Shown: positions 1 to 64,000, numbered from the stretch's first letter. The stretch is DNA of 64,000 bases from an uncultured delta proteobacterium (GCA_963816145.1 CAWFJP010000029.1:160001-224000), one strand, 5' to 3'. Numbers and translations: made by a program. Notes: generated from the sequence alone by a model not told the origin.

Positions 1-1
1 C

Positions 2-388
2 GCGGCGGGCTTTCGCGCCAAGCTCGCCACTCCGGATTGGGCGACGCTGTGGGCCAACGTGCAAGTCGGCAAGGTGCCGTTCTATTACATGGGCCGCGGC
101 GGTGTCGTCGATCCCAGTGCGGCGCTATCGCAATACTTCGAAACCGGCGGGTCGCCGCGCATCGGTTACTCGAATCCCAAGGTCGATGAATTACTCAAAC
201 AAGAGCGGCAAACATTCGACCCGGCCAAACGCAAGAAAGCCTTGGCCGAGGCGATGAGCCTGATCACCGAAGAAGCGCCGGCGCATTTTCTCTGGCGCCA
301 CCAGTTGCTTTTCGGCATGGCAAAAAACGTCGACTACCGGCCGCTGCCGAGCGAGCGCATCTTTGGCTGGAATATGAAGGTGAAGTGA
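2..388 (+). CDS. ABC transporter substrate-binding protein, family 5 (DppA/OppA-like), 5'-truncated by the window edge
   Basis: Frame is open from the window start; the C-terminal YSNPKVDELL...DPAKRK...EEAP pattern is typical of SBP_bac_5. Confidence 0.8.
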   Translation, partial: AAGFRAKLATPDWATLWANVQVGKVPFYYMGRGGVVDPSAALSQYFETGGSPRIGYSNPKVDELLKQERQTFDPAKRKKALAEAMSLITEEAPAHFLWRHQLLFGMAKNVDYRPLPSERIFGWNMKVK

Positions 389-401
389 GAGTGGAAGGAT
401 C

Positions 402-513
402 GGAGTGATGGAGTGTTGGAGTGGTGGAGTGTTGGGTAGGACGAGGATCGCGGATGGATGATCGCCGCTTCTAATCCGGAATTTCCCATTACTCCAACAC
501 TCCAGTACTCCAA
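402..513. repeat. Tandem-inverted repeat, GGAGTRNT-type units
   Basis: ggagtgatggagtgttggagtggtggagtgttgg ... ccattactccaacactccagtactcca; same family at 30550-30621. Confidence 0.8.
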
Positions 514-576
514 TTTGCTCGTCGGCAATCGCGGGCGGCTAAGCAATCATTCTCGCAATAATAAGGAACTCAAGAC

Positions 577-1215
577 ATGTCATTGTTGACGAGTCAGGTT
601 GTGCCGAAGAATTCCGGCGCGGCGTTCGAGCTATTGAAAGGGCAGCGCATCCGCATCGCGGGGCGCAGTATCGTCGACTTTGTCGCGTTTAACTTGCGCG
701 ATCTGACCGAGCGTTTCGACCAGGCGCGGACCAAGACCAATCAGGTGACGATCTTCATCAGCACCGGCGACGTGCTTTATTCGAAAAGAAACAATCCGAT
801 GATGACCATCGTCGAGGACACCTTCACCGAAGGGCGCCATGACTTGCAGAAGGGTATGTGCAGCCGCAAGCGCTTCGAGATGGTGGCCCAGGGACAGTCG
901 AAACGGGTGTTTGCCGAAGGCGTCGATATCAATCCCAAGAAGGCCGAGGAGATTCCCACCCATGGCTGTTGGGAGAACTTGAGCACCGCGGTGCAGCCGT
1001 GGAACATCGCGCCCGATGACGTGCCGAGCCCGTTCAATATTTTTCAGTGCATGCGCATCGATCCGGACAGCGGAGTGATGTACGACACGATGATCCGGCC
1101 GAAAGATGAAGCCCATGTCGACTTTCGCGCCGAGATGGATCTGCTGGTCGCGGCCAGCGCTTGTCCGGAGTCGGGAAGAGGGCAAGCGATCAGGGTGGAA
1201 ATTCACGACCGGTAA
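577..1215 (+). CDS. Urea carboxylase-associated family protein (DUF1989)
   Basis: Motifs VDFVAFN, HDL..GMC, GCWENL, PSPFNIF, RAEMDLLVAASACP; RBS aaggaa. Confidence 0.85.
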   Translation: MSLLTSQVVPKNSGAAFELLKGQRIRIAGRSIVDFVAFNLRDLTERFDQARTKTNQVTIFISTGDVLYSKRNNPMMTIVEDTFTEGRHDLQKGMCSRKRFEMVAQGQSKRVFAEGVDINPKKAEEIPTHGCWENLSTAVQPWNIAPDDVPSPFNIFQCMRIDPDSGVMYDTMIRPKDEAHVDFRAEMDLLVAASACPESGRGQAIRVEIHDR

Positions 1216-1261
1216 TCGGAATTTTAACCGCAGAGAACGCAAAGCGCGCAAAGGGAGATAC

Positions 1262-1340
1262 TCACCACGAAGACACGAAGATCACGAAGGTAAGAAAAAA
1301 ATAAATTCCCAACTTCGTGTCCTTCGTGCCTTCGTGGTGA
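1262..1340. repeat. Tandem-inverted repeat, CACGAAG family
   Basis: tcaccacgaagacacgaagatcacgaag ... cttcgtgtccttcgtgccttcgtggtga. Confidence 0.9.
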
Positions 1341-1375
1341 ACCAGAATTCCCGGTTAATAGGCTGAAAAAACAAA

Positions 1376-2548
1376 ATGGCAGGTACATCATTTACTTTTA
1401 ACAATCCGCATGTCGAGCGGGTGATTTCGGGGCAGGGCTCATTGGGCAGGTTGGCTGAGGAAGTCGAGCGGCTCGGCGGCACGCGGGCGCTGCTGTTGAT
1501 CTCGCCGTCGGTGGCGAAGACTTTTCTCCTGGACAAAATCAAAACCGGGCTCGGCGGCAAATGCGCTGCGGTGTTCGATCAAGTAAAGCCGCACTCGCCG
1601 ACGGAGTCGATCGAGAAAGCGGTCGAGCTGGCGCGGGATTCAAAAATCGACATTCTGGTCAGCGTCGGCGGCGGCAGCGCTATCGATACCGGCAAGGGCG
1701 TGGCGGCGCTGTTGGCCGAGGGCGGCGCGCTGCCGCGTTTCGGCGTGCGCTTCACGCCGCCGAATAAAAAAGAGGTGCCGCCCATGCCGGCGCCGAAGAT
1801 TCCCCATATCGCGATCCCGACCACGCTGTCGGGCGGCGAGTACAGTTACTCCGCCGGCATCACCGAAGGTGGCAAGAAATTCATTGTCGCCGATCCCAAG
1901 CTGGCGCCGAAAACGGTGCTACTCGATCCAGAAGCGGCGGCGACGGCGCCCGGCCGTCTGCTCGCGGCGTCGGGGATGAATTCGCTGGCGCACTGCGTCG
2001 AAGCGGTCTATTCCACCGAGACCCAGCCGCTGACGGAAGCCTATTGCCTTGCCGGCATCGGCTTGATCGCGCGCTACCTGCCGCGGGCGGTGGCGGATTC
2101 CACTGATCTCGAAGCGCTCAGTCATGTCCAAGTGGCGGCCTGTTTGTCGGGCATGGGTGTTTACAGCGCCTGGACCGGTATCCATCACGCCATCGTCCAT
2201 GTCATCGGCGGCCGCTACAAAGCGCCGCACGCGGAAATCCACGCATTGATGCTGCCCCACGGCATGCGCTGGAACTTGGATGCGGTCGAGCGCCATTACC
2301 TGCGCATGGCGCGGGAGATCGGCATCGAAGCGGCGAACGAAAAAGAGTTGGCCGCTGCCGTGCCGGAATACGTTTACGGCATGAATCAGAAAATGGGCCT
2401 GCCGCTCAAACTGCGCGACCTCGGCGTGCCGCGCGACGGTTTGAAGCAGTTGTCGGTGGATACTTTGGGCGATTACAGCATTCATACCAATCCCAAGCCG
2501 GTGCGCAGCGCCGAGCAGGTGCTGGAGGTGTTGGAAGCGGCATGGTGA
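1376..2548 (+). CDS. Iron-containing alcohol dehydrogenase family (maleylacetate reductase-like)
   Basis: GGGSAID, IPTTLSGGE, LAHCVE, HHAIVH..GG, PHA motifs. Confidence 0.9.
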   Translation: MAGTSFTFNNPHVERVISGQGSLGRLAEEVERLGGTRALLLISPSVAKTFLLDKIKTGLGGKCAAVFDQVKPHSPTESIEKAVELARDSKIDILVSVGGGSAIDTGKGVAALLAEGGALPRFGVRFTPPNKKEVPPMPAPKIPHIAIPTTLSGGEYSYSAGITEGGKKFIVADPKLAPKTVLLDPEAAATAPGRLLAASGMNSLAHCVEAVYSTETQPLTEAYCLAGIGLIARYLPRAVADSTDLEALSHVQVAACLSGMGVYSAWTGIHHAIVHVIGGRYKAPHAEIHALMLPHGMRWNLDAVERHYLRMAREIGIEAANEKELAAAVPEYVYGMNQKMGLPLKLRDLGVPRDGLKQLSVDTLGDYSIHTNPKPVRSAEQVLEVLEAAW

Positions 2549-2626
2549 AGTGAATAGATTTGTTTTCTATCTCCCGCAAAGGCGCAAAGACGCAAAGTTT
2601 AGGGAATTGAATTCCGATTCATAACG

Positions 2627-2649
2627 GTAGGGGCGACCGGCGGTCGCCC
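2627..2649 (+). repeat. GTAG-type REP hairpin
   Basis: gtaggggcgaccggcggtcgccc. Confidence 0.7.
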
Positions 2650-2662
2650 GTCCGCCTCTCAC

Positions 2663-3857
2663 ATGACTCCTGAAGACGCGATCAAGATCGTAAATCAATT
2701 CGCTAACGATGATGAGATCGACAGGTTGCTTGTCGACCTTCTCCGCGCGCCGTCGCCGCACACGGAACTTCAGGAAGCCGATCCTAATCTGAAACAATTC
2801 GTTGCTGGTTTAGTTGCACCGCGCCTGAAAATGTTAGCCGGACGCGCGGGATCGATCGACGGCATGGGTAATTTGATTTGGCAGTATGGTGCAAATACCG
2901 GCGAACCGGGCTTGCTGTTGATGGGCTATGCGATGACGTTTCCGGCGGGCGGCATGAAAGAGCCGTTTTCGGGCGCGATCGTCGATGGCGCGCCGTTCGG
3001 TATTGCTGGCAATTGCGCGACGGGCCGTGGCGCCTGTGAGCAAAAGGGCGCGTTGGCGGCGATGATGTACGCGGCGGCGATTGTCGCGCGTGCGCAAGTG
3101 AAGCTGCGCGCGCCGCTGATTCTTGCGGTGAGCGTGGCGGGAGAGACGGGCCGTCACGATGCAGCTCAGTTCATACTTGATCAAAATTCGATTCACGCGA
3201 AGGCCGGCATCGTCGGCTTGGGAACGACCAACCGCATCTGCCTCGGCAATAAAGGGCGGATCGATATTGAAGTTACCGTGCGCGGCAAGTCGGCCCATAG
3301 CAGCATGCCATGGGAAGGCATCAACGCCGTCGACGGCGCGCGCAAAGTATTGGAGCGCCTCGATCGCCTTGATCTCGGTAACGAACACCCCGGCCTCGGC
3401 AAGGCCACGCTGACGGTGACGCAGATCAAAAGCGCGCCGGAGATCGGTCACACGGTGCCGGATAGCTGCCGGATCATTCTCGACCGAAGGCTGCTGCCCG
3501 GTGACGACCCGGAGAGGGTGTTGCGTGATATTCAAGGTGCCGTGATCGATATGCCGCCGTGGTCGGTCGAAGTCACACGCGGCGCGTTTATGTATCCGTC
3601 CGAAGTTGGTGCCGATTGTACCGTTGCATCAGCGGTGCGCGGAGTTAGTCGCGCATTGAAACGGACGAGACGCCGAAGTCTTCTATTCGCCTGCGGCTTT
3701 AGATGCTGGCTATCTCAATCAGCGCGGTATTGAGACCATCATGCTCGGTCCGGGAGATCTGCGCTTCGCCCACACCGATCAGGAAGTTGTGTCGCTGCAG
3801 GAGGTTCGCGACGCGGCGCGGATTTACGCTGCGACGGCGTTGGAGTTGCTGGGTTAA
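2663..3857 (+). CDS. M20/ArgE-DapE family metallopeptidase/deacylase, with a one-base insertion frameshift at ~3660
   Basis: GRGACEQKG, VRGKSAHSSMP, DRRLLPG; removing one A in ttgAAAc restores ...DAGYLNQRGIETIMLGPGDLRFAHTDQE...ELLG* (TAA 3855-3857). Confidence 0.8.
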
Positions 3858-3971
3858 TTGAAAAGGAACGCAAACAGCAGGCTGATTATGGATAAAGAAG
3901 ATTGAATCGACGAAATGTGGGGGAATCCGGGCTCGAGTTGGACTGACAGACCAGTCTCCTTAGCATGCAAC

Positions 3972-4058
3972 GGCTAACGACCGCGGTCAGCACTGCGGCC
4001 GGCGCGCTGTCAGCCACTGGAAGAGCTGATGCCGGCGCGTCTGTGAGCGGCGTTCGTC
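3972..4058 (-). mobile_element. Degenerate attC-like site
   Basis: Minus strand GACGAAC...GCCGGC-ATCAGC-loop-GCTGA...GCCGGC...GCTGACCGCGGTCGTTAGCC; right half resembles attC L'/R', left half is decayed. Confidence 0.4.
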
Positions 4059-4963
4059 CTAGAATTCTTGAAGCCCGAAACTACGCTGAACTTCTCACGC
4101 TAGCGGAAGTCCGGATCAGTTCGGGCGGCAGATTCCAGTCGGCTGTCCGCGATCCCGCTCGGGCAGGTGTATGGCGGCGATCCCCTCCTGATGCGTGCCC
4201 ACCAGGATGGCCGCTTCAGGGGAACGACCCGATTGCTGAAACCTGGCCCCCATTGACGTAGCACATAGTATCGGGTTCGATCAGCAGTCCAAGCCCGTAT
4301 CTGGCCAAACCGACCTGGGCTACCCGACCGGAGTCCACGAGCCGACTGCGAGCTCTGGATAAACCCAAAGGAAGCCCCCTCATGAACTTGGAAGGTAGCA
4401 GCGTCGGCCCTGTTACGAATTGGAACTCGCGGCGGTCATATCATGGCGACGCACGACAGTGAGCATCTTCGAAATGGCGACGGATAGGTGCCCGATGACG
4501 ACCGTCAGGTCGAACCTAGTGCGACGGAGGGATCATACGCCGACGATCGTGGCAGGTATGGCCGTCCCACGACCGAAGTCAGCCATCGCGTGGTGGCCGG
4601 CAGATAGGGGATCCGAGCATGCCGTGGCCTTGGCCACTCTGGCGGACTGAAAGGGACCTGCAAAGCGCACCATAACTCCGCACGCTGGGGACCTCGACTC
4701 ACGGCTCCGAATTCAGTCGCTCTCCGGGCAGCACGCCCCTCCAAGGCGATTCGTCCGCAACGCGTGTCAGCCAGCAGACCGTTGTGGCCTACTGCCGCCT
4801 AACTACTAATCTACAGATCGGCCTTTGTGGATATTAATATCTGCAAAGGCCGCCTGCAAAGTTAAAGCCATCACGTCGCTGATTTTGAGCCCCGTGGCTT
4901 CTCGATTGTAAAATTTTCTGCGACGTAGGTGCTTTTGTTGGCGCACACAGATGTCCTTTAATA

Positions 4964-5023
4964 GTTGGGGGCAGCTGCCTGTGGTTTCCCTCCGTAAAGG
5001 GCAGACACGGGGGTTGCCCCTAC
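4964..5023. repeat. GTAG-type REP doublet (one copy degenerate)
   Basis: gggcagacacgggggttgcccctac plus an inverted degenerate partner. Confidence 0.6.
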
Positions 5024-5045
5024 AAAGGTTCACGTCGATCCGCGT

Positions 5046-5868
5046 TTACGCCGAGATTTCAAACGTCAGCAACTGCCGCGCCGCCTTGTGATACGCCTCC
5101 GCTACCGCCGCTTCTGTCTTTTCCGCTGGCGGGGCGACGATGCGGGCGCGGGCGGAGACTTTTAGCGGGCTGATGTCCCAGGGGTAGGGATCGAAGATCA
5201 CCGAGCCGGGGCCGTTGGGTTTGATCGTCAGCGTCACGGTTTCGTTGCTGTCGTAGGAGACGCGCACCGGGGCGATTTTGTATTCCTTGAATTCATTTTC
5301 GTTGGCGTAGCCGTCGCAGCAAAAATACAGCGACAGCAAATCGAAAATTTGCAGCGCCATGTAGTTGTAGGCGAGTTCGTTTTCGAATCCCGGTTCCAAT
5401 TCCATCAGTTTGCGCTTGATCTCGGCTTGCTGGCTCTCCAGTTTGATTTTGGCGTCCTTGACCGGTGCGCTGCGCTCGCGCAGACGGCCGGCGGGCTCGG
5501 TGAAAATATTATAACGGTTGTGCCACAGGCCGGTGCGGTGCATGGAGACGAGCAGTCCGGCGTAGGGATCTTGCGAGGTCACCCATTCGGCGTTCTTGCG
5601 TGTAGGCTTTGAGTTCCGTCGCTTCGAAATTCGGCACGTCTTCGCGGTGCGCGTAGGGGCGGCCCTTGGCGACGTTCATCGGCGGGTTGCCTTCGAACTC
5701 GCGGTAGCCGCTGTCGTGCAGCGTCGTGGCTAACATCATGGTTTGGTAGGGACGCAGTTTCGAGAAACGGGCGTTGCCCCAATGGGCGGCGAATTGCGCC
5801 GCTAACTCGGCGTGATCTTCTTGCGAGCTGACATAGGACCGGCCGTCTTTCATTTCTCTGATAACCAT
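5046..5868 (-). CDS. DUF3891 family protein, frameshifted at ~5598
   Basis: N-part QEDHAELAAQFAAHWGN...HDSG (5509-5868 ORF) joins C-part DPYAGLLVSMH...DLLSLYFC...PYP (5046-5582 ORF) if one base is removed; RBS aggagg. Confidence 0.75.
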
Positions 5869-6135
5869 GGGTTCCTCCTGTTTGGTTTTGTAGCGTTGTA
5901 GTAGCGCCTTCTGTGGATTCCTACTGCGCCGGGGGTATGACCGTCGATTGTCGATGCGCCCATCGTATACCTCGCGGTTGGGACGTTGTTGCGTTGTAAC
6001 CCGTTAGTGCGATCCAATGTGCTTGTCCCTTAGGCGGGCAGAGACATAGGCCTGCCTTATCTTAGATCGTTCGGTGCATGTTACCGATTGTCAGTTCCGC
6101 CGCCAATTTTGTCAGCCACTGGAGCTAAATCGTCA

Positions 6136-6474
6136 TTACTCTTGCTCGCGCAAGAAGGCAAGGTGGCTACGGATAATTTCAATAACGTCGGCGCCGGCTT
6201 CCTCCTCAGAGATCAAGCCGCGGTGGATAGCGTGCGCGACCGCGAATTCGAGATTCGAGTGGTCATACTTCGAGAAGAGCGATCGAGCCGGGCCTTGATG
6301 AAAGCGATGGATGCGTTCCGTAAGGTCGTGGGCATCGATCTCGCCTGCGCGCCATCGGCCAAAATCCTCTTCGACTTTCGACAGCTCCGCGGCAAGATCG
6401 CGCTCGTAAGCCATGGCGCCGAGTTCTCGGAGTCTACGACGCTGAGCTTTTGTGATTTGGCGGCTCGTTTCCAT
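6136..6474 (-). CDS. Hypothetical protein (cassette-like)
   Basis: Protein-like ORF METSRQITKAQRRRLRELG...; starts just after an attC-like site. Confidence 0.65.
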   Translation of the reverse strand: METSRQITKAQRRRLRELGAMAYERDLAAELSKVEEDFGRWRAGEIDAHDLTERIHRFHQGPARSLFSKYDHSNLEFAVAHAIHRGLISEEEAGADVIEIIRSHLAFLREQE

Positions 6475-6495
6475 CTGCTCTGCTCTACTTTGTCC

Positions 6496-6553
6496 GTTCA
6501 ACAATGGCGGTCAGCGGCGTGTGCGGTGCTTCGGCTGGGGTGCTTGGTTAGAT
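6496..6553 (-). mobile_element. attC-like recombination site (58 bp)
   Basis: Minus strand ATCTAAC-CAAGC-ACCCCAGC...GCTGACC-GCCATT-GTTGAAC fits RYYYAAC...GTTRRRY with canonical spacing; L-box pairing is imperfect. Confidence 0.55.
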
Positions 6554-6831
6554 CGACGGGCGATGCCGTAGGGAGCGAGTTCTTCTCTGACCGCTTGGCG
6601 CACGATGTCGAGAGTCGAGCGGCGATGAACATATTCAAGCAAGGCGTCATTAATGAGGGTCTGATAGTTCCCCCCCCCCGCCGCCTCTACGAGACTCCGA
6701 AAGTATTCCAGGACGAGGTTGTCCAACCGGATGGAGATCTTCGTCTTTCCCGGCTCAGGCTTGACGATGGCACCGCGCTTTGCACGCGAGAAGTCGATAT
6801 CGCGGTACTTTTCAGCGACGACCTTTTTCAT
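6511..6831 (-). CDS. BrnA family antitoxin
   Basis: DFSRAKRG...KTKISIRLD..VLEYFR....GNYQTLINDAL; ATG overlaps the toxin 3' end. Confidence 0.85.
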   Translation of the reverse strand: MKKVVAEKYRDIDFSRAKRGAIVKPEPGKTKISIRLDNLVLEYFRSLVEAAGGGNYQTLINDALLEYVHRRSTLDIVRQAVREELAPYGIARRSNQAPQPKHRTRR

Positions 6832-7090
6832 AAAGCATCCTTTGTCGTTTGTTCGCCTTCCAAGCAGAAATGATTCGGATGATATCTGGTTCACGGTACG
6901 AATAGACCACTACACGCAAATTTCCAAGGTTGCTGAGGCCAAGAGTCACAAAGCGTGGTTCTGCCACCCCATCAGGGTCTTCACGGGTCAGGGCGAAGTG
7001 GTCGAAGTGGCGCACTTCGCCTCGGGCGGCGGTTGGGTCTGTTTCGGCGCCTGCCATCTTAGCGACCTCGAAACTAATGGTTATTGCCAA
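6812..7090 (-). CDS. BrnT family toxin (DUF497), N-terminus atypical or possibly damaged
   Basis: EPRFVTLG...VVVYSYRE..IRIISAWKANKRQRMLYE; lacks the usual N-terminal WD..K...N..KHG segment. Confidence 0.65.
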   Translation of the reverse strand: MAITISFEVAKMAGAETDPTAARGEVRHFDHFALTREDPDGVAEPRFVTLGLSNLGNLRVVVYSYREPDIIRIISAWKANKRQRMLYEKGRR

Positions 7091-7138
7091 TAAGCCGAGC
7101 GGGCAGAAATCGGTCGATACCAACGTGATTTGTCTTGC

Positions 7139-7224
7139 CGTCATTCCGGCGTAGGCCGGAATCCAGGTTCTCTTTGATCCTACAACAATAGCCAAGATGG
7201 ATGCCGGCCTCCGCCGGCATGACG
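7139..7224. repeat. CGTC-type REP doublet
   Basis: cgtcattccggcgtaggccggaatcca ... tggatgccggcctccgccggcatgacg. Confidence 0.85.
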
Positions 7225-7320
7225 GATTCCACGCTTGACGGCAACCGAGGGATTACGACTATCCCCAAGTGTGACATTACTCGGACCATGCCATAGTCGA
7301 TCGAACTTTTACAAATTCCT

Positions 7321-8373
7321 TTACAGCGGTACGGGAACTTCCTTGATTCCTAATTCCGCCGCCAGCTGTGTGAGGTTGCTCCAAGTGGATGCCTCGATGT
7401 CGACGCCTTCCTGCTTATTCTTCGCTTCTCGCCGTCGGCCGGATTCTCCTGGCAAGAGAATCTCGCTGAAGCCCGGCGCGCATTTCGTTGATTTAATAAA
7501 GGCGATGAGCTCGTCAACTTTATCGTAGAAAGTCTCTAAATCTTGAAATTCTTCGACGGCGATGGCCTGGAGAAAAAGTCCATTGACGCCATGGCCGCGG
7601 TTGTCCCAATAGAGCCGCCCCATGCCGTTGCCGGACAGCAGGCCGCCGAGGATTTCGGTCATCAACGCGATGCCTGAACCCTTGTGGCCGCCGAAGGCGG
7701 TGAAGACACCGCGCGGCGGGCCGCGGAAAGTTTTGAAATCGGTGGTCGGGTTGCCATGGCCGTCGAGCATGACGCCCTCGGGGATTTTTTCTTTGTTGCG
7801 CACGCGCTTTTGGATTTCACCCATGCTCATGGACGCGGTGGCGAAGTCCAGAATGATCTGCTTGCCGCCTCGCGCCGGAATGCCGAAGGCCATCGGGTTG
7901 GTGCCGGTGATCGGCGCCATGGCGCCGTAGAGCGCAGTCACCGCCGAGCCGACGCTGGCGGCGGCCATGCCGATCATGCCCTGGTCGGCGGCCATCTCCA
8001 TGTAGTCGGCGAGCCGCCCGGTGTGGCCGGCGCGGCGCAGGCAGACGATGCCGGCGCCATGTTCTTTGGCTTTCTTGATCGCCAGCTCCATGGCGAAGTG
8101 AGCCGCGACTTGGCCGATGTAATGCTTGCCGTCGACCACCGCGGTGATCTTGCCTTCGCGCTCGACGGCCGGCTTGTCTTTGATCTGATAGGTGCCGTCT
8201 TTGATCCAGTTGAGATAGGGATTGACGCGTATCACGCCATGGCCGGGGTAGCCGCGCAGCTCAGCGCGGACCAGCAGTCGCGCGACCAGATCGGCGTCGT
8301 CGCGTGCCATGCCGCCGGTTGAAAGAAGTTGGTTACAAAATTTGAGTAATTGTTGGTGATCGATTTTGGGCAC
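7321..8373 (-). CDS. Ldh_2 family (malate/L-lactate/ureidoglycolate dehydrogenase-like) oxidoreductase
   Basis: GYPGHG, GHTGRL, GTNPMAFG, LDFATA, GGHKGSG, LLPGE; GTG start with agtagga RBS. Confidence 0.9.
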   Translation of the reverse strand: MPKIDHQQLLKFCNQLLSTGGMARDDADLVARLLVRAELRGYPGHGVIRVNPYLNWIKDGTYQIKDKPAVEREGKITAVVDGKHYIGQVAAHFAMELAIKKAKEHGAGIVCLRRAGHTGRLADYMEMAADQGMIGMAAASVGSAVTALYGAMAPITGTNPMAFGIPARGGKQIILDFATASMSMGEIQKRVRNKEKIPEGVMLDGHGNPTTDFKTFRGPPRGVFTAFGGHKGSGIALMTEILGGLLSGNGMGRLYWDNRGHGVNGLFLQAIAVEEFQDLETFYDKVDELIAFIKSTKCAPGFSEILLPGESGRRREAKNKQEGVDIEASTWSNLTQLAAELGIKEVPVPL

Positions 8374-8406
8374 GGGTGCTTCCTACTCTGAAGAAAATGC
8401 GTTTTC

Positions 8407-8486
8407 TCACCACGAAGGCACGAAGGACACGAAGGTTCGGAGCTTATTTTTCTTAAACTTCGTGCTCTTCGTGTCCTTCGTGGTGA
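8407..8486. repeat. Tandem-inverted repeat, CACGAAG family
   Basis: Three CACGAAG units, spacer, three CTTCGTG units. Confidence 0.9.
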
Positions 8487-8509
8487 AACTAATCTTCGCT
8501 TTCTTGCTC

Positions 8510-9382
8510 CTACTTCCCAACCGGGAAATATTTGTCCAGCCATTCTTTCACGATGTTGGTTAGGCGCGGGTTTTCTTCGTTGAAGGTGAAGTGATCGACA
8601 TCGGACAACAGGTGCAGTTCCGCCGGTTGCCGGGCTTTCTTGAACATTTCAATCGATTCGTAGGTCGGCGTCACCGAGTCGTTGGCGCTGTGCAGGAGCA
8701 GCAGCGGGCGCGGCGAAATGTTGCCGACTTGATCGTCGGCACGAAAGTCGTTCATGCTTTGCGCGGTTTCGGCGGGAAACTCCATGATCGAGCCATGGCT
8801 CATGCGGTTTCTTAATTTTTCCGGAATCGGCACGATATCGTAGCGCGGCACCATTAAAGATTTGCCGGTTTGCTCGCGATGGCGCTTGCCCTCTTCGAGC
8901 ATGGCGGTGAACTTCGCCCACTTTTCCAGGCCGGGGTGCTGGCCGCGGAATTTTCTTTCGCCGTCGCCCCAACCGCCGCAGGAGATTACCGCGGCGACGC
9001 GCGAGTCGGCGCCGCCGGTGAAGACCGCCACCGCGGCGCCGAAGCTGCTGCCGATGAGCGCGATGCGATTCGGATCGACCTCGGGCCTCGTGGCCAGGTA
9101 AGAGATGGCATTGCGCGTGTCGGCAACTTGATCTAGACAGATGATCCGGCCGCGCTCGCCTTCGCTGTCGCCGCAGCCGCGGAAGTCGACGCGCAGCGAA
9201 ACATAACCCCATCTGGCCATCTGCTTGCCGACCACCTTTTGGCCCTGGCCGTCTTTGTTACCGCCAAAGCCATGCAACATGATAAACGCGGGCCGGCGCT
9301 CGCCGGCTTTGTAGTCTTCGGGAATATCGACGAGGCCGGCAAGTTTAAGGCCGTCGGATTGAAAACTGATTTTCTCTTCCAT
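8510..9382 (-). CDS. Alpha/beta hydrolase
   Basis: HGFGG, DFRGCGDSEG, GSSFG nucleophile elbow, D..V, DH. Confidence 0.9.
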   Translation of the reverse strand: MEEKISFQSDGLKLAGLVDIPEDYKAGERRPAFIMLHGFGGNKDGQGQKVVGKQMARWGYVSLRVDFRGCGDSEGERGRIICLDQVADTRNAISYLATRPEVDPNRIALIGSSFGAAVAVFTGGADSRVAAVISCGGWGDGERKFRGQHPGLEKWAKFTAMLEEGKRHREQTGKSLMVPRYDIVPIPEKLRNRMSHGSIMEFPAETAQSMNDFRADDQVGNISPRPLLLLHSANDSVTPTYESIEMFKKARQPAELHLLSDVDHFTFNEENPRLTNIVKEWLDKYFPVGK

Positions 9383-9438
9383 CTTGGTTGCCTCCTAAAT
9401 TGTCTGACCAAAATTCTTTTTATCACGAAAACACTAAG

Positions 9439-9638
9439 TGCCCATGAGCTTACGCTCGTCTACAGGATATGAAATTGCATGGAACCCCCTGCACATGGTT
9501 CTTGCCTTGTCTCGTCATGCCGGCGAAGGTCGGGATCCAAGGGAGGAAGGGGGATGGATACCGGCTTTCGCCGGTATGACGGAAGCCTTGTGCCGATTCG
9601 TGGTTCAGCGCGTAGCTGCATACGTAATTTCAAATGAG
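9439..9638. mobile_element. ~200-bp non-autonomous element (copy A) carrying a CGTC-REP doublet, inserted in a CACGAA repeat
   Basis: Colinear homology with 22441-22641; CATGAGCTTACGCTCGTCTACAG left end, AATGAG right end. Confidence 0.75.
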
Positions 9639-9730
9639 CGCACACGAAAAATTATCTCCACGTTTCGTGTCTTTCGTGGTTGCATCTTTCCTCTCGTGGC
9701 GTGGCTGACACGGGTGCAGCATGCTGTTCC

Positions 9731-10776
9731 CTAGGGAACGGTGCCCCATAGATCCTTTAGGAATCCGCTTTTGATAAGGTTGTCGGTGAAGCTGTTGTCA
9801 TAAAGCTCTTCCGGTTTGCGCCGCAGCTGCGGCACTTCTTCGCGCGCCATCTCGACGGCGTCGGCTACGGTTTTACCGGGCACCGTCATGCGCCGATTGA
9901 CCAACCTGCGGGCGTAGGCTTGATAGGCGGATTGGAGCACTTCCGGGTCGTTGATGGCGAGCGCTTTGCCGAGGCTTTGGCTCGCTTTCTCGGGATTTTT
10001 TTCGACGAAATAAATCGTTTCGCTCATCGCCGCGACAAAACGTTGAACCAACTGCGGGCGCTCTTTGATGGTTTTCAAATTGGTCAGGATCGAGCTGTAG
10101 ATCGACGGCACATCGAGCTCTTGGAGATTGAAAATCAACTGAAAGCCGTCACGCTTGGCGCGCACGTCCAGGGGTGGTGTTACCAGCACCGCGTCCGCCA
10201 GCCCTTGGAGGAGCGCGTTGTACGGTTCCAACTGTCCGGTGCCGCCGATGTGCAGAAGTTTTACGTCCTGGGTTGTCAGGTTATGTTTTTTCAGTACGGC
10301 CTTGGCGAGATGATCGGTTAAGCCCCCGGGTCGGGATACAGGTATAGTTTTGCCTTTGAGATCGCTCGGCCGCTTGATTTCGCTTCGCCCCATCAAGACC
10401 CAAGGCAAGCCGACGATCAATGAACTGACGATCTTCGCCTCGGCGCCGGCAGCCATGCGCGGAATCTGCGGGTCGGCGGAGCAATACAAAAACTGAATGC
10501 CGTCTGTGACCAGTGCTGTAATCGTCACCGCACCGCCGCGCAGCGTGACATTCTCGACTTTGATGCCGTACTTCTCGAATAATCCGTTGGCGAGCGCGGC
10601 ATAGAGGTGAATGAAGCCGCCTGAAGTGCCGCAGGTGCCGACGCGGATGTTGATCGGCGCTTCGCCTGGCTTGGGCAGGTAGGGATTGGCGGAAGATGGG
10701 TGAGGAGTGAGGAGTGAGAGAGTTAGGAGTAAGAAGACAAGCGAGCAACAGATCGAGTTCCTTTGGATCCGAACGA
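9731..10776 (-). CDS. ABC transporter substrate-binding protein (NMT1/SsuA-like); start codon uncertain
   Basis: GLFEKYGI, DLKGKTI, SGFLKDLW; a signal-like segment lies directly next to a repeat cluster and has no nearby ATG/GTG/TTG. Confidence 0.8.
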
Positions 10777-10777
10777 T

Positions 10778-11030
10778 CCTTCCCCCTCGACAGACTGTGT
10801 CGCAACTGTCATTTCGAGGTGAAGCCGAGAAATCTCTTCTTCGTATGTGGCTGAAAAGACGAGATCCCTCGCTGCGCTCGGGATGACAGATGCGGGGCAT
10901 TTGCGCATTACGACACAGCCTCCGACGGGGGAAGGTTAGGATGGGGGTGCCCGGATTTAGAAATTGCTGATCAGTCGCGAAAATACGACTATTCACCCCC
11001 ACTCTAGCTCTCCCCCGTCGAGGGGGAGAG
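10778..11030. repeat. Doublet of CCCCC-TCGAC-GGGGG hairpin repeats; left copy interrupted by a MITE
   Basis: ccttccccctcga|...|cgacgggggaaggttaggatgggggtg ... cacccccactctagctctcccccgtcgagggggagag. Confidence 0.75.
10791..10922. mobile_element. 132-bp MITE with 15-bp imperfect TIRs and CGA target duplication, carrying a TGTC-REP doublet
   Basis: cagactgtgtcgcaa ... ttacgacacagcctc; cga at 10788-10790 and 10923-10925. Confidence 0.75.
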
Positions 11031-11100
11031 AATCGCAAAAAGCGGGGGAGCCGCGCGCAGTTAACAGGCGATCGGGTCATTGGAATGTTCGTTGTGGGCC

Positions 11101-12327
11101 TCATCCCCAGGGACCCAGGAAAGGTTCGCCGGCGTAGGCGTCGGAGTTGGCGTCCAAGGTTGCCGGCCATTCGCTCATGGGCTTCGCTTGGCGCAATTCT
11201 TTGGGGCGCGGTTTGCCGTCCCAGCCGATCTGCTCCATGGCGCAGTAGAGTTGGATCAAATGGCCGTCAGGGTCGCGCAGGTAGGCGCCGTGATCGATGC
11301 CGGGATGAAGCTCTAGCGGCAGAGCGTCATTGGCTTGGTAGCCGTTGTTGGTGAAATATTGCACCGCCTCTTTGAGCTGGCGGAAGTTAGCGAGTTGCAG
11401 CCCCAACGCGGCGCATTTGCTGTGTTCACTTAGGCCGAGCGCTCGACGCGCCGCCAGGGGCAATAGCGCCAGCGAGTGGTGCTCGGTGTTGCAGCGGAAG
11501 AATAAACAGCGATGGCCCTGCCAGGTCGCTTCCTCGGTGAACGTAAAACCCATGCGCTGGCGGTAAAAAGTCTCCGCGGCGGCCATGTCCTCGGTAAACA
11601 AATAGACCGGCCCCAGGCGGACGATCTTGAACGGGCGCGGCAGGGCGATGCCGTCGACATCGTAGCCGGCCGTTAAATCGTCGACATGGCGATAGCCGCT
11701 GGTGAGATCGATGCCGGCGGCGCGGGCGCGCTCGACCTCCTCGAACTCCGATATCTGCGGCAATTGCGGGGGCCGGTCGAAGGCGCGGTCGTACATGCTG
11801 CGCGGTTTGCTGTGGCCGTTCCAGCCGATTTGCTCGATGCCGTAGTAAAGCTCGTTGCTCTGGCCGTCGGGATCGAGCAGGTAGGTATGCCAATTGGAGC
11901 CCGGCATGTCGCGGCCGGAGCGCTGCTGTTTGATGCCATTGGCGTCGAACCATTTGATGGCGTTGCTCACTTCACTCATGCTGCCGACCTGCCAGGTGAT
12001 TTGATTCACCGTCACGCCGGGCGCCTCGGCGCGTCCGAGCGCGTCGCGCACGCGCTTGGGAAACAGCACCATGGAATGATGGTCGGTGCCGTAACGGGTG
12101 AAGTAGCCGTTCGGATCGCCCAATCCGGCGACTTGTTCCGGGCTCTTGGCACGTTTGGAATAGTCCATCACGTCGGAAACCTTGAAGCCCAATAAATCGA
12201 CGTAGAAGTGCCGGCCTTCTTCCATATTCGTCATATTGAAACCGAAATGTCCGAGCCGGCGAATCCTGAATGGCCGGTCGAGCACGACGCCGCCGACATT
12301 GAATTTCTCGAATTTCTCCTCTGCCAT
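11101..12327 (-). CDS. Two-module VOC family protein (extradiol dioxygenase-like)
   Basis: RLGHFG, DHHS, YLLDPDG..NELYY repeated as RLGPVY, EHHS, YLRDPDGHLIQLY. Confidence 0.85.
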   Translation of the reverse strand: MAEEKFEKFNVGGVVLDRPFRIRRLGHFGFNMTNMEEGRHFYVDLLGFKVSDVMDYSKRAKSPEQVAGLGDPNGYFTRYGTDHHSMVLFPKRVRDALGRAEAPGVTVNQITWQVGSMSEVSNAIKWFDANGIKQQRSGRDMPGSNWHTYLLDPDGQSNELYYGIEQIGWNGHSKPRSMYDRAFDRPPQLPQISEFEEVERARAAGIDLTSGYRHVDDLTAGYDVDGIALPRPFKIVRLGPVYLFTEDMAAAETFYRQRMGFTFTEEATWQGHRCLFFRCNTEHHSLALLPLAARRALGLSEHSKCAALGLQLANFRQLKEAVQYFTNNGYQANDALPLELHPGIDHGAYLRDPDGHLIQLYCAMEQIGWDGKPRPKELRQAKPMSEWPATLDANSDAYAGEPFLGPWG

Positions 12328-12467
12328 GCGCTGCCTCCGTAAAATCTCCGGTCCTCTCTATACAATCTTTCGTTTGCGCCTACAACGTGAATCGCCGCGA
12401 AAGCCTGGGCTGTAGTTCAGTTCGGAAGGGTCCCTCGTGTCCTCCGTGATTTTGGCTACTTTAGATT

Positions 12468-12494
12468 TGTCATTTCGAGCGAAGCGAGAAATCT
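12468..12494 (+). repeat. TGTC-type REP singlet
   Basis: tgtcatttcgagcgaagcgagaaatct. Confidence 0.75.
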
Positions 12495-12637
12495 ATTCGA
12501 CTCACTGCCTCGGGTCGAATTCAAAGCTGAACCGCCCGAAAAATTCAACTTGCAAGCGGCCAGGCGTTGGAATATCAATAGGCTGCACATTAAAGTTTAT
12601 CGGCCCGACAACTGATAATCATCCCAGGAGGTTCACA

Positions 12638-13495
12638 ATGGCTTTACAGGAAATGCATACTGGCGGCAAAATATCTTGGCCAGGCGATGCTCGGATCGCG
12701 GTCTTACTGAGCTTCGACTTCCAAGGCGGCGAAGATGTCCGGCCGGATAAGAACGGCAAGATGAACCATGAAGAATACACCCAGGCCGAATACGGCCCGA
12801 ACACCGGGATCTGGCGCATACTCCGTATTCTCGCCTCCCACGAGGTGAAGGCGACTTTTCTCACCTGCGGCGGTATCGCCGAACGCTATCCTGAAGCAGT
12901 GGCGGCGATTGTCGCCGCTGGTCATGAGGTGGCGGGCCACGGCTATCATCACGAAGTGGCGCGCGATCTCTCCCGCGACGAAGAGCGTGATGTCATGAAG
13001 CGAACCACGGATATGATCCTCAACCGGGCGCAGAAGCGGCCGGTGGGTTGGCGCTCCTGCACCCAGAGTCCCAATAGCATCGAACTGTTGATGGAGCAGG
13101 GCTATTTGTGGAACAGCAATTCGTTCTCCCACGATCTGCCGTTTGTTTGGCAAAACGGCAAGAAAAAACTCGTCGAGCTGCCGCGCCAGCCCTTTGGCGA
13201 CGGACGCGCTTATGGCCATCGCGATTCAGGCAATCCCAACGACACCCTGGCGATCTGGAAAGGGATGTTCGATCAGTTCTACGAAGAATCGAGCCTGGCG
13301 CCGACGTTCTGTCCGTTCCAGTTTCATCCGTATATCTCGAGCCGTCCGGGCCGCGCCAAAACTCTGTCCGATATCATCGGCCACATGAAGTCGCAGAAAG
13401 GCGTGTGGTTTGCCACCGGGAGTGAAATCGCCCACTGGTGGCTGGAGAAGGGATTCTCGGCCGAGGTCAATGCGAAAATCTCGAAGGTGGCGTGA
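12638..13495 (+). CDS. Polysaccharide deacetylase family (PuuE/allantoinase-like)
   Basis: WPGDARIAV, EYG..TGIWRIL, GHEVAGHGYHH, PVGWR, FHPYISSRPGR; RBS aggagg. Confidence 0.85.
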   Translation: MALQEMHTGGKISWPGDARIAVLLSFDFQGGEDVRPDKNGKMNHEEYTQAEYGPNTGIWRILRILASHEVKATFLTCGGIAERYPEAVAAIVAAGHEVAGHGYHHEVARDLSRDEERDVMKRTTDMILNRAQKRPVGWRSCTQSPNSIELLMEQGYLWNSNSFSHDLPFVWQNGKKKLVELPRQPFGDGRAYGHRDSGNPNDTLAIWKGMFDQFYEESSLAPTFCPFQFHPYISSRPGRAKTLSDIIGHMKSQKGVWFATGSEIAHWWLEKGFSAEVNAKISKVA

Positions 13496-13505
13496 GGAAA
13501 ATGAC

Positions 13506-13535
13506 CGTAGGGGCGCAGCCTGCTGCGCCCCTACG
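13506..13535. repeat. GTAG-type REP palindrome between convergent genes
   Basis: cgtaggggcgcagc-ct-gctgcgcccctacg. Confidence 0.8.
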
Positions 13536-13537
13536 AC

Positions 13538-14074
13538 TTATGATTTGAACCAGTAGCGGATTTTCTTGCGCAATCCGCGGCCCATTCTTTTTTTCAACTC
13601 AAACCAGACCCGCAAAAACCAGTTGCGCGACGACCAGGCGAAGGACGTCGAGGTCGTGATCCACTGGTGGTTGAATTCAAACTCGGCTTTGAATTTTCTC
13701 AGTTGCAGGGTCTTGCCGAACTTGCGTTTGAAGATCGCTTTGACGCTGACGGCGTTGCGCGACTCGACGAACACGGTGATGGTCTCGACGGGGAGCAGGG
13801 AGCGGATGCGGCTGATCTTTTGCGCCAGGCCGACCTCGTTGTTGGCGCTGACTTCAACGATGTTGCCGATCAATTCCGGGTCGTTGAGGGCTTGGTCGAC
13901 GATTTCCCGGCGCAGTTTGATTTCCTGCCCGTGATCGGTGTCATAGCCGGCCAAGACCAAATAGGTCTTGTGCTTGGTTGTCTGCATGGACTTCTGCCAC
14001 CAGTCGAGGGATCGCTCCAAAGAGGATCGCGAAGCCTGCGATAGGCGGGTGGGGTCCAGTACGCCGTAGGGCAT
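13538..14074 (-). CDS. Hypothetical protein (start uncertain)
   Basis: 178-aa ORF with host-like GC3 bias. Confidence 0.7.
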   Translation of the reverse strand: MPYGVLDPTRLSQASRSSLERSLDWWQKSMQTTKHKTYLVLAGYDTDHGQEIKLRREIVDQALNDPELIGNIVEVSANNEVGLAQKISRIRSLLPVETITVFVESRNAVSVKAIFKRKFGKTLQLRKFKAEFEFNHQWITTSTSFAWSSRNWFLRVWFELKKRMGRGLRKKIRYWFKS

Positions 14075-14137
14075 GGCGACGATAACAATGGAAATGGTGC
14101 GGCGCTCCTTTGCTGTGAACCAAGAAGAAATCTTGCT

Positions 14138-14761
14138 CTAAGGTTGGAAAATCATGACGTCGACCGGTTTGCCGCCGACAGCGAGATCCGGACAGGCGCT
14201 CAAGGCAACCAAGAGATCCATCTCGGCACGCAGATCCATGTAGTTGCCCTCTGGCGGACGTACCTGGGTATGCTCCATCTTGCCGGTCTTGCCGTCGATG
14301 ATCATATGCTGGTTCAAGTTGAACGGGCTGGGAATATCTTCGGGAATGATGCCGTAGGATGCCACCGCCTTGGACAAATTCTCATAACAGCCGTGATCGG
14401 GGATTTCCTTGATTTCGCGCGGATAATATTCGCCCAGGCGGTTTTCCTGCTGGGCTAGCTTGAAGCGGTAGCCGCTGCACATGCCTTTTTGCAAGTCGTG
14501 GGTGCCGACTTTGTTGCCGTCGTAGACGATCGTCATCATATGCTGATTGTTGCGTCCCATGAGCTTGTCGCCGGCGCTGATGAACAGTTTCATGTTGTAG
14601 ACCTTGGTGCGAGGCTGGTCGAAGCGCTCGATCAGATTTTGCAGTTTGAAGAAAACAAAATCCACCGTGGTGGTCGCGGTGATGCGGATGATCTGGTTTT
14701 GCTTCATCTCCGCCGACCAGCCGGTGTTATAGGGCACATGGTTCTGCAGAATCGTTTTCAT
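14138..14761 (-). CDS. Urea carboxylase-associated family protein (DUF1989), paralog of 577-1215
   Basis: ERFDQPRTK, HDLQKGMCS, HGCYENL, RAEMDLLVALSACP; RBS gaggag. Confidence 0.85.
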   Translation of the reverse strand: MKTILQNHVPYNTGWSAEMKQNQIIRITATTTVDFVFFKLQNLIERFDQPRTKVYNMKLFISAGDKLMGRNNQHMMTIVYDGNKVGTHDLQKGMCSGYRFKLAQQENRLGEYYPREIKEIPDHGCYENLSKAVASYGIIPEDIPSPFNLNQHMIIDGKTGKMEHTQVRPPEGNYMDLRAEMDLLVALSACPDLAVGGKPVDVMIFQP

Positions 14762-14787
14762 TCTTGGAATTCTCCTCAATCGACGAA

Positions 14788-15825
14788 TTACCGGGATTTG
14801 TAAAGCGCGTCGACGAAGCCGCTGCTGACCAAGTCGCGGATGAAGCGTGAGTCGGCAAAGCGCTGCGGCGTGGTGCCGGGCGGAATTGCGCGCGACGCCG
14901 ACAGTTCTTCGATGATCGTTTGAATGGCCGCTGGCGTCGCCTCGGGCGCGCGCTTGAAATATTTGGACGCGTAAATCTCGTAGATTTTTTCCGTGGCGGC
15001 CGTGGTCTTTTGCTTGGTATATTTCTCCAATACCGCCAACGCCGCGGTCTTGTCGGATTTGAACCGATGAATGCCTTCGACATAAGCTTTCATGAAGCGT
15101 GTCACCAGGTCGGGCTGGCTTTTCAGAAACGTTTGGCGCGCCGCGAACGGACCGAAGGGATAGACCAAGCCGGAAGTCGACACATCGGCGAGGCGCACCA
15201 AGCCGCCGGCTTCGGCGCTGATGGTCTCCGGTCCGGTTGAAAGCACGCCGCTTTGCACCGAGCCGCCTCTGATCGCCGCGAAAATTTGCGGTCCGGAACC
15301 GGTTTGAAAAATCGCCACGTCTTTGTCCGGTTGCAAGTTCCATTTCTTCAGCAGATAGCGGGCGACGAAATCGGTGGTCGCGCCGATGCGGCTGACGCCG
15401 AGTTTTGTGCCTTTGAGCTGCTCCGGAGTCTTGATGCTCGGCGTGGACCACAGTTCGAATGGCAAGGAGTCGATGGTCGCGCCAAGCAGGACTACGTCCG
15501 AGCCTTGCAGATTGGCGGCCACCGTGGCGCCGCCGGCGGTAAACGAGATCGCCACGTCGCCGGCGATGAGCGCTTGCAGAGATGGCGGTCCGCCAGCGAT
15601 GTAAATGAACTCCGGCTCGATGTTGTATTTTTTGAAAATGCCGGCTTCCTTGGTCAGCCACAGCGGTCCGTAGACGACCGCGATCGAAGTGTAGGCGATG
15701 CGTAAGGTTTCGGCGCGAAGCGGCCCCGCGCACACGAGGCCTATCAGCACTGTCAAGCCTAATGCCCGGAGGGCGCGGCTGCTGCGGCTTTTCGTGGTTT
15801 TCGCTAGTCCGTTAGCCGCTTTCAT
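14788..15825 (-). CDS. ABC transporter substrate-binding protein (NMT1/SsuA-like)
   Basis: Signal peptide; GIFKKYNI, LKGTKLGVSRIG, SGFVDALY. Confidence 0.9.
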   Translation of the reverse strand: MKAANGLAKTTKSRSSRALRALGLTVLIGLVCAGPLRAETLRIAYTSIAVVYGPLWLTKEAGIFKKYNIEPEFIYIAGGPPSLQALIAGDVAISFTAGGATVAANLQGSDVVLLGATIDSLPFELWSTPSIKTPEQLKGTKLGVSRIGATTDFVARYLLKKWNLQPDKDVAIFQTGSGPQIFAAIRGGSVQSGVLSTGPETISAEAGGLVRLADVSTSGLVYPFGPFAARQTFLKSQPDLVTRFMKAYVEGIHRFKSDKTAALAVLEKYTKQKTTAATEKIYEIYASKYFKRAPEATPAAIQTIIEELSASRAIPPGTTPQRFADSRFIRDLVSSGFVDALYKSR

Positions 15826-16019
15826 TGACAAATCTGTAGGTTAGATCACCAAGCCTGTCAAGTTAGGCACATGTTAATCTTGCGGGCTCTTTTGACCGTT
15901 CAGCGACTTGAAATATTGAAGGTTTCCATGCGCGCCCTCGTCCAAGTAAACCTTTCTCGGACCTGGTCGTCCAACTCGATACGACGCCTAATAAGGAAAA
16001 ATCAAAAAGGAGACTGACA

Positions 16020-16427
16020 ATGAAAAAGGCAATCGTAATCGGCTTGAGTATTCTGGCTCTTGGCAGCGCGTTTCCAGCGATGGCGCACGAGTCCTTCGAC
16101 AGGCGGGGAGATCGCATCGATGCGCGGTTCGATGCCAGAGGCGATCGAATCAACGATCGGCTCGACGCCCGCGGTGATCGTATCAATGACCGGCTCGATG
16201 CTTTAGCGGCGAAGGCGCGAGCTGAAGGCAAGTTTGGACTGGCGAATTATTTGGACCGCAAAGGCGATTTCATTGAAGAGCGTCTCGATCGCCGTGGTGA
16301 TTGGATCGAGCAGCGTCTCGACAATCGCGGTGATCGCTTCGAAAACCGCTTTGACCGGCTTGGCGACCGAATCAATAACCGGTCCGATGATATCGGCAAC
16401 CATCGCCGCCCTTGGTATCGCAACTAA
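16020..16427 (+). CDS. Secreted protein with 11-residue (D/N)xRGDRI repeats
   Basis: Signal peptide MKKAIVIG...AMA, RBS aaggag, 33-nt period repeats. Confidence 0.8.
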   Translation: MKKAIVIGLSILALGSAFPAMAHESFDRRGDRIDARFDARGDRINDRLDARGDRINDRLDALAAKARAEGKFGLANYLDRKGDFIEERLDRRGDWIEQRLDNRGDRFENRFDRLGDRINNRSDDIGNHRRPWYRN

Positions 16428-16456
16428 ACTTTGACGAAATCACCCGAACGAATCGA

Positions 16457-16483
16457 GTTCACTTCCTCTTCGAGGAAGTGAAC
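16457..16483. terminator. Hairpin between convergent genes
   Basis: gttcacttcctc-ttc-gaggaagtgaac. Confidence 0.65.
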
Positions 16484-16513
16484 CGGTTCTCATTCATTAT
16501 TGCGCAACGCCGT

Positions 16514-17776
16514 CTAACCGTGAAAGTACTCCTTGAATCCCGTCACCATCAGATTCGCCAATCCTTCGTTGTAGCTTTCGACATGCCCGTAGTGGGTTAA
16601 ATTCGGAACCATAATCAAGCGCAAGGAGTCGGCGTAGGGTTTGAAGCGTTTAAAGGCGTAGACCTCGCGGCGAAACTCCAATCCTTTTTCGCCGCCCTCG
16701 ATCCAATGACCCTTGTCGAACTCGCCGACGATGTGCAGTAGTTTTTTGCCGCGCAGCCGTTCAAGTTGTGACTTGTAGGTAATGAAGAGCTCATCGTCCG
16801 GCAGTCCGGAGACCTTTTTGATCTCGGGAATCAAGACATCATGGGCGCTATGCTCGATATCTTGCAGAAAGGGTTTGAACTGCGGTCGGCGGTGGTTTTC
16901 CAACTCGAACCATGTTTCGACGCTGCCCCAGGGCTGGTTTGGCCCGACGTAGCCGCTCTTGGCATAGCCTTTGGGCGAGCGCCGGCTCAGGTCGGTCAAG
17001 TTGCGAAATTGCGCGGCGCGTTCCTCGGGCGATTTTTCAGCGCAGGCGAGATCCCATTCCTTGCGCACCCAGGCCGGCATGCCGGTGCCGAAGCCGAGGC
17101 CGCCGATCAGTTTGTTCTTGAGGCCGTATTGCTCCATCAAATAAAAATACTCGCCACCGGTGGAGTGGCCCCACATGAAGATCGACTCTTTCAGACTCTT
17201 CTCGACCAGAGCTTTGATCGCTTCGGTGCACATCCTAAAAGTGTAGACCGCCAGACGGTTGCGCAGCTCGTTGTCGCCGGGGAATTGGCCGAGGATGAAC
17301 TCCGGGCGCCGTTCGGCAATCGGCGCCCAAGGCTTTGCGCTGTAGTGGCCGGGCAGCGAGATCGCCAGCACTGGAATGCCCAACGATGCGATATGCTGCG
17401 CTACGCCGACGCGCGCTTTCTTCGCGTCGGTTTTGCTCAGGTCGGGATAAGCTTCCGGGCCGTCGGGGGTAAATATAAATTCATACTCGTTGGCGGCGCC
17501 GCCGTGGATCATGACGACCGCTGTGTCCGGGATTGAAATTTTCGCTGGAGTGAACAAGCGACCATGGATATCCCATTGAAATAGTTCGCCGGGTTTTTCC
17601 GGATTCGGATAGCGGTGGATGGATTCTTGGACCTCTCGGACCGTAACGGCGGTACGCGCAAATGGATCGGGAAATGCTTTGTAGTCGTCGAACGACATAT
17701 AGAAAATGAAATCGTCCTTCAGTCCCGCGCCTGATCGTAGCGCTGCGACAACTTTGTTCATTGATTCTTGACTCAT
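16514..17776 (-). CDS. Hypothetical alpha/beta hydrolase-fold protein
   Basis: IHGG, LPGH, GHSTGG nucleophile elbow, GEFD, THYGH. Confidence 0.75.
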   Translation of the reverse strand: MSQESMNKVVAALRSGAGLKDDFIFYMSFDDYKAFPDPFARTAVTVREVQESIHRYPNPEKPGELFQWDIHGRLFTPAKISIPDTAVVMIHGGAANEYEFIFTPDGPEAYPDLSKTDAKKARVGVAQHIASLGIPVLAISLPGHYSAKPWAPIAERRPEFILGQFPGDNELRNRLAVYTFRMCTEAIKALVEKSLKESIFMWGHSTGGEYFYLMEQYGLKNKLIGGLGFGTGMPAWVRKEWDLACAEKSPEERAAQFRNLTDLSRRSPKGYAKSGYVGPNQPWGSVETWFELENHRRPQFKPFLQDIEHSAHDVLIPEIKKVSGLPDDELFITYKSQLERLRGKKLLHIVGEFDKGHWIEGGEKGLEFRREVYAFKRFKPYADSLRLIMVPNLTHYGHVESYNEGLANLMVTGFKEYFHG

Positions 17777-17903
17777 CGGTAATGCTCCCAATCGCAAGAT
17801 ACGTGACCTTACAACTTATGTTTGCACGGATTCGAGTTGTCAACCGATTTGCTAAGGTGGTCGTGGTTCAGTTTGAGTCGGGCGGACGTTTTCAGCCTGA
17901 AAA

Positions 17904-17972
17904 AGATTTCTCGCTTCGCTCGAAATGACAGCAGAATAGTCGCCTTGTCATCTCGAACGAAGTGAGAGATCT
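17904..17972. repeat. TGTC-type REP doublet
   Basis: agatttctcgcttcgctcgaaatgaca ... tgtcatctcgaacgaagtgagagatct. Confidence 0.85.
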
Positions 17973-18058
17973 CTATCTAACTGAAACGCTACCGCTAGGG
18001 TTGATGCCGCGGGCGATTACGGTTAAAAAAGCACAGACATCCTTCAGGAGGCAGTGCA

Positions 18059-19159
18059 ATGGCAGAAGCAGTGAATCGTCCTTCCTATCAAGCGGTCGAC
18101 AGCAGGGTCGAGATCATGGATACGCCGTACGATCGCTGGATCGCGTCCCAAGGGATCGATATCGTGCGCGGTTTTTTCGTCGAGGATCTCTACACGACGC
18201 CGCTCAAATGGTGGGATCGCATCGGTGGCAACGGTGTCTGCATCATGCTCGACGGCGCCGGCTATATGGACGACGCTTATGTCATCGGCATCTCGCCCGG
18301 GAAAAGCCTCAACCCGCAGCGACATATTTACGAAGCGCTGGTCTACGTGCTGGCCGGCCGCGGCGCGACCACGGTCTGGCAGGAAAATGGCGCCAAGCAA
18401 ACCTTCGAGTGGCAAACCGGCAGCTTGTTCGCCGTGCCGCTCAACGCCTGGTATCAGCATTTCAACGGCCAGGGCGATCAGGAGGCGCGGCTGTTGTCGG
18501 TGACCACGGCGCCGCTGATTTTCAATCTTTTCCGCAACGCGGATTTCGTCACCAACTGTCCTTATTCATTCACCGAGCGGTTCAAGGGCGAGGACGGCTT
18601 CTTTACCGGCGGCGGCAAGCTCTACAGCGATCGGGTGGTCGAAACCAACTTCGTCGCCGATGTCGTCAATATCGAGCCGGTGGAGTGGAGCGAGCGCGGC
18701 AAAGGCAACGCGACGATCTTTTTCGAAATGTCCGAGAGCATGATGGGTTCTCATGTGTCGCGCTTTCCCGTCGGTCTTTACAAAAAAGCCCACCGCCATG
18801 GACCGGGCGCCCATGTCTTTATCCTGACCGGCAAGGGTTATTCATTGCTTTGGCCCGAGGGCAAGGAGATGACGCGGGTCGACTGGAAACCCGGTTCCAT
18901 CGTCGTGCCGCCGGAGGGCTGGTTCCATCAGCATTTCAACTCTGGCGCCGAACCGTCGCGCTACCTGGCGCTAAAAATCCTCAGCCGCAAATTCAAACTG
19001 CAGCCCGGCAAGATTCAATCCGACGTGCCACTGGCCTACGGCGGCTGGCAGATCGAGTACGAAGACGAAGATCCGATCATCCGCCAGACTTTCGAGGAGG
19101 AGTGCGCCAAATCGGGCGCCGAGGTGCGAATGCCGAAGTTTGCCAAAGCCGCCAATTGA
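18059..19159 (+). CDS. Bicupin protein (gentisate dioxygenase-like fold)
   Basis: Two cupin motifs: QRHIYE...WYQHFN and AHRHGPG...WFHQHFN. Confidence 0.85.
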   Translation: MAEAVNRPSYQAVDSRVEIMDTPYDRWIASQGIDIVRGFFVEDLYTTPLKWWDRIGGNGVCIMLDGAGYMDDAYVIGISPGKSLNPQRHIYEALVYVLAGRGATTVWQENGAKQTFEWQTGSLFAVPLNAWYQHFNGQGDQEARLLSVTTAPLIFNLFRNADFVTNCPYSFTERFKGEDGFFTGGGKLYSDRVVETNFVADVVNIEPVEWSERGKGNATIFFEMSESMMGSHVSRFPVGLYKKAHRHGPGAHVFILTGKGYSLLWPEGKEMTRVDWKPGSIVVPPEGWFHQHFNSGAEPSRYLALKILSRKFKLQPGKIQSDVPLAYGGWQIEYEDEDPIIRQTFEEECAKSGAEVRMPKFAKAAN

Positions 19160-19220
19160 CAAGCGTATGGGGCTTTTCTAATAATATCCTGTACATCGTT
19201 GATAAATTAAGGAGAAATTC

Positions 19221-20051
19221 ATGCTGAAACCGATCGGAATGACCGAAGGGCACTATGAGTGCCGCTCTCTCGATGAGACGCTGCCGATTTTCACCGAGTT
19301 GTTGGCTGCTGAGGTGATCGAGCGCAGCGACAAGCAGGCGGTAGTCAAGCATCCCAACACCAAGTGGCGCTTGGTGATTCACGAAGGCGGACCGGACTCG
19401 AAGAACAAGCCGCACACCAATCACTATGGCTTTCGTGTCAGCACTTCCAAGGAAATCCCGATCGCGCACCAGTATATTTCCGACCATAAGGCGCAATACA
19501 AGATCAAGAGCGTGACGCCGCCGCACGAGGCGCATTTCGCCTATTCGATTTATTTTAAAGAACCGGGCGGCAACGATCTGGAGTTGGAATACTACAATCC
19601 GGCGGCGATCAAACAGGGCCGCCGCATCGCCGCGCCGCATTGGACCACGCCGCTACCGGAAGAAAAGTTTCCCGGCAGAGGCTATGTGCCCCAGGCGATG
19701 ACCCATGGCACGCTCAATTGCGACGACAAGGAAACCAGCGATCAGTTTCTCGCCAATGTGCTCGGCCTGGATATCATCGGCGGCGGCCGCACCTCGACCT
19801 ATATCAGCGTGCCGAACATGGGGCCGTGGTACGTCGTGGTGTTACCGACGACGCACCGCGATTATCTGTCCGAGGCTAACCGTTTCACCCTGCAAGTGGC
19901 CAGCCCCGAAGAAGTCGAAGTCGCGCACAAAGAATTCTCGAAAAACGGCAAACAGTTGGGCATCCACGATGTCCGCGAATTGAAGACCAATGGACGGGCG
20001 CATTTTCTCCTGAGCGATATCAGCAAGAACTGGTGGGAGATTACCTCGTAG
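19221..20051 (+). CDS. VOC family protein
   Basis: NHYGFRV, YFKEPGGNDLELE, LSDISKNWWEI; RBS aaggag. Confidence 0.8.
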   Translation: MLKPIGMTEGHYECRSLDETLPIFTELLAAEVIERSDKQAVVKHPNTKWRLVIHEGGPDSKNKPHTNHYGFRVSTSKEIPIAHQYISDHKAQYKIKSVTPPHEAHFAYSIYFKEPGGNDLELEYYNPAAIKQGRRIAAPHWTTPLPEEKFPGRGYVPQAMTHGTLNCDDKETSDQFLANVLGLDIIGGGRTSTYISVPNMGPWYVVVLPTTHRDYLSEANRFTLQVASPEEVEVAHKEFSKNGKQLGIHDVRELKTNGRAHFLLSDISKNWWEITS

Positions 20052-20074
20052 GACTTGCGTCGGCACTGAATTAG

Positions 20075-20115
20075 ACGCCGCTGACAGCGCTGCTGTTAGC
20101 GGCGTTTTTGTTTTT
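20075..20115 (+). terminator. Rho-independent terminator
   Basis: acgccgctgacagc-gct-gctgttagcggcgt followed by a T-tract. Confidence 0.8.
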
Positions 20116-20172
20116 GTCCTGGTGGGAGACGGTCCGCTCAGGCTTGTCCTGCGTAGTCGTTCACTTAGACCG

Positions 20173-20241
20173 AGATCTCTCACTTCGTTCGAGATGACAA
20201 ATCGATTATTCTGCTGTCATTTCGAGCGAAGCGAGAAATCT
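20173..20241. repeat. TGTC-type REP doublet
   Basis: agatctctcacttcgttcgagatgaca ... tgtcatttcgagcgaagcgagaaatct. Confidence 0.85.
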
Positions 20242-20344
20242 GTCTTAGGATGAAGACCTGTGCTCGACTCAAACGGAACCACTACCTTGTCTTGACAGTC
20301 GTTCATGCGAACGGTTATAGGGGCGAACAGACACGGAGGTTTTC

Positions 20345-21388
20345 ATGTACAACGGACCGGTGATCGATGCCGACGGGCATGTGTTGGAGAAAGAAAAGTA
20401 TATCCGCAAATATCTCGAAAAGCCGTGGGATAAGCGCTCGACTGCGCTGCGCACGCGCGATCAACCTTGGGACGCCAATTTGTTCGATAGTTTCGAGATG
20501 GCTGTGCGTTGGGAAGATTTATCGCCCAAGGAGCAGATCGACGAGTGGCATGCGGTTATGGATCGCGAGGGCATGGAGTACGCGATCTGTTTCCCCACCG
20601 GCTCGGGCAATGTCTCGAAGCTCCAAGAGTTGGATTTCGCCCTGGCGATCGCGCGCGCTTCGAACACGCAGTTCGCCAAGGAGTTCAACGCCCACTCCAA
20701 TAGGGTCAGCTGCGTCGGCGTGTTGCCGCTGCGCGATCCCAAAGCGGCGGTCGAGGAAATGCGCCGCGCGGTAAACGAATTGGGCCTGAAGGGTTTCGAG
20801 ATTCTGCCGATGGGCTTGCCGTTGGCCCTGGGCAGTACGTTTTACGATCCGGTCTACGCCGAGGCGGAAAAGCTAGGCGCGGTGATCGGTATTCACGGTT
20901 CGCGGAGTAATTCCCACGAACTGGGAGCGGACAAATTGTCGACCTTTGCCGAGGTCCATTCGTATGCATTTACCGTGGGGCTGCTGTTGCAGTTTACCCA
21001 TGTGGTCGGACAGGGAGTACCGATCCGTTTCCCCAATTTGAAACTGGCTTTTTTGGAAATCGGCGCCACCTGGCTGCCGTACTATTTGGACCGTCTCGAC
21101 GAGCACTGGGAAAAGCGCGCCAAGCACGAAATGCCGCTGCTCAAAGAAAAACCCAGCGATGTCGTGCGCAAGTCGAAGATGTGGTTCAGTCTCGAATCCG
21201 GCGAGTCGCTGTTGCCTGAGGCGATCAACTATCTCGGCGCGGAACATTTTCTTTATGCCTCGGATATTCCGCATTGGGATAGTGAGTTTCCCAGTAACTT
21301 ACATGCGTTGCGCAATCATCCGCGCATCAGCGACACCGACAAGGAAAAGATTCTTTATAGCAATGGCAAGCAGCTTTTCAATTTGTAG
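20345..21388 (+). CDS. Amidohydrolase_2 family protein
   Basis: IDADGHV, IH, FLEIG..WLPY, YASDIPHWD. Confidence 0.9.
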   Translation: MYNGPVIDADGHVLEKEKYIRKYLEKPWDKRSTALRTRDQPWDANLFDSFEMAVRWEDLSPKEQIDEWHAVMDREGMEYAICFPTGSGNVSKLQELDFALAIARASNTQFAKEFNAHSNRVSCVGVLPLRDPKAAVEEMRRAVNELGLKGFEILPMGLPLALGSTFYDPVYAEAEKLGAVIGIHGSRSNSHELGADKLSTFAEVHSYAFTVGLLLQFTHVVGQGVPIRFPNLKLAFLEIGATWLPYYLDRLDEHWEKRAKHEMPLLKEKPSDVVRKSKMWFSLESGESLLPEAINYLGAEHFLYASDIPHWDSEFPSNLHALRNHPRISDTDKEKILYSNGKQLFNL

Positions 21389-21414
21389 GGCTTTGCCAGA
21401 ATCGGCAGGTAGAG

Positions 21415-22407
21415 ATGAAACTTCGCTTTGCTCTCATTGCGGTCAGCTTAATCGCTGGCGCCGGGCTTACCGGCAGCCTCTGGGCCGCCGATAAGCTGGT
21501 GGCGCTTTATTCCGCTCACGCGGTGCCTTATTCGATGCCCTGGGTTGCCGAGGAGCTGGGATTATTCAAGAAGCAAGATATCGATTTCGACTTTGTCTAC
21601 ATTCCTTCGTCGTCAACGGCAACCGCGGCGATACTTGGCGGTAACGTCGAAATTGGGCTCTTGGGCGGCGTCGGTGTCGTCAACGCTTTCGTCAGTGGCG
21701 CGTCGGACTTGGCGTTCATCGGCAGTATCAAGAACATCATGACGCAGAGCATCTTGGCCAAGCCTGACATAACCCGGCTTGAACAGTTGCGCGGCAAGCG
21801 CATCGGCGTCACGCGCATCGGCAGTAATACCCACTACTTCACAGTCCAAGCGTTTCGCCGCGCGGGGATGAACACCGATAAGGATATCACGTTCATCCAG
21901 ACCGGTGGCGAGGCCGAGACTGTCGGCGCGCTGATGTCAGGACGCATCGATGCCGCGACGCTATTGCCACCGAGCGACGGCAGGGCGCTGGCACTGGGAT
22001 TTCGCTATGTGGTCTTCGGTCCGGACATCGATATCCCTTACGCGGCGTCTACCATCGCGACGCGGCGCTCGCTGATGGCCAAGCGCGGGCCGGCGATGGG
22101 CCGTTTCATGCGCGCCATGGCTGAGGCGTCGCGAGCGATGCATCGGGATAAAGAGCTGGTCTTTCGGGTCATGGAGAAAAAGCTGCGAATCAACGATCGC
22201 GCGGTGTTGGAAGCCAGTTACGCCATTGAAATGAAAGTCATGGAGCCGCGGCTGGCTCTCAAAGCGCCGGCGCTCCAGCCAATGCTCGAAGAGGTCGCCC
22301 GCACCAACCCGAGGGCGAATGAGATCAAGCCCCAGGACATGATGGATCGGCGGTATTTGGCGGAGATGGAAAGCAGCGGCTTCTTCAGCCAGCTGTGGGG
22401 CAAATAG
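21415..22407 (+). CDS. ABC transporter substrate-binding protein (NMT1/SsuA-like)
   Basis: Signal peptide; LRGKRIGVTRIGS, SGFFSQLW. Confidence 0.9.
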   Translation: MKLRFALIAVSLIAGAGLTGSLWAADKLVALYSAHAVPYSMPWVAEELGLFKKQDIDFDFVYIPSSSTATAAILGGNVEIGLLGGVGVVNAFVSGASDLAFIGSIKNIMTQSILAKPDITRLEQLRGKRIGVTRIGSNTHYFTVQAFRRAGMNTDKDITFIQTGGEAETVGALMSGRIDAATLLPPSDGRALALGFRYVVFGPDIDIPYAASTIATRRSLMAKRGPAMGRFMRAMAEASRAMHRDKELVFRVMEKKLRINDRAVLEASYAIEMKVMEPRLALKAPALQPMLEEVARTNPRANEIKPQDMMDRRYLAEMESSGFFSQLWGK

Positions 22408-22430
22408 TTCAACGAGAACTTGTTGTCCTC

Positions 22431-22901
22431 AACCACGAAGTGGTCATGAGCTTACGCTCGTCTACAGAGTTTGAAATTGCAACCATCCCACCACACCATA
22501 GTTTTTCCCTTGATTCGTCATGCCGGCGAAGGCCGGCATCCAGGGGGCGGGAGGGGATGGATACCGGCTTTCGCCGGTATGACAGAAACCTCGTGCCAAT
22601 TCGTCGCCCGGATCATACTTGCACATGTATTTTCTAATGAGGATACGAAGAGCACGAAGTTCGGAAATTCGGTCATGCGAAACCTTCAGGTCCTTCGTTC
22701 TGCCATCCGTGATAGTTTGCGCGGTGTGGGCAAATTGCCCGGGAGCCGAAGCCACTCGGATTAAGATATTCCTCGCGCCAAGGGCGCCAAGATCGCAGAG
22801 TTATCTATTTTTATTCTGTTCCTTGGCGGTCTGAGCGTGCTTTGCGCGAGATCTTCCGAATTTTGGTTGCAGCTCCGGCGCGGTGCGATCTTCGTGGTGA
22901 A
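22431..22901. repeat. CACGAAG tandem-inverted repeat with both arms interrupted by nested elements
   Basis: aaccacgaag|insert|gatacgaagagcacgaag ... ccttcaggtccttcgt|insert|gatcttcgtggtgaa. Confidence 0.75.
22441..22641. mobile_element. ~200-bp non-autonomous element (copy B) carrying a CGTC-REP doublet
   Basis: Colinear homology with 9439-9638. Confidence 0.75.
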
Positions 22902-22945
22902 CACCGAGCTTCCTATTTTAGAATTGCCGCGATTCGCCACTGCGT

Positions 22946-23914
22946 TCAGCGTAGTTTGAGTTCCTTTTGCACTTCGCGCAGCAGAGTGAAGTCGCGCACT
23001 TGATCGAGGGATGCAGGCCGTGGCAGGCCGACGGTTTGGACGCGGCTGTCGATGAGCGCTTGCCAGGTGGCGTCGTTGGTGCCGCCGTCCTGGCTGTAAC
23101 CGGCGACAATCAGGTCGTAGGAGCGCGCTGCGATATCCGGTTTCTGACTGAGCCACTGCGCCATGATGGCGATGGTTTCATCGCGCCGCTCGCGCACGAA
23201 GCGCAGGCCGCGGATCATCGCGCGTACTACTTTCTTAACCTCGGCGCGTTTCTCGGCGAGCCGTTGGTTGGTTGCCGTCAAACCGTTGGTGGGAACGCCG
23301 AGTTTTACATCGTTAGGGCCGGCGATAATCCGGTAGCCATCTTTTTCCAGTAGCACCGGACCCGGCGGCAGCAAGCAGACCGCGTCGACCAAGCCGCTGG
23401 TCAACACACTCATACGCACCGGCAGGTCGCCGCTTATGGTGATGAACTGGACGTCTTTCAAGTCGACGCCCTTGGCCTCGAGAATCGATTCGGCCATGAC
23501 GCGGTCGGACAAGCCGCGCTGTTGGGCGCCAATTTTTTTGCCACGGAGCTCGGCGACGCTTTTAATCCCTGGCCGGGCGATGATGTAGTAGGGCGATTTC
23601 TCGGTTATCACCGCGAGCATCTTGGCCGGCATACCCTGCATGATGGCGTTTAAAATACTGCCGAAGGTCGTGGTGTAATGAATCTCGGCGTTCATCAATG
23701 CCGGCGCCGCAATGGGCGGGCGCATCTGCACCATGACCGGTTCGAGACCCTCGTCTTTGAAAAACCCTTTGGCCACCGCGACGTGGCCGGGAAGAAATGA
23801 GAAGTCCCGGCTCGAGTAAGAGATGATGACTTTCTCCTGCGAGTGCGCGATAGGTGAAAGGCCAGGCGCCGATATAATGGTGATGGCACTCAGCATGGCG
23901 AAGATAATTTTCAT
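22946..23914 (-). CDS. ABC transporter substrate-binding protein (NMT1/SsuA-like)
   Basis: Signal peptide MKIIFAML; KGFFKDEGL, ELRGKKIG, DFTLLREVQKEL. Confidence 0.9.
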   Translation of the reverse strand: MKIIFAMLSAITIISAPGLSPIAHSQEKVIISYSSRDFSFLPGHVAVAKGFFKDEGLEPVMVQMRPPIAAPALMNAEIHYTTTFGSILNAIMQGMPAKMLAVITEKSPYYIIARPGIKSVAELRGKKIGAQQRGLSDRVMAESILEAKGVDLKDVQFITISGDLPVRMSVLTSGLVDAVCLLPPGPVLLEKDGYRIIAGPNDVKLGVPTNGLTATNQRLAEKRAEVKKVVRAMIRGLRFVRERRDETIAIMAQWLSQKPDIAARSYDLIVAGYSQDGGTNDATWQALIDSRVQTVGLPRPASLDQVRDFTLLREVQKELKLR

Positions 23915-23930
23915 TTCAGCGGTAATCGAC

Positions 23931-24467
23931 TCATTGGGGCGGGATATTCGCCGGTACTTTGTTGGAGATCGCTTTAACCGTGCGCAGATAGCGATAAATC
24001 GCACGAGCATCTTCTTCCTTCATATTGCCGTAGATGCTCCACTCCATCGGCGACAATGCGTATTTAACCCCGTCTGGTCGAATGCCGGTTTTAAACGTTT
24101 TGACGAATTGTTCTTCGGACCATTTGCCGATGCCCGTTTCATTGTCGGGAGTGATATTCTTTGCGTAGTAGCGCGCGCCGCGCGGCCCGGGAAAACCAGC
24201 AACTTGGCTCGGGCCAGTTGTTATCCCGGCGTATTTTGCCGGAACCCCGGAGAGAAACAGACTTTTGTCGGATTGGTTATTGGCATCGCGCGGCGTGTGG
24301 CAGCCGATGCAGTCACCCAAATGGTTCACCAAATAATTACCTCTTTCGAGATAGGTCGTTTGTTCCCAATCGCCGGGAATAGTGTCATGAGTTTTATTAA
24401 CAGCGCAGGCGGAGATCCCTAGACAAAACGCGGCCAAAAATAATATTTTTACACTCCTCGGGTTCAT
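23931..24467 (-). CDS. Cytochrome c lipoprotein (similar to a gluconate/alcohol dehydrogenase cytochrome domain)
   Basis: Lipobox ISAC; RGNYL...CIGCHTP; NITPD.ETGIG.WS; PM. Confidence 0.9.
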   Translation of the reverse strand: MNPRSVKILFLAAFCLGISACAVNKTHDTIPGDWEQTTYLERGNYLVNHLGDCIGCHTPRDANNQSDKSLFLSGVPAKYAGITTGPSQVAGFPGPRGARYYAKNITPDNETGIGKWSEEQFVKTFKTGIRPDGVKYALSPMEWSIYGNMKEEDARAIYRYLRTVKAISNKVPANIPPQ

Positions 24468-24479
24468 GGTTACCTCAAT

Positions 24480-24983
24480 CTATTTCGCATCGGCTGGCAC
24501 GCCGTCGGGCGCTTTGCTCTTGATTGGCTTGATCGTCTTTAGGTAGGTCCAAAGGGATTTCAAATCGCGGTCGGTAATTTTTTGAAACGCCTCCCAGGGC
24601 ATCTGGGCGTCGAGCACGCGGCCGTCCGGTGTCAGGCCAGTGCGCATGGCCCGGACGAAATCGGTTTCGGTCCAATTGCCGATGCCGGTTTCTCGGTCGG
24701 GAGTGATGTTGCGCGCATAGATTTTCTTCCAGCGGGGCGACGTCCAGCCGGCGTTTGCCGGCGGCCCCGCGGGCGGTGGCGGATTGGGTGCGCCGGCATA
24801 GTGCCATGCTTCGTCTTTACCACCATCGGCTTTTTCTCTGGTATGGCAGCCGCAACCCTGAATGGCGGTGGCGATGTAACGGCCGCGGGCGATCAGGTCG
24901 GTATCCGTTTGCGCTTGCGCCCGCTTAAGCGGTAATAAAATGGCGCCGATTGTAACCAGGTAAAGTATAATAGGAGGTGGCAT
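24480..24983 (-). CDS. Cytochrome c, same family, with a contracted CxCH motif
   Basis: RGRYI...GCGCHT; NITPDRETGIGNWT; QMPW. Confidence 0.85.
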   Translation of the reverse strand: MPPPIILYLVTIGAILLPLKRAQAQTDTDLIARGRYIATAIQGCGCHTREKADGGKDEAWHYAGAPNPPPPAGPPANAGWTSPRWKKIYARNITPDRETGIGNWTETDFVRAMRTGLTPDGRVLDAQMPWEAFQKITDRDLKSLWTYLKTIKPIKSKAPDGVPADAK

Positions 24984-25054
24984 CAGTCGGCCTTTCCGTG
25001 TTCGCTAGACGGCGCTATAGCACGAGGTTAGCCACTCCTACAAACGAGAGTTCA

Positions 25055-25465
25055 ATGCGTCTGAAAAGCACCGGAAGTGATCAATTCTCGACCGGCACCA
25101 AGCGGGTGCTAGTAAGCGCTGCGTTGTTGCTATGGCTGTCCTCGATTGCCAATGCCGATCTAGAACAGGGCAAGCGGCTTTATAAGGAAAACTGCGTGCC
25201 CTGTCATGGAGAATCGGGCATGGGCGATGGTGTGGGAGCTCGGTCGCTCCCGGTGCGGCCTGCTGATCACACTAATGCTGCGGCGATGAACGGACGCAGT
25301 GACGCGTTTTTGCGCGACGTGATTACCAAGGGCGGCGGTGCAATGGGGCTGTCGTCCTTCATGCCGGCTTGGCAGGGACTTTTCAAAGACAGTGAAATTC
25401 TCGATCTCGTGAGTTACATCCGAAGTCTGGCAGCGTCGAGCAGTGGGAGCACCAGCAAACGCTGA
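25055..25465 (+). CDS. Class I cytochrome c
   Basis: GKRLYKENCVPCHGESG.GDG, MPAW, LVSYIRSL. Confidence 0.9.
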   Translation: MRLKSTGSDQFSTGTKRVLVSAALLLWLSSIANADLEQGKRLYKENCVPCHGESGMGDGVGARSLPVRPADHTNAAAMNGRSDAFLRDVITKGGGAMGLSSFMPAWQGLFKDSEILDLVSYIRSLAASSSGSTSKR

Positions 25466-25493
25466 ATCGAACGAAAACGATGGTCGAGTTCGG

Positions 25494-25539
25494 CTCGCAC
25501 TGCGGCCAGCTTCGATGTGAGTGTAGGCCGCAGTGCGAG
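25494..25539. terminator. Hairpin between convergent genes
   Basis: ctcgcactgcggcc ... ggccgcagtgcgag (14-bp stem). Confidence 0.6.
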
Positions 25540-25548
25540 TAGCCAAAT

Positions 25549-26691
25549 TTAACGCGCCGGCAAATCCTCGTCGATTAGATTAAACCACTTCTTGGCGTTC
25601 TCCCCCAGCACATGGCGCAGCTTGTCGTCGGTCATGCCCTTGATTTTTTTCACTTCCTTCACCGAGTCGGGGAATTCCGAATCCCAGTGGCGGTAGTCCG
25701 AGGCGTACATTACTTGGGTGATGCCGATATCGTCGAGGACATACGGCAGGATGGCTTCTTCCGGCTCGCAAGTAAAACTAACCTGGCCGCTGCGGACGAT
25801 TTCCGAGGGCTTGCGTTTGAGCAGCGGCCACTGCGGGCGCAGTTTGTAATAATGCTCGTCCATCCGTTCGGACCAGAAGGGCAGCCAACCGCAGGCGCCT
25901 TCCATGAACCCAACTTTGAGTTTGGGATAACGGTCGAAAACGCCCTCCCCGATCATATGCATGAGTGCGATCATCAGCTCGAAGGGAAACGACGTCATAT
26001 GCACGTAGCTGTATTTTTCCATGCGCTCGCTGCCGGCGCCCATGACACCCCAGACGCCATACTGGCCGTCATGCTCAGTTTGCGGATGGACCGACAGCGG
26101 AATGTTCATCTCTTGCGCCGCGGCATAGACCGGATCGAACATGCGATGGCCGAGATTGATGCCGTAGACGTTGGTCGGCAACATGGCGCTGACGACCTGG
26201 CGGTGTTGCGCGATGTATTCCAGTTCTTTCACCGCCAACTGGGGATCTTGCACGGGGATCAGGCCGACGCCTTTGAGACGCTTGGGATCGGGAGCGAGGT
26301 ATTCTTCCACCAGCCAGCGGTTGACCGCGTGACAGATCTGCGCCGCGAGCGGTTTGTCAGCCATGCCGTTGACGGAAAGCGCAATTGAGGTACCGAAGAT
26401 CACCGCGACGTCGATGCCTTCTTGGTCCATGTCCGGCAACCGTTTGATTGGATCGGTCATGCCGGGCCGGCTTCGCTCGATATGCGACGCAAAGACTTCG
26501 CCGCGGTCCCAGCCGCCGCCCCAACGGCGCCGACTGCTTAAGCGGCCTTCGATCATCAAGTGGCCATAGCCGGAACTATCGGTCACTCGATTGGGCGCCA
26601 GATGCGCGTATTCCTTGGGCATCCATTTCGCGAGTTCGTTGTCCGGTTCGTAACAGTGGCCGTCGGCATCGATGACTAAATATTCCGCCAT
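25549..26691 (-). CDS. Amidohydrolase_2 family protein
   Basis: IDADGH, MDQEGID, VHP, FMEGACGW, YASDYRHWD. Confidence 0.9.
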   Translation of the reverse strand: MAEYLVIDADGHCYEPDNELAKWMPKEYAHLAPNRVTDSSGYGHLMIEGRLSSRRRWGGGWDRGEVFASHIERSRPGMTDPIKRLPDMDQEGIDVAVIFGTSIALSVNGMADKPLAAQICHAVNRWLVEEYLAPDPKRLKGVGLIPVQDPQLAVKELEYIAQHRQVVSAMLPTNVYGINLGHRMFDPVYAAAQEMNIPLSVHPQTEHDGQYGVWGVMGAGSERMEKYSYVHMTSFPFELMIALMHMIGEGVFDRYPKLKVGFMEGACGWLPFWSERMDEHYYKLRPQWPLLKRKPSEIVRSGQVSFTCEPEEAILPYVLDDIGITQVMYASDYRHWDSEFPDSVKEVKKIKGMTDDKLRHVLGENAKKWFNLIDEDLPAR

Positions 26692-26783
26692 AAAATCTCC
26701 TCGTCGGTAATGCTATTTTCTTTCTACCTAGTCGGGTTGCGGTTGAATTGCAAGACAAATGAACCCGACACCGGCCCTGTTGT

Positions 26784-27791
26784 CTAACGAGATTGCGGTG
26801 CAGCGACGGCGAAGTCGGTTCCTTGGCGTGGTAGACCGAAGCCGCAGCGCGTAGTCAGGTAACGATCGAATTCTTGGTCGGTGTGAAACTTGAAGCGCAC
26901 CGCGCCGGATTGATCCCATAGCTCTTTCGACGGTACTTCACATTGGCGGCAGCCGTCCGGTTTGTCGCAACTAGGCGGCGGCGTTCCGGTGCTGATGACG
27001 GCATTATTGCCAAGCCGCGGATCGGTGCCGCGCGCATCGGCGCGGACGAGCACGCCTTTGCCCAGGTAGTTGACGCCAGGGTACCTGCGGTCATTGCGTT
27101 CGGGGCTCAGATCCACGGGCGACTCTGTCAACCTGCCGCCGAGAATTTCCTTGGTGATGGCATTGAACTCGACTTCTTCGCCGGTGGGGAGCGTCACGAT
27201 GTTCCGCTCGCCGGCGTTGGCGATGGCGGGCAAATAGCTACGAGGGAAGAAGTACATCAAGCGGTTCATCAATTCGCTCAGGCGAAACACCCGGTCGCGC
27301 GACGGCACCCAGTCGGAAATCATCAGATGGATGTCCTGACGTGCCCGGTCGTCAAAGCGAAACTGAAAATCACGGGTGAAGAATTGGTTCCTGGTCGCAT
27401 CTCGGCGCGGCGTGAGAATTGGGTTGCCGCCATGATTGGAAAACTCGAATCCAACAATATGCCCCTGGCGGGTGCGGCGATACTGCCAGCCCGTGTTGAG
27501 CTGTGCATTGGCATTGCGGCCCGAGAGCATGGTGCCGTATTCGATGTTGCGCGATGCCAGATCTTTGGCCGGAGCGGCGATGAGAGACTCCGGTAAACTA
27601 CGGTCGACCGCGGGTTTGCTGATAACGGCCGGCGGAATCTTCTGCGGCTTTGCCGTTTGCGCTGGGGCTGAGGGCACGGGGGTTTCTTGAGCGGGTTTTT
27701 CCGGAATGGGCGGGGTCGCTGGCGGCGGTGCTTGGCATGCAGCTGCAATGAGCGCCATAGCCAGGCAGATTAGAAATAACCGCGTCGTCAT
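26784..27791 (-). CDS. Hypothetical lipoprotein with a Pro-rich linker
   Basis: MTTRLFLICLAMALIAAAC lipobox-like signal. Confidence 0.75.
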   Translation of the reverse strand: MTTRLFLICLAMALIAAACQAPPPATPPIPEKPAQETPVPSAPAQTAKPQKIPPAVISKPAVDRSLPESLIAAPAKDLASRNIEYGTMLSGRNANAQLNTGWQYRRTRQGHIVGFEFSNHGGNPILTPRRDATRNQFFTRDFQFRFDDRARQDIHLMISDWVPSRDRVFRLSELMNRLMYFFPRSYLPAIANAGERNIVTLPTGEEVEFNAITKEILGGRLTESPVDLSPERNDRRYPGVNYLGKGVLVRADARGTDPRLGNNAVISTGTPPPSCDKPDGCRQCEVPSKELWDQSGAVRFKFHTDQEFDRYLTTRCGFGLPRQGTDFAVAAPQSR

Positions 27792-27899
27792 AACCCAAAA
27801 GTGTACCATTCTTCGCAGCAGCGCGCGACGCAGGCGCTGGCCAAAAGGAACGCAAACTACCTGCCATGCGAATAAAATGTTTTCGGCAAACAACATCGC

Positions 27900-28565
27900 T
27901 CAGGGTGCCGCCTGAGCCGCCAAAAGTTGGCTCTGCAAATTGCCCGCGGTGATGACCAATCCCGAGGAGATGGGCAGACCCGCTAGTTCGAGCGCTTCGG
28001 CAACCCAGGTGTTGCAGGTGCGCAGCAAGCTAAAGCTCCGGCCTGCCGGATAGAAACGGCTGTCGGGGAATAACCCCGGAGCGGCGCGCGCGCGGCCGAG
28101 TGATTTATCGCGCGCGAAAGTGTCGTTGATATAATCGACCATGCGGCTGTAGGCCGGCGGGTTCAAGCGCAGCTCCGTGACGGCGGCGCCACGATAGAAA
28201 TTGTCCACGGTGCCTGAGAATCCGACCAAGTGCATCACACTGCCGCCGGACCACAGCGCCGCCTTGACGGCGGCGAAAACTCCCGATTGCGGATCGGGAA
28301 AATAATCCTTGTCGCCCCAACTAAACTCAATAAGCTGGGCTGCCGGGAAATCCGCCAACTCGGGCATGGTTTTGTCCGACAGGTCGCTTGTGCGCAGAAC
28401 GATCGCGGCATGCCAGGAGTTGTGCACGATAAAGACTGATTGGCATGAAGATTCCTTATTGGCGCACGCCCACTGCGAAAGCGCGTGAGGGTAAGCGACG
28501 CCAAGTGCAAAAAGTAGCGTCAATCCGCCTAGACCCAACGGCAAACTTCGCTGCAACAGCGTCAT
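27900..28565 (-). CDS. DUF2459 domain protein
   Basis: WHAAIV, FSWGD..Y, FYPA...F.L.RTCNTWVA. Confidence 0.85.
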   Translation of the reverse strand: MTLLQRSLPLGLGGLTLLFALGVAYPHALSQWACANKESSCQSVFIVHNSWHAAIVLRTSDLSDKTMPELADFPAAQLIEFSWGDKDYFPDPQSGVFAAVKAALWSGGSVMHLVGFSGTVDNFYRGAAVTELRLNPPAYSRMVDYINDTFARDKSLGRARAAPGLFPDSRFYPAGRSFSLLRTCNTWVAEALELAGLPISSGLVITAGNLQSQLLAAQAAP

Positions 28566-29053
28566 AGCTCAAACTAGCCTAGGAAACAGTCCTATACCAA
28601 CCCCAATTGTCTCGCTCGCTGGGCTGGTAGAATTGCGCAAAGCTAACAAGATTGGCCTGGATTGCGGCATAGAATGCATGACGGTTAATCGAGAGTTCTT
28701 TTCCAGGCTAATTTGCGCCAACGAAGTCGCAGCCACAGACTTTGCCCGTTTTGGGGACAACGTGGGTGGGGAACAGCGGATGAGACTGATGGCAAATATT
28801 AGCGTGATATTTTCGTTGGCGGAAGCACCGGCGCTGGCGGGTATGATTCAGCTCCAAGAGGGCGATGAGGCCGTGAATTGTCAGTTGCGCGGAGCGGCGA
28901 TGGTGACAGCGGCGCCGGAAAGTAGAGTGGTGTTCCCCCAAGATGCCAGTTGTATTGAAGCGGCGGCTGAATCTCGTGAGCCGCTGAAAGACCAAGGTGT
29001 TGGCGCTATCGAAATCGCCGGTTATTCCCCCGCCCACGGCCGGCACGCCCCGA

Positions 29054-30544
29054 TTAATCAGCTTTCCGCTTTCGTTCCATCCGCAGACTAAATCCTTCAC
29101 GTTTAATGTAGACTTGAGTTGCGGCCTTGCGCCGGCTTAACTGTTCGATCAGCGCGACCAGCGGCGTGGCGGTGCTGCTGCGATAAACCTTCGGCGTGCC
29201 GGCGGCTTTCATCGTCGCCAAGGCTTCTGCGCCGGCAAAAAAATTAAGCAGCTTGTCGTCGTCGCTCACCCGGTCGCCGCCGAATTTCTCGCGAAACTCT
29301 CGCAGGGTCATTTCGGGAGCTTTCAATTGAGCCAATTCTTTGGCGCGCGCGCTCGACACCAAACGATCGCGCAGATTCGCCTTGATCGATTGGGCTTCCT
29401 CTTCGCCCCAATAGCCCAAGGCGTAAAGCAGCACTTCGTCGGTGACTTCTTGGTAACGTTGGCCGACCATCACGTTGATGGCGGCCTGGACGCCGAAGAA
29501 CTGGGAGTAGGGCGTTACCATGATCGGAAAGCCAAACTCGGCGCGCACGCGGGACACCTCTTCGAGCACCGCCGGCAGCTGGTCGAGCTTGCCCAAGTTT
29601 CCCAGTTGAAAGCGAAAATTGGAAATCATCCCGCCGGGCACCTGGTGCAACGGATGAAAGGCGTCGTATTCCAACGGTCGCCCGATCGGCAGATTCTCCT
29701 GCTTCGCTACCCTGGTGAAATGATCGCGCACTGGTTTGACGGCATCCTCGTCGACCATGGTCTGATAACCGAGAGCACGCGTGTTCATGGCGACGTTGAA
29801 CAGCGATGGATTGGACGAGCCGTCGGCGAGCGGCGGGATCGCAGTGTTGATCGAAGCGATGCCGAGTTTGATCGCTTCCAAGCAACAAATCGAGCCCAGA
29901 CCGGTGTTGCAGTGGGTGTGAAACTCCACCGGTTTGCCGTTCGCTTCGCGCAAGATCAGCGGCACCAGGCGGCGCGTCGACTCCGGTGTCAACAGGCCGC
30001 CGGGATCTTTGAAACAAAGCCGCTCGACATCGAGCTTGGCCGCTTCGCGGGTGCGTTCGACGAAGTATGCGTCGGTGTGTTTGGGTGAGATCGAATAAAT
30101 AATATTCAATATGGTTTTGAGCCCGACGCGTTTGGCGCCGGCGACCGCTTCTCGCCAGTATTTTGGTGTGTTCGACGGATCGGAGGTGCGCAGTTCCTGG
30201 ATGCCGTTGGCGGCCAAGCGTTCCAACCAAAGGTCGGTGATCGCCGGCGCGGTGATCTGAAACGCCAGCATGGAGCGGCTGCGAATCGAGCGCAGCGGTG
30301 TCTTCTTGATGCGCTGCGCCATCAGGCGAATCCGGTCCCAGGGATCGTCCTTTAAATCGCGCACACATTTTTTGTAAAACGCAGACGACATGATCTCGAT
30401 GGCTTCGAACCCGCCGCGGTCGACCTGCTCGGCGATAGGCAACATCATGCCCGTGCGCATGTTGGAGGCCCAAAGACTGAGCTGGCCATCGCGCATGGTG
30501 GTGTCGACGAAATAGACTTTGCGGTCTGGGTTCGCTTGCATCAT
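29054..30544 (-). CDS. Pyruvate carboxylase subunit B / oxaloacetate decarboxylase alpha-like carboxyltransferase without a biotinyl domain
   Basis: DTTMRDG, FKDPGG, FHTHCNTG, HQVPGGMISN, MVTPYSQ; no MKM biotin site. Confidence 0.85.
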   Translation of the reverse strand: MMQANPDRKVYFVDTTMRDGQLSLWASNMRTGMMLPIAEQVDRGGFEAIEIMSSAFYKKCVRDLKDDPWDRIRLMAQRIKKTPLRSIRSRSMLAFQITAPAITDLWLERLAANGIQELRTSDPSNTPKYWREAVAGAKRVGLKTILNIIYSISPKHTDAYFVERTREAAKLDVERLCFKDPGGLLTPESTRRLVPLILREANGKPVEFHTHCNTGLGSICCLEAIKLGIASINTAIPPLADGSSNPSLFNVAMNTRALGYQTMVDEDAVKPVRDHFTRVAKQENLPIGRPLEYDAFHPLHQVPGGMISNFRFQLGNLGKLDQLPAVLEEVSRVRAEFGFPIMVTPYSQFFGVQAAINVMVGQRYQEVTDEVLLYALGYWGEEEAQSIKANLRDRLVSSARAKELAQLKAPEMTLREFREKFGGDRVSDDDKLLNFFAGAEALATMKAAGTPKVYRSSTATPLVALIEQLSRRKAATQVYIKREGFSLRMERKRKAD

Positions 30545-30549
30545 GGGTG

Positions 30550-30621
30550 TGGAGTGGCCTGATGGAGTATTGGGGTAATGGGTCTCGGAATTTTCAACCA
30601 TCCACTACTCCAGCACTCCAA
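30550..30621. repeat. Tandem-inverted repeat, GGAGTRNT-type units
   Basis: tggagtattggggtaatgg ... ccactactccagcactcca. Confidence 0.7.
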
Positions 30622-30629
30622 TCTTTTGT

Positions 30630-30956
30630 TCAGTCGAGGTTCACATAGAGTCGGGTCCAATCGGTCGGTGTCGCGGTGTGCCCTTGGCCGGTGGTGTCTT
30701 CGGCGAGGAAGACATCGCCGGGATAAAAAGTCATGCTGCTGCCATCGCCGACGCCGATCTTGACGCAGCCGGTCAGGGTCACGACCCAACGCCGCCTGGG
30801 AGCGCGGTGAAAATTGACGATGTGGGGCGCGAAATCGTCGCGAAACAGGTGGCTGGTGGCCGGCTTGGTGTCATTGAAATAGGTCGCCTTGGCGCTGTCT
30901 AGCTTTTCGAAGTGAGATTGGCCGTCGGCACCGGCATAGAGTCGATAGAATTGCAT
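30630..30956 (-). CDS. Small cupin-fold protein
   Basis: RLYAGADGQSHFE, FHRAPRRRWVV, EDTTGQGH; RBS aggagg. Confidence 0.85.
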   Translation of the reverse strand: MQFYRLYAGADGQSHFEKLDSAKATYFNDTKPATSHLFRDDFAPHIVNFHRAPRRRWVVTLTGCVKIGVGDGSSMTFYPGDVFLAEDTTGQGHTATPTDWTRLYVNLD

Positions 30957-31083
30957 CGCAGCCTCCTGGATAAATGTGCGCTATTTCTAACATCAAATCC
31001 GTTGGCGGCGCCAGCGCCGTTTTGCTGCAAGCGGCGGCGAACGGAGAACCCGGGATTAACGTGAAGGGGGGATTGTTAGAGGA

Positions 31084-31121
31084 GGGGCAACGGCCATCGG
31101 GCGATTCTCTGCCGTTGCCCC
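31084..31121 (-). terminator. Hairpin downstream of the small ORF
   Basis: ggggcaacggc ... gccgttgcccc (11-bp stem). Confidence 0.55.
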
Positions 31122-31137
31122 TGCAAGAACGAGAGGG

Positions 31138-31242
31138 TTAAACACGGCCAATGGACTGGTATATCCCCCAGATGCTGTACAAGACCGTCATACCGAGAAT
31201 ACCCCATATTAGGAGCTTCATCCAAATCGGAAAATCTGCCAT
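31138..31242 (-). CDS. Unannotated 34-aa single-pass membrane protein
   Basis: MADFPIWMKLLIWGILGMTVLYSIWGIYQSIGRV*; strong RBS aaggagag upstream of ATG; hairpin downstream. Confidence 0.7.
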   Translation of the reverse strand: MADFPIWMKLLIWGILGMTVLYSIWGIYQSIGRV

Positions 31243-31348
31243 AAATTCTCTCCTTGAAAATTGCGCTTCCGCCTGCGCCCGGACTAATTGTTAGCGTCAG
31301 TGGAAGAATTATTAATGCCGCCGAAAAGCGAACTCAGGAGAGAGTGGC

Positions 31349-31660
31349 TTAAATTCGAAATGTCAGATTGAGTGTGATCAGGGATGGTGGGTCGTAGCGA
31401 TAGTAGGCCCCCTGAAGGTTCCCGTGTGCCAATTTCAGGCTTGGAATGACGTAGGCTGTTACCGAATCGAAAAGCGGTGCGATGGTGATCAAATTATCGA
31501 CACTGACACCGTTGTCTTCGTCGATGATTTCGCTCGCAATAGCGACGGGGTTACTCCAAGGCGAGTTGGAGCCGGTGTCGCTCATGGCTGCGGCAATTCG
31601 CACTGAGCTTGCCAATAAGAATGGCAACAGCAGCGAGTAAATGATCAGTGATTTTCGCAT
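31349..31660 (-). CDS. Signal-peptide-bearing small protein, candidate regulatory leader
   Basis: MRKSLIIYSLLLPFLLASS...YRYDPPSLITLNLTFRI*. Confidence 0.55.
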   Translation of the reverse strand: MRKSLIIYSLLLPFLLASSVRIAAAMSDTGSNSPWSNPVAIASEIIDEDNGVSVDNLITIAPLFDSVTAYVIPSLKLAHGNLQGAYYRYDPPSLITLNLTFRI

Positions 31661-31725
31661 CGTTCCAAGTCCAGTCTAGCAGGCGGTGGCGGCATGGCAA
31701 CCGCGTATGACTTTGCGCGACCCGC

Positions 31726-33210
31726 TCACAGCGGCGTCACGCTCGGTGGGGGCTTGCGATGCTTGGTCGCCTGCTCGTAGGCGTAGGCGAATTTGAGCAT
31801 GTTGCCGTCGTCGTAGGGGCGGCCGAGAAAGGTGATGCCTGCGGGCAAGCTGTCGCGGGTGAATCCCGCTGGGACGACCACCGACGGCACGTAAACCAAA
31901 AAGGTGTTGATATGCGGCGCGCCTTTTTGATCGACATAGGGCGGATTGATGCCATCTTTGATCAGCGTGGGCTGATGCTCCACGGCTTTGTGCACGATGG
32001 CGTCGAGGCGATGCTCGGCCATCAACTGCAAATAGTTTGTCATGAGCTCTTCGCGCGCTTTCAAGTACTCGTAGTTCGCGTCGTTGGACGGCGTGCGCGA
32101 CCAGCGTTCGCGCGAGCCTTTGACGACTTTCTGAAAGTCCGGCGACTGCATCGCTTCCCGGCGCGACGCGTAGGGCGGTTTGCCGCTGCGGCCGAAGTAT
32201 TCTCTAAAAGATTCTTCATCGTCCGCGAAGCTGCCGGCGCGTTTGGCTAAGAGCACTTTTAGATTCGGAATGACGACCGGGTCCACGACTACCGCGCCCG
32301 CGGTTTTGAGATCGCCGACGGCTTTGTCGAAGACCTCGGCGACCTTCGCGAAGTCCGCCGACTCCGGCTCGGAGTCATAGCCCATGGATTCGCGCAAAAT
32401 GCCGATGCGCGCGCCTTTGAGGCCGTTGCGGTCGAGAAACTTGGTAAAGCTATCCGACGTCCGGCCGACGCCGCGAGCCGTGACCGGATCGTCGGGGTCG
32501 TAGCCGACCATGTTGTCGAGCAGCTTGGCCAAGTCGGTCACCGTGCGCGCCATCGGTCCCAGTGAGCCGTTGACCGACGGCCAGCCGGCGTAGACGCCGC
32601 CGCGGCTGACCATACCGGCCGTGGGGCGCATGCCGGAAACGCAGTTCCACGTCGATGGCCGGCGGATCGAAGCAAAACCTTCCTGGCCGACGGCGACCGT
32701 GCAAAAGTTGGCCGAGACGCTGGCACCCGAGCCGCCCGAAGAACCGCCGGCGGTGCGTTCGAGATCGTAGGGATTTTTCGTCGAGCCGAATAACGAACCA
32801 TGGGTATCGCCGCCGCCGAGTTCGCCGAGGGTCGCTTTGCCGAGAATGATCGCGCCGGCTCTTTTGAGTTTTTCGACTACGAAGGCATCACGGCCGGGAT
32901 AGTAGTCTTTGAACAGCAACGAGCCCAGAGTGGTCGGCATCGGCGTCGCGTCGCCTTGATCCTTCATGATGATCGGTACGCCGTGCAGCGGTCCCACCGG
33001 ACCCGAAGACTTGTAGGCGGCATCGAGACGGTCGGCCTCTTTGAGCGCGTCGGGATTGAGTGTAATGATGGCATTGATCGCTGGACCGCTTTGGTCATAG
33101 GCCGCGATGCGATCGAGATACATTTGCACCAGGTGGCGGCAGGTCAGCTCGCCAGATTTATAGGCGGCGTGGACCTGCTCGATCGTCGTTTCGATAATGT
33201 TAAAAGCCAT
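31726..33210 (-). CDS. Amidase signature family protein
   Basis: GPLHGVPIIMKD, GGSSGGSG, ASIRRP. Confidence 0.92.
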   Translation of the reverse strand: MAFNIIETTIEQVHAAYKSGELTCRHLVQMYLDRIAAYDQSGPAINAIITLNPDALKEADRLDAAYKSSGPVGPLHGVPIIMKDQGDATPMPTTLGSLLFKDYYPGRDAFVVEKLKRAGAIILGKATLGELGGGDTHGSLFGSTKNPYDLERTAGGSSGGSGASVSANFCTVAVGQEGFASIRRPSTWNCVSGMRPTAGMVSRGGVYAGWPSVNGSLGPMARTVTDLAKLLDNMVGYDPDDPVTARGVGRTSDSFTKFLDRNGLKGARIGILRESMGYDSEPESADFAKVAEVFDKAVGDLKTAGAVVVDPVVIPNLKVLLAKRAGSFADDEESFREYFGRSGKPPYASRREAMQSPDFQKVVKGSRERWSRTPSNDANYEYLKAREELMTNYLQLMAEHRLDAIVHKAVEHQPTLIKDGINPPYVDQKGAPHINTFLVYVPSVVVPAGFTRDSLPAGITFLGRPYDDGNMLKFAYAYEQATKHRKPPPSVTPL

Positions 33211-33372
33211 CGGCAATCTCCTCGCGATCCTATCTGAATAGCGACTTCATATGCCAGTGGCGCATGAATGTCTAGTTTCCGTTTATCCTTGCAAGGAGGC
33301 CCGAGCGCTTTCGCGTTAGAAAATTCCCGTTGAAAATAAAATCGCCGGCGCGACTTGTAGTGGGTGCATCGA

Positions 33373-35262
33373 TTAGTGCGCTGAGCGCCGATTGGCGGAG
33401 GCAGGAGAGAGGCTCGTGACTTGCCTCGCCGCCTTCGCCGGCGGAGTTTGCGGTAGGCTGCGTGCCTGCAATTGGGCAAAGTGATAACGCAATAACGGAC
33501 CGGCTTCGTGGGCTGGCAAGCGGGATACTGCCTTGTAGAATTCATAGAGCACATGACAGGTCTGGCCAGCATCGCGGTTGGCTTGGCGCGTCTCGAAGAA
33601 CAGCACAGCATTGGCACCATAGCGTTTGCCGATGAGCGCCATAATCATGTCCCATCGCGCCTTGATAATTTGCCTCTCTGGTGGCTGATATTCTCGCGCT
33701 GCCGAACTCCTGAGCACCTCCGCCATCAGGCCGGTTTCTTTGGCGAGCATCTCTTCGGGAAAATACTTCGCCGTGTCGAGGGCTGCGCCGCTCAAGTCCA
33801 TGCCGAAGTAATGGGTGCAGATCTGGGCGCTTTCGGAGTAGAGCAGTGAAATCTGCTCTAGGATCATTTCCGCGTAGTCGAGCAAAAGCGTGTCTTCAGC
33901 GTGAGACAACCGCTCATAGGATACCGCCTTGGCCATCGGGTGGATGCGCAGCTGGAAATTCTCGGCGTTCCCCGAGGATTGTAACCCGGCATGGATCTCG
34001 CCGACGAGCTTTCGATAGCCGTCCGGTTCCTGTTCCTTGAGCAGTGTAAAAAACGGCGCGCGCTGCAGTTTGCGATCGAACGGGGCCAAGGAATCTTCGC
34101 CGTTGTGCCCGGCTTGGGGCTCCGCCGTCTCCAGCGATGGGCTAACGATATTGGCGGCGATAAGTTCGCTGAGGGACGGCTGCCAGCCTGCGGTGTCACG
34201 AGCGGTGAGCGCCTGGTCGGCAAAGACCGCCGGGACCCCGCGCGCCAGCCAATCGCGCCGGTCGCGCTCGTAGTCGCGCCAGAGTGCCCACTCCGGCATG
34301 CCGGGCTGGGTGCTGCGGTAGAATCGTAAAGTCGCCTGGTCGCCGATCCGCCGTGGCTCTCCGGCGACGAAGGCCAAAATGCATTCGCCATAACAGCCTT
34401 GTGAAGTCATGGTCGATAGTTTGCGCTCGGTGATCAGGTCGCGCAGCTGGCGCGCTTCGCGGGCGCTGCCGCCGTAGCTATTAAGTTGCAGCGATTGGAC
34501 CCGCGGATTGAGCGCCAATACTTGGGAAATTATTTTGCTGAGACCGACGCCGATGGCGCCGTCGATTGCCAACTCGGTGCCGCCGCGCATGAGCCTGAGC
34601 TCGTAGTGACCCGTCGGAACGATACCTCTGGCAATATTACTGAGTTCGATTAGCCGGGGTGTGCAAACCATGATCGCAAGATGAAGCCCGACGATGACCA
34701 TCATCAGCGATGCGGCGCGCGCGAGGCCGCACCAAAGTGCTGGGCCCCCTTGGACCGAATAACGGAGCGTCGCCCGCCAGACGGCGCGGAGAAATACCAA
34801 GGTGCCACCAAGATGCAGCGCGACCAGCGCGGTGAAAACGCCAACAACCGCAAAATTTGCGAATTCCTCCCAAGGCGGGCGGGACAAGCTGGCCGCGATG
34901 ACCGACTGGAATAGGGCGTAGCCCCAGAATGTCCGCGCCAGCGAACTGTCGCCGCGCCAAATTCTGCGCCAATTGCTTTTGGCGTGCCCATTGGAGTTTG
35001 TTCGTGCGAGAGTTTGAGCTGGGTTGGGAAGTGTCGCTGGCACTGCCGTTGCGTCTGGCAATTGCGCTGGTCCGACAGGTGTGCCGGAAGCGAGCGGCGG
35101 GCCCATCTGTGCCGCTGTTGAGTCCGGCACGATTGCCGCAGTTTCACCCCGTTGCCACAGCGTAAGTGTGGGCTGCCAGATCAGCCCTGGCAGAGCTTCA
35201 CCGCTTTCGTCGCCTGCGGCTACGCGGCTTGTGATATCCAGCTCGAAATTCGATACACTCAT
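33373..35262 (-). CDS. Hypothetical membrane protein with a ClpP/crotonase-like (COG3904-like) domain
   Basis: Three TM segments (WRG..SL..TFW), then LNSYGG...CYGEC.LAFVAG..R. Confidence 0.7.
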   Translation of the reverse strand: MSVSNFELDITSRVAAGDESGEALPGLIWQPTLTLWQRGETAAIVPDSTAAQMGPPLASGTPVGPAQLPDATAVPATLPNPAQTLARTNSNGHAKSNWRRIWRGDSSLARTFWGYALFQSVIAASLSRPPWEEFANFAVVGVFTALVALHLGGTLVFLRAVWRATLRYSVQGGPALWCGLARAASLMMVIVGLHLAIMVCTPRLIELSNIARGIVPTGHYELRLMRGGTELAIDGAIGVGLSKIISQVLALNPRVQSLQLNSYGGSAREARQLRDLITERKLSTMTSQGCYGECILAFVAGEPRRIGDQATLRFYRSTQPGMPEWALWRDYERDRRDWLARGVPAVFADQALTARDTAGWQPSLSELIAANIVSPSLETAEPQAGHNGEDSLAPFDRKLQRAPFFTLLKEQEPDGYRKLVGEIHAGLQSSGNAENFQLRIHPMAKAVSYERLSHAEDTLLLDYAEMILEQISLLYSESAQICTHYFGMDLSGAALDTAKYFPEEMLAKETGLMAEVLRSSAAREYQPPERQIIKARWDMIMALIGKRYGANAVLFFETRQANRDAGQTCHVLYEFYKAVSRLPAHEAGPLLRYHFAQLQARSLPQTPPAKAARQVTSLSPASANRRSAH

Positions 35263-35412
35263 GTTATCCGGCTAGCCGTCAGCTGGGCTGGTCGTCCCGA
35301 AACGGGATTATAGATCAAAATTAATCGGCCAGGGCAAGCCGGCGCCATTCTAGATAATTCCCGGCACGGCGGGCCAAGCATTTCCGGGCTTCGAGCGCCT
35401 GGCGAATGGCAG

Positions 35413-36060
35413 ATGAAAAAAAAGATATCAATTGAAAGGATTTCCGCGGAACTGGATACGGATCGGCCGATATGGGCCGCGGTAGGCGATCTCTGTTGCC
35501 GCACCGGCGATGGCGGTGATCCGATACCCAATGAGCGATGGGAGCTGTTCACGCGAATTTGGATCGAGCCTTACCGCGTGCTGATGCCGGAATGGAGCTA
35601 TGTCGCCTTGGCGGATCGGCGAGTGGTCGGCTACTTGAGCGGTTGCCCTGACACTGCGCGCTTTGCCCGAAGGTGTTTCGTGCGCTGTACTTTGCCGCTG
35701 TTGCGGCAGGTCGTTTGCGGCCGTTATCGCGGCGACGCTTACGGCAAGCGCTTCGCCCGCCAGGCTCTGCGGTTGGAAAACAGTCCGGAGCGGAGTTTTC
35801 CCAAGGCCATCAGGCGACGGCTACTACGGCAATTCCCGGCGCACCTGCATATGAACGTCGACGCCGAATTTCGCCGTGGCGGCGTCGGCAGGCGCTTAAT
35901 CGAACGGTTCATTCAAGATCTGCGGCAGCGGCGGGTCTCCGGCGTGCATCTCTTTTGCGGTGCGGCACCAGTACCGTTCTACACTTGCGTGGATTTTCAT
36001 GAGCTCGCGGTCATTTCTGTGCGCGGCAACCCGGTGTACGCGATGGTGCTGCGATTGTGA
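35413..36060 (+). CDS. GNAT family acetyltransferase
   Basis: VVGYL, PAHLHMNV, RRGGVGRRL, GVHL, FY. Confidence 0.85.
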   Translation: MKKKISIERISAELDTDRPIWAAVGDLCCRTGDGGDPIPNERWELFTRIWIEPYRVLMPEWSYVALADRRVVGYLSGCPDTARFARRCFVRCTLPLLRQVVCGRYRGDAYGKRFARQALRLENSPERSFPKAIRRRLLRQFPAHLHMNVDAEFRRGGVGRRLIERFIQDLRQRRVSGVHLFCGAAPVPFYTCVDFHELAVISVRGNPVYAMVLRL

Positions 36061-36153
36061 ATTATTTGCGACGGTGGCCGATTCGCTTGACGTGCCAGGG
36101 TCGCTTCAATACAGTTTATCGCCTGAGACTCCCGCTAGCATCGCTGCACAACC

Positions 36154-37545
36154 ATGGCTGAAGCCGACAAGAAACGATTTCGCCTTTCATTAAAGCTGAA
36201 GTTGAGTTTGCTGATCACTCTGCTGATTGTGCTGTCAGTGGTCTTGGTCGGCGATTATTTGCTAGACCAGGCTAAGAATAGCCTGCGCGGCGAGATTACC
36301 AAACGCGGCAATACCATCGCCCAGCAGTTCGCCGCCAGCGCTAAAAATCCTCTAGTCACCCGGGATGAGCTGACGCTCAGCCTGCTGGTCCGGGACGCGC
36401 TGAAAGACCCCGATGTCGCCTACGTGATCGTCGCCGACGAGGACGGCAAGATTGTCGCCCACGGCGATCTCAATGCCATCGGCAAAAAGTATCAGCGCTC
36501 CGCGTCATTGACGCCCCTCGCCAATACCGTCCTGGTGCAGAGTTACAATGATCAGGCCGGCGGTGAGATTATCGATTTTGCGGTGCCGCTGGAGTTTAGC
36601 AATGTGCGCGTCGGCGCGCTTTATCTGGGCTTTAGCGACCGCTCGATTCGCCAAACCATCGCCCGGGCGCGCGGCCAGACGATCTGGATAACCGGCTTAA
36701 TGATCATCGGTGGCATACTCGGCGCGGTCGGCCTGGCGATCGTATTGACTCGGCCGCTGCTTAAACTCGCCCAGGGAACCAAAGCTGTCGCTGCCGGCAA
36801 TTTTGATGTTGTGCTACCGATCTCGTCGCGCGATGAGATCGGTGATCTGACCGAGTCGTTCAATGAAATGGCCAAGAACTTGAAGGACAAGGAAAAGATC
36901 AAGCATGCCTTTAGCAGTTACGTGGCGCGCCAGGTGGTCGACGAGATTCTCAAGAACCCCGACGGTATCATGCTCACCGGCGAGCGCCGCGACGTGACGG
37001 TGATCTTTTGCGACCTGCGCGGCTTTACGCCTCTGGCGGAGAAATTACCGCCGGAGGAAGTCGTCGCCGCGCTCAATGAATTCTATAGCTTGATGATCGA
37101 TACGACGATCAAAAATGACGGCAGCATCAACAAATTTCTCGGCGACGCGGTGATGGCGATTTTCGGTGCGCCGGTGCACTATGCGGATCATTCACTGCGT
37201 GCCATCAAAACCGCGGTGGGCATGCAAGCTCAGGTGGTGGAACTCAGCGCCCAACGGGTGAAGAGCGGTAAGGCGCCGATTGCCATCGGCATTGGCGTCA
37301 GCGCCGGCGTAGCGGTGGCCGGTACCGTTGGTACGGAAAGCCAGATGGAGTACACCGTCATCGGCGATCGGGTCAATTTAGCCGCACGGCTTGAGTCCAA
37401 CGCCAAGCCGGGACAAATTCTTATCAGTCAAGAAACCTACGATCATGTCGCGGACCATGTAAAAGCGCGCTGCCTCGGCCTCATGAGCGTCAAAGGCAAG
37501 GAAGAAGAAGTCACGGTGTTTGAAATCCTCGGCATGGCGGATTAG
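36154..37545 (+). CDS. Membrane adenylate cyclase (sensor-HAMP-class III cyclase)
   Basis: Two TMs, HAMP (DEIGDL..SFNEM), FCDLRGFT, KFLGD, YTVIGDRVNLAARLE. Confidence 0.92.
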   Translation: MAEADKKRFRLSLKLKLSLLITLLIVLSVVLVGDYLLDQAKNSLRGEITKRGNTIAQQFAASAKNPLVTRDELTLSLLVRDALKDPDVAYVIVADEDGKIVAHGDLNAIGKKYQRSASLTPLANTVLVQSYNDQAGGEIIDFAVPLEFSNVRVGALYLGFSDRSIRQTIARARGQTIWITGLMIIGGILGAVGLAIVLTRPLLKLAQGTKAVAAGNFDVVLPISSRDEIGDLTESFNEMAKNLKDKEKIKHAFSSYVARQVVDEILKNPDGIMLTGERRDVTVIFCDLRGFTPLAEKLPPEEVVAALNEFYSLMIDTTIKNDGSINKFLGDAVMAIFGAPVHYADHSLRAIKTAVGMQAQVVELSAQRVKSGKAPIAIGIGVSAGVAVAGTVGTESQMEYTVIGDRVNLAARLESNAKPGQILISQETYDHVADHVKARCLGLMSVKGKEEEVTVFEILGMAD

Positions 37546-37591
37546 AGAATTGACAGAGCGCGATAGAGGCAGAGAATCGAGACCGATATTT

Positions 37592-38593
37592 ATGAGATGG
37601 ATCGGAATATTGTTCTGTTTGGCGCTGGCCGGCTGTAGCGCAACCACGTCAACTTCGTCATCGCCGGTCCAAGCGGATCGGGTGGCCGGGGAGTTTTTCG
37701 AGTCCGAGGACTATTTTGTCGTCGTCGCCAGGAGCGGCGACACGACGCAGAGCCTCGCCGCCAAGTATCTTGGCGATGCCAATCGAGACTGGATGATCGA
37801 AGATTATAACGGCACGGCGACGTTAACACCCGGGCAGGCGGTGGCGATCCCCAAACGGCCGTGGAATCTTTCCGGCGTGACTTCGACGGGATACCAGCTC
37901 GTGCCGATCCTGACCTACCACGATCTTGCGCCCGCGGCGAAAGGACGCATGGTGATGGGCGCCAAAGGTTTTGAGGAGCAGATGCGCTATTTGAAGGCGA
38001 ATGGTTATCGCGTCATCACGTTGAAAGAGTACGTCGAGTTCGCCTCTTTGCAGCGTCAATTGCCTCAGAAGAGCGTGTTGATCACCTTCGACGACGGCTA
38101 CCGGTCATTTTTGCGCTATGGCTATCCGGTGCTCAAAGAGCTGGGATTCTCGGCGACGCTGTTTATTTACACCGACTATGTCGCCGCCGGCGGTAACGCG
38201 TTTACCTGGCCTGAGCTGAAAAAATTATCCGACGAGGGCTTTTTCATCCAGGCGCATTCCAAGAGCCATGGCGACATGGTGCGCGCAAGGGGCGAGGGAG
38301 CGGCTGAATATGACAGACGCTTGGAAGCCGAACTAGTCCAGCCTAGGACGCTGTTCCAAAAATATTTGGGCTACGCTCCGGACGTCGTCGCCTATCCGTA
38401 CGGTCGCCAAGACGACGCGGTGGTGCGGCGGACTAAAGAGCGCGGTTACGTGGCGGCTTTTACCGTGCGGCGCCAGGGTAGTCAGTCATTTGTCGATCCC
38501 TATCGCATTCATCGGATACAAATCTATCCGGAGATGAGCATGGCGGATTTTGCCAAGAGTCTTAGTGTATTTAGCCAGGAAATCATAAAGTGA
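37592..38593 (+). CDS. LysM + polysaccharide deacetylase (CE4) lipoprotein
   Basis: LAGC lipobox; GDT..SLA..YLG; LTYH, TFDDG, HSKSH, AYPYG. Confidence 0.88.
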   Translation: MRWIGILFCLALAGCSATTSTSSSPVQADRVAGEFFESEDYFVVVARSGDTTQSLAAKYLGDANRDWMIEDYNGTATLTPGQAVAIPKRPWNLSGVTSTGYQLVPILTYHDLAPAAKGRMVMGAKGFEEQMRYLKANGYRVITLKEYVEFASLQRQLPQKSVLITFDDGYRSFLRYGYPVLKELGFSATLFIYTDYVAAGGNAFTWPELKKLSDEGFFIQAHSKSHGDMVRARGEGAAEYDRRLEAELVQPRTLFQKYLGYAPDVVAYPYGRQDDAVVRRTKERGYVAAFTVRRQGSQSFVDPYRIHRIQIYPEMSMADFAKSLSVFSQEIIK

Positions 38594-39726
38594 AAAGTCT
38601 TAGACAAACAAATATAATATTGCTGCTGGCTGCCATCTCGCTGCTCGCTGGCTGCGCCGCTGGGCCGGGCGGAAGCGGGCCTAGCGGGCCGTCGCCTCAT
38701 GAAGCATTGATCGCCGCGCAGCGACAGAAGGCCGCAGCATTGGCAGCTCAGGGAAACCTGCGCGCCGCCGCCGACGCCTGGAAAGTTGCGCTGACCATCG
38801 ATCCGCGGGATCCGGTTGCGCTCGAGGAGATCAAGAAGCTCGACGAGCAAATTAAGCAAGCGGTTGCCGATCGTTTGGCCCGGGGCAAAGATGCGCTCAA
38901 GCGTAACGTCCATCTCGAAGCGCGCAATCATTTTCTCGCCGTCCTCGCTTTGGACCCCGGCAATCGCGAAGCCTTCGAAGCATTACAGACCCAAGTGCGC
39001 GAAGTGCGCCAAGTCAATCACACCGTGCGCGCCGGCGAATCGTTGACATCGATCGCGCAGTTTTACTACGGCGATCGCACGCGCTCCGAAGTCATTTGGG
39101 AGACCAATCAATTGCCGCCCAATCCGAAATTGACCCCCGGCCTGGTGTTAAAAATTCCCGAGATTCCCGGCTTGCCGCTGGGCCGACCCGAGCCGGCCGC
39201 GACAGCGAAAACTCCGCCGAGCGGAAGCGCGCCTGCGACAGCTGGCAAAACCGAAGCGGCGGAAGACGAAGATTACGCCAACCCGGCGCTTGCGGCGGCA
39301 CGGGAAGCCCTCGATCGGGGCGAATTCGCCTTGGCTCTGTCCACCGTGGACCGATTTATCGGTCAAAACCCGCGTAACAGCGAAGCGTCGGATCTGCGCC
39401 ACACGGTGTTGTTGCAGCAAGGCCGCACGCTGATGGAACAAAATAAATTGGTGGACGCTTACAGCGCGGCGAACCAACTTGTTAAGTCCTACCCCAAAGA
39501 CTCGGCGGCGACGTCGCTTTTAACCCAGGTGCGCGGACGCTTGGTGCAGCAGCACTACAATCAGGGCATGCAACTCTTCCGCGACGAAAAACTTCCCGCC
39601 GCCATCTCCGAATGGCGCACGGTTTTGCAATACGACCCCGCCCACGACGGCGCCAAGAGAAACATCGATCAAGCGCAACGGTTGCTCAAAGGATTGCAGG
39701 AACGGCAGCAGAAGCAGGGGAAGTAA
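38590..39726 (+). CDS. TPR + LysM lipoprotein
   Basis: LAGC; HTVRAGESLTSIAQFYYG; helical TPR-like repeats; GTGA overlap with the upstream gene. Confidence 0.85.
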   Translation: MKSLRQTNIILLLAAISLLAGCAAGPGGSGPSGPSPHEALIAAQRQKAAALAAQGNLRAAADAWKVALTIDPRDPVALEEIKKLDEQIKQAVADRLARGKDALKRNVHLEARNHFLAVLALDPGNREAFEALQTQVREVRQVNHTVRAGESLTSIAQFYYGDRTRSEVIWETNQLPPNPKLTPGLVLKIPEIPGLPLGRPEPAATAKTPPSGSAPATAGKTEAAEDEDYANPALAAAREALDRGEFALALSTVDRFIGQNPRNSEASDLRHTVLLQQGRTLMEQNKLVDAYSAANQLVKSYPKDSAATSLLTQVRGRLVQQHYNQGMQLFRDEKLPAAISEWRTVLQYDPAHDGAKRNIDQAQRLLKGLQERQQKQGK

Positions 39727-39952
39727 GGCGGAGAAATCGCGTCGCCCACTTATGAATCAAGGAGATTTCAATTGATTTTCCCCGCGACGAATCATGTCGA
39801 ATCTTTACTACTGTAACGCATAAACACGCGAAGCGGTTTTACATGAATCGAGTAGGCGTCTAAATTGTTTCTGCTCTGAACGTATCGGGTATGCTAAGAT
39901 CTCGGTACGGGCTGTAGCCGCGTAAATATTGGAAGAAAGGATAACGGACGAG

Positions 39953-40237
39953 ATGAAAAAGCTTTTTGTGGTCGGATTATTATTTGTGACCGCCGGTTGC
40001 GCAACAGTGCATTCTCCGTATGACCTGCATACGTGGTGCCTGCAGATGGGAAGCACAAGGCTGACATCGATTGGCGCAAAAGCTCACGACCCGGCCAACT
40101 GCGATAAGGAATTAGAAGAAGACCTAGCAGACCGCACTCCCAAGTTTTTATACGTCCCAAGAGACGTAGCCATGTCTCCTGTTCTCGGCGCCAGAGGGCT
40201 GTGGGTCTTGCTCGGTATGACCGAACCACCGTTCTAG
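39953..40237 (+). CDS. Hypothetical lipoprotein
   Basis: MKKLFVVGLLFVTAGC lipobox. Confidence 0.7.
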   Translation: MKKLFVVGLLFVTAGCATVHSPYDLHTWCLQMGSTRLTSIGAKAHDPANCDKELEEDLADRTPKFLYVPRDVAMSPVLGARGLWVLLGMTEPPF

Positions 40238-40398
40238 GTCGACCTCTGTAGTCCGGATGCCGACAATGAGTAATGCTATAGCGGGTCTGCTTGGCCGATA
40301 GCTGAACTTCGCATTAGGTTAAATTGATTTATCAGATCAATCTTAGGTGTCGGTCAATCCGACCGAAATGCCGCAGTCACAGCTTTTCAGTATTTCTG

Positions 40399-40574
40399 CT
40401 ACTACTAGACTGGGATCCCCGAGTCGCTTAATCCATCGCTATTTCCACCGCCATAACCCCCGTTCGATCTTGTTCCAGTCGTCCAGGCCGACGACTTTGT
40501 CGCGGTCTTTGAACGTTGTCAGATTGGCGTCGAGGGATTCCGTCGTGCCGTCGCGTTTGAGGGTGCGCAGCGCG
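40399..40574 (-). pseudogene. Diverged copy of the 3' end and downstream flank of the prpB-like gene
   Basis: Aligns by eye to 45956-46132. Confidence 0.85.
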
Positions 40575-40914
40575 CAAGGCGCCCATCTCTGTCTTGGGGG
40601 GTGCACCGGTATGGACCTAAACCGATTCTAACCAAGTTCCCGCTACCCAAGCGATATCGATGGGCTGGTACTCTGAAGCACCAATTCGGAATTGAGGCGA
40701 GATTTAATGCACAATCAAACGCGACTGGAAATTGCATCGAGCTCACCTGTTTATGTCTGCGACCGTAGGATGCATCGCGATTTCGACTAACAGCTCGCGC
40801 TGTCTGGAATAGGCCGTGGAATTCCTCCGCTACAGCGTTGACCCTCGAAGGTTGATAAAATAGAGTGATGTCCATTGAACGATTCGATCCAATATAGACT
40901 CTAAGGGAGTATCA

Positions 40915-41526
40915 ATGACAGTTCACAAAAAGTTGGGCATCCAGCCAACCTCACGATTGGCCGTTGCATTAATCGGTTCTCGGACATGGTTGAACGAATG
41001 GCCAACCGCTCAAGCAGGCCTTGTCGGAACTCTCATTTTTCTTCTTGCCGGCTGCTCGTCAGGCCCGACGACGATTCCTTTTCTGAACAATTCCCATCGG
41101 CAGATTTACAGCCTCAACGAAGAAGACCTAAAAAAAATCCAATTCTATGTATCGACGGACATTGTGGCTCAAATTCAAGACCCTATGGCAGCACAGTCCT
41201 TCGAGGTACCGAGGTTGACGTCTGGTGTTGTAACGGCTGCAGGCCCGAATTGGATTAAAGTGAGTTTTAGGAAGGGTGGTGCTGACGTTCCCTTTGTCGC
41301 GGACCCAAACGTGAAAGACAGCCGGTATTGGATTGCCAGCGAGGTCGATGGAGGCAGGGATTTCAAGAGAGTTACAGAGGTTCCTGGAATGGTTTTTATC
41401 TACAAGGGCACTCCGCTTACACTGGTTTCCGGCGCCGATGCCTTGCTGCTCATTGACTGGGAGAGCTGGAAAGAAGTCGTCGAAACACGCAAAGTGACTG
41501 AGGGTCGACGAGTGGGTGACAAGTAG
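40915..41526 (+). CDS. Hypothetical lipoprotein
   Basis: LLAGC lipobox; RBS aagggag; lower GC than the core genes. Confidence 0.7.
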   Translation: MTVHKKLGIQPTSRLAVALIGSRTWLNEWPTAQAGLVGTLIFLLAGCSSGPTTIPFLNNSHRQIYSLNEEDLKKIQFYVSTDIVAQIQDPMAAQSFEVPRLTSGVVTAAGPNWIKVSFRKGGADVPFVADPNVKDSRYWIASEVDGGRDFKRVTEVPGMVFIYKGTPLTLVSGADALLLIDWESWKEVVETRKVTEGRRVGDK

Positions 41527-41679
41527 TTCTCTATTTCATTTTTTTGTATCAACTACCGCGCAAAATTCCGCAGAAACATTCGAGTTTCGAGGTGTACCCT
41601 CTCGTTGTAATCGCTGTATTTTGATGGTTTGGCCGCAGAACAACCGTGGCCGGTGTTGCCTTGCCTTAACGAAGATCCG

Positions 41680-42150
41680 AAAGAGGAGCGATACGCTAAC
41701 CCGGCGTTGGCCGCGGCGCGCGAGCGCTCGAACGGGGCGAATTCGCTTTGGCGCTATCGACCGTCGATCGATTTCTCGGTCAAAACCCGCGTAACAGCGA
41801 AGCGTCGAATTTGCGCCGCACGGTATATTTGCCGCAAGACCGCACCCTGATGGAGCAGAATAAACTGCTGGATGCCGACAATGCAACTAACCAACTTGTT
41901 AAATCTAACCCCAGAGACTCGGCAGCGACGTCGTTGTTAATCCAGGTGCGCGGTCGCCTCGTGTAGCGGCACTACAATCAGGGCATGCAACTCTTCCGCG
42001 ACGAAAAACTCCCCGCCGCTATCTCCGAGCGGCGCACCGTCTTGCAATATGAACCCTCTCACGACGGGGCCAAACGAAACATCGAACAAGCTCAATGGTG
42101 GCTCAAAGGTATCCAGGAGCCGCGGCAAAAGCAGGGCATGTAGGGCGGAG
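41680..42150 (+). pseudogene. Diverged, disrupted copy of the 3' part of the TPR/LysM gene
   Basis: Aligns to ~39262-39733; frameshift near 41724, internal TAG 41964-41966. Confidence 0.9.
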
Positions 42151-42592
42151 GCGGCTTGTGGCCTGGTTGTTAGTCCAGGAAATTTGGAGCGATTGGCGCG
42201 AGCCGATTTATCTTGGCTGTTGACGCATGTACTCCGGCGAAAACATGCGAGCCAAATTTTATTGACGCGCTTTACAGGCCACTCCTTAGGCGATGTTGAG
42301 CATTCGCACATCGCAACTTGTGAAGGGAATCGTTACTCTAGAGCCGTCTAACCACCGATCGTTCGTTCCCTTGTTATCATCGAAATCCGAATTCTACCAA
42401 ATCATCGGCATCAATTGCCAAGTCCCATTTCTTACCGAAATTGTCTTTAAGTTCCGTCAAGTTAACAGAACACAAACTTCGTGATTACCAGCCTTGTCCT
42501 CAACTTGACACAAGCCTGTTAGCGCGATTATGACATGGCTGGACGAAAGGGAGCGACTTAAATTCCCGTGAGTGACCCCTAAGGGAAGCAGT

Positions 42593-44557
42593 ATGAAACC
42601 ACCTCCTGAACAAGAAGCTATACGGGCCAAGTGTTTTCATCCCTCGGGGACGTTTGTCGAGTTCTCGAGTGAAGATGTCGAGCAGTCCATACCTGCCCGG
42701 TTTGAAACAATTGCCCGTCGATATGCAAATCGCATTGCTGTCCAATCAGACAACCAAGCAATTACATATGCCGAACTTAATAAAGCAGCGAATAGGCTGA
42801 CTCGATCGATTCTGAGCAAACAGAGGCGATTATCAGCGCCCATTGCCGTTTTGGTAGACAAGGGGTTTTCGTCAGTAGTCGCAATATTGGCAGCTTTGAA
42901 AACCGGCAGACCCGTGGTGCTCTTGGACCCTTTATTTCCGAAGGTGAGGACGGCAACCATACTGGCAGATTCTGAAGCGGCACTTTTACTGGTTGATAGA
43001 GAGAATAGCGCTTTAGCAGACGAATTAGTCGGCGATGTTTGCGAGATGTTTATCACGGACACCGTTACGCCTGATGCCTCATCGGAAAACTTAAACGTCC
43101 TCCTTGGGTCACAGGATTTCGCCTTCATCCTTTACACTTCGGGATCCACCGGACAACCCAAGGGTGTAACTCAGAGCCATCGTAATATCCTTCACAACGT
43201 AATGATACGCATGAGCGTATATCATGTATCCGAGCATGACAGAATTAGCTTGCTAGCGTCCGGTACGTCAAATTCTCTAATAAACATGTTTTTGGCAATT
43301 CTAAACGGTGCGACCTTGCTACCCTTTGACGTTATGAAAGACGGTGTGGGTCGACTGGCCAGCTGGTTATCAAGTGAAAGAATTTCTATCTGTCTTATCA
43401 GTGGCCCTTTATTTCGGGCCTTGTGCGAAACTCTTTCTGATGAGCAGATGTTTCCGGATCTCCGGGCACTCAGGCTCACCAGCGAGGCTGTTTATCCGAG
43501 GGATGTCGCACTTTACAAAAAGCACTTTTCCAAGCAGTGCATTTTCGTGAGCGGACTTTCGACGAGCGAAACCGGGCCGCTAAGAAAATTTTTGATCAGT
43601 CATGAAACCGAATTCGCGGGTACCGAGGTGCCGGTCGGCTATCCGGTTAAGGATAAAGAAATATTGATTCTAGATGAAGAAGGAACAGCCGTTGGCTTCG
43701 ACGCCATTGGTGAAATCGTTGTCCGAAGCTGCTACCTTTCTCCCGGTTATTGGAAACGCCCTGATTTAAACGCGACAAAGTTCAAGTTCGAGCCATCTGG
43801 GGCCAAGGCGCGTCTCTATTATACCGGAGATATGGGAATTATTCGCCGTGACGGTTGTCTCATTCATAAGGGGCGAAAGGATTTTCGCGTCAAAGTTCGT
43901 GGCTATGGCGTCGAAACCGCGGAAGTTGAGAAGGTACTATCCAGCCATCCTGCGATTCGGGAATGCTACGTTATCCCTCAAACATCCGGTGCCGGCGAAC
44001 TTCGGCTGGTCGCGTACTTTGCGACTGGCAGTAGCTCGGTTCCCAGCACGACCGATTTGCGGGCGTTTCTTAAAGCGACGTTAGCTGAATACATGATTCC
44101 GTCTGCTTTTGTGCCACTCGACGCGATTCCGCTAACCGCTGCGGGGAAACTGGACCGGGCGGCACTCCCCCCGGTGCTACCGTCACGCCCCGCGATAAAT
44201 ACAGCCTTCGTTGCGCCGCGATGGTCAACCGAGGAGAGGCTGGCTACGATTTGGAGCGAGATACTGGGAATTGATCAGATCGGAGTCCATGACGATTTCT
44301 TCGACTTGGGCGGGCATTCTCTGGCTGCAACCCGAATCGTCGTTCAGGTCATCAAAGTGTTTCAGGTAAACGTTCCTATCAACGCTCTATTTGATGCGCC
44401 CACCATTGCAGAGATGGCTGCGATCATCACGGCGAACCAAACCAAGCGGGCAAGCGACGCCGAGGTAGCTCAGATGTTTCGCGAGATAGAGGCGATGACG
44501 GAGGAGGAAGCTCAGCGGTTTTTGCGCGAAAGCAATTCGACCATCGCGTCAAAATAG
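42593..44557 (+). CDS. Stand-alone NRPS-like adenylation + carrier (A-PCP) protein
   Basis: YTSGSTGQPKG, STSETG, YYTGD, GRKD.RVKVRG, GKLDR, FFDLGGHSL. Confidence 0.92.
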   Translation: MKPPPEQEAIRAKCFHPSGTFVEFSSEDVEQSIPARFETIARRYANRIAVQSDNQAITYAELNKAANRLTRSILSKQRRLSAPIAVLVDKGFSSVVAILAALKTGRPVVLLDPLFPKVRTATILADSEAALLLVDRENSALADELVGDVCEMFITDTVTPDASSENLNVLLGSQDFAFILYTSGSTGQPKGVTQSHRNILHNVMIRMSVYHVSEHDRISLLASGTSNSLINMFLAILNGATLLPFDVMKDGVGRLASWLSSERISICLISGPLFRALCETLSDEQMFPDLRALRLTSEAVYPRDVALYKKHFSKQCIFVSGLSTSETGPLRKFLISHETEFAGTEVPVGYPVKDKEILILDEEGTAVGFDAIGEIVVRSCYLSPGYWKRPDLNATKFKFEPSGAKARLYYTGDMGIIRRDGCLIHKGRKDFRVKVRGYGVETAEVEKVLSSHPAIRECYVIPQTSGAGELRLVAYFATGSSSVPSTTDLRAFLKATLAEYMIPSAFVPLDAIPLTAAGKLDRAALPPVLPSRPAINTAFVAPRWSTEERLATIWSEILGIDQIGVHDDFFDLGGHSLAATRIVVQVIKVFQVNVPINALFDAPTIAEMAAIITANQTKRASDAEVAQMFREIEAMTEEEAQRFLRESNSTIASK

Positions 44558-44881
44558 TTTTATTTCCTTAGCCGTTTGTCGTTGCACGATCCTCTGAGAG
44601 AACGGACGAAAAGCCGCGCCACAAATAAAACTGAATCGGCACCGGTTATTAGTGTCCCCCATCGGCAGGCTGAGATTGAACTGTTTTCTCCATCCTACCC
44701 AATCCTGTGAGATTTACCAGCAGCCTTTAGTTAAACGCTGAACTACGCCAATCTATTTGACAAGCTGATTACCTAGTGGAAACATTCTTGAGACATGCGA
44801 TTGTCGTATCGATCGCGGAAATATTCGCTTCATATGTTTTGGTCAGATACGGGCACAAATTCATTAGGGTGGCTGTCAGTG

Positions 44882-45406
44882 ATGAGTAAAATACAAACCG
44901 TCTTCGGGTCTCTGAGTATATTCGTTATGGGTGTGGCGATTGGAGGCTATGCATTCTCGCAAACGCAGTCCCGATCCCTTTTGTCAATAAACCAATGCCA
45001 GGATTGTTTTAGTCCTAAAGATCTTGCTGGGCTTATTGCTTCTGTTGGTATCAATAAGTTTTCTGGTTTGATACCCGACGTAGTGTTCGAAACCGACAAA
45101 ACGGTCGTTATTAAGAATCCATTCCGAGTTCAGCACGGTGACTTTGCGAAGGGATCGATTGATTACGTCATCTTTCCAAAGAAAGACATTAGGAACATCG
45201 GTGAAATTTCAGTGGCGGATGCTCCGTATATATTCGACGCCATCCTGACGGCACGACACATTATCGAGGAAAACAAGTTAATCAATTATGAGTTGCTTAC
45301 AAACGGGCCGGGGTTTCAGGATGTTAGTTATTTGCATTTTCACTTGCTACTAAGGACGCCCAGGCGGCAGGGAGTGAAACCAAGAAATAGCATGTCGGTA
45401 CCCTAG
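44882..45406 (+). CDS. HIT-like protein with an N-terminal signal/TM segment
   Basis: VIFPKKDI, TNGPGFQDVSYLHFHLL. Confidence 0.75.
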   Translation: MSKIQTVFGSLSIFVMGVAIGGYAFSQTQSRSLLSINQCQDCFSPKDLAGLIASVGINKFSGLIPDVVFETDKTVVIKNPFRVQHGDFAKGSIDYVIFPKKDIRNIGEISVADAPYIFDAILTARHIIEENKLINYELLTNGPGFQDVSYLHFHLLLRTPRRQGVKPRNSMSVP

Positions 45407-45866
45407 AGTGATTTATCGCCTAGGCGCGTGTAACTTTTCAGTAGTGTCGTTATAGTTTGTTGATCCGTCCATGGATAATAATTTGGCAGCACCTTAAAAA
45501 AGTGATCGCAAAAGTTCTCTTGCTGGCTCATTGTCAAAGCCCACTAGTTTTCGACGGCTCTTCGATTCCCACGCATGTTCGTGGCGATGACATTGAACTG
45601 TATTCTCCATCGGTCAAATCCCGAGAGATTCGCGTTAGGCGCTGGTCAATCCAACCGATATTCTGTGTCAGTCGCAGCTTTCCTCGATGAGCTGGTCCGT
45701 CGGGGAGGAGACTATCAAATCAAGAATTTCTCGTTCAGTTGCGAGACTCCGGGCCGCAGCAACACATTCATTCGATTGCGGTTATTTCCAAGTGACGGCG
45801 TGAAGATTAACCCGTCGCAGATGGCTTGTTCAGCTATTCTGTCGGGATAGTTACCGAGCGCGGGAA

Positions 45867-45893
45867 AGATTTCTCGCTGCGCTCGAAATGACA
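45867..45893 (-). repeat. TGTC-type REP singlet
   Basis: agatttctcgctgcgctcgaaatgaca. Confidence 0.75.
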
Positions 45894-45984
45894 GTTGCGG
45901 CGAGAAGCTTGCGAGATCAGAGAGAACTGCCGTGATGCGGATTCGTCGACTCCTATTACTACTACACTGGAATCCTCTGATCGC

Positions 45985-46866
45985 TTAATCCTTCACCATT
46001 TCTACCGCCATAAATTCCCGTTCGATCTTGTTCCAGTCGTCCAGACCGACGACCTTGTCGCGGTCTTTGAACGTTGTCAGAGTGGCGTCGATGGATTCCG
46101 TCGTGCCTTCGCGTTTGAGCGTGCTCAGCGCGGTGCGCATGGCGTGGATGGCGGCACGTTGGGTTTCCGATGGGTAGATGGCGATGCGGTAACCCATTTT
46201 TTCCAAGCGGTTCTTCGGCAGCATCGGCGTTTTGCCGCCTTTAAAGACATTGACCAGCAGCGGAATATTGGGCACACGCCGGGGGATTTCCGCCAGTTCT
46301 TCTTCGGACTGCGGCGCTTCGAGAAAGATGGCGTCGACACCCAACTTGGCGAAGGCGTTGGCGCGTTTGACCGCGTCGTCGAAGCCGTTGACGCCGCGGG
46401 CGTCGGTACGGGCAATGATGCAGAAATCGGGGTCGGTGCGTGCCGCCAGCGCGGCTTTGAGTTTCAATTCCATCTCCGCCTGGGAAATCACTTCCTTGCC
46501 GTCCAAATGGCCGCAGCGTTTGGGCGTGATCTGGTCTTCGATATGGATCGCGGCGACCCCGGCGCGCTCGAACTCGCGTACGCTGCGCACCAAGTTTACA
46601 GCGTTGCCGTAGCCGGTGTCGGCGTCGGCGATGATCGGAATGTTGATCGCCGACACGACTTGGACAGCGCGCTCGATAGATTCCGACATCGTCACTAGGC
46701 CGATGTCGGGAATGCCCATGCTGCGCGCCACCGCGCCGCCGCTCAGGTAAGCGGTCTCGAAACCGGCTTCTTGGACCAGCCGGGCGGACAGACCGTCGAA
46801 GCACCCGGGGGCGACCAGAAGTTGGTTGCGCTTGAGTAGTTGTTTGAGAGTTTGACGTGGGGTCAT
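45985..46866 (-). CDS. prpB: Isocitrate lyase/PEP mutase family; probable 2-methylisocitrate lyase by context
   Basis: DADTGYG, HIEDQ..PKRCGH, IARTDA; follows prpC-prpD. Confidence 0.75.
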   Translation of the reverse strand: MTPRQTLKQLLKRNQLLVAPGCFDGLSARLVQEAGFETAYLSGGAVARSMGIPDIGLVTMSESIERAVQVVSAINIPIIADADTGYGNAVNLVRSVREFERAGVAAIHIEDQITPKRCGHLDGKEVISQAEMELKLKAALAARTDPDFCIIARTDARGVNGFDDAVKRANAFAKLGVDAIFLEAPQSEEELAEIPRRVPNIPLLVNVFKGGKTPMLPKNRLEKMGYRIAIYPSETQRAAIHAMRTALSTLKREGTTESIDATLTTFKDRDKVVGLDDWNKIEREFMAVEMVKD

Positions 46867-46886
46867 GGGTTATCTCCGTTGATGGG

Positions 46887-46956
46887 CGTCTAACGTCTAG
46901 GCTCTGGCGTCGAGGATTTCCGGACGACGCTAGACCTTAGACGGCAAACTCTAGAC
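46887..46956. repeat. Tandem-inverted repeat, GTCTAG-type units
   Basis: cgtctaacgtctaggctctgg ... gctagaccttagacggcaaactctagac. Confidence 0.6.
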
Positions 46957-48389
46957 TATTTGAGCACAAACATATCGGTAAATTTATCCGCCGGTGTGGA
47001 GTCGAGGCGGTTCCGGTCGTTGCACAAATTCATGATCTCGGCGCACTGCGCGGGGTTGAAGCGAGACGCCAGATTGGCCTCGAACTTCTGCACCAGCAGC
47101 GGCATGCCTTCGGCACGGCGGCGTCGGTGGCCGATGGGATATTCGACGGCGACATTGGCGGTGCTCGTGCCGTCTTTGAAAAATATTTGCACGGCATTGG
47201 CGATGGAGCGCTTGTCGGCGTCCAAATATTCTTGTGTGTAGCGCGGATCTTCGACGCAGGTCATTTTATTGCGTAGAGCGTCAATTCTCGGATCTTTGGC
47301 AACCTTGTCTTCGTAATGATCGGCGGTGAGTTCGCCGAAGATCAGGCCGATGGCGGTCATGTACTGAATGCAATGATCGCGGTCGGCGGGGTTGTGCAGC
47401 GGGCCGAACTTGTCGATGATGCGGATCGCCGATTCCTGGGTGGTAATGACGACCTTGTCGATTTCATTCAAGCGATTTTTGACCTGCTCGTGCAGCTGCA
47501 CCGCGCACTCGACGGCGGTCTGGGCGTGGAACTCCGCCGGGAATGAGATCTTGAACAGCACGTTCTCCATTACATACGAGCCGAGCCGCCGGCCCATGGT
47601 GAACGGCTTGCCCTTGAACAGGACATCGTAGTAGCCCCAGGTCTTGGCCGAGAGCACCGACGGGTAACCCATCTCGCCTTGCAGCGCCATCAGAGCCAAA
47701 CGCACGCCTCGGCTGGTGGCATCGCCGGCAGCCCAGGATTTTCGTGGTCCGGTGTTGGGCGCGTGGCGGTAGACTCGCAACGCACCGCCGTCCGTCCAGG
47801 CGTTCGATAGCGCGCTGATGATTTGCGCGCCCGTGCCGCCGAGCATTGCGGTCGCTACCGCAGTAGTGGCGACACGAACGAGCAGGACATGATCGAGACC
47901 GACGCGGTTGTAGCTGTTTTCAAGCGCCAGAATGCCTTGGATCTCGTGCGCCTTGATCATTGCCTGCAAAACATCGCCGACGGTGAATGATTTCTGCTTG
48001 GTGCGCGTGAGATAGTCGGCGAGCGCGAGGATGCCGCCCAAATTATCCGATGGATGGCCCCACTCGGCAGCAAGCCAGGTATCGTTGTAGTCGAGCCAGC
48101 GGATCATTGTGCCGATGTTGAAGGCCGCCTGCACCGGCTCCAATTGCCAATCGGTGCCCGGCACGCGAGATCCGCTGATCAAGATCGCGCCGGGCACGAC
48201 CGGACCCAAGAGCTTGGTGCATTCGGGAAAGCGCAGAGCCAACAGGCCGCAGCCCAGGGTGTCGATCAGGTTGTAGCGTGCGGTGTCGATGGCCTCACGG
48301 CTAGCGCAGACGTAGCTCGCGGCATAGTCGGCCAATTCTACTAAAAGTTTATCCGGCTCTGGGCGGATGTTGGATACAGTGGTGCTCAT
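46956..48389 (-). CDS. prpD: 2-methylcitrate dehydratase
   Basis: [56 protein letters not shown]. Confidence 0.96.
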
Positions 48390-48403
48390 TTCATCGGGTT
48401 GTC

Positions 48404-48484
48404 TCACCACGAAGGCACGAAGGACACGAAGGTTTCGGAAATATTGTTATTCCGAACTTCGTGATCTTCGTGTCCTTCGTGGTG
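48404..48484. repeat. Tandem-inverted repeat, CACGAAG family (inside the operon)
   Basis: Three CACGAAG plus three CTTCGTG units. Confidence 0.9.
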
Positions 48485-48505
48485 GATACTCCTTGTCATT
48501 CTATT

Positions 48506-49624
48506 CTAACGCTTGTCCACCGGTACAAACGGCCGGGGTTCGGGGCCGATGTAGTCGGCGTTGGGGCGGATGAGTCGGTTGTCGGCGCGTTGCTCGAAAA
48601 TATGCGCGGCCCAGCCGGTGATGCGCGAAACCACGAAGAGCGGCGTAAACATCGCCGTCGGAATGCCGCACAAGCGATAGGCGCTGGCGCTATAGAAATC
48701 CAGATTGGGAAACATCTTTTTTTCGCGCCGCATGACCTGTTCGATGCGCTCCGAGACCGTGTAGAGCGTCATGTCGCCGTTGGCTTCGGCGAGCTTTTTC
48801 GACCAGGTCTTTATCACGTCCGAGCGCGGATCGGCATGCTTATAAACGCGATGACCAAAGCCCATGATTAACTTCTTCGCCGCGAGCATTTGCATCATGC
48901 CTTTTTCGGCTTCGTCCGGCGACGAGAACCGCTCGATTAACTCCATGGCTGCTTCGTTGGCGCCGCCGTGAAGCGGGCCGCGCAGAGCGCCGATGCCGCC
49001 GGTGATGGCAGAGTAGAAGTCGGCCAATGTCGCGGTGATAGTGCGGGTAGTGAAAGTCGACGCGTTGAACTCATGTTCGGCGTAGAGAATCAGTGATGCG
49101 TCGATGGCGCGGCGATGCAGATCGTCCGGTTTCTTGCCAAGGAGCAGATGGAGAAAGTAGCCGGCGGTGTCGTCGTCATCGGTCTCAGTGACGATGCGTT
49201 TGCCGCCGGTGACGAAGTGGTGCCAATACAGCAGCATGCCGCTGAAGCAGGCAGTGAGCCGGTTGGCCACCGCGATTTGGGTCCGGCCGGAATTCTCCGG
49301 TTCCAACGTGCCGAGCATGGAGCAGCCTGTGCGCAGGACGTCCATCGGATGTGTGCTCGCTGGTATGCGTTCAAGCACTTCCTTCAACGTCGGATGCAAC
49401 CCGCGCAAATTGCGCAGCCGGGCTTTGTAATCTTCCAGTTCTTCTTTGCTGGGCAAGCGGCCGTAGAGTAGCAAGTAAGCGACATCTTCGAATGTCGAAT
49501 GGGATGCCAAGTCTTCAATCGAGTAGCCGCGGTAGGTGAGGCCGACGCCTTCTTTGCCGACTGTCGAGATCGATGTTGCGCCGGCGATAACGCCTTCGAG
49601 GCCACCAGTTTTTTTCTCTGCCAT
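48506..49624 (-). CDS. prpC: 2-methylcitrate synthase
   Basis: [38 protein letters not shown]. Confidence 0.92.
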
Positions 49625-49696
49625 GAATCGTTCCTCCCTGTTGACAATGCTACGAATCCCATAGCCAAATCAAGCGGGAGGCGTGATCCAATCCGA

Positions 49697-49759
49697 CTTT
49701 GAACCTTGAACTTTTGAACGCAAAAATTGGCTTAAGGTTCCGGGTTCAAAAGTTCAAGG
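49697..49759. repeat. Tandem-inverted repeat, TTGAAC units
   Basis: ctttgaaccttgaacttttgaac ... ggttccgggttcaaaagttcaagg. Confidence 0.7.
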
Positions 49760-49860
49760 CCGGATCCGCAGGCAGCTGCTTTGCTGACGCCTCTTGACAG
49801 TTTGCCGGTGGATTGGATACCGCTGGTGTAATCATTTTTGTAAGGAGCGCAAATTAATCG

Positions 49861-50862
49861 ATGGCTTTACCACAAACATTTAAGGCGATGGTGGTTTCCG
49901 AAACCGCTGAGAAGACCTTTGTTCGCGAGATCAGGGAGCGGGCGCTGAGCGATCTGCCGGCCGGCGAGTTGATTATCGAAGTGAAATACTCGGCACTGAA
50001 TTACAAAGACGCGTTGTCGGCGACCGGCAACAAGGGCGTGACGCGCAAGTATCCGCACACCCCCGGCATCGATGCGGCTGGAGTCGTCGCCTCCTCGACG
50101 ACACGAATGTTTTCGGTGGGCGATCAAGTGACGGTGACGGGGTTCGATTTCGGCATGAATACTTCGGGCGGCTTCGGCCAGTACATCAGCGTGCCGGCAC
50201 TGTGGGCCGCTAAAGTTCCTCAGTCGATGTCGCTGCGCGACAGCATGGGCTACGGCACGGCCGGGCTCACCGCGGTGCTGTGCATGATCCGCTTGATGGC
50301 GAGCGGGCTGACCAAAGAGTCGGGTGAAGTTCTGGTCACCGGCGCCACCGGCGGCGTCGGTTGTCTCGCGGTGGCGATCCTAGCCAAGCTGGGTTTCAAC
50401 GTTGTCGCTGCCACCGGCAAGACCGAGGAAAAAGAATTCCTCACTCACTTGGGTGCCAAGACGATCATTTCACGCGAGGAAGCCAATGATACCTCGGGAC
50501 GGCCGTTGCAGAAGGGACGCTGGGCCGGGGTCGTCGATACGGTCGGCGGCAACATTCTCGCCACCGCGCTCAAAACCGCCAAGTATGGCGGCTTGGTGGC
50601 GGCCTGCGGCAATGCCATGTCGGCGGATCTCAACGTCAATGTGTTTCCATTTATTCTCCGCGGCGTGAGCCTGCTCGGCGTCGACTCGGTGGAGATCCCG
50701 ATGCGCACGCGCCAGGCGGCGTGGAGCAAACTCGCCGGCGAGTGGAGCATCGATCTGTCGAGCATTGTGAAAGAAGTGTCTCTTGAGGGGTTGAATGCCG
50801 AGATCGACAAGATTCTCAAAGGCGGCGTGCGCGGCCGAGTCGTGGTCGATCTGAGCAAATAA
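49861..50862 (+). CDS. YhdH/YhfP family (AcuI-like) quinone oxidoreductase / acryloyl-CoA reductase
   Basis: LNYKDAL, PGIDAAG, GTAGLTA, VTGATGGVG, PFILRGV.LLGVDSV. Confidence 0.9.
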   Translation: MALPQTFKAMVVSETAEKTFVREIRERALSDLPAGELIIEVKYSALNYKDALSATGNKGVTRKYPHTPGIDAAGVVASSTTRMFSVGDQVTVTGFDFGMNTSGGFGQYISVPALWAAKVPQSMSLRDSMGYGTAGLTAVLCMIRLMASGLTKESGEVLVTGATGGVGCLAVAILAKLGFNVVAATGKTEEKEFLTHLGAKTIISREEANDTSGRPLQKGRWAGVVDTVGGNILATALKTAKYGGLVAACGNAMSADLNVNVFPFILRGVSLLGVDSVEIPMRTRQAAWSKLAGEWSIDLSSIVKEVSLEGLNAEIDKILKGGVRGRVVVDLSK

Positions 50863-50876
50863 CCGAATTGGATCTT

Positions 50877-50956
50877 TCACCACGAAGGCACGAAGAGCAC
50901 GAAGTTCGGAAACGTAATTGTCCGAAACCTTCGTGTCCTTCGTGCCTTCGTGGTGA
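50877..50956. repeat. Tandem-inverted repeat, CACGAAG family
   Basis: Three CACGAAG plus three CTTCGTG units. Confidence 0.9.
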
Positions 50957-50992
50957 GTAAGCATTTCCCATTTCTGACAGCGAGGCGATATT

Positions 50993-53386
50993 TTGGCAGA
51001 CACAAATCAAATTGAGTCCGCGCTCGGTCATCTTCGGGTGATCGAGCTGGGGGATATTCCGGCATCTTATGCGACGCGACAGTTGGCCGATCTCGGCGCG
51101 GATGTCATCAAGGTCGAGCGGCCGGGCGGTGATCCCAATCGGCTGCTGCCGCCGTTTGCCGGCAATATCGAGCATTCTGAGCGCAGCTTGACGTTTATCC
51201 ATGCCAACGCCAACAAGCGCAGCATCGAACTAGATCTGGCGCATGATTCGGATCGCAGGGTGTTTGCCAAGCTGCTGGCTTCGGCGCAGCTCCTGGTCGA
51301 AGCGACGCCATTGGGATTTCTTGAAGCATTCGGTTTCAATGACGAGTCGTTACGCGAACGTTTCCCGCATCTGGCGATCGTTTCGATCACGCCGTTCGGC
51401 CGTACGGGACCTTATCGTCAGTACAAGGGCAGCGATGCGATCGCCAACGCCACCGGCGGGTTTCTCTATGGCCAGGGCGACGACAAGAAAGGCCAATGCA
51501 CGGCGCCGAGCCATCTGGCGTATCAGATGGCGGGGACGATGGCGGCAATGTTGGGGCTGGCCGCGGTGCGTCATGCGCGCGTCACCGGCGCGGGTCAGCG
51601 CATCGACATGTCGCTGCAGGAAGCGCTGACTTTCTGCAACAGCAGCAGCGTGGCGCGCTATTCGCGCGAGAATCGCTTGGAGCGGCGTCCTGGCGGTAAA
51701 GCTTACGGCGGCGCGGGAACGAACATCTATCGCTGCAAAGACGGCCGCTATGTCCACTTCACCACCAACATGCCGCATATGTGGAAGGAGTTCGCCCAGA
51801 ATTGGATGACCAGCAAAGCGCTGGCCGGGGCGGAGTGGGAGAACCCGCGTTATCGCAACGAGCATTCCGAGGAAGTCGCGCGGGCGTTCGCCGAATTTAT
51901 CGGTCAATTCGATGCCGATGATTTTGCCAATCAAGCCCAGGCCCGCCACCTCGCCGCTGCGCCGCTCAACACCATCGGCCAGTTCGTCGACTGTGAGCAG
52001 AACTTGGTCCGAGAATGGATGCAAGAACTCGATCATCCGGTGATCGGAAAATACCGATCTCCCGGCGCGCCGATGCGGCTGTCGTTGACGCCGATGCGCG
52101 TGCGCCGGCCGGCACCGCTGCTCAATCAGCATCGAAATGAGATTTTGCTTGAACTTGAGAAACTGACCGTCCACGCCGTGAAAATAGACGCAGAACATGC
52201 GCATAAGCCGATGCTGGCCGGCTTGCGCATGGCCGATCTGACGCAACAATATGCCGGGCCGTTGGGCACGGAATTGTTGGCCTACTACGGCATGGAAGTG
52301 GTCAAGATCGAGACCGGCACGATTCCCAGCAAGGAGCGCGAAGCGGCGGTGCACGCCTGCATGAACCGGGCGAAGCTCGGCGCGACCCTTAACCTGCGCA
52401 ATGCCGAAGGCAAAGAGCTGTTCAAACAGATGATCGCCAAGTCCGATGTCGTGGTCGACAATTTCAGCTCGGGCGTCGTCGAGCGCTTGGGTTTCCCCTA
52501 CGAAGTGCTGCAGCAGATCAATCCTGGTATCGTCCAGGTGGTGATGCCGGGGTGGGGTGTGACCGGGCCGCTCAAAACTTGGGTCGCCTGGGGCTGGCAG
52601 CTGCTGGCGTACACCGGCATCATGAGACTCTGGGGTTATCCCGACTCGCCGATGGAGACGCGCTGCAAGATTGCCTGGCCCGACCGCGTCGGTTCGGTGA
52701 CCATGGCGCTCGGCGTGCTCGCGGCGCTGGAATATCAGGCGCGCACCGGCAAAGGTCAGTTCATCGAGGCCGGTATGCTCGAAGCCCAGGGCGCGATGAT
52801 GGGGCCGGCGATTCTTGACTACACGGTCAATGGCAACCAATGGGACGCCATGGGTTACCAAGAAATCCTCGGCGCGCCCTACGCGCCGTACGGCGTCTAT
52901 CCTTGCGCGGGCGAAGACAATTGGATCATCATCGCCTGCGCGAGCGATTCAGAGTGGCAAAGCATGGTCGGACTGATCGGTAAGTCTTCCTGGGCCGCCG
53001 ACGCCAAGTTGGCCAGCAAAGCCGGCCGCAAAGAGTATAATGTCGAGCTTGATCGAAAACTTTGTGATTGGACGTGTAAGTTTACGCCAAAGCAAGCCTT
53101 TCGTTTGCTCCAGGAAGCCGGCGTGGCGGCCGGTATTCCGTCCTCTGGCGAATACTTGTTTCACGATATTCAGCTGCGCGCTCGCGGCCACATCGTCGAA
53201 ACCGAAGCCCAACCGTGGGGCAAGATCGCGCATCATGGCTTGCCCGGCATTCCGTCGCTGTCGCAAGCCGATGCGGCCCGACCGGCGCCGTGGATCGGTG
53301 TCAACAACGAGGAAGTATTCGGACGGATTTTAGGGTTGAGCAAAGAACGAATCGAGGCACTGCAAAGAGCCGAAGCGATCAAATAG
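50993..53386 (+). CDS. Tandem (fused) family III CoA-transferase (CaiB/BaiF)
   Basis: Two modules: LADLGADVIKVE...NKRS and LAYYGMEVVKIE...NRAK; TTG start. Confidence 0.9.
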   Translation: MADTNQIESALGHLRVIELGDIPASYATRQLADLGADVIKVERPGGDPNRLLPPFAGNIEHSERSLTFIHANANKRSIELDLAHDSDRRVFAKLLASAQLLVEATPLGFLEAFGFNDESLRERFPHLAIVSITPFGRTGPYRQYKGSDAIANATGGFLYGQGDDKKGQCTAPSHLAYQMAGTMAAMLGLAAVRHARVTGAGQRIDMSLQEALTFCNSSSVARYSRENRLERRPGGKAYGGAGTNIYRCKDGRYVHFTTNMPHMWKEFAQNWMTSKALAGAEWENPRYRNEHSEEVARAFAEFIGQFDADDFANQAQARHLAAAPLNTIGQFVDCEQNLVREWMQELDHPVIGKYRSPGAPMRLSLTPMRVRRPAPLLNQHRNEILLELEKLTVHAVKIDAEHAHKPMLAGLRMADLTQQYAGPLGTELLAYYGMEVVKIETGTIPSKEREAAVHACMNRAKLGATLNLRNAEGKELFKQMIAKSDVVVDNFSSGVVERLGFPYEVLQQINPGIVQVVMPGWGVTGPLKTWVAWGWQLLAYTGIMRLWGYPDSPMETRCKIAWPDRVGSVTMALGVLAALEYQARTGKGQFIEAGMLEAQGAMMGPAILDYTVNGNQWDAMGYQEILGAPYAPYGVYPCAGEDNWIIIACASDSEWQSMVGLIGKSSWAADAKLASKAGRKEYNVELDRKLCDWTCKFTPKQAFRLLQEAGVAAGIPSSGEYLFHDIQLRARGHIVETEAQPWGKIAHHGLPGIPSLSQADAARPAPWIGVNNEEVFGRILGLSKERIEALQRAEAIK

Positions 53387-53393
53387 GCGCGCC

Positions 53394-53582
53394 ATGAGCA
53401 GCCAAGACTCCGACGGATCGGTTCGATCGTCGGATCCTATCGCTACTGCGCCAAGCTGCCCAGTTTGCGGCGAGTTGATGGTGGTGCGCACCGCGCGCAA
53501 GGGCGAACGGGCGGGTTCGCAATTTTGGGGATGCTCGGGTTATCCGCAGTGCAGAGGCGCGCGGCCGTTTACCGCAGGCTAG
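53394..53582 (+). CDS. Topoisomerase-type C4 zinc-finger mini-protein
   Basis: CPVCGELMVVR...FWGCSGYPQC. Confidence 0.75.
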   Translation: MSSQDSDGSVRSSDPIATAPSCPVCGELMVVRTARKGERAGSQFWGCSGYPQCRGARPFTAG

Positions 53583-53640
53583 CTAGGCTCTTTATGAATG
53601 CGCGCTTTTCCAACTCGGCAACGAAGCCGGCGTCGAATAT
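53569..53640 (-). pseudogene. Relic 3' end of an SBP gene
   Basis: Translates IFDAGFVAELEKRAFIKSLASLR*, matching FMDSSFIAELEKSGFIKTLSAAR* of 53966-54976. Confidence 0.7.
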
Positions 53641-53671
53641 GCCTAGCTCTAGTTTTAGCGCGTCCGGGTTA

Positions 53672-53866
53672 TCACCCCAATGGCACCGTAACCGTTAGGT
53701 AGAGAGCGTATAGGATGCAGCCGAGGGCGAATAGGATGAGTGCCGGAACGACTAATCTATCCTCGTCAAAGGTGCCGAACTGGCAGTACAGCAATGAGAC
53801 AACCGCCATGCTTAACAACGCCCAATGCGACGCCACGGCAGAAAGGAATTCGCGCAGATTCTCCAT
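53672..53866 (-). CDS. Small two-TM hypothetical protein
   Basis: 64-aa ORF with two hydrophobic segments. Confidence 0.5.
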   Translation of the reverse strand: MENLREFLSAVASHWALLSMAVVSLLYCQFGTFDEDRLVVPALILFALGCILYALYLTVTVPLG

Positions 53867-53965
53867 TTGAGGATGGTTTATTCGCGGCCAATGCTTGAGT
53901 CAAGATGGTTTAGCGAAATTTCAATCGCGCAACCCAGCTTCATGGTAATTTACCTTGACTGCCAA

Positions 53966-54976
53966 TCAGCGCGCGGCAGAAAGAGTTTTTATGAATCCAC
54001 TCTTTTCCAGCTCGGCGATGAAGCTTGAGTCCATGAACGCTTCCGGCTTTTGCTGCCAAATCTCCGGCCGCTTCTCGGCGACGTACTCGTAGGTCGGCTG
54101 CAGCCCCTGGGTGATCGGGTAGGGAACATCAAGAAATGATTTGTGATAAATTTCGTAGGAGCCGTCGAGCAGTTCGCGATCGCTGGTCTTTAAATACTTG
54201 CTCAAGATCTTGAGGCTCGCCTCTTTGTTGGTTTTCAAAAAATGAATTCCCTCGACATGGGCTTTGACCATGCGCATGACGGTGTCGCGGTCTTCGACCG
54301 CCCATTTGCGCCGGGTCACGACCGACATGGAGGGATACGAGACTTCTTCTTTGGCTTCCCATAGGACGCGGAATCCTTTGCGTTCGGCCTGGACGTCGGC
54401 GGGATAGGAAAGGTCGGCGGCATCGACCAGGCCGTTGAACAGCGCCTGAATTCGGTCCGGCTGATTGCCGATGGATAGCAAAATCACATCGCGTCCAGGG
54501 TCGAGGCCGTATTTCTTGATGATGTAGCGTTCGAGGAAATCTCCGAGCGAGCCGAAGCCGGAGACCGCAATGCGTTTGCCGCGCAGATCCTCGGGTTTTT
54601 TGATCTCGGGCTTGACCAGTAACTTGCTTTGCACTCCGGCCACCGTGTGAGCCACGGTGACGAGATCGGCGCCGCTCAGGTCGGCGCTCATCACCGTGGT
54701 CAAGGTGCAGGGCGCGCCGAGAATGCTGTTGCCGATGATCGCCTGGGCCGACTGTCCTGAACCGCGCAACAAGACTAGCTCCGCTTCAAGGCCATACTTC
54801 TCATAGAGCTTGGCATCGTTGGCGATCCAGGGAATCCATTGCGACGCCGAAAGCGACGTCACGCCCCAGCGGAATTTTTTGATCGCAATATCTTGGGCGT
54901 CGGCGTTGCAAGTTAGCAGGAGCGAGATTCCAAGGCTCAAGAGCAAATGCTTGCTATTGTGTGTGTGATAATTCAT
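53966..54976 (-). CDS. ABC transporter substrate-binding protein (NMT1/SsuA-like)
   Basis: Signal peptide; YEKYGL, DLRGKRIAVSGFGS, ELEKSGFI. Confidence 0.9.
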   Translation of the reverse strand: MNYHTHNSKHLLLSLGISLLLTCNADAQDIAIKKFRWGVTSLSASQWIPWIANDAKLYEKYGLEAELVLLRGSGQSAQAIIGNSILGAPCTLTTVMSADLSGADLVTVAHTVAGVQSKLLVKPEIKKPEDLRGKRIAVSGFGSLGDFLERYIIKKYGLDPGRDVILLSIGNQPDRIQALFNGLVDAADLSYPADVQAERKGFRVLWEAKEEVSYPSMSVVTRRKWAVEDRDTVMRMVKAHVEGIHFLKTNKEASLKILSKYLKTSDRELLDGSYEIYHKSFLDVPYPITQGLQPTYEYVAEKRPEIWQQKPEAFMDSSFIAELEKSGFIKTLSAAR

Positions 54977-55031
54977 CGACAGCTCCGTTTCTATTCGCGC
55001 CTTAAGCCTCGTCCTTCACCCCTTACGTTTA

Positions 55032-56117
55032 TTAGATGTTGTAGAGTCTCGCCGCGTTGTCGCACATCAATTTGCGCAGTTGCCCCTCGGTCAAATTGTT
55101 TCGCCCGGTGACGGATTCCACCGTGTGGGGAAATTTGCTGTCGCCGTGATTGTAGTCCGAGGCGAACACCAGGCGGTCCTCGCCGACGGAATCCATGACG
55201 TAATTCAACGTCTGTTCGTCGGGCTCGAAGGAGTAATAGACCTGCTCGCTCGTCATGTATTCGCTCGGCGGCTTTTTCATCAGCGGCACCGCCGGCGACA
55301 TATATTCGTAATGCTCGTCCAAGCGCTCCATCCAGTAGGGCACCCAACCGGCCCCGGCTTCCAGAAAGGCGACTTTGAGCTTTGGATATCGTTCGAGGAT
55401 GCCGCCGCCGACGATGCACATGACACCGATCATCTGCTCGAAGGCGTGGGTGGTAGCGTGGACGAAATACGGATTGTCGAAGCGATCGGCGGCTGCAGCC
55501 GGGCGACCCGAGCCGACATGCACGCAAACCGGTACGCCAAGCGCCTCGGCTTTAGCGTAGAACGGATAGAGGTCGGGATGATCGAGGTTGCGCCCGGCGG
55601 AGTGGGCGGCGACAGCGACGGCGACAAAGCCCAGTTGCTTGACGCAACGTTCCAGTTCTTTAGCGGCATCGAGAGGCTCTTGCTGGGCGACTAGGGCGAC
55701 GCCTTTCAAACGGCGCGGATCGGTCTTGGAATACTCGGCGAGCCAGGTGTTGTAGCCATGGGCGATGGCGCAGGCGAGATCATGATTTTCCAGAAACGGC
55801 AGGCTCAGGAACACCGTCGTACCGAAGTTGACCGCAGTATCGATGCCTTCCATATCCATGTCTTTGAGGCGCTGCACCGGATCGAACATGCCGGTGGTCG
55901 CGCGCGGTTTACGGGTAATCGGCGCGGTGCCGATGCCGCAGCCTCGGCCGCTCGGCTTCGCCCAGATTTTTCCTTCGAGCAGCAAGTGGGTCCGGCCGTC
56001 GGCGCACGCGACCATACTGGGCGCATGCTTACGATAGGGCGGATCGAGCAGTTCCTGCCAGTTGGCATCGCGCTCCTGGACGTGGCCGTCGGCGTCGATG
56101 ATGCGTAGGTTGTTCAT
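55032..56117 (-). CDS. Amidohydrolase_2 family protein
   Basis: IDADGHV, MDMEGID, VH, FLEAGAGW, FASDYNHGD. Confidence 0.9.
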   Translation of the reverse strand: MNNLRIIDADGHVQERDANWQELLDPPYRKHAPSMVACADGRTHLLLEGKIWAKPSGRGCGIGTAPITRKPRATTGMFDPVQRLKDMDMEGIDTAVNFGTTVFLSLPFLENHDLACAIAHGYNTWLAEYSKTDPRRLKGVALVAQQEPLDAAKELERCVKQLGFVAVAVAAHSAGRNLDHPDLYPFYAKAEALGVPVCVHVGSGRPAAAADRFDNPYFVHATTHAFEQMIGVMCIVGGGILERYPKLKVAFLEAGAGWVPYWMERLDEHYEYMSPAVPLMKKPPSEYMTSEQVYYSFEPDEQTLNYVMDSVGEDRLVFASDYNHGDSKFPHTVESVTGRNNLTEGQLRKLMCDNAARLYNI

Positions 56118-56146
56118 TTGGCCTCCTAGAATTGAAAATATCGGAA

Positions 56147-56229
56147 TTCACCACGAAGGGCACGAAGATCACGAAGGTCGGAATTCAAAATTGGCGAACC
56201 CTTCGTGTCCTTCGTGCCTTCGTGGTGAA
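56147..56229. repeat. Tandem-inverted repeat, CACGAAG family
   Basis: Three CACGAAG plus three CTTCGTG units. Confidence 0.9.
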
Positions 56230-56238
56230 CAGTCCCTT

Positions 56239-57279
56239 TTACTTGCGTGTGATCGAATGCAGCAATTTGTCCCAGCTTAGCAAATCCTTCTCATACTGAT
56301 CGGTGGTTAATCCATGCTCCGGGCGCCATTTCTTAAAACCGTAATCCTTGGCACCGCTACCGTAGTAATACTTTTCTAAAACTGCTTGGCCGTCCGAACT
56401 CAAGAGAAAATCCGCCATCAAAAGTGCCGCATGGGGATGGGGCGGGTTGGCGGCGATGGCGGCGCTGCCGACGTTGGTCGGCACGAAATCCATCGGCACC
56501 CATTCCACCGGCGCGCCCTTCGACGCGGCGAGCAGCGTGTGGGTCTGAAAGATTGCCGGCGACGCGACGATCTCGCCGGACGTGATGGTGTTCACCAGTG
56601 CCGGCGCGTCGATCGAGTAAAGCTTGATCTCCTGGCCTTTGAGTTTCCTGATGAACTCTTCGCCTTTGCTCTTGATCATGGCGCCGATGATTTTGTCGCT
56701 GGTCTGGCCGATGCTGATACCCATCTTGCCCTTGAGCTGTGGATGCATCATACGTCGAAGTTTTTCGGCACCGCTTCTTGGGCACCAAGGTCTTGTTGTA
56801 CGCGAAGCCGATGTAGGATTCTCTGGCGAGTGCCCAGAAGACGAGATTTTTGTCGGCGCGCTTCTTTGCCGTCTTCGGGATAGCGGTCGAGTTGCGGCGA
56901 GTCGTAGGGGCGGAGTAGTTTTTCGTCGCGCAGAAATATCAGATTTCCCTCGGTGGTTTCGATGGCATCAGCGATGTTTCGCCTGGCTTTGGTTTCTTCC
57001 TCTTTGAGGCCAACTCCGCTTCCCGACGCGCGAAAGGAGTCGACCTTGACTCCGGGATATTTGCTTTCGAAGGCTTTGACCAGCTCTTTGTAGGAATCGC
57101 CCGCGAGGGAAGTGTACCAAATGATTTTACCTTCGCTCTTAGCGCCGTTGTAGAGTAATGCCTCGCGATCGGCGCCACGGTAGCTGGCCAGCTCCGCGAT
57201 GGTCGACGGCTTGCGCCCTTGCGCCGACGCGCTCGACGGAAGCATCAAGCGCTAAGAAAATGATATTCTGGGTCTTCAT
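56239..57279 (-). pseudogene. Extracellular solute-binding protein (Fe/thiamine-type), several frameshifts in 56750-57250
   Basis: Pieces MKTQNIIFLAL / GAKSEGKIIWYTSL / FWALARESYIGFAYN / LKGKMG...PHPHAALL align with paralog 59673-60716; RBS aggagg. Confidence 0.75.
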
Positions 57280-57786
57280 CGTTCTAGCCTCCTTTGCTGA
57301 AAAATCGCTAAAGCTGCCGGAGAATGGCCGTCCGGATAAATTCGCGATTGCCTCGAACTCGGCAGTGGGTGCTTTTGGACGAGGCCAGCGGAGTTTGACG
57401 AGTCGGGAAAAACTTGCCGAATGGGGCCTCCGGCCGTAGACGACCCGATGGCGCTCGTTTGTGGTTTTGCAATCAGGTCATGCCGGGCGCGGAGCTGTGA
57501 AGTCCTCGAGGCACCGGGAAGAAGGGGGACAGCCGTTGCAACCGCAACGCAGGGCCGCATGGAGTCTCGCTTTCACGCCAGCGCACTTGGCGAAGACAGT
57601 CGATGTAGCGATAACATCTGGCGACAAAGTCAAAAGTATGAACCGCTATCGGTTCGCGACAAGAGGCGTGGGCGATTTGTTACGCGCGCTCGGTAATCGA
57701 TCGAGAGATCTGCCACCTGGTCGCGATCAGCTGCTCTACGAGAGCCTACGTATCACATGACAGTTCTTACGCAAGACGATTTGCGG

Positions 57787-59442
57787 TCAATCGCCCGCTA
57801 ATTTCTTTCCCGCTATTTCGGACAACCTCGCGTTCGGCGTTACATATTCATGATCGGTCTGCACTTCGATCAATGCCGAGCGGTTGGCGGCGAGCGCTTT
57901 TTTGAATGCCGGTAAAAATTCTTCGTCTCGAGTGACCTTCACTCCAAGGGCGCCGTAGGACTCGCCCATGAGGGCGAAGTCGGGATTCTCCAACGCTACG
58001 CCAAGTTGGCGGCCGGGGTACTGAGCTTCCTGGTGCATGCGGATCGAGTTGTAACCTTGGTTGTTGTAAACGATCGCGATAATCGGCGCCTTGTATTGCT
58101 TGGCGGTCGCCATCTCCTGGCCGGTCATGAGAAAGCCGCCGTCGCCGATATGGGCGATGACCGTGCGATTGGGGTAGGCGAGCTTCGCCGCCACCGCGGA
58201 CGGGACGCCTGGACCCATGCAGCCAAGGGTGGGGGAGATGTAGGAGTTTGGATGATCGAATTCCAAATAACGTTGCTGCCATTGGCCGAAGCTGCCGGCG
58301 TCGGTGGTGGTGATGGCGTCGGCGGGCATGGCGGCTTTCAAGTCCATCATCACCCGCTCCATGGAGACCTTCGGTGTCGGACGTTCCTTGGGCGTGCAGA
58401 ATTCCTTTTGCGCCGCGTGCTGCTCGGCGATCCACGACCCGCGGCTCTCGTTGGGGCGCGGCGCGGGCTGTTTCAATGCGGCGAGTAGCAGTTGTTTGGC
58501 ATCGGCGACTATGGCCATTTCCGGGCGCGAATTTTGGCCGATGTTTTCTTCGTCGGCGTCAATATGCACGAACGGCTTTCCTGGGCGCGGAAACGTAAAA
58601 CCGGCAGTCGTCTGCTGGCTCAGCCTGCTGCCGAGGACGATTAATAGGTCGCTTTCTTCGTAGGCGAGGTTTTGCGCATACTTGTTCGACGTCAACATGT
58701 TGCCGGCGTAGTTCGGATGATTGTTCGGGAAGGCGTCTTGCCGTTTGTACGTGGTCAGCACCGGGAGGTGAAATTTTTCGGCGAACTCGATGACTTCCTG
58801 CCAAGCGTTCGAGTACTGCGTTCCCGAACCGATCATGAGCACCGGCTTACGCGCCGCGTTGATGCGTCCGACCAGAGATTCAACGGCCGCCGGATCGGCA
58901 TTGGGCGTGAGCGGCGGAATCGGCGCGCTCATGATGATGTCGGCGTCGCTTTCGGTGACGTCGCGCGGCAACGCCACCACCACCGGACCGGGCCGGCCGG
59001 TGCGCGCGAGATGGAACGCCCGGCTTATGATGCGCGGGATCTGCTTCGGATCGTTGATCTCGATCACCCACTTGGCGATGCTGCCGAAGAAGCGGCCGTA
59101 GTCGAGCTCTTGGCCGGCTTCGCGCCCGCGCGCGTTGCGGCTGACCTGACCGACCAACAGTACCATGGGCGCTGAATCGTATTTCGCGCTGTGGACGGCG
59201 ATGCTCGCGTTGGTCGCGCCCGGGCCGCGGGTAACGATGCAGACGCCGGGGGTGCGCGTGGCTTTGGCATAGCCCTCGGCCATGAACGCCGCGCAGCCTT
59301 CCTGGCGATTGGTGATCAGTTTGATCTCGGGGAAATTGACCAGCCCATCGACGACGGCAATGTAGCTTTCGCCCGGCACGCTGAAAATATGTTTCACGCC
59401 TTCGTTGCGCAGGCATTGAGCTACCGCATGACCACCAAGCAT
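57787..59442 (-). CDS. Thiamine pyrophosphate-binding protein (acetolactate synthase-like)
   Basis: VPGES, RQEG.AAFMAEG, RGPGATN, GDGGFLM...NN. Confidence 0.92.
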   Translation of the reverse strand: MLGGHAVAQCLRNEGVKHIFSVPGESYIAVVDGLVNFPEIKLITNRQEGCAAFMAEGYAKATRTPGVCIVTRGPGATNASIAVHSAKYDSAPMVLLVGQVSRNARGREAGQELDYGRFFGSIAKWVIEINDPKQIPRIISRAFHLARTGRPGPVVVALPRDVTESDADIIMSAPIPPLTPNADPAAVESLVGRINAARKPVLMIGSGTQYSNAWQEVIEFAEKFHLPVLTTYKRQDAFPNNHPNYAGNMLTSNKYAQNLAYEESDLLIVLGSRLSQQTTAGFTFPRPGKPFVHIDADEENIGQNSRPEMAIVADAKQLLLAALKQPAPRPNESRGSWIAEQHAAQKEFCTPKERPTPKVSMERVMMDLKAAMPADAITTTDAGSFGQWQQRYLEFDHPNSYISPTLGCMGPGVPSAVAAKLAYPNRTVIAHIGDGGFLMTGQEMATAKQYKAPIIAIVYNNQGYNSIRMHQEAQYPGRQLGVALENPDFALMGESYGALGVKVTRDEEFLPAFKKALAANRSALIEVQTDHEYVTPNARLSEIAGKKLAGD

Positions 59443-59672
59443 GGAATGTCTCCTCGTAAGACTAATTTGGCTGAGACTGCTGCGAACCTCAGGTCCAGTA
59501 TTTAGAAACGGTTAACTGCCCTATAGTCCGACTGGCGCGCGGCTGTCAATGAATCAATTTTGTCAGCGCAGAATAAACCGCTTGCCAGCGTCATCGGCAA
59601 AGTGATAACTGGCGGACAGATATTTGTTGCGCACAATCTATTCTTGCTCGCTGACGGTGAAGGAGTGAAACA

Positions 59673-60716
59673 ATGAAAGCTCTCGGTCTGGCTATGGCGA
59701 TCCTGCTGACGGCGGTTTCGCTTGGCTGGGGACAAACGAAAAAACCTCGAACCTTGGACGAACTCGCCGCCTACACCGGCCCGGACCGTCATCAAATTCT
59801 TCTCGACGGCGCCAAGGCGGAAGGCAAGATCGTCTGGTACACATCGCTGTCGGGCGTGTATCGCGAGTTGGTCGATGCGTTCAAGCGAAAATATCCCGAC
59901 ATAGCGATCGACGTCTACCGCGGCGGCAGCAACGATCTAACGCCGAGAATCATCAACGAAGCCCAAGCCGGCCGCCCGGTGGCGGACGCTCTTGAAAGCA
60001 CGCCGGGGTTGCTCATGGCATTGCGCGATCGCGGCCTGCTCAAGCCCTATGTTTCACCCGAACTGGCGAAGTATCCCGATGAGGCGAAAGGTAGAGCCGA
60101 CGGCGCGCGCGTCTACTGGGTCACCGACCGCGAGGCTTACTTAGGTTTCGGCTACAACACCAGGATGATCGCGCCGGCGGAGGTTCCGAAAAGTTTCCAA
60201 GATCTCTTAAAGCCCGAACTCAAAGGCAAGCTCGCCGTGACCACCGAGAGCTCGACCAGCCGGGTCATCGGCTCCATGATCAAGGTGAAAGGCGAGGAAT
60301 TCGTCAAGCGGCTTCAAGCTCAGGAAATTCGGCTATTCAAAGCATCGAGCGCTGGTTTTCTTGACCTGATCGCCGCCGGCGAGGTGGCCGGATCGTTCGT
60401 GGTTTTTCGCAACCAAGTGGCGGTCATGAAGGAGCGGCGCGCGCCGGTGGAGTGGGTGGCGCTCGACGTTGCGCCGGCTAATGCCGGCGGCTCCGCCGTC
60501 GTCGCCAACGCGCCCCATCCCCACGCGGCGCTTTTGTTCACCGATTTCGTCATCGGCGCCGACGGGCAAAAACTGATGGAGCAGTTTCGTTATGGCGTGG
60601 CGTGGAAGGATTATCCGTTCAAACGCGAATACATTGAACGTGGTATGACCAGTGCGGAGTACGAGAAAGCTGAAGATCGCTGGGCGCAGTTGACGAGAGC
60701 TATTACGAAAAGATGA
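59673..60716 (+). CDS. Extracellular solute-binding protein (Fe/thiamine-type ABC)
   Basis: Signal peptide; GAKAEGKIVWYTSL, FGYNT, LKGKL, APHPHAALLF. Confidence 0.9.
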   Translation: MKALGLAMAILLTAVSLGWGQTKKPRTLDELAAYTGPDRHQILLDGAKAEGKIVWYTSLSGVYRELVDAFKRKYPDIAIDVYRGGSNDLTPRIINEAQAGRPVADALESTPGLLMALRDRGLLKPYVSPELAKYPDEAKGRADGARVYWVTDREAYLGFGYNTRMIAPAEVPKSFQDLLKPELKGKLAVTTESSTSRVIGSMIKVKGEEFVKRLQAQEIRLFKASSAGFLDLIAAGEVAGSFVVFRNQVAVMKERRAPVEWVALDVAPANAGGSAVVANAPHPHAALLFTDFVIGADGQKLMEQFRYGVAWKDYPFKREYIERGMTSAEYEKAEDRWAQLTRAITKR

Positions 60717-60739
60717 TGGAACGCGTTCAAGCCGTTCAA

Positions 60740-60790
60740 TCCCCCTCCTTAATCCTCCCCCGCGATGCGGGGGAGGAAAGAGGTGGGGGT
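60740..60790. repeat. CCCCC/GGGGG hairpin repeat between convergent genes
   Basis: ccccctccttaatcctcccccgcgatgcgggggaggaaagaggtggggg. Confidence 0.65.
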
Positions 60791-60809
60791 ATTGCTGTTG
60801 CCTGATGCC

Positions 60810-61694
60810 TTACGCTTTTTTCTTTGCTCTCGGCCCGAACGGCTCCGGTTGAAACGGGCCGTCGCGTTCTTGCAGGAAAGCGGCCAGGCCGCCTTTTTTC
60901 TTGGCGTCGTCCAGTCGTTTGTTGAATTCCTCGCGCTTGGTCAAACGCGCCATGGCGGCAAGTTCCGAGTTCAACGTCCAGGCTTTGCGCAGACCCATCA
61001 TCTCCAAACCCACCGTGGAGATTTGTAAATTGATCTTGACCGTTTCCGGCGAAATATGAGCAACGCGGTCGACGAAGTGAAAGCAGGTCTCGAGCAGCTG
61101 ATCCCTGGGCACCACTTCGTTGACCAAGCCTATGCGCAAGGCCTCTTGGGCGTCGACGTGATCGCCGGTGAGCGAGTAGCGCAGCGCGTTTTTGAAGCCG
61201 GCGAGCGCCACCCAGATGAAATCGGTGTTGGCGCCGTGGCGCACCTGCGGCTGGCCGAACACGGCGTCGTCGGCGGCGATGGTGATGTGGCAGGTGAGGG
61301 CGAGCCACGACGCCGCGCCGAAACACCAGCCACTGACCGCGCCGATGATCGGCTTGGGGTACTGCCAGCGATAGAGCTGACGGCCCAAGATATCTTTGCG
61401 GTCGGCGTCGCGGAATTTATTGTAGGCCGCGTTGAGCGAGGTGTTCTTCGGGATGCCGTATGGCCACTCGGTTTCCGGTTCGTCGCCGCTGATGTCTTCG
61501 CCGACCGAGAATGCGCCGCCCGCGCCGGTGAGGATCACCGCGCGAATTTCCGCGTCGTGTTCGGCTTCCGCCAGCGCCGCATCGAGTTCGTTCATCATGT
61601 CCTGGTTCATCGCATTGAGCGCATTGGGCCGGTTGAGCGTGATGAGCACGGCGTTGCGCTGCTTCTGATAAAGAATCGTTTGGTAGTCTGCCAT
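60810..61694 (-). CDS. Enoyl-CoA hydratase/isomerase family protein
   Basis: ITLNRP, AFSVGED, PKPIIGAV.G, LTGD.VDAQEALRIGLV. Confidence 0.9.
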   Translation of the reverse strand: MADYQTILYQKQRNAVLITLNRPNALNAMNQDMMNELDAALAEAEHDAEIRAVILTGAGGAFSVGEDISGDEPETEWPYGIPKNTSLNAAYNKFRDADRKDILGRQLYRWQYPKPIIGAVSGWCFGAASWLALTCHITIAADDAVFGQPQVRHGANTDFIWVALAGFKNALRYSLTGDHVDAQEALRIGLVNEVVPRDQLLETCFHFVDRVAHISPETVKINLQISTVGLEMMGLRKAWTLNSELAAMARLTKREEFNKRLDDAKKKGGLAAFLQERDGPFQPEPFGPRAKKKA

Positions 61695-61725
61695 GGGTTC
61701 CTCTCTGTCTAAATATCGTTGAGTT

Positions 61726-61800
61726 AAGGATGAAGGATGAGGGCGGAAGGATGACGATTGATTCATCCGCGCTTATTTCATCCCTCATCCATCATCCTTC
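61726..61800. repeat. Tandem-inverted repeat, GGATGA(A/G) units
   Basis: aaggatgaaggatgagggcggaaggatga ... ttcatccctcatccatcatccttc. Confidence 0.7.
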
Positions 61801-62676
61801 CGCCTTCTTCTTCGATCGCGGCCCAAACGGCTCGGGCTGAAACGGTCCGTCGCGCATTTGCAGATAATCGCGAATCCCTTTGTTGGCCCGGGCGTCGTCG
61901 AGCGGTTTGCGCAACTCCTCGCGCAACATCACATGGGCCGGCGCGGACAATTGACTGTCCAAAGTCAAAGCATCGCGCAAGCCCATCATGTCGAGCCCCA
62001 TGGTGGCGATTTGCAGATTGATCTTGACAGTCTCCGGCGGCACATGGGCGATGCGTTCGACGATCTTGAAACATTCGTCGATGAGCCGATCGGCCGGCAC
62101 GACTTTGACCACCAGACCGATGCGCAGCGCTTCCTGGGCGTCGATGTGGTCGCCGGTGAGGCCGTAGCGCAGGGCGTTCTTGTAGCCGCCGAGGAGCGTC
62201 CACATGAAGCTCGTGTTCGAGCCGTGGCGCACTTCGGGCTGGGCGAAGACAGCGGTCTCCGCCGCCAAAGTGATGTGGGTGAAGAGCGACAGCCAGGAGC
62301 CCGCGCCCATGGCCCAGCCGTTGATCGCGCCGATGATCGGCTTGCCGAACTCCCACATGCGGCGGAAGTTGCGCGGATCGACGCGCCAAGAGTCAATGAC
62401 TGCGGCGGCGGTCTCGCCGGTGACGATGCCGTAGGGCCAATGCAGGTCGCGGCGCCGTCCCGAGGCGTTGCCTTGGTCCATACCGGCGGAAAAGGCGCGG
62501 CCGGCGCCGGTCAGCACGACGGCACGCACTTCGGGATCCTGCTCGACATCGTCGAGGGCCTGATGAATTTCTTTGATCATGCTGCGGCTGATCGCGTTCA
62601 ACGCGTCCGGACGATTGAGCGTGATCAACACGCCGCCGCGTTGTTTCTCGTATAAGATTTCTTTGTAGTCGGGCAT
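61792..62676 (-). CDS. Enoyl-CoA hydratase/isomerase family protein (tandem paralog)
   Basis: ITLNRP, AFSAGMD, KPIIGAING, QPEVRHG. Confidence 0.9.
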   Translation of the reverse strand: MPDYKEILYEKQRGGVLITLNRPDALNAISRSMIKEIHQALDDVEQDPEVRAVVLTGAGRAFSAGMDQGNASGRRRDLHWPYGIVTGETAAAVIDSWRVDPRNFRRMWEFGKPIIGAINGWAMGAGSWLSLFTHITLAAETAVFAQPEVRHGSNTSFMWTLLGGYKNALRYGLTGDHIDAQEALRIGLVVKVVPADRLIDECFKIVERIAHVPPETVKINLQIATMGLDMMGLRDALTLDSQLSAPAHVMLREELRKPLDDARANKGIRDYLQMRDGPFQPEPFGPRSKKKAEG

Positions 62677-62696
62677 CTAAACTCCTTCGTCGTTTC

Positions 62697-62789
62697 GGTT
62701 CCAACTGTTTCACGAGGTTCCAATCGTTCCAATGGTTAACTCCGGAGCCCAACGACTGGAACCACTGGAACCTTTGGAACGGCTGGAAC
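62697..62789. repeat. Tandem-inverted repeat, TGGAAC units (9-nt period)
   Basis: ggttccaatcgttccaat ... ctggaaccactggaacctttggaacggctggaac. Confidence 0.75.
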
Positions 62790-63782
62790 TATCTTTTAGT
62801 CTTCCGTTCTTCCTCCAACTGTTTTAGGAAAGATAAATCCATCACATCGGCGCCGTTGATGTTCATCGTCGCCAGAGTGCGGTCGCTGGCGATCATGTTC
62901 TCCATCGCTTTCAACGTGACGATGGGCAGGCCGGGCGTTACCTGAGTATAGACCCGGCGGGTTTCATCGAGCTCCTCGACATTGTTCGACTTGTAAAATT
63001 CACCGAGATATTTGATCACCGCGTCTTTGTTTCTCTCATCGCGGTAAAAGTCCATGCCGTCGGCCAAGCCGCGCATGAAATTCATCACGGTCTCACGGTC
63101 GCTTTTGATAAACGAGCGCAGCGTCACCGGGCCGGCGACGACATATTCATAATCGCTCTTGGAAAAATCGACCCAGATCGGCAGCCCCATCTTGCGCGCG
63201 CGCAAAGTCACCGGTGGCTGGAATACCGACGCGTCGACATGGCCGCCGGCTAGCGCGGCCCAGCGCTCGCCTTGGGCGCCGATGCCAAGGATTGTCACTT
63301 CTTTGTCGCTGATACCCAACTGCTTCAAGGCGACCCGGGCGATGAAATCGGTGCTCGCCCCCAGCTGGCTGATGGCGATGCGTTTGCCTTTCAAGTCGCT
63401 GGGCTTCTTGATGTTGGGGTTGCTGACGAAGACATAATCGAGCTTATTGCCGGTGGCGCCCAACACGACCAAGTCTTTGGCGCCTTGGGCCCAAGCCAAG
63501 ATGACCCCGGCGCTGCCCTGTTGCAGTATCGTAACATCGCGCGAGATCAGCGCTTGCACGGCTTCGCGGCCGCCGCGCATGAAAGATCGGCAAGACCTTG
63601 AGACCGTGCTTCTCGAACGACCCCGAGCGCTGCGCCACCCAGAAGAAGCCGGTGGAACCGCCGAGGGCATAGGGGACGCGAATCTCTTTGAGCGGTTTGG
63701 CTTGGGCGGGTAAATTATTCGGACGAAGGACAACTGCGCCGATGAATATAAAGAATAATGAGGCAATGAGTTTCAATTTCAC
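62789..63782 (-). CDS. ABC transporter substrate-binding protein (NMT1/SsuA-like), frameshift at ~63582
   Basis: Signal and N-part in the 63444-63782 ORF join the 62789 ORF if one T is removed (IF-MRGG). Confidence 0.8.
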
Positions 63783-63801
63783 TCCGCTCCTGATCTTTGC
63801 C

Positions 63802-63885
63802 AGTCATACCGGCGCAAGCCGGTATCCATCTTGTTTTCTGGTTTGCCGGCAAGAACCCTGGATTCCGGCTTTCGCCGGAATGACG
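63802..63885. repeat. CGTC-type REP doublet
   Basis: gtcataccggcgcaagccggtatcca ... tggattccggctttcgccggaatgacg. Confidence 0.85.
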
Positions 63886-63918
63886 ACTGTGTGGCAGCCC
63901 GTGATGGGGAGTTCCATT

Positions 63919-64000
63919 TCCCCCTTTGGAAAAGGGGGATCGAGGGGGATTTTTCTGTGCGAGATTTCAAAATCCCCCCTGGCCCCACTTTTTCAAAGGG
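63919..64000. repeat. CCCCCTTT/AAAGGGGG hairpin doublet, cut by the window edge
   Basis: tcccccttt-gga-aaagggggatcgagggggattt ... aaatccccc. Confidence 0.65.

Follow-up and report, generated by a model that had tools for sequence, protein, structure and literature searches.

The closest known case to the repeats described here is MITEPpu9 (the ssr9 module) and its partner ISPpu9, an IS110-group insertion sequence (IS), in Pseudomonas putida KT2440. In the sections of that work cited here (PMC12288879), the pair has a REP target and an AG core, its A box is 43 bp long and contains a stem-N4-stem palindrome, its B box is 16 bp long, the mini element alone forms circles, and MITEPpu9 encodes an sRNA. 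Related elements also enter palindromic sequences: in the cited parts of the respective accounts, IS1111 inserts into a REP inside QMITE2 in Coxiella burnetii (PMC5896051), and the target of ISPpu10 is a stem-loop (bioRxiv 10.64898/2026.03.19.712850).

The DNA analysed here is a single stretch of 64,000 nucleotides (the window) from an uncultured delta proteobacterium, and it contains two colinear repeats. Copy A, a putative miniature IS110-family element of older date, lies at 9439..9638 on the plus strand (200 bp; nhmmer profile positions 1-200 of 201, score 181), with its left end at 9439-~9479, the palindrome GAGC-TTAC-GCTC at 9446-9457, a REP-like doublet at 9513-9581 and the right end AATTTCAAATGAG at 9626-9638. 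It is preceded by the left half of its target, i.e., the degenerate left-arm units CACGAAA and CACTAAG up to the AG core (9424..9438, plus strand; 2 mismatches to CCACGAAG), and followed by the right remainder of the interrupted, degenerate hairpin repeat, CGCACACGAAA .. TTTCGTG TC TTTCGTGG (9639..9681, plus strand). Copy B, a miniature element of the younger main subfamily, spans 22441..22641 on the plus strand (201 bp), with its left end at 22441-~22481 (palindrome at 22448-22459), the doublet at 22516-22584 and the right end ATTTTCTAATGAG at 22629-22641. The left half of its target is the outer left unit of the hairpin, CAACCACGAAG, up to the AG core (22430..22440, plus strand), and the right remainder of the interrupted hairpin comprises units 2 and 3 (GATACGAAG AGCACGAAG), TTCGGA, a loop and a decayed right arm, CCTTCAGGTCCTTCGTT (22642..22700, plus strand).

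Copy B is 79% identical to copy A (E 4.2e-42) and 91-94% identical to six other copies. The hairpin, internal palindromic doublet, right end and AG flanks that a preliminary description had named in these colinear regions are all present: the block CATGAGCTTACGCTCGTCTACAG, which contains the palindrome, is identical in both copies, both right ends include AATGAG, and in each case the left flank ends in ..AAG and the element in ..AG. Elsewhere in the window, empty 3+3-unit CACGAAG palindromes stand at 1266..1336 (C29:161266-161336), 8411..8482 (C29:168411-168482), 48408..48481 (C29:208408-208481), 50881..50952 (C29:210881-210952) and 56152..56224 (C29:216152-216224), and stand-alone REP-like doublets at 7132..7233 (C29:167132-167233; element-internal family, both strands, profile positions 67-152) and 63801..63909 (C29:223801-223909).

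Counting loci that cover at least 150 of the 201 positions of the nhmmer profile, the mini-element family has 58 members in the 7.8-Mb genome, a recurrence well in excess of chance that revises its scale from two copies to tens, and more copies are found in same-genus relatives. The mini elements are intergenic. The insertion site lies directly 3' of the outermost TCACCACGAAG unit of a ~75-bp palindrome with 3x CACGAAG units in 53 of the 58 loci, and 53/58 left flanks match CCACGAAG or CCACAGAG when no more than 1 mismatch is allowed. AG closes the left flank in 52/58 and the element in 47/58, a unit lies directly to the right of the insert in 43/58, and right-arm units are no more than 110 nt away in 41/58. 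The site specificity and AG core proposed earlier are borne out, and copies from 8 relatives share the same layout of insert and target. Sequence logos give TTCACCACGAAG for the left flank, TGT(C/T)CATGAGCT for the left end and TTTTC(T/G)AAGGAG for the right end; the conserved left end is ~41 nt long, and the 'left block' noted earlier is only part of it.

Empty, perfect 3+3-unit palindromes number at least 72 in the genome, alongside further palindromes in which one or two units fail the regular expression (35, 30 and 24). Uninterrupted family members had been mentioned in the preliminary description, and removal of the insert does restore their sequence, the empty site reading CACCACGAAG-G(A)-CACGAAG and the occupied site CACCACGAAG|TGT..GGAG|G(A)CACGAAG. 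The insert is the sole difference between the two, with AG ambiguity, and the junction is seamless, with no target duplication and a 2-nt AG common to target and right end. A classical MITE was rejected, as both terminal inverted repeats and target duplication are absent from the 200-bp element; the inverted repeats seen over a wider range are those of the host hairpin repeat. The two ends are 60-130 bp apart in 48 of 50 paired loci (134 and 207 bp in the other two) and no long copy between these ends was found in this genome, in agreement with the earlier view that the element is non-autonomous.

The enzyme had been placed outside the window, and it is absent from the whole assembly too: tblastn found no cognate transposase in this 99.5% complete assembly, the sole match being an IS110 of 32% identity that lies on another contig and whose ends are unrelated. 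A full-length parent is present in related soil bacteria. Three of the 30 IS110 loci from a search of 31 same-genus genomes, plus 11 public MAG loci, hold an IS110-family element of 1537-1552 bp with the same left end (~41 nt), right end (~14 nt) and target as the mini element, which substantiates the IS110-type assignment made previously; at those three loci the left-end profile has a same-strand match that precedes the transposase gene by ~250 nt. These ends are common to the mini element and to L073, L074, L076 and L102-L111/L140, and the L073 junctions read ..TTTTCACCACGAAG|TGTGTCATGAGCTTACGCTCG.. and ..AAATTTTCGAAGGAG|GACACGAAGAGCACGAAG. Among the MAG loci, the CCACGAAG left flank occurs in 10/11 and the right end TTTTC(G/T)AAGGAG in 9/9 that extend to it. 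The transposase scores 289.5 bits against NF033542 (cut-off 140) and matches ISCro4 and the IS621 transposase 8wt6 (E 4.5e-11), the 8wt6 match spanning only the C-terminal domain. IS110-group traits include ~240 nt of non-coding sequence before the ATG and a right end that follows the stop codon by ~30 nt, and by eye no inverted repeat was seen between the IS ends, an IS110- rather than IS1111-group feature. Judged by sequence, the mini element keeps only the ~41-nt left and ~14-nt right ends of the IS; its ~145-bp interior, doublet included, is unrelated to the IS and has no counterpart there. At L104, the IS right end adjoins a mini-element left end and doublet, forming an IS-mini tandem.

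Very probably, the 200-bp repeats are transposase-less derivatives of this IS110-group IS, mobilised at AG by the machinery of the parent. The parent would encode both a bridge RNA, located in the ~240 nt of non-coding sequence 5' of its gene, and a DEDD recombinase; within the RNA, one segment would match the left target flank plus AG core and another the element's right end plus AG core. A full-length IS would provide both factors in trans, the mini element would be excised as a circle joined right end-AG-left end, and the circle would recombine within the abundant hairpin repeat, at the AG where the outer TCACCACGAAG unit meets the next CACGAAG unit. Insertion would proceed without duplication and be exactly reversible. 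In the short contigs of four soil-metagenome runs, neither a circle junction nor any joint spanning the element was seen. The patchy co-occurrence of IS and mini element counts against the trans-mobilisation model: G007, G010, G021 and G022 hold mini copies and have no IS110 match at E <= 1e-20, G010 and G022 being 60% and 86% complete. Repeats assemble poorly.

The 5' non-coding region of the IS contains C(C/A)CACGAAGUGUG and GCGAAGGAG in 11/11 copies. The first of these guide-like segments repeats, in the same sense, the left target flank with its core, and the second does so for the right end with its core. A Dehalococcoidia relative (57% identical) has the target ..GTTCGGAAT and right end ..GTAGCAAT, with both strings at the equivalent 5' places, and the same holds for GGGACAAAC and CGTATAAA in an Enterococcus relative (43-44% identical). 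In all three lineages the right-end copy precedes the gene by 58-61 nt, and in each of them the left-flank match was reached by 0/200 control 16-mers. Across the three IS lineages, the segments covary with target and end, as expected of bridge-RNA guides. Four of the nine ISs with a readable right end have CTAAGGAG though their 5' region keeps GCGAAGGAG, so this position is either not read or mismatch-tolerant. The IS 5' region gave no Rfam match, and guide-like segments were found in it for the left target and the left donor only.

As far as the cited part of its description extends (PMC11208160; PDB 8wt6), IS621 is similar in its DEDD/IS110-family recombinase and long 5' non-coding region, in having two segments that match the left target plus core and the left donor (IS right end) plus core, and in its 2-nt core and REP-type target (PMC11208160). 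It differs in its core, which is CT there and AG here in the sense of the transposase gene, and in the placement of its guides, those matching the top strand being on the 5' side in IS621 (PMC11208160), whereas both guide-like segments here, known from sequence alone, unexpectedly fall on the 3' strands of internal loops in a predicted two-loop fold, which counts against the model.

Empty alleles had been named beforehand as a test of mobility, and at 10 orthologous sites a relative is occupied and this genome (G000) has an intact empty hairpin. These sites rest on 12 relative loci (L041, L052-L055, L057, L059, L063, L064, L068, L070 and L071) with flanks that are 76-92% identical; occupied and empty alleles differ in size by 175-199 bp in 9/12 and by 136, 241 and 259 bp in the other three. 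A polymorphic site of this kind could mean either that the relative gained the insert or that G000 lost it exactly. Within G000, 76 insert pairs are at least 88% identical (mean 90%), while the neighbouring hairpin DNA averages only 60% identity, the single exception being an assembly duplicate; copy B, in which a decayed hairpin arm adjoins a well-kept insert, is counted within this age argument. We infer from these comparisons that the mini element moves independently of its host hairpin. The most alike distinct copies in this genome are 96% identical, and there is no sign of recent activity here.

An alternative is that the insert has no transposition of its own and is spread or lost through homologous recombination, gene conversion or template switching from one hairpin-repeat copy to another, or that the whole composite of hairpin and insert moves and the empty hairpins reflect palindrome-directed exact deletion. 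The composite does have perfect terminal inverted repeats, TTCACCACGAAG and CTTCGTGGTGAA, yet left-side homology amounts to only ~12 nt and several copies, C2:187047, C12:127043 and C1:155226 among them, keep the left unit with no hairpin to the right. In its favour, a distinct 8-copy insert subfamily sits in hairpins of CACAGAG units; against it, ~90% identical inserts adjoin ~60% identical hairpins that differ in mirror form, loop and decay. Exact loss could account for two sites where the insert is present in each of two relatives and missing from an empty hairpin in G000, and G000 is without a cognate transposase, but hairpin recombination leaves unexplained an IS with the same ends at the same site. 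On balance we regard this alternative as improbable.

Elements of the IS200/IS605-type, palindrome-associated kind carry subterminal hairpins, and they too enter DNA 3' of a short fixed sequence with seamless junctions. Movement of the repeats as single-stranded DNA by such a (Y1/HUH) transposase, or by a RAYT, would accommodate an insertion that is always 3' of ..CGAAG with neither duplication nor terminal inverted repeats, as well as the small hairpin 8 nt inside the left end, but the right end has no matching hairpin. The genome encodes three IS200-type genes, one of them 1.4 kb from a copy, and three RAYT-like genes. However, the two IS200 copies that could be aligned, L032 and L033, resemble the element neither at their ends nor in their flanks, their hairpins being CCACCGCC..GGCGGTG and CTACCCGC..GCGGGTAG, after ..TAAC, and the RAYT-like genes fall below the NCBIfam cut-off (65.8 and 74.3 vs 80) and are flanked by other inverted repeats, not by these REPs. 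No REP core lies within 3 kb at five of the six Y1 genes; the two cores near C29:53351 are 1.5 and 2.0 kb downstream, and one of them is within the mini copy at that locus. Although the REP-like doublet within the element would suit this mechanism, there is an IS110-family element whose ends and target are identical, and movement by a Y1/HUH enzyme or a RAYT seems very improbable.

The doublet itself, an inner part of 70 bp, consists of two inverted REP-like hairpins around a G-rich spacer and, like REPINs, also occurs alone. Unlike REPINs, the 200-bp element is delimited by sequences other than REPs, and a REPIN/RAYT system was ruled out for the whole element, since the doublet is internal and not bounding. 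The preliminary description held that the element ferries a third repeat family; this is supported in part, as a doublet that may have been captured is present in every mini copy and is related to 142 stand-alone doublets in the genome.

It is scarcely credible that the repeats are chiefly a functional non-coding RNA, or a 3'-UTR or terminator module, under selection, with only a secondary likeness to mobile DNA. Intergenic location would fit, as would orthologous copies kept across species (the C3:781167 copy is also found in G019 and G002), but the presence or absence of the insert differs among close relatives. Stem-forming stretches, differing in sequence among subfamilies, can be made out by eye in the interior; RNAalifold on 84 sequences, however, predicted the REP-doublet stem alone on either strand, and predicted folding of the variable region does not surpass that of shuffled sequence (mean z -0.35; z < -1 in only 29% of 72 segments). 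The element has no Rfam match at the gathering threshold or up to E = 10. In favour of such a role, MITEPpu9 does encode an sRNA, in the cited part of that work (PMC12288879).

The proposed mobilisation by an IS110-group parent would place the repeats beside MITEPpu9/ISPpu9, so far as the cited sections describe the latter (PMC12288879). In both, a transposase-less element retains nothing of an IS110-group IS but its two end boxes (43 and 16 bp there, ~41 and ~14 nt here), a stem-N4-stem palindrome lies near the left end, AG is common to target and element, inverted repeats and duplication are absent, palindromic extragenic repeats serve as target, and IS-mini tandems occur. The two differ in sequence, which is unrelated, in host phylum, in copy number (8 there vs 58 in one genome here) and in the parent IS, which is missing from the genome here (PMC12288879). 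The cargo of MITEPpu9 is a gene for an sRNA with complementarity to an antisense RNA of the IS, whereas here it is a REP-like doublet; the target here is a unit junction in a palindrome of 3x7-nt tandem units; and mobility is experimental there, inferred here (PMC12288879). As with IS1111/QMITE2 and ISPpu10, the target of an IS110/IS1111-family element lies within another dispersed, stem-loop-forming palindromic repeat family; in the cited parts of those accounts it is a full IS that nests, whereas here it is mostly a miniature derivative, itself holding a third repeat (PMC5896051; bioRxiv 10.64898/2026.03.19.712850).

Because the cognate IS is missing from this genome, the 58 copies probably date from past activity and are now stranded. 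They provide a tidy new example of an already-known type of selfish DNA, a gene-less element nested in another hairpin repeat.

The ~200-bp mini element had been described from two copies, at 9439-9638 (copy A) and 22441-22641 (copy B), and sequence comparison with BLAST confirmed that these are colinear homologs, 79% identical to each other. The assembly holding the window's contig (C29) comprises 7.82 Mb in 31 contigs, with approximately 56% G+C. A search with a profile derived from 44 full-length BLAST matches, counting a locus where at least 150 of 201 positions were covered, yielded 58 loci in this genome, 46 of them scoring above 140 bits and 12 representing more distant subfamilies. Separate profiles of the left and right ends paired at 60-130 bp in 48 of the 50 paired loci, and at 134 and 207 bp in the remaining two. 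Because the ends pair at short distances only, this split end-profile search revealed neither long, gene-bearing copies nor copies lacking the internal REP-like doublet in this genome. Two copies, C14:233207-233405 and C22:4068-4266, are identical and have flanks that are 99% identical; this pair probably reflects assembly redundancy (contamination estimate 6.7%), not recent transposition.

Aligning the copies with 70 nt of flanking DNA showed that nearly all share the left surroundings TTCACCACGAAG and the right surroundings G(A)CACGAAG-AG-CACGAAG-TTCGGA, loop, TCCGAA-CTTCGTG-TC-CTTCGTG-CTTCGTGGTGA. The target is an abundant palindromic hairpin repeat with three CACGAAG units per arm. Uninterrupted members of this family had been reported in the preliminary description, and a regular expression located 72 perfect empty palindromes in this genome, with a further 35, 30 and 24 imperfect empty hairpins that deviate from the expression in one or two units. 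The insertion point always lies between the outermost and second units, with the element's left end adjoining the outer unit, which is present with at most one mismatch in 53/58 copies. A unit directly follows the insert on the right in 43/58 copies, and right-arm units occur within 110 nt in 41/58. The junction is seamless, the empty site reading CACCACGAAG-G(A)-CACGAAG and the occupied site CACCACGAAG/TGT..AAGGAG/G(A)CACGAAG (slashes marking the boundaries), and the boundary slides by two letters, AG; the fixed target and AG junction first proposed from the two copies therefore hold across the family.

The palindrome exists in two mirror forms, both of which are occupied as judged by eye, the mirror-form regular expression having left 38 of the 58 copies unclassified. 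In one relative (locus L183) the element sits in the right arm in the opposite orientation, as recognition of the outer unit on the strand that carries it would predict. A sister hairpin family composed of CACAGAG units hosts eight copies, and these form an insert subfamily of their own. An internal guide within the mini element was considered as the source of this fit between subfamily and unit, and was rejected, as the columns that discriminate the subfamilies contain no GA/AG swap.

Full-length copies with 67-85% identity were found in at least 10 genomes of the same genus; a search of 16 genomes belonging to two other families in the order gave none. When 31 loci from relatives were placed on this genome by their flanks, the empty alleles that the preliminary description had proposed looking for were found at 10 orthologous sites, each with an insert in the relative and an intact empty hairpin here in the same intergenic spacer, the flanks being 76-92% identical. 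Occupied and empty alleles differ in size by 175-199 bp in 9/12 loci, the remaining three showing differences of 136, 241 and 259 bp. Two of the 10 sites are occupied in two relatives each, and one further site is occupied in this genome plus two relatives. Each polymorphic site can be read in either direction, as a gain in the relative or as an exact loss in this genome.

Among the inserts of this genome, 76 pairs share at least 88% identity (mean 90%), and the hairpin DNA adjoining them averages 60% identity, the sole exception being the assembly duplicate; likewise, copy B is a well-kept insert whose neighbouring right arm has decayed. This makes the inserts younger than their host hairpins and, as judged from these sequence comparisons, the mini element moves independently of the hairpin. 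At the site orthologous to copy B, nine relatives are without the element, and it is not a clean empty site because most of them are also without the hairpin; the sites orthologous to three other loci (L042, L051 and L048) were too rearranged to be read. Contigs from four soil-metagenome runs were short and broke in the repeats, giving no joints across the element. In one run (X2) a loose end before window position 22444 carries a 16-letter right-end-like string abutting the left end, which may represent either a tandem or a circle junction contributed by a member of the community, this single short contig being too weak a basis for more.

Longer copies with the same ends enclosing an IS110 gene, which the preliminary description had also suggested seeking, were found in relatives and public MAGs, and none in this genome. 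A search of the genus for IS110 transposases returned 30 loci, and three of these match the left-end profile, in the same orientation as the gene and approximately 250 nt upstream of it. The first (L073, genome G009) reads ..TTTTCACCACGAAG/TGTGTCATGAGCTTACGCTCGTCCACAG.., followed by a gene for a 421-aa transposase and then ..AAATTTTCGAAGGAG/GACACGAAGAGCACGAAG; the second (L074, genome G005), on which no conclusion here depends, is structured in the same way, and the third (L076) consists of the left half only before its contig ends. Scanning species-representative genomes added 11 close copies in public MAGs (76-100% protein identity; IS length 1537-1552 bp), of which 10/11 have the left flank CCACGAAG and all nine that reach the right end carry TTTTC(G/T)AAGGAG there, with hairpin units following in most. 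The IS and the mini element are homologous only across ~41 nt on the left and ~14 nt on the right, and in one MAG the IS right end is directly joined to a mini-element left end and doublet.

The transposase belongs to the IS110 family, scoring above the cut-off of NF033542 and matching the IS621 transposase (8wt6) at E 4.5e-11, and a long non-coding region lies upstream of its gene, as is found in the IS110 group. The cognate transposase is absent from this genome, where tblastn finds only a 32%-identical gene on contig C13, so that the enzyme acting in trans, already noted as missing from the window, is not encoded elsewhere in the assembly either. Shared ends and target with this IS (L073) support the original reading of a non-autonomous, site-specific IS110-type element.

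The available text of Durrant et al. (PMC11208160) describes how IS110-type 5' regions encode a bridge RNA with two internal loops, one pairing with the target and the other with the joined element ends, both pairings taking in the 2-nt core. In the 5' region of the IS found here, C(C/A)CACGAAGUGUG equals the left target flank plus AG and GCGAAGGAG equals the right end plus AG, and both are kept in 11/11 copies. Distantly related elements with other targets, in two further lineages, hold corresponding strings, GTTCGGAAT(AT) and GTAGCAAT in five copies from Dehalococcoidia, and GGGACAAAC and CGTATAAA in Enterococcus, each of which copies its own element's left flank or right end. In each of the three lineages the right-end copy is found 58-61 nt upstream of the gene, and none of 200 control words per lineage gave a match of equal length. 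This covariation supports a putative guide function for the segments. In two of the five Dehalococcoidia copies (L112 and L115, on a MAG chromosome) the right end of one copy is directly followed by a left end, representing either a head-to-tail tandem or an assembled circle-like junction.

The 5' RNA is predicted to fold into a closing stem and two stem-loops with internal loops, with the two guide-like segments on the 3' strands of these predicted loops (L102-L111), unlike in IS621; if the fold is right, the guide layout would differ from that of IS621. The first segment runs on into letters matching the start of the left end (L102-L111), so that the sequence copied is that of the integrated left junction, not of the empty target alone. 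Neither segment is present in the mini element, which must therefore borrow both recombinase and RNA. Most likely, the recombinase and the 5'-region bridge RNA of the full-length IS would be supplied in trans and act on the mini element.

Other mobilisers were sought among the genes of this genome, which include three of IS200 type, one of the IS110 family and three longer ones that are RAYT-like and have a DnaA-C-like domain. The IS200 and RAYT-like genes were rejected, their ends being unrelated to the 200-bp element. The RAYT-like genes (L034-L036; C29:1577-1903, C3:259404-259727 and C18:98882-99208) encode proteins of 310-330 aa with an N-terminal Y1 domain and a C-terminal DnaA-type helix-turn-helix, score just under the NCBIfam RAYT cut-off, and are each bracketed by their own inverted repeat starting GGGTCA. 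The sole IS110-family gene (C13:10788-11954; L038/L075), which comes immediately after a TPR-protein gene and shares its reading frame, was likewise rejected, as it lacks end similarity and its product is 32% identical to the cognate transposase.

Rfam gave no match at the gathering threshold in the window, only chance-level miRNA-type matches to copy B at up to E = 10, and nothing on three IS loci. A consensus fold of 84 mini-element sequences, on both strands, contained the REP-doublet stem only, and a covarying hairpin suggested by eye in the variable region was not borne out by folding against shuffles, which gave a mean z of -0.35.

The doublet occupies profile positions ~72-147, where two inverted REP-like hairpins surround a G-rich spacer. 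It is present in every mini copy of all species examined, with a stem sequence that varies between species (e.g., L051), and also stands alone at 142 loci in this genome, two of them in the window. In one copy (C4:434170-434370) the spacer is flipped from the G-rich to the C-rich strand, likely by recombination between the two REP arms. No link between doublet and RAYT emerged.

The closest known case is MITEPpu9, the ssr9 module of ISPpu9 (PMC12288879), for which the available text lists an A box of 43 bp containing a stem-N4-stem palindrome, a B box of 16 bp, recombination at AG, REP/BIME targets, IS-plus-module tandems and circles formed by the module on its own; apart from the circles, each of these features has a counterpart here. 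Targets inside another palindromic repeat have parallels, as far as the accessible text describes them, in IS1111 within the REP of QMITE2 (PMC5896051) and in the target stem-loop of ISPpu10 (bioRxiv 10.64898/2026.03.19.712850). Literature searches, supplementary files aside, turned up no earlier account of this IS or of the mini element from Binatia.

A broader reading, which we regard as improbable, is that the mini element is a chimera that outlives its parent, open to two mobility systems and perhaps useful to the host, its 58 orphan copies being dormant and capable of re-awakening. Were this so, bridge RNA provided in trans would read the IS110 ends, the REPIN-like doublet could be copied or homogenised by a RAYT-type enzyme, and the third repeat family would provide a renewable set of safe landing sites. 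Any incoming IS with the right guide type could then re-awaken the 58 copies, which would not be dead relics, and the fit between insert subfamily and hairpin unit (CACGAAG or CACAGAG) would stem from different bridge RNAs, each with its own pair of donor and target loops.

The system is instructive for its three-level nesting of repeats, its high copy number without an enzyme, its clean empty sites and its readable triplet of guide, target and donor. The clean triplet is that of an uncultured soil lineage, and two other lineages show covariation. It offers natural high-copy DNA dependent on a bridge recombinase and guide RNA in trans, accompanied by dated empty and occupied sites in several species. 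For annotation, the 200-bp blocks and surrounding hairpins count as mobile DNA rather than as RNA genes or regulatory sites. More widely, these findings bear on how IS110 elements and their hitch-hikers spread, how they persist after the enzyme is lost, and how 'safe' targets are chosen inside other repeats.
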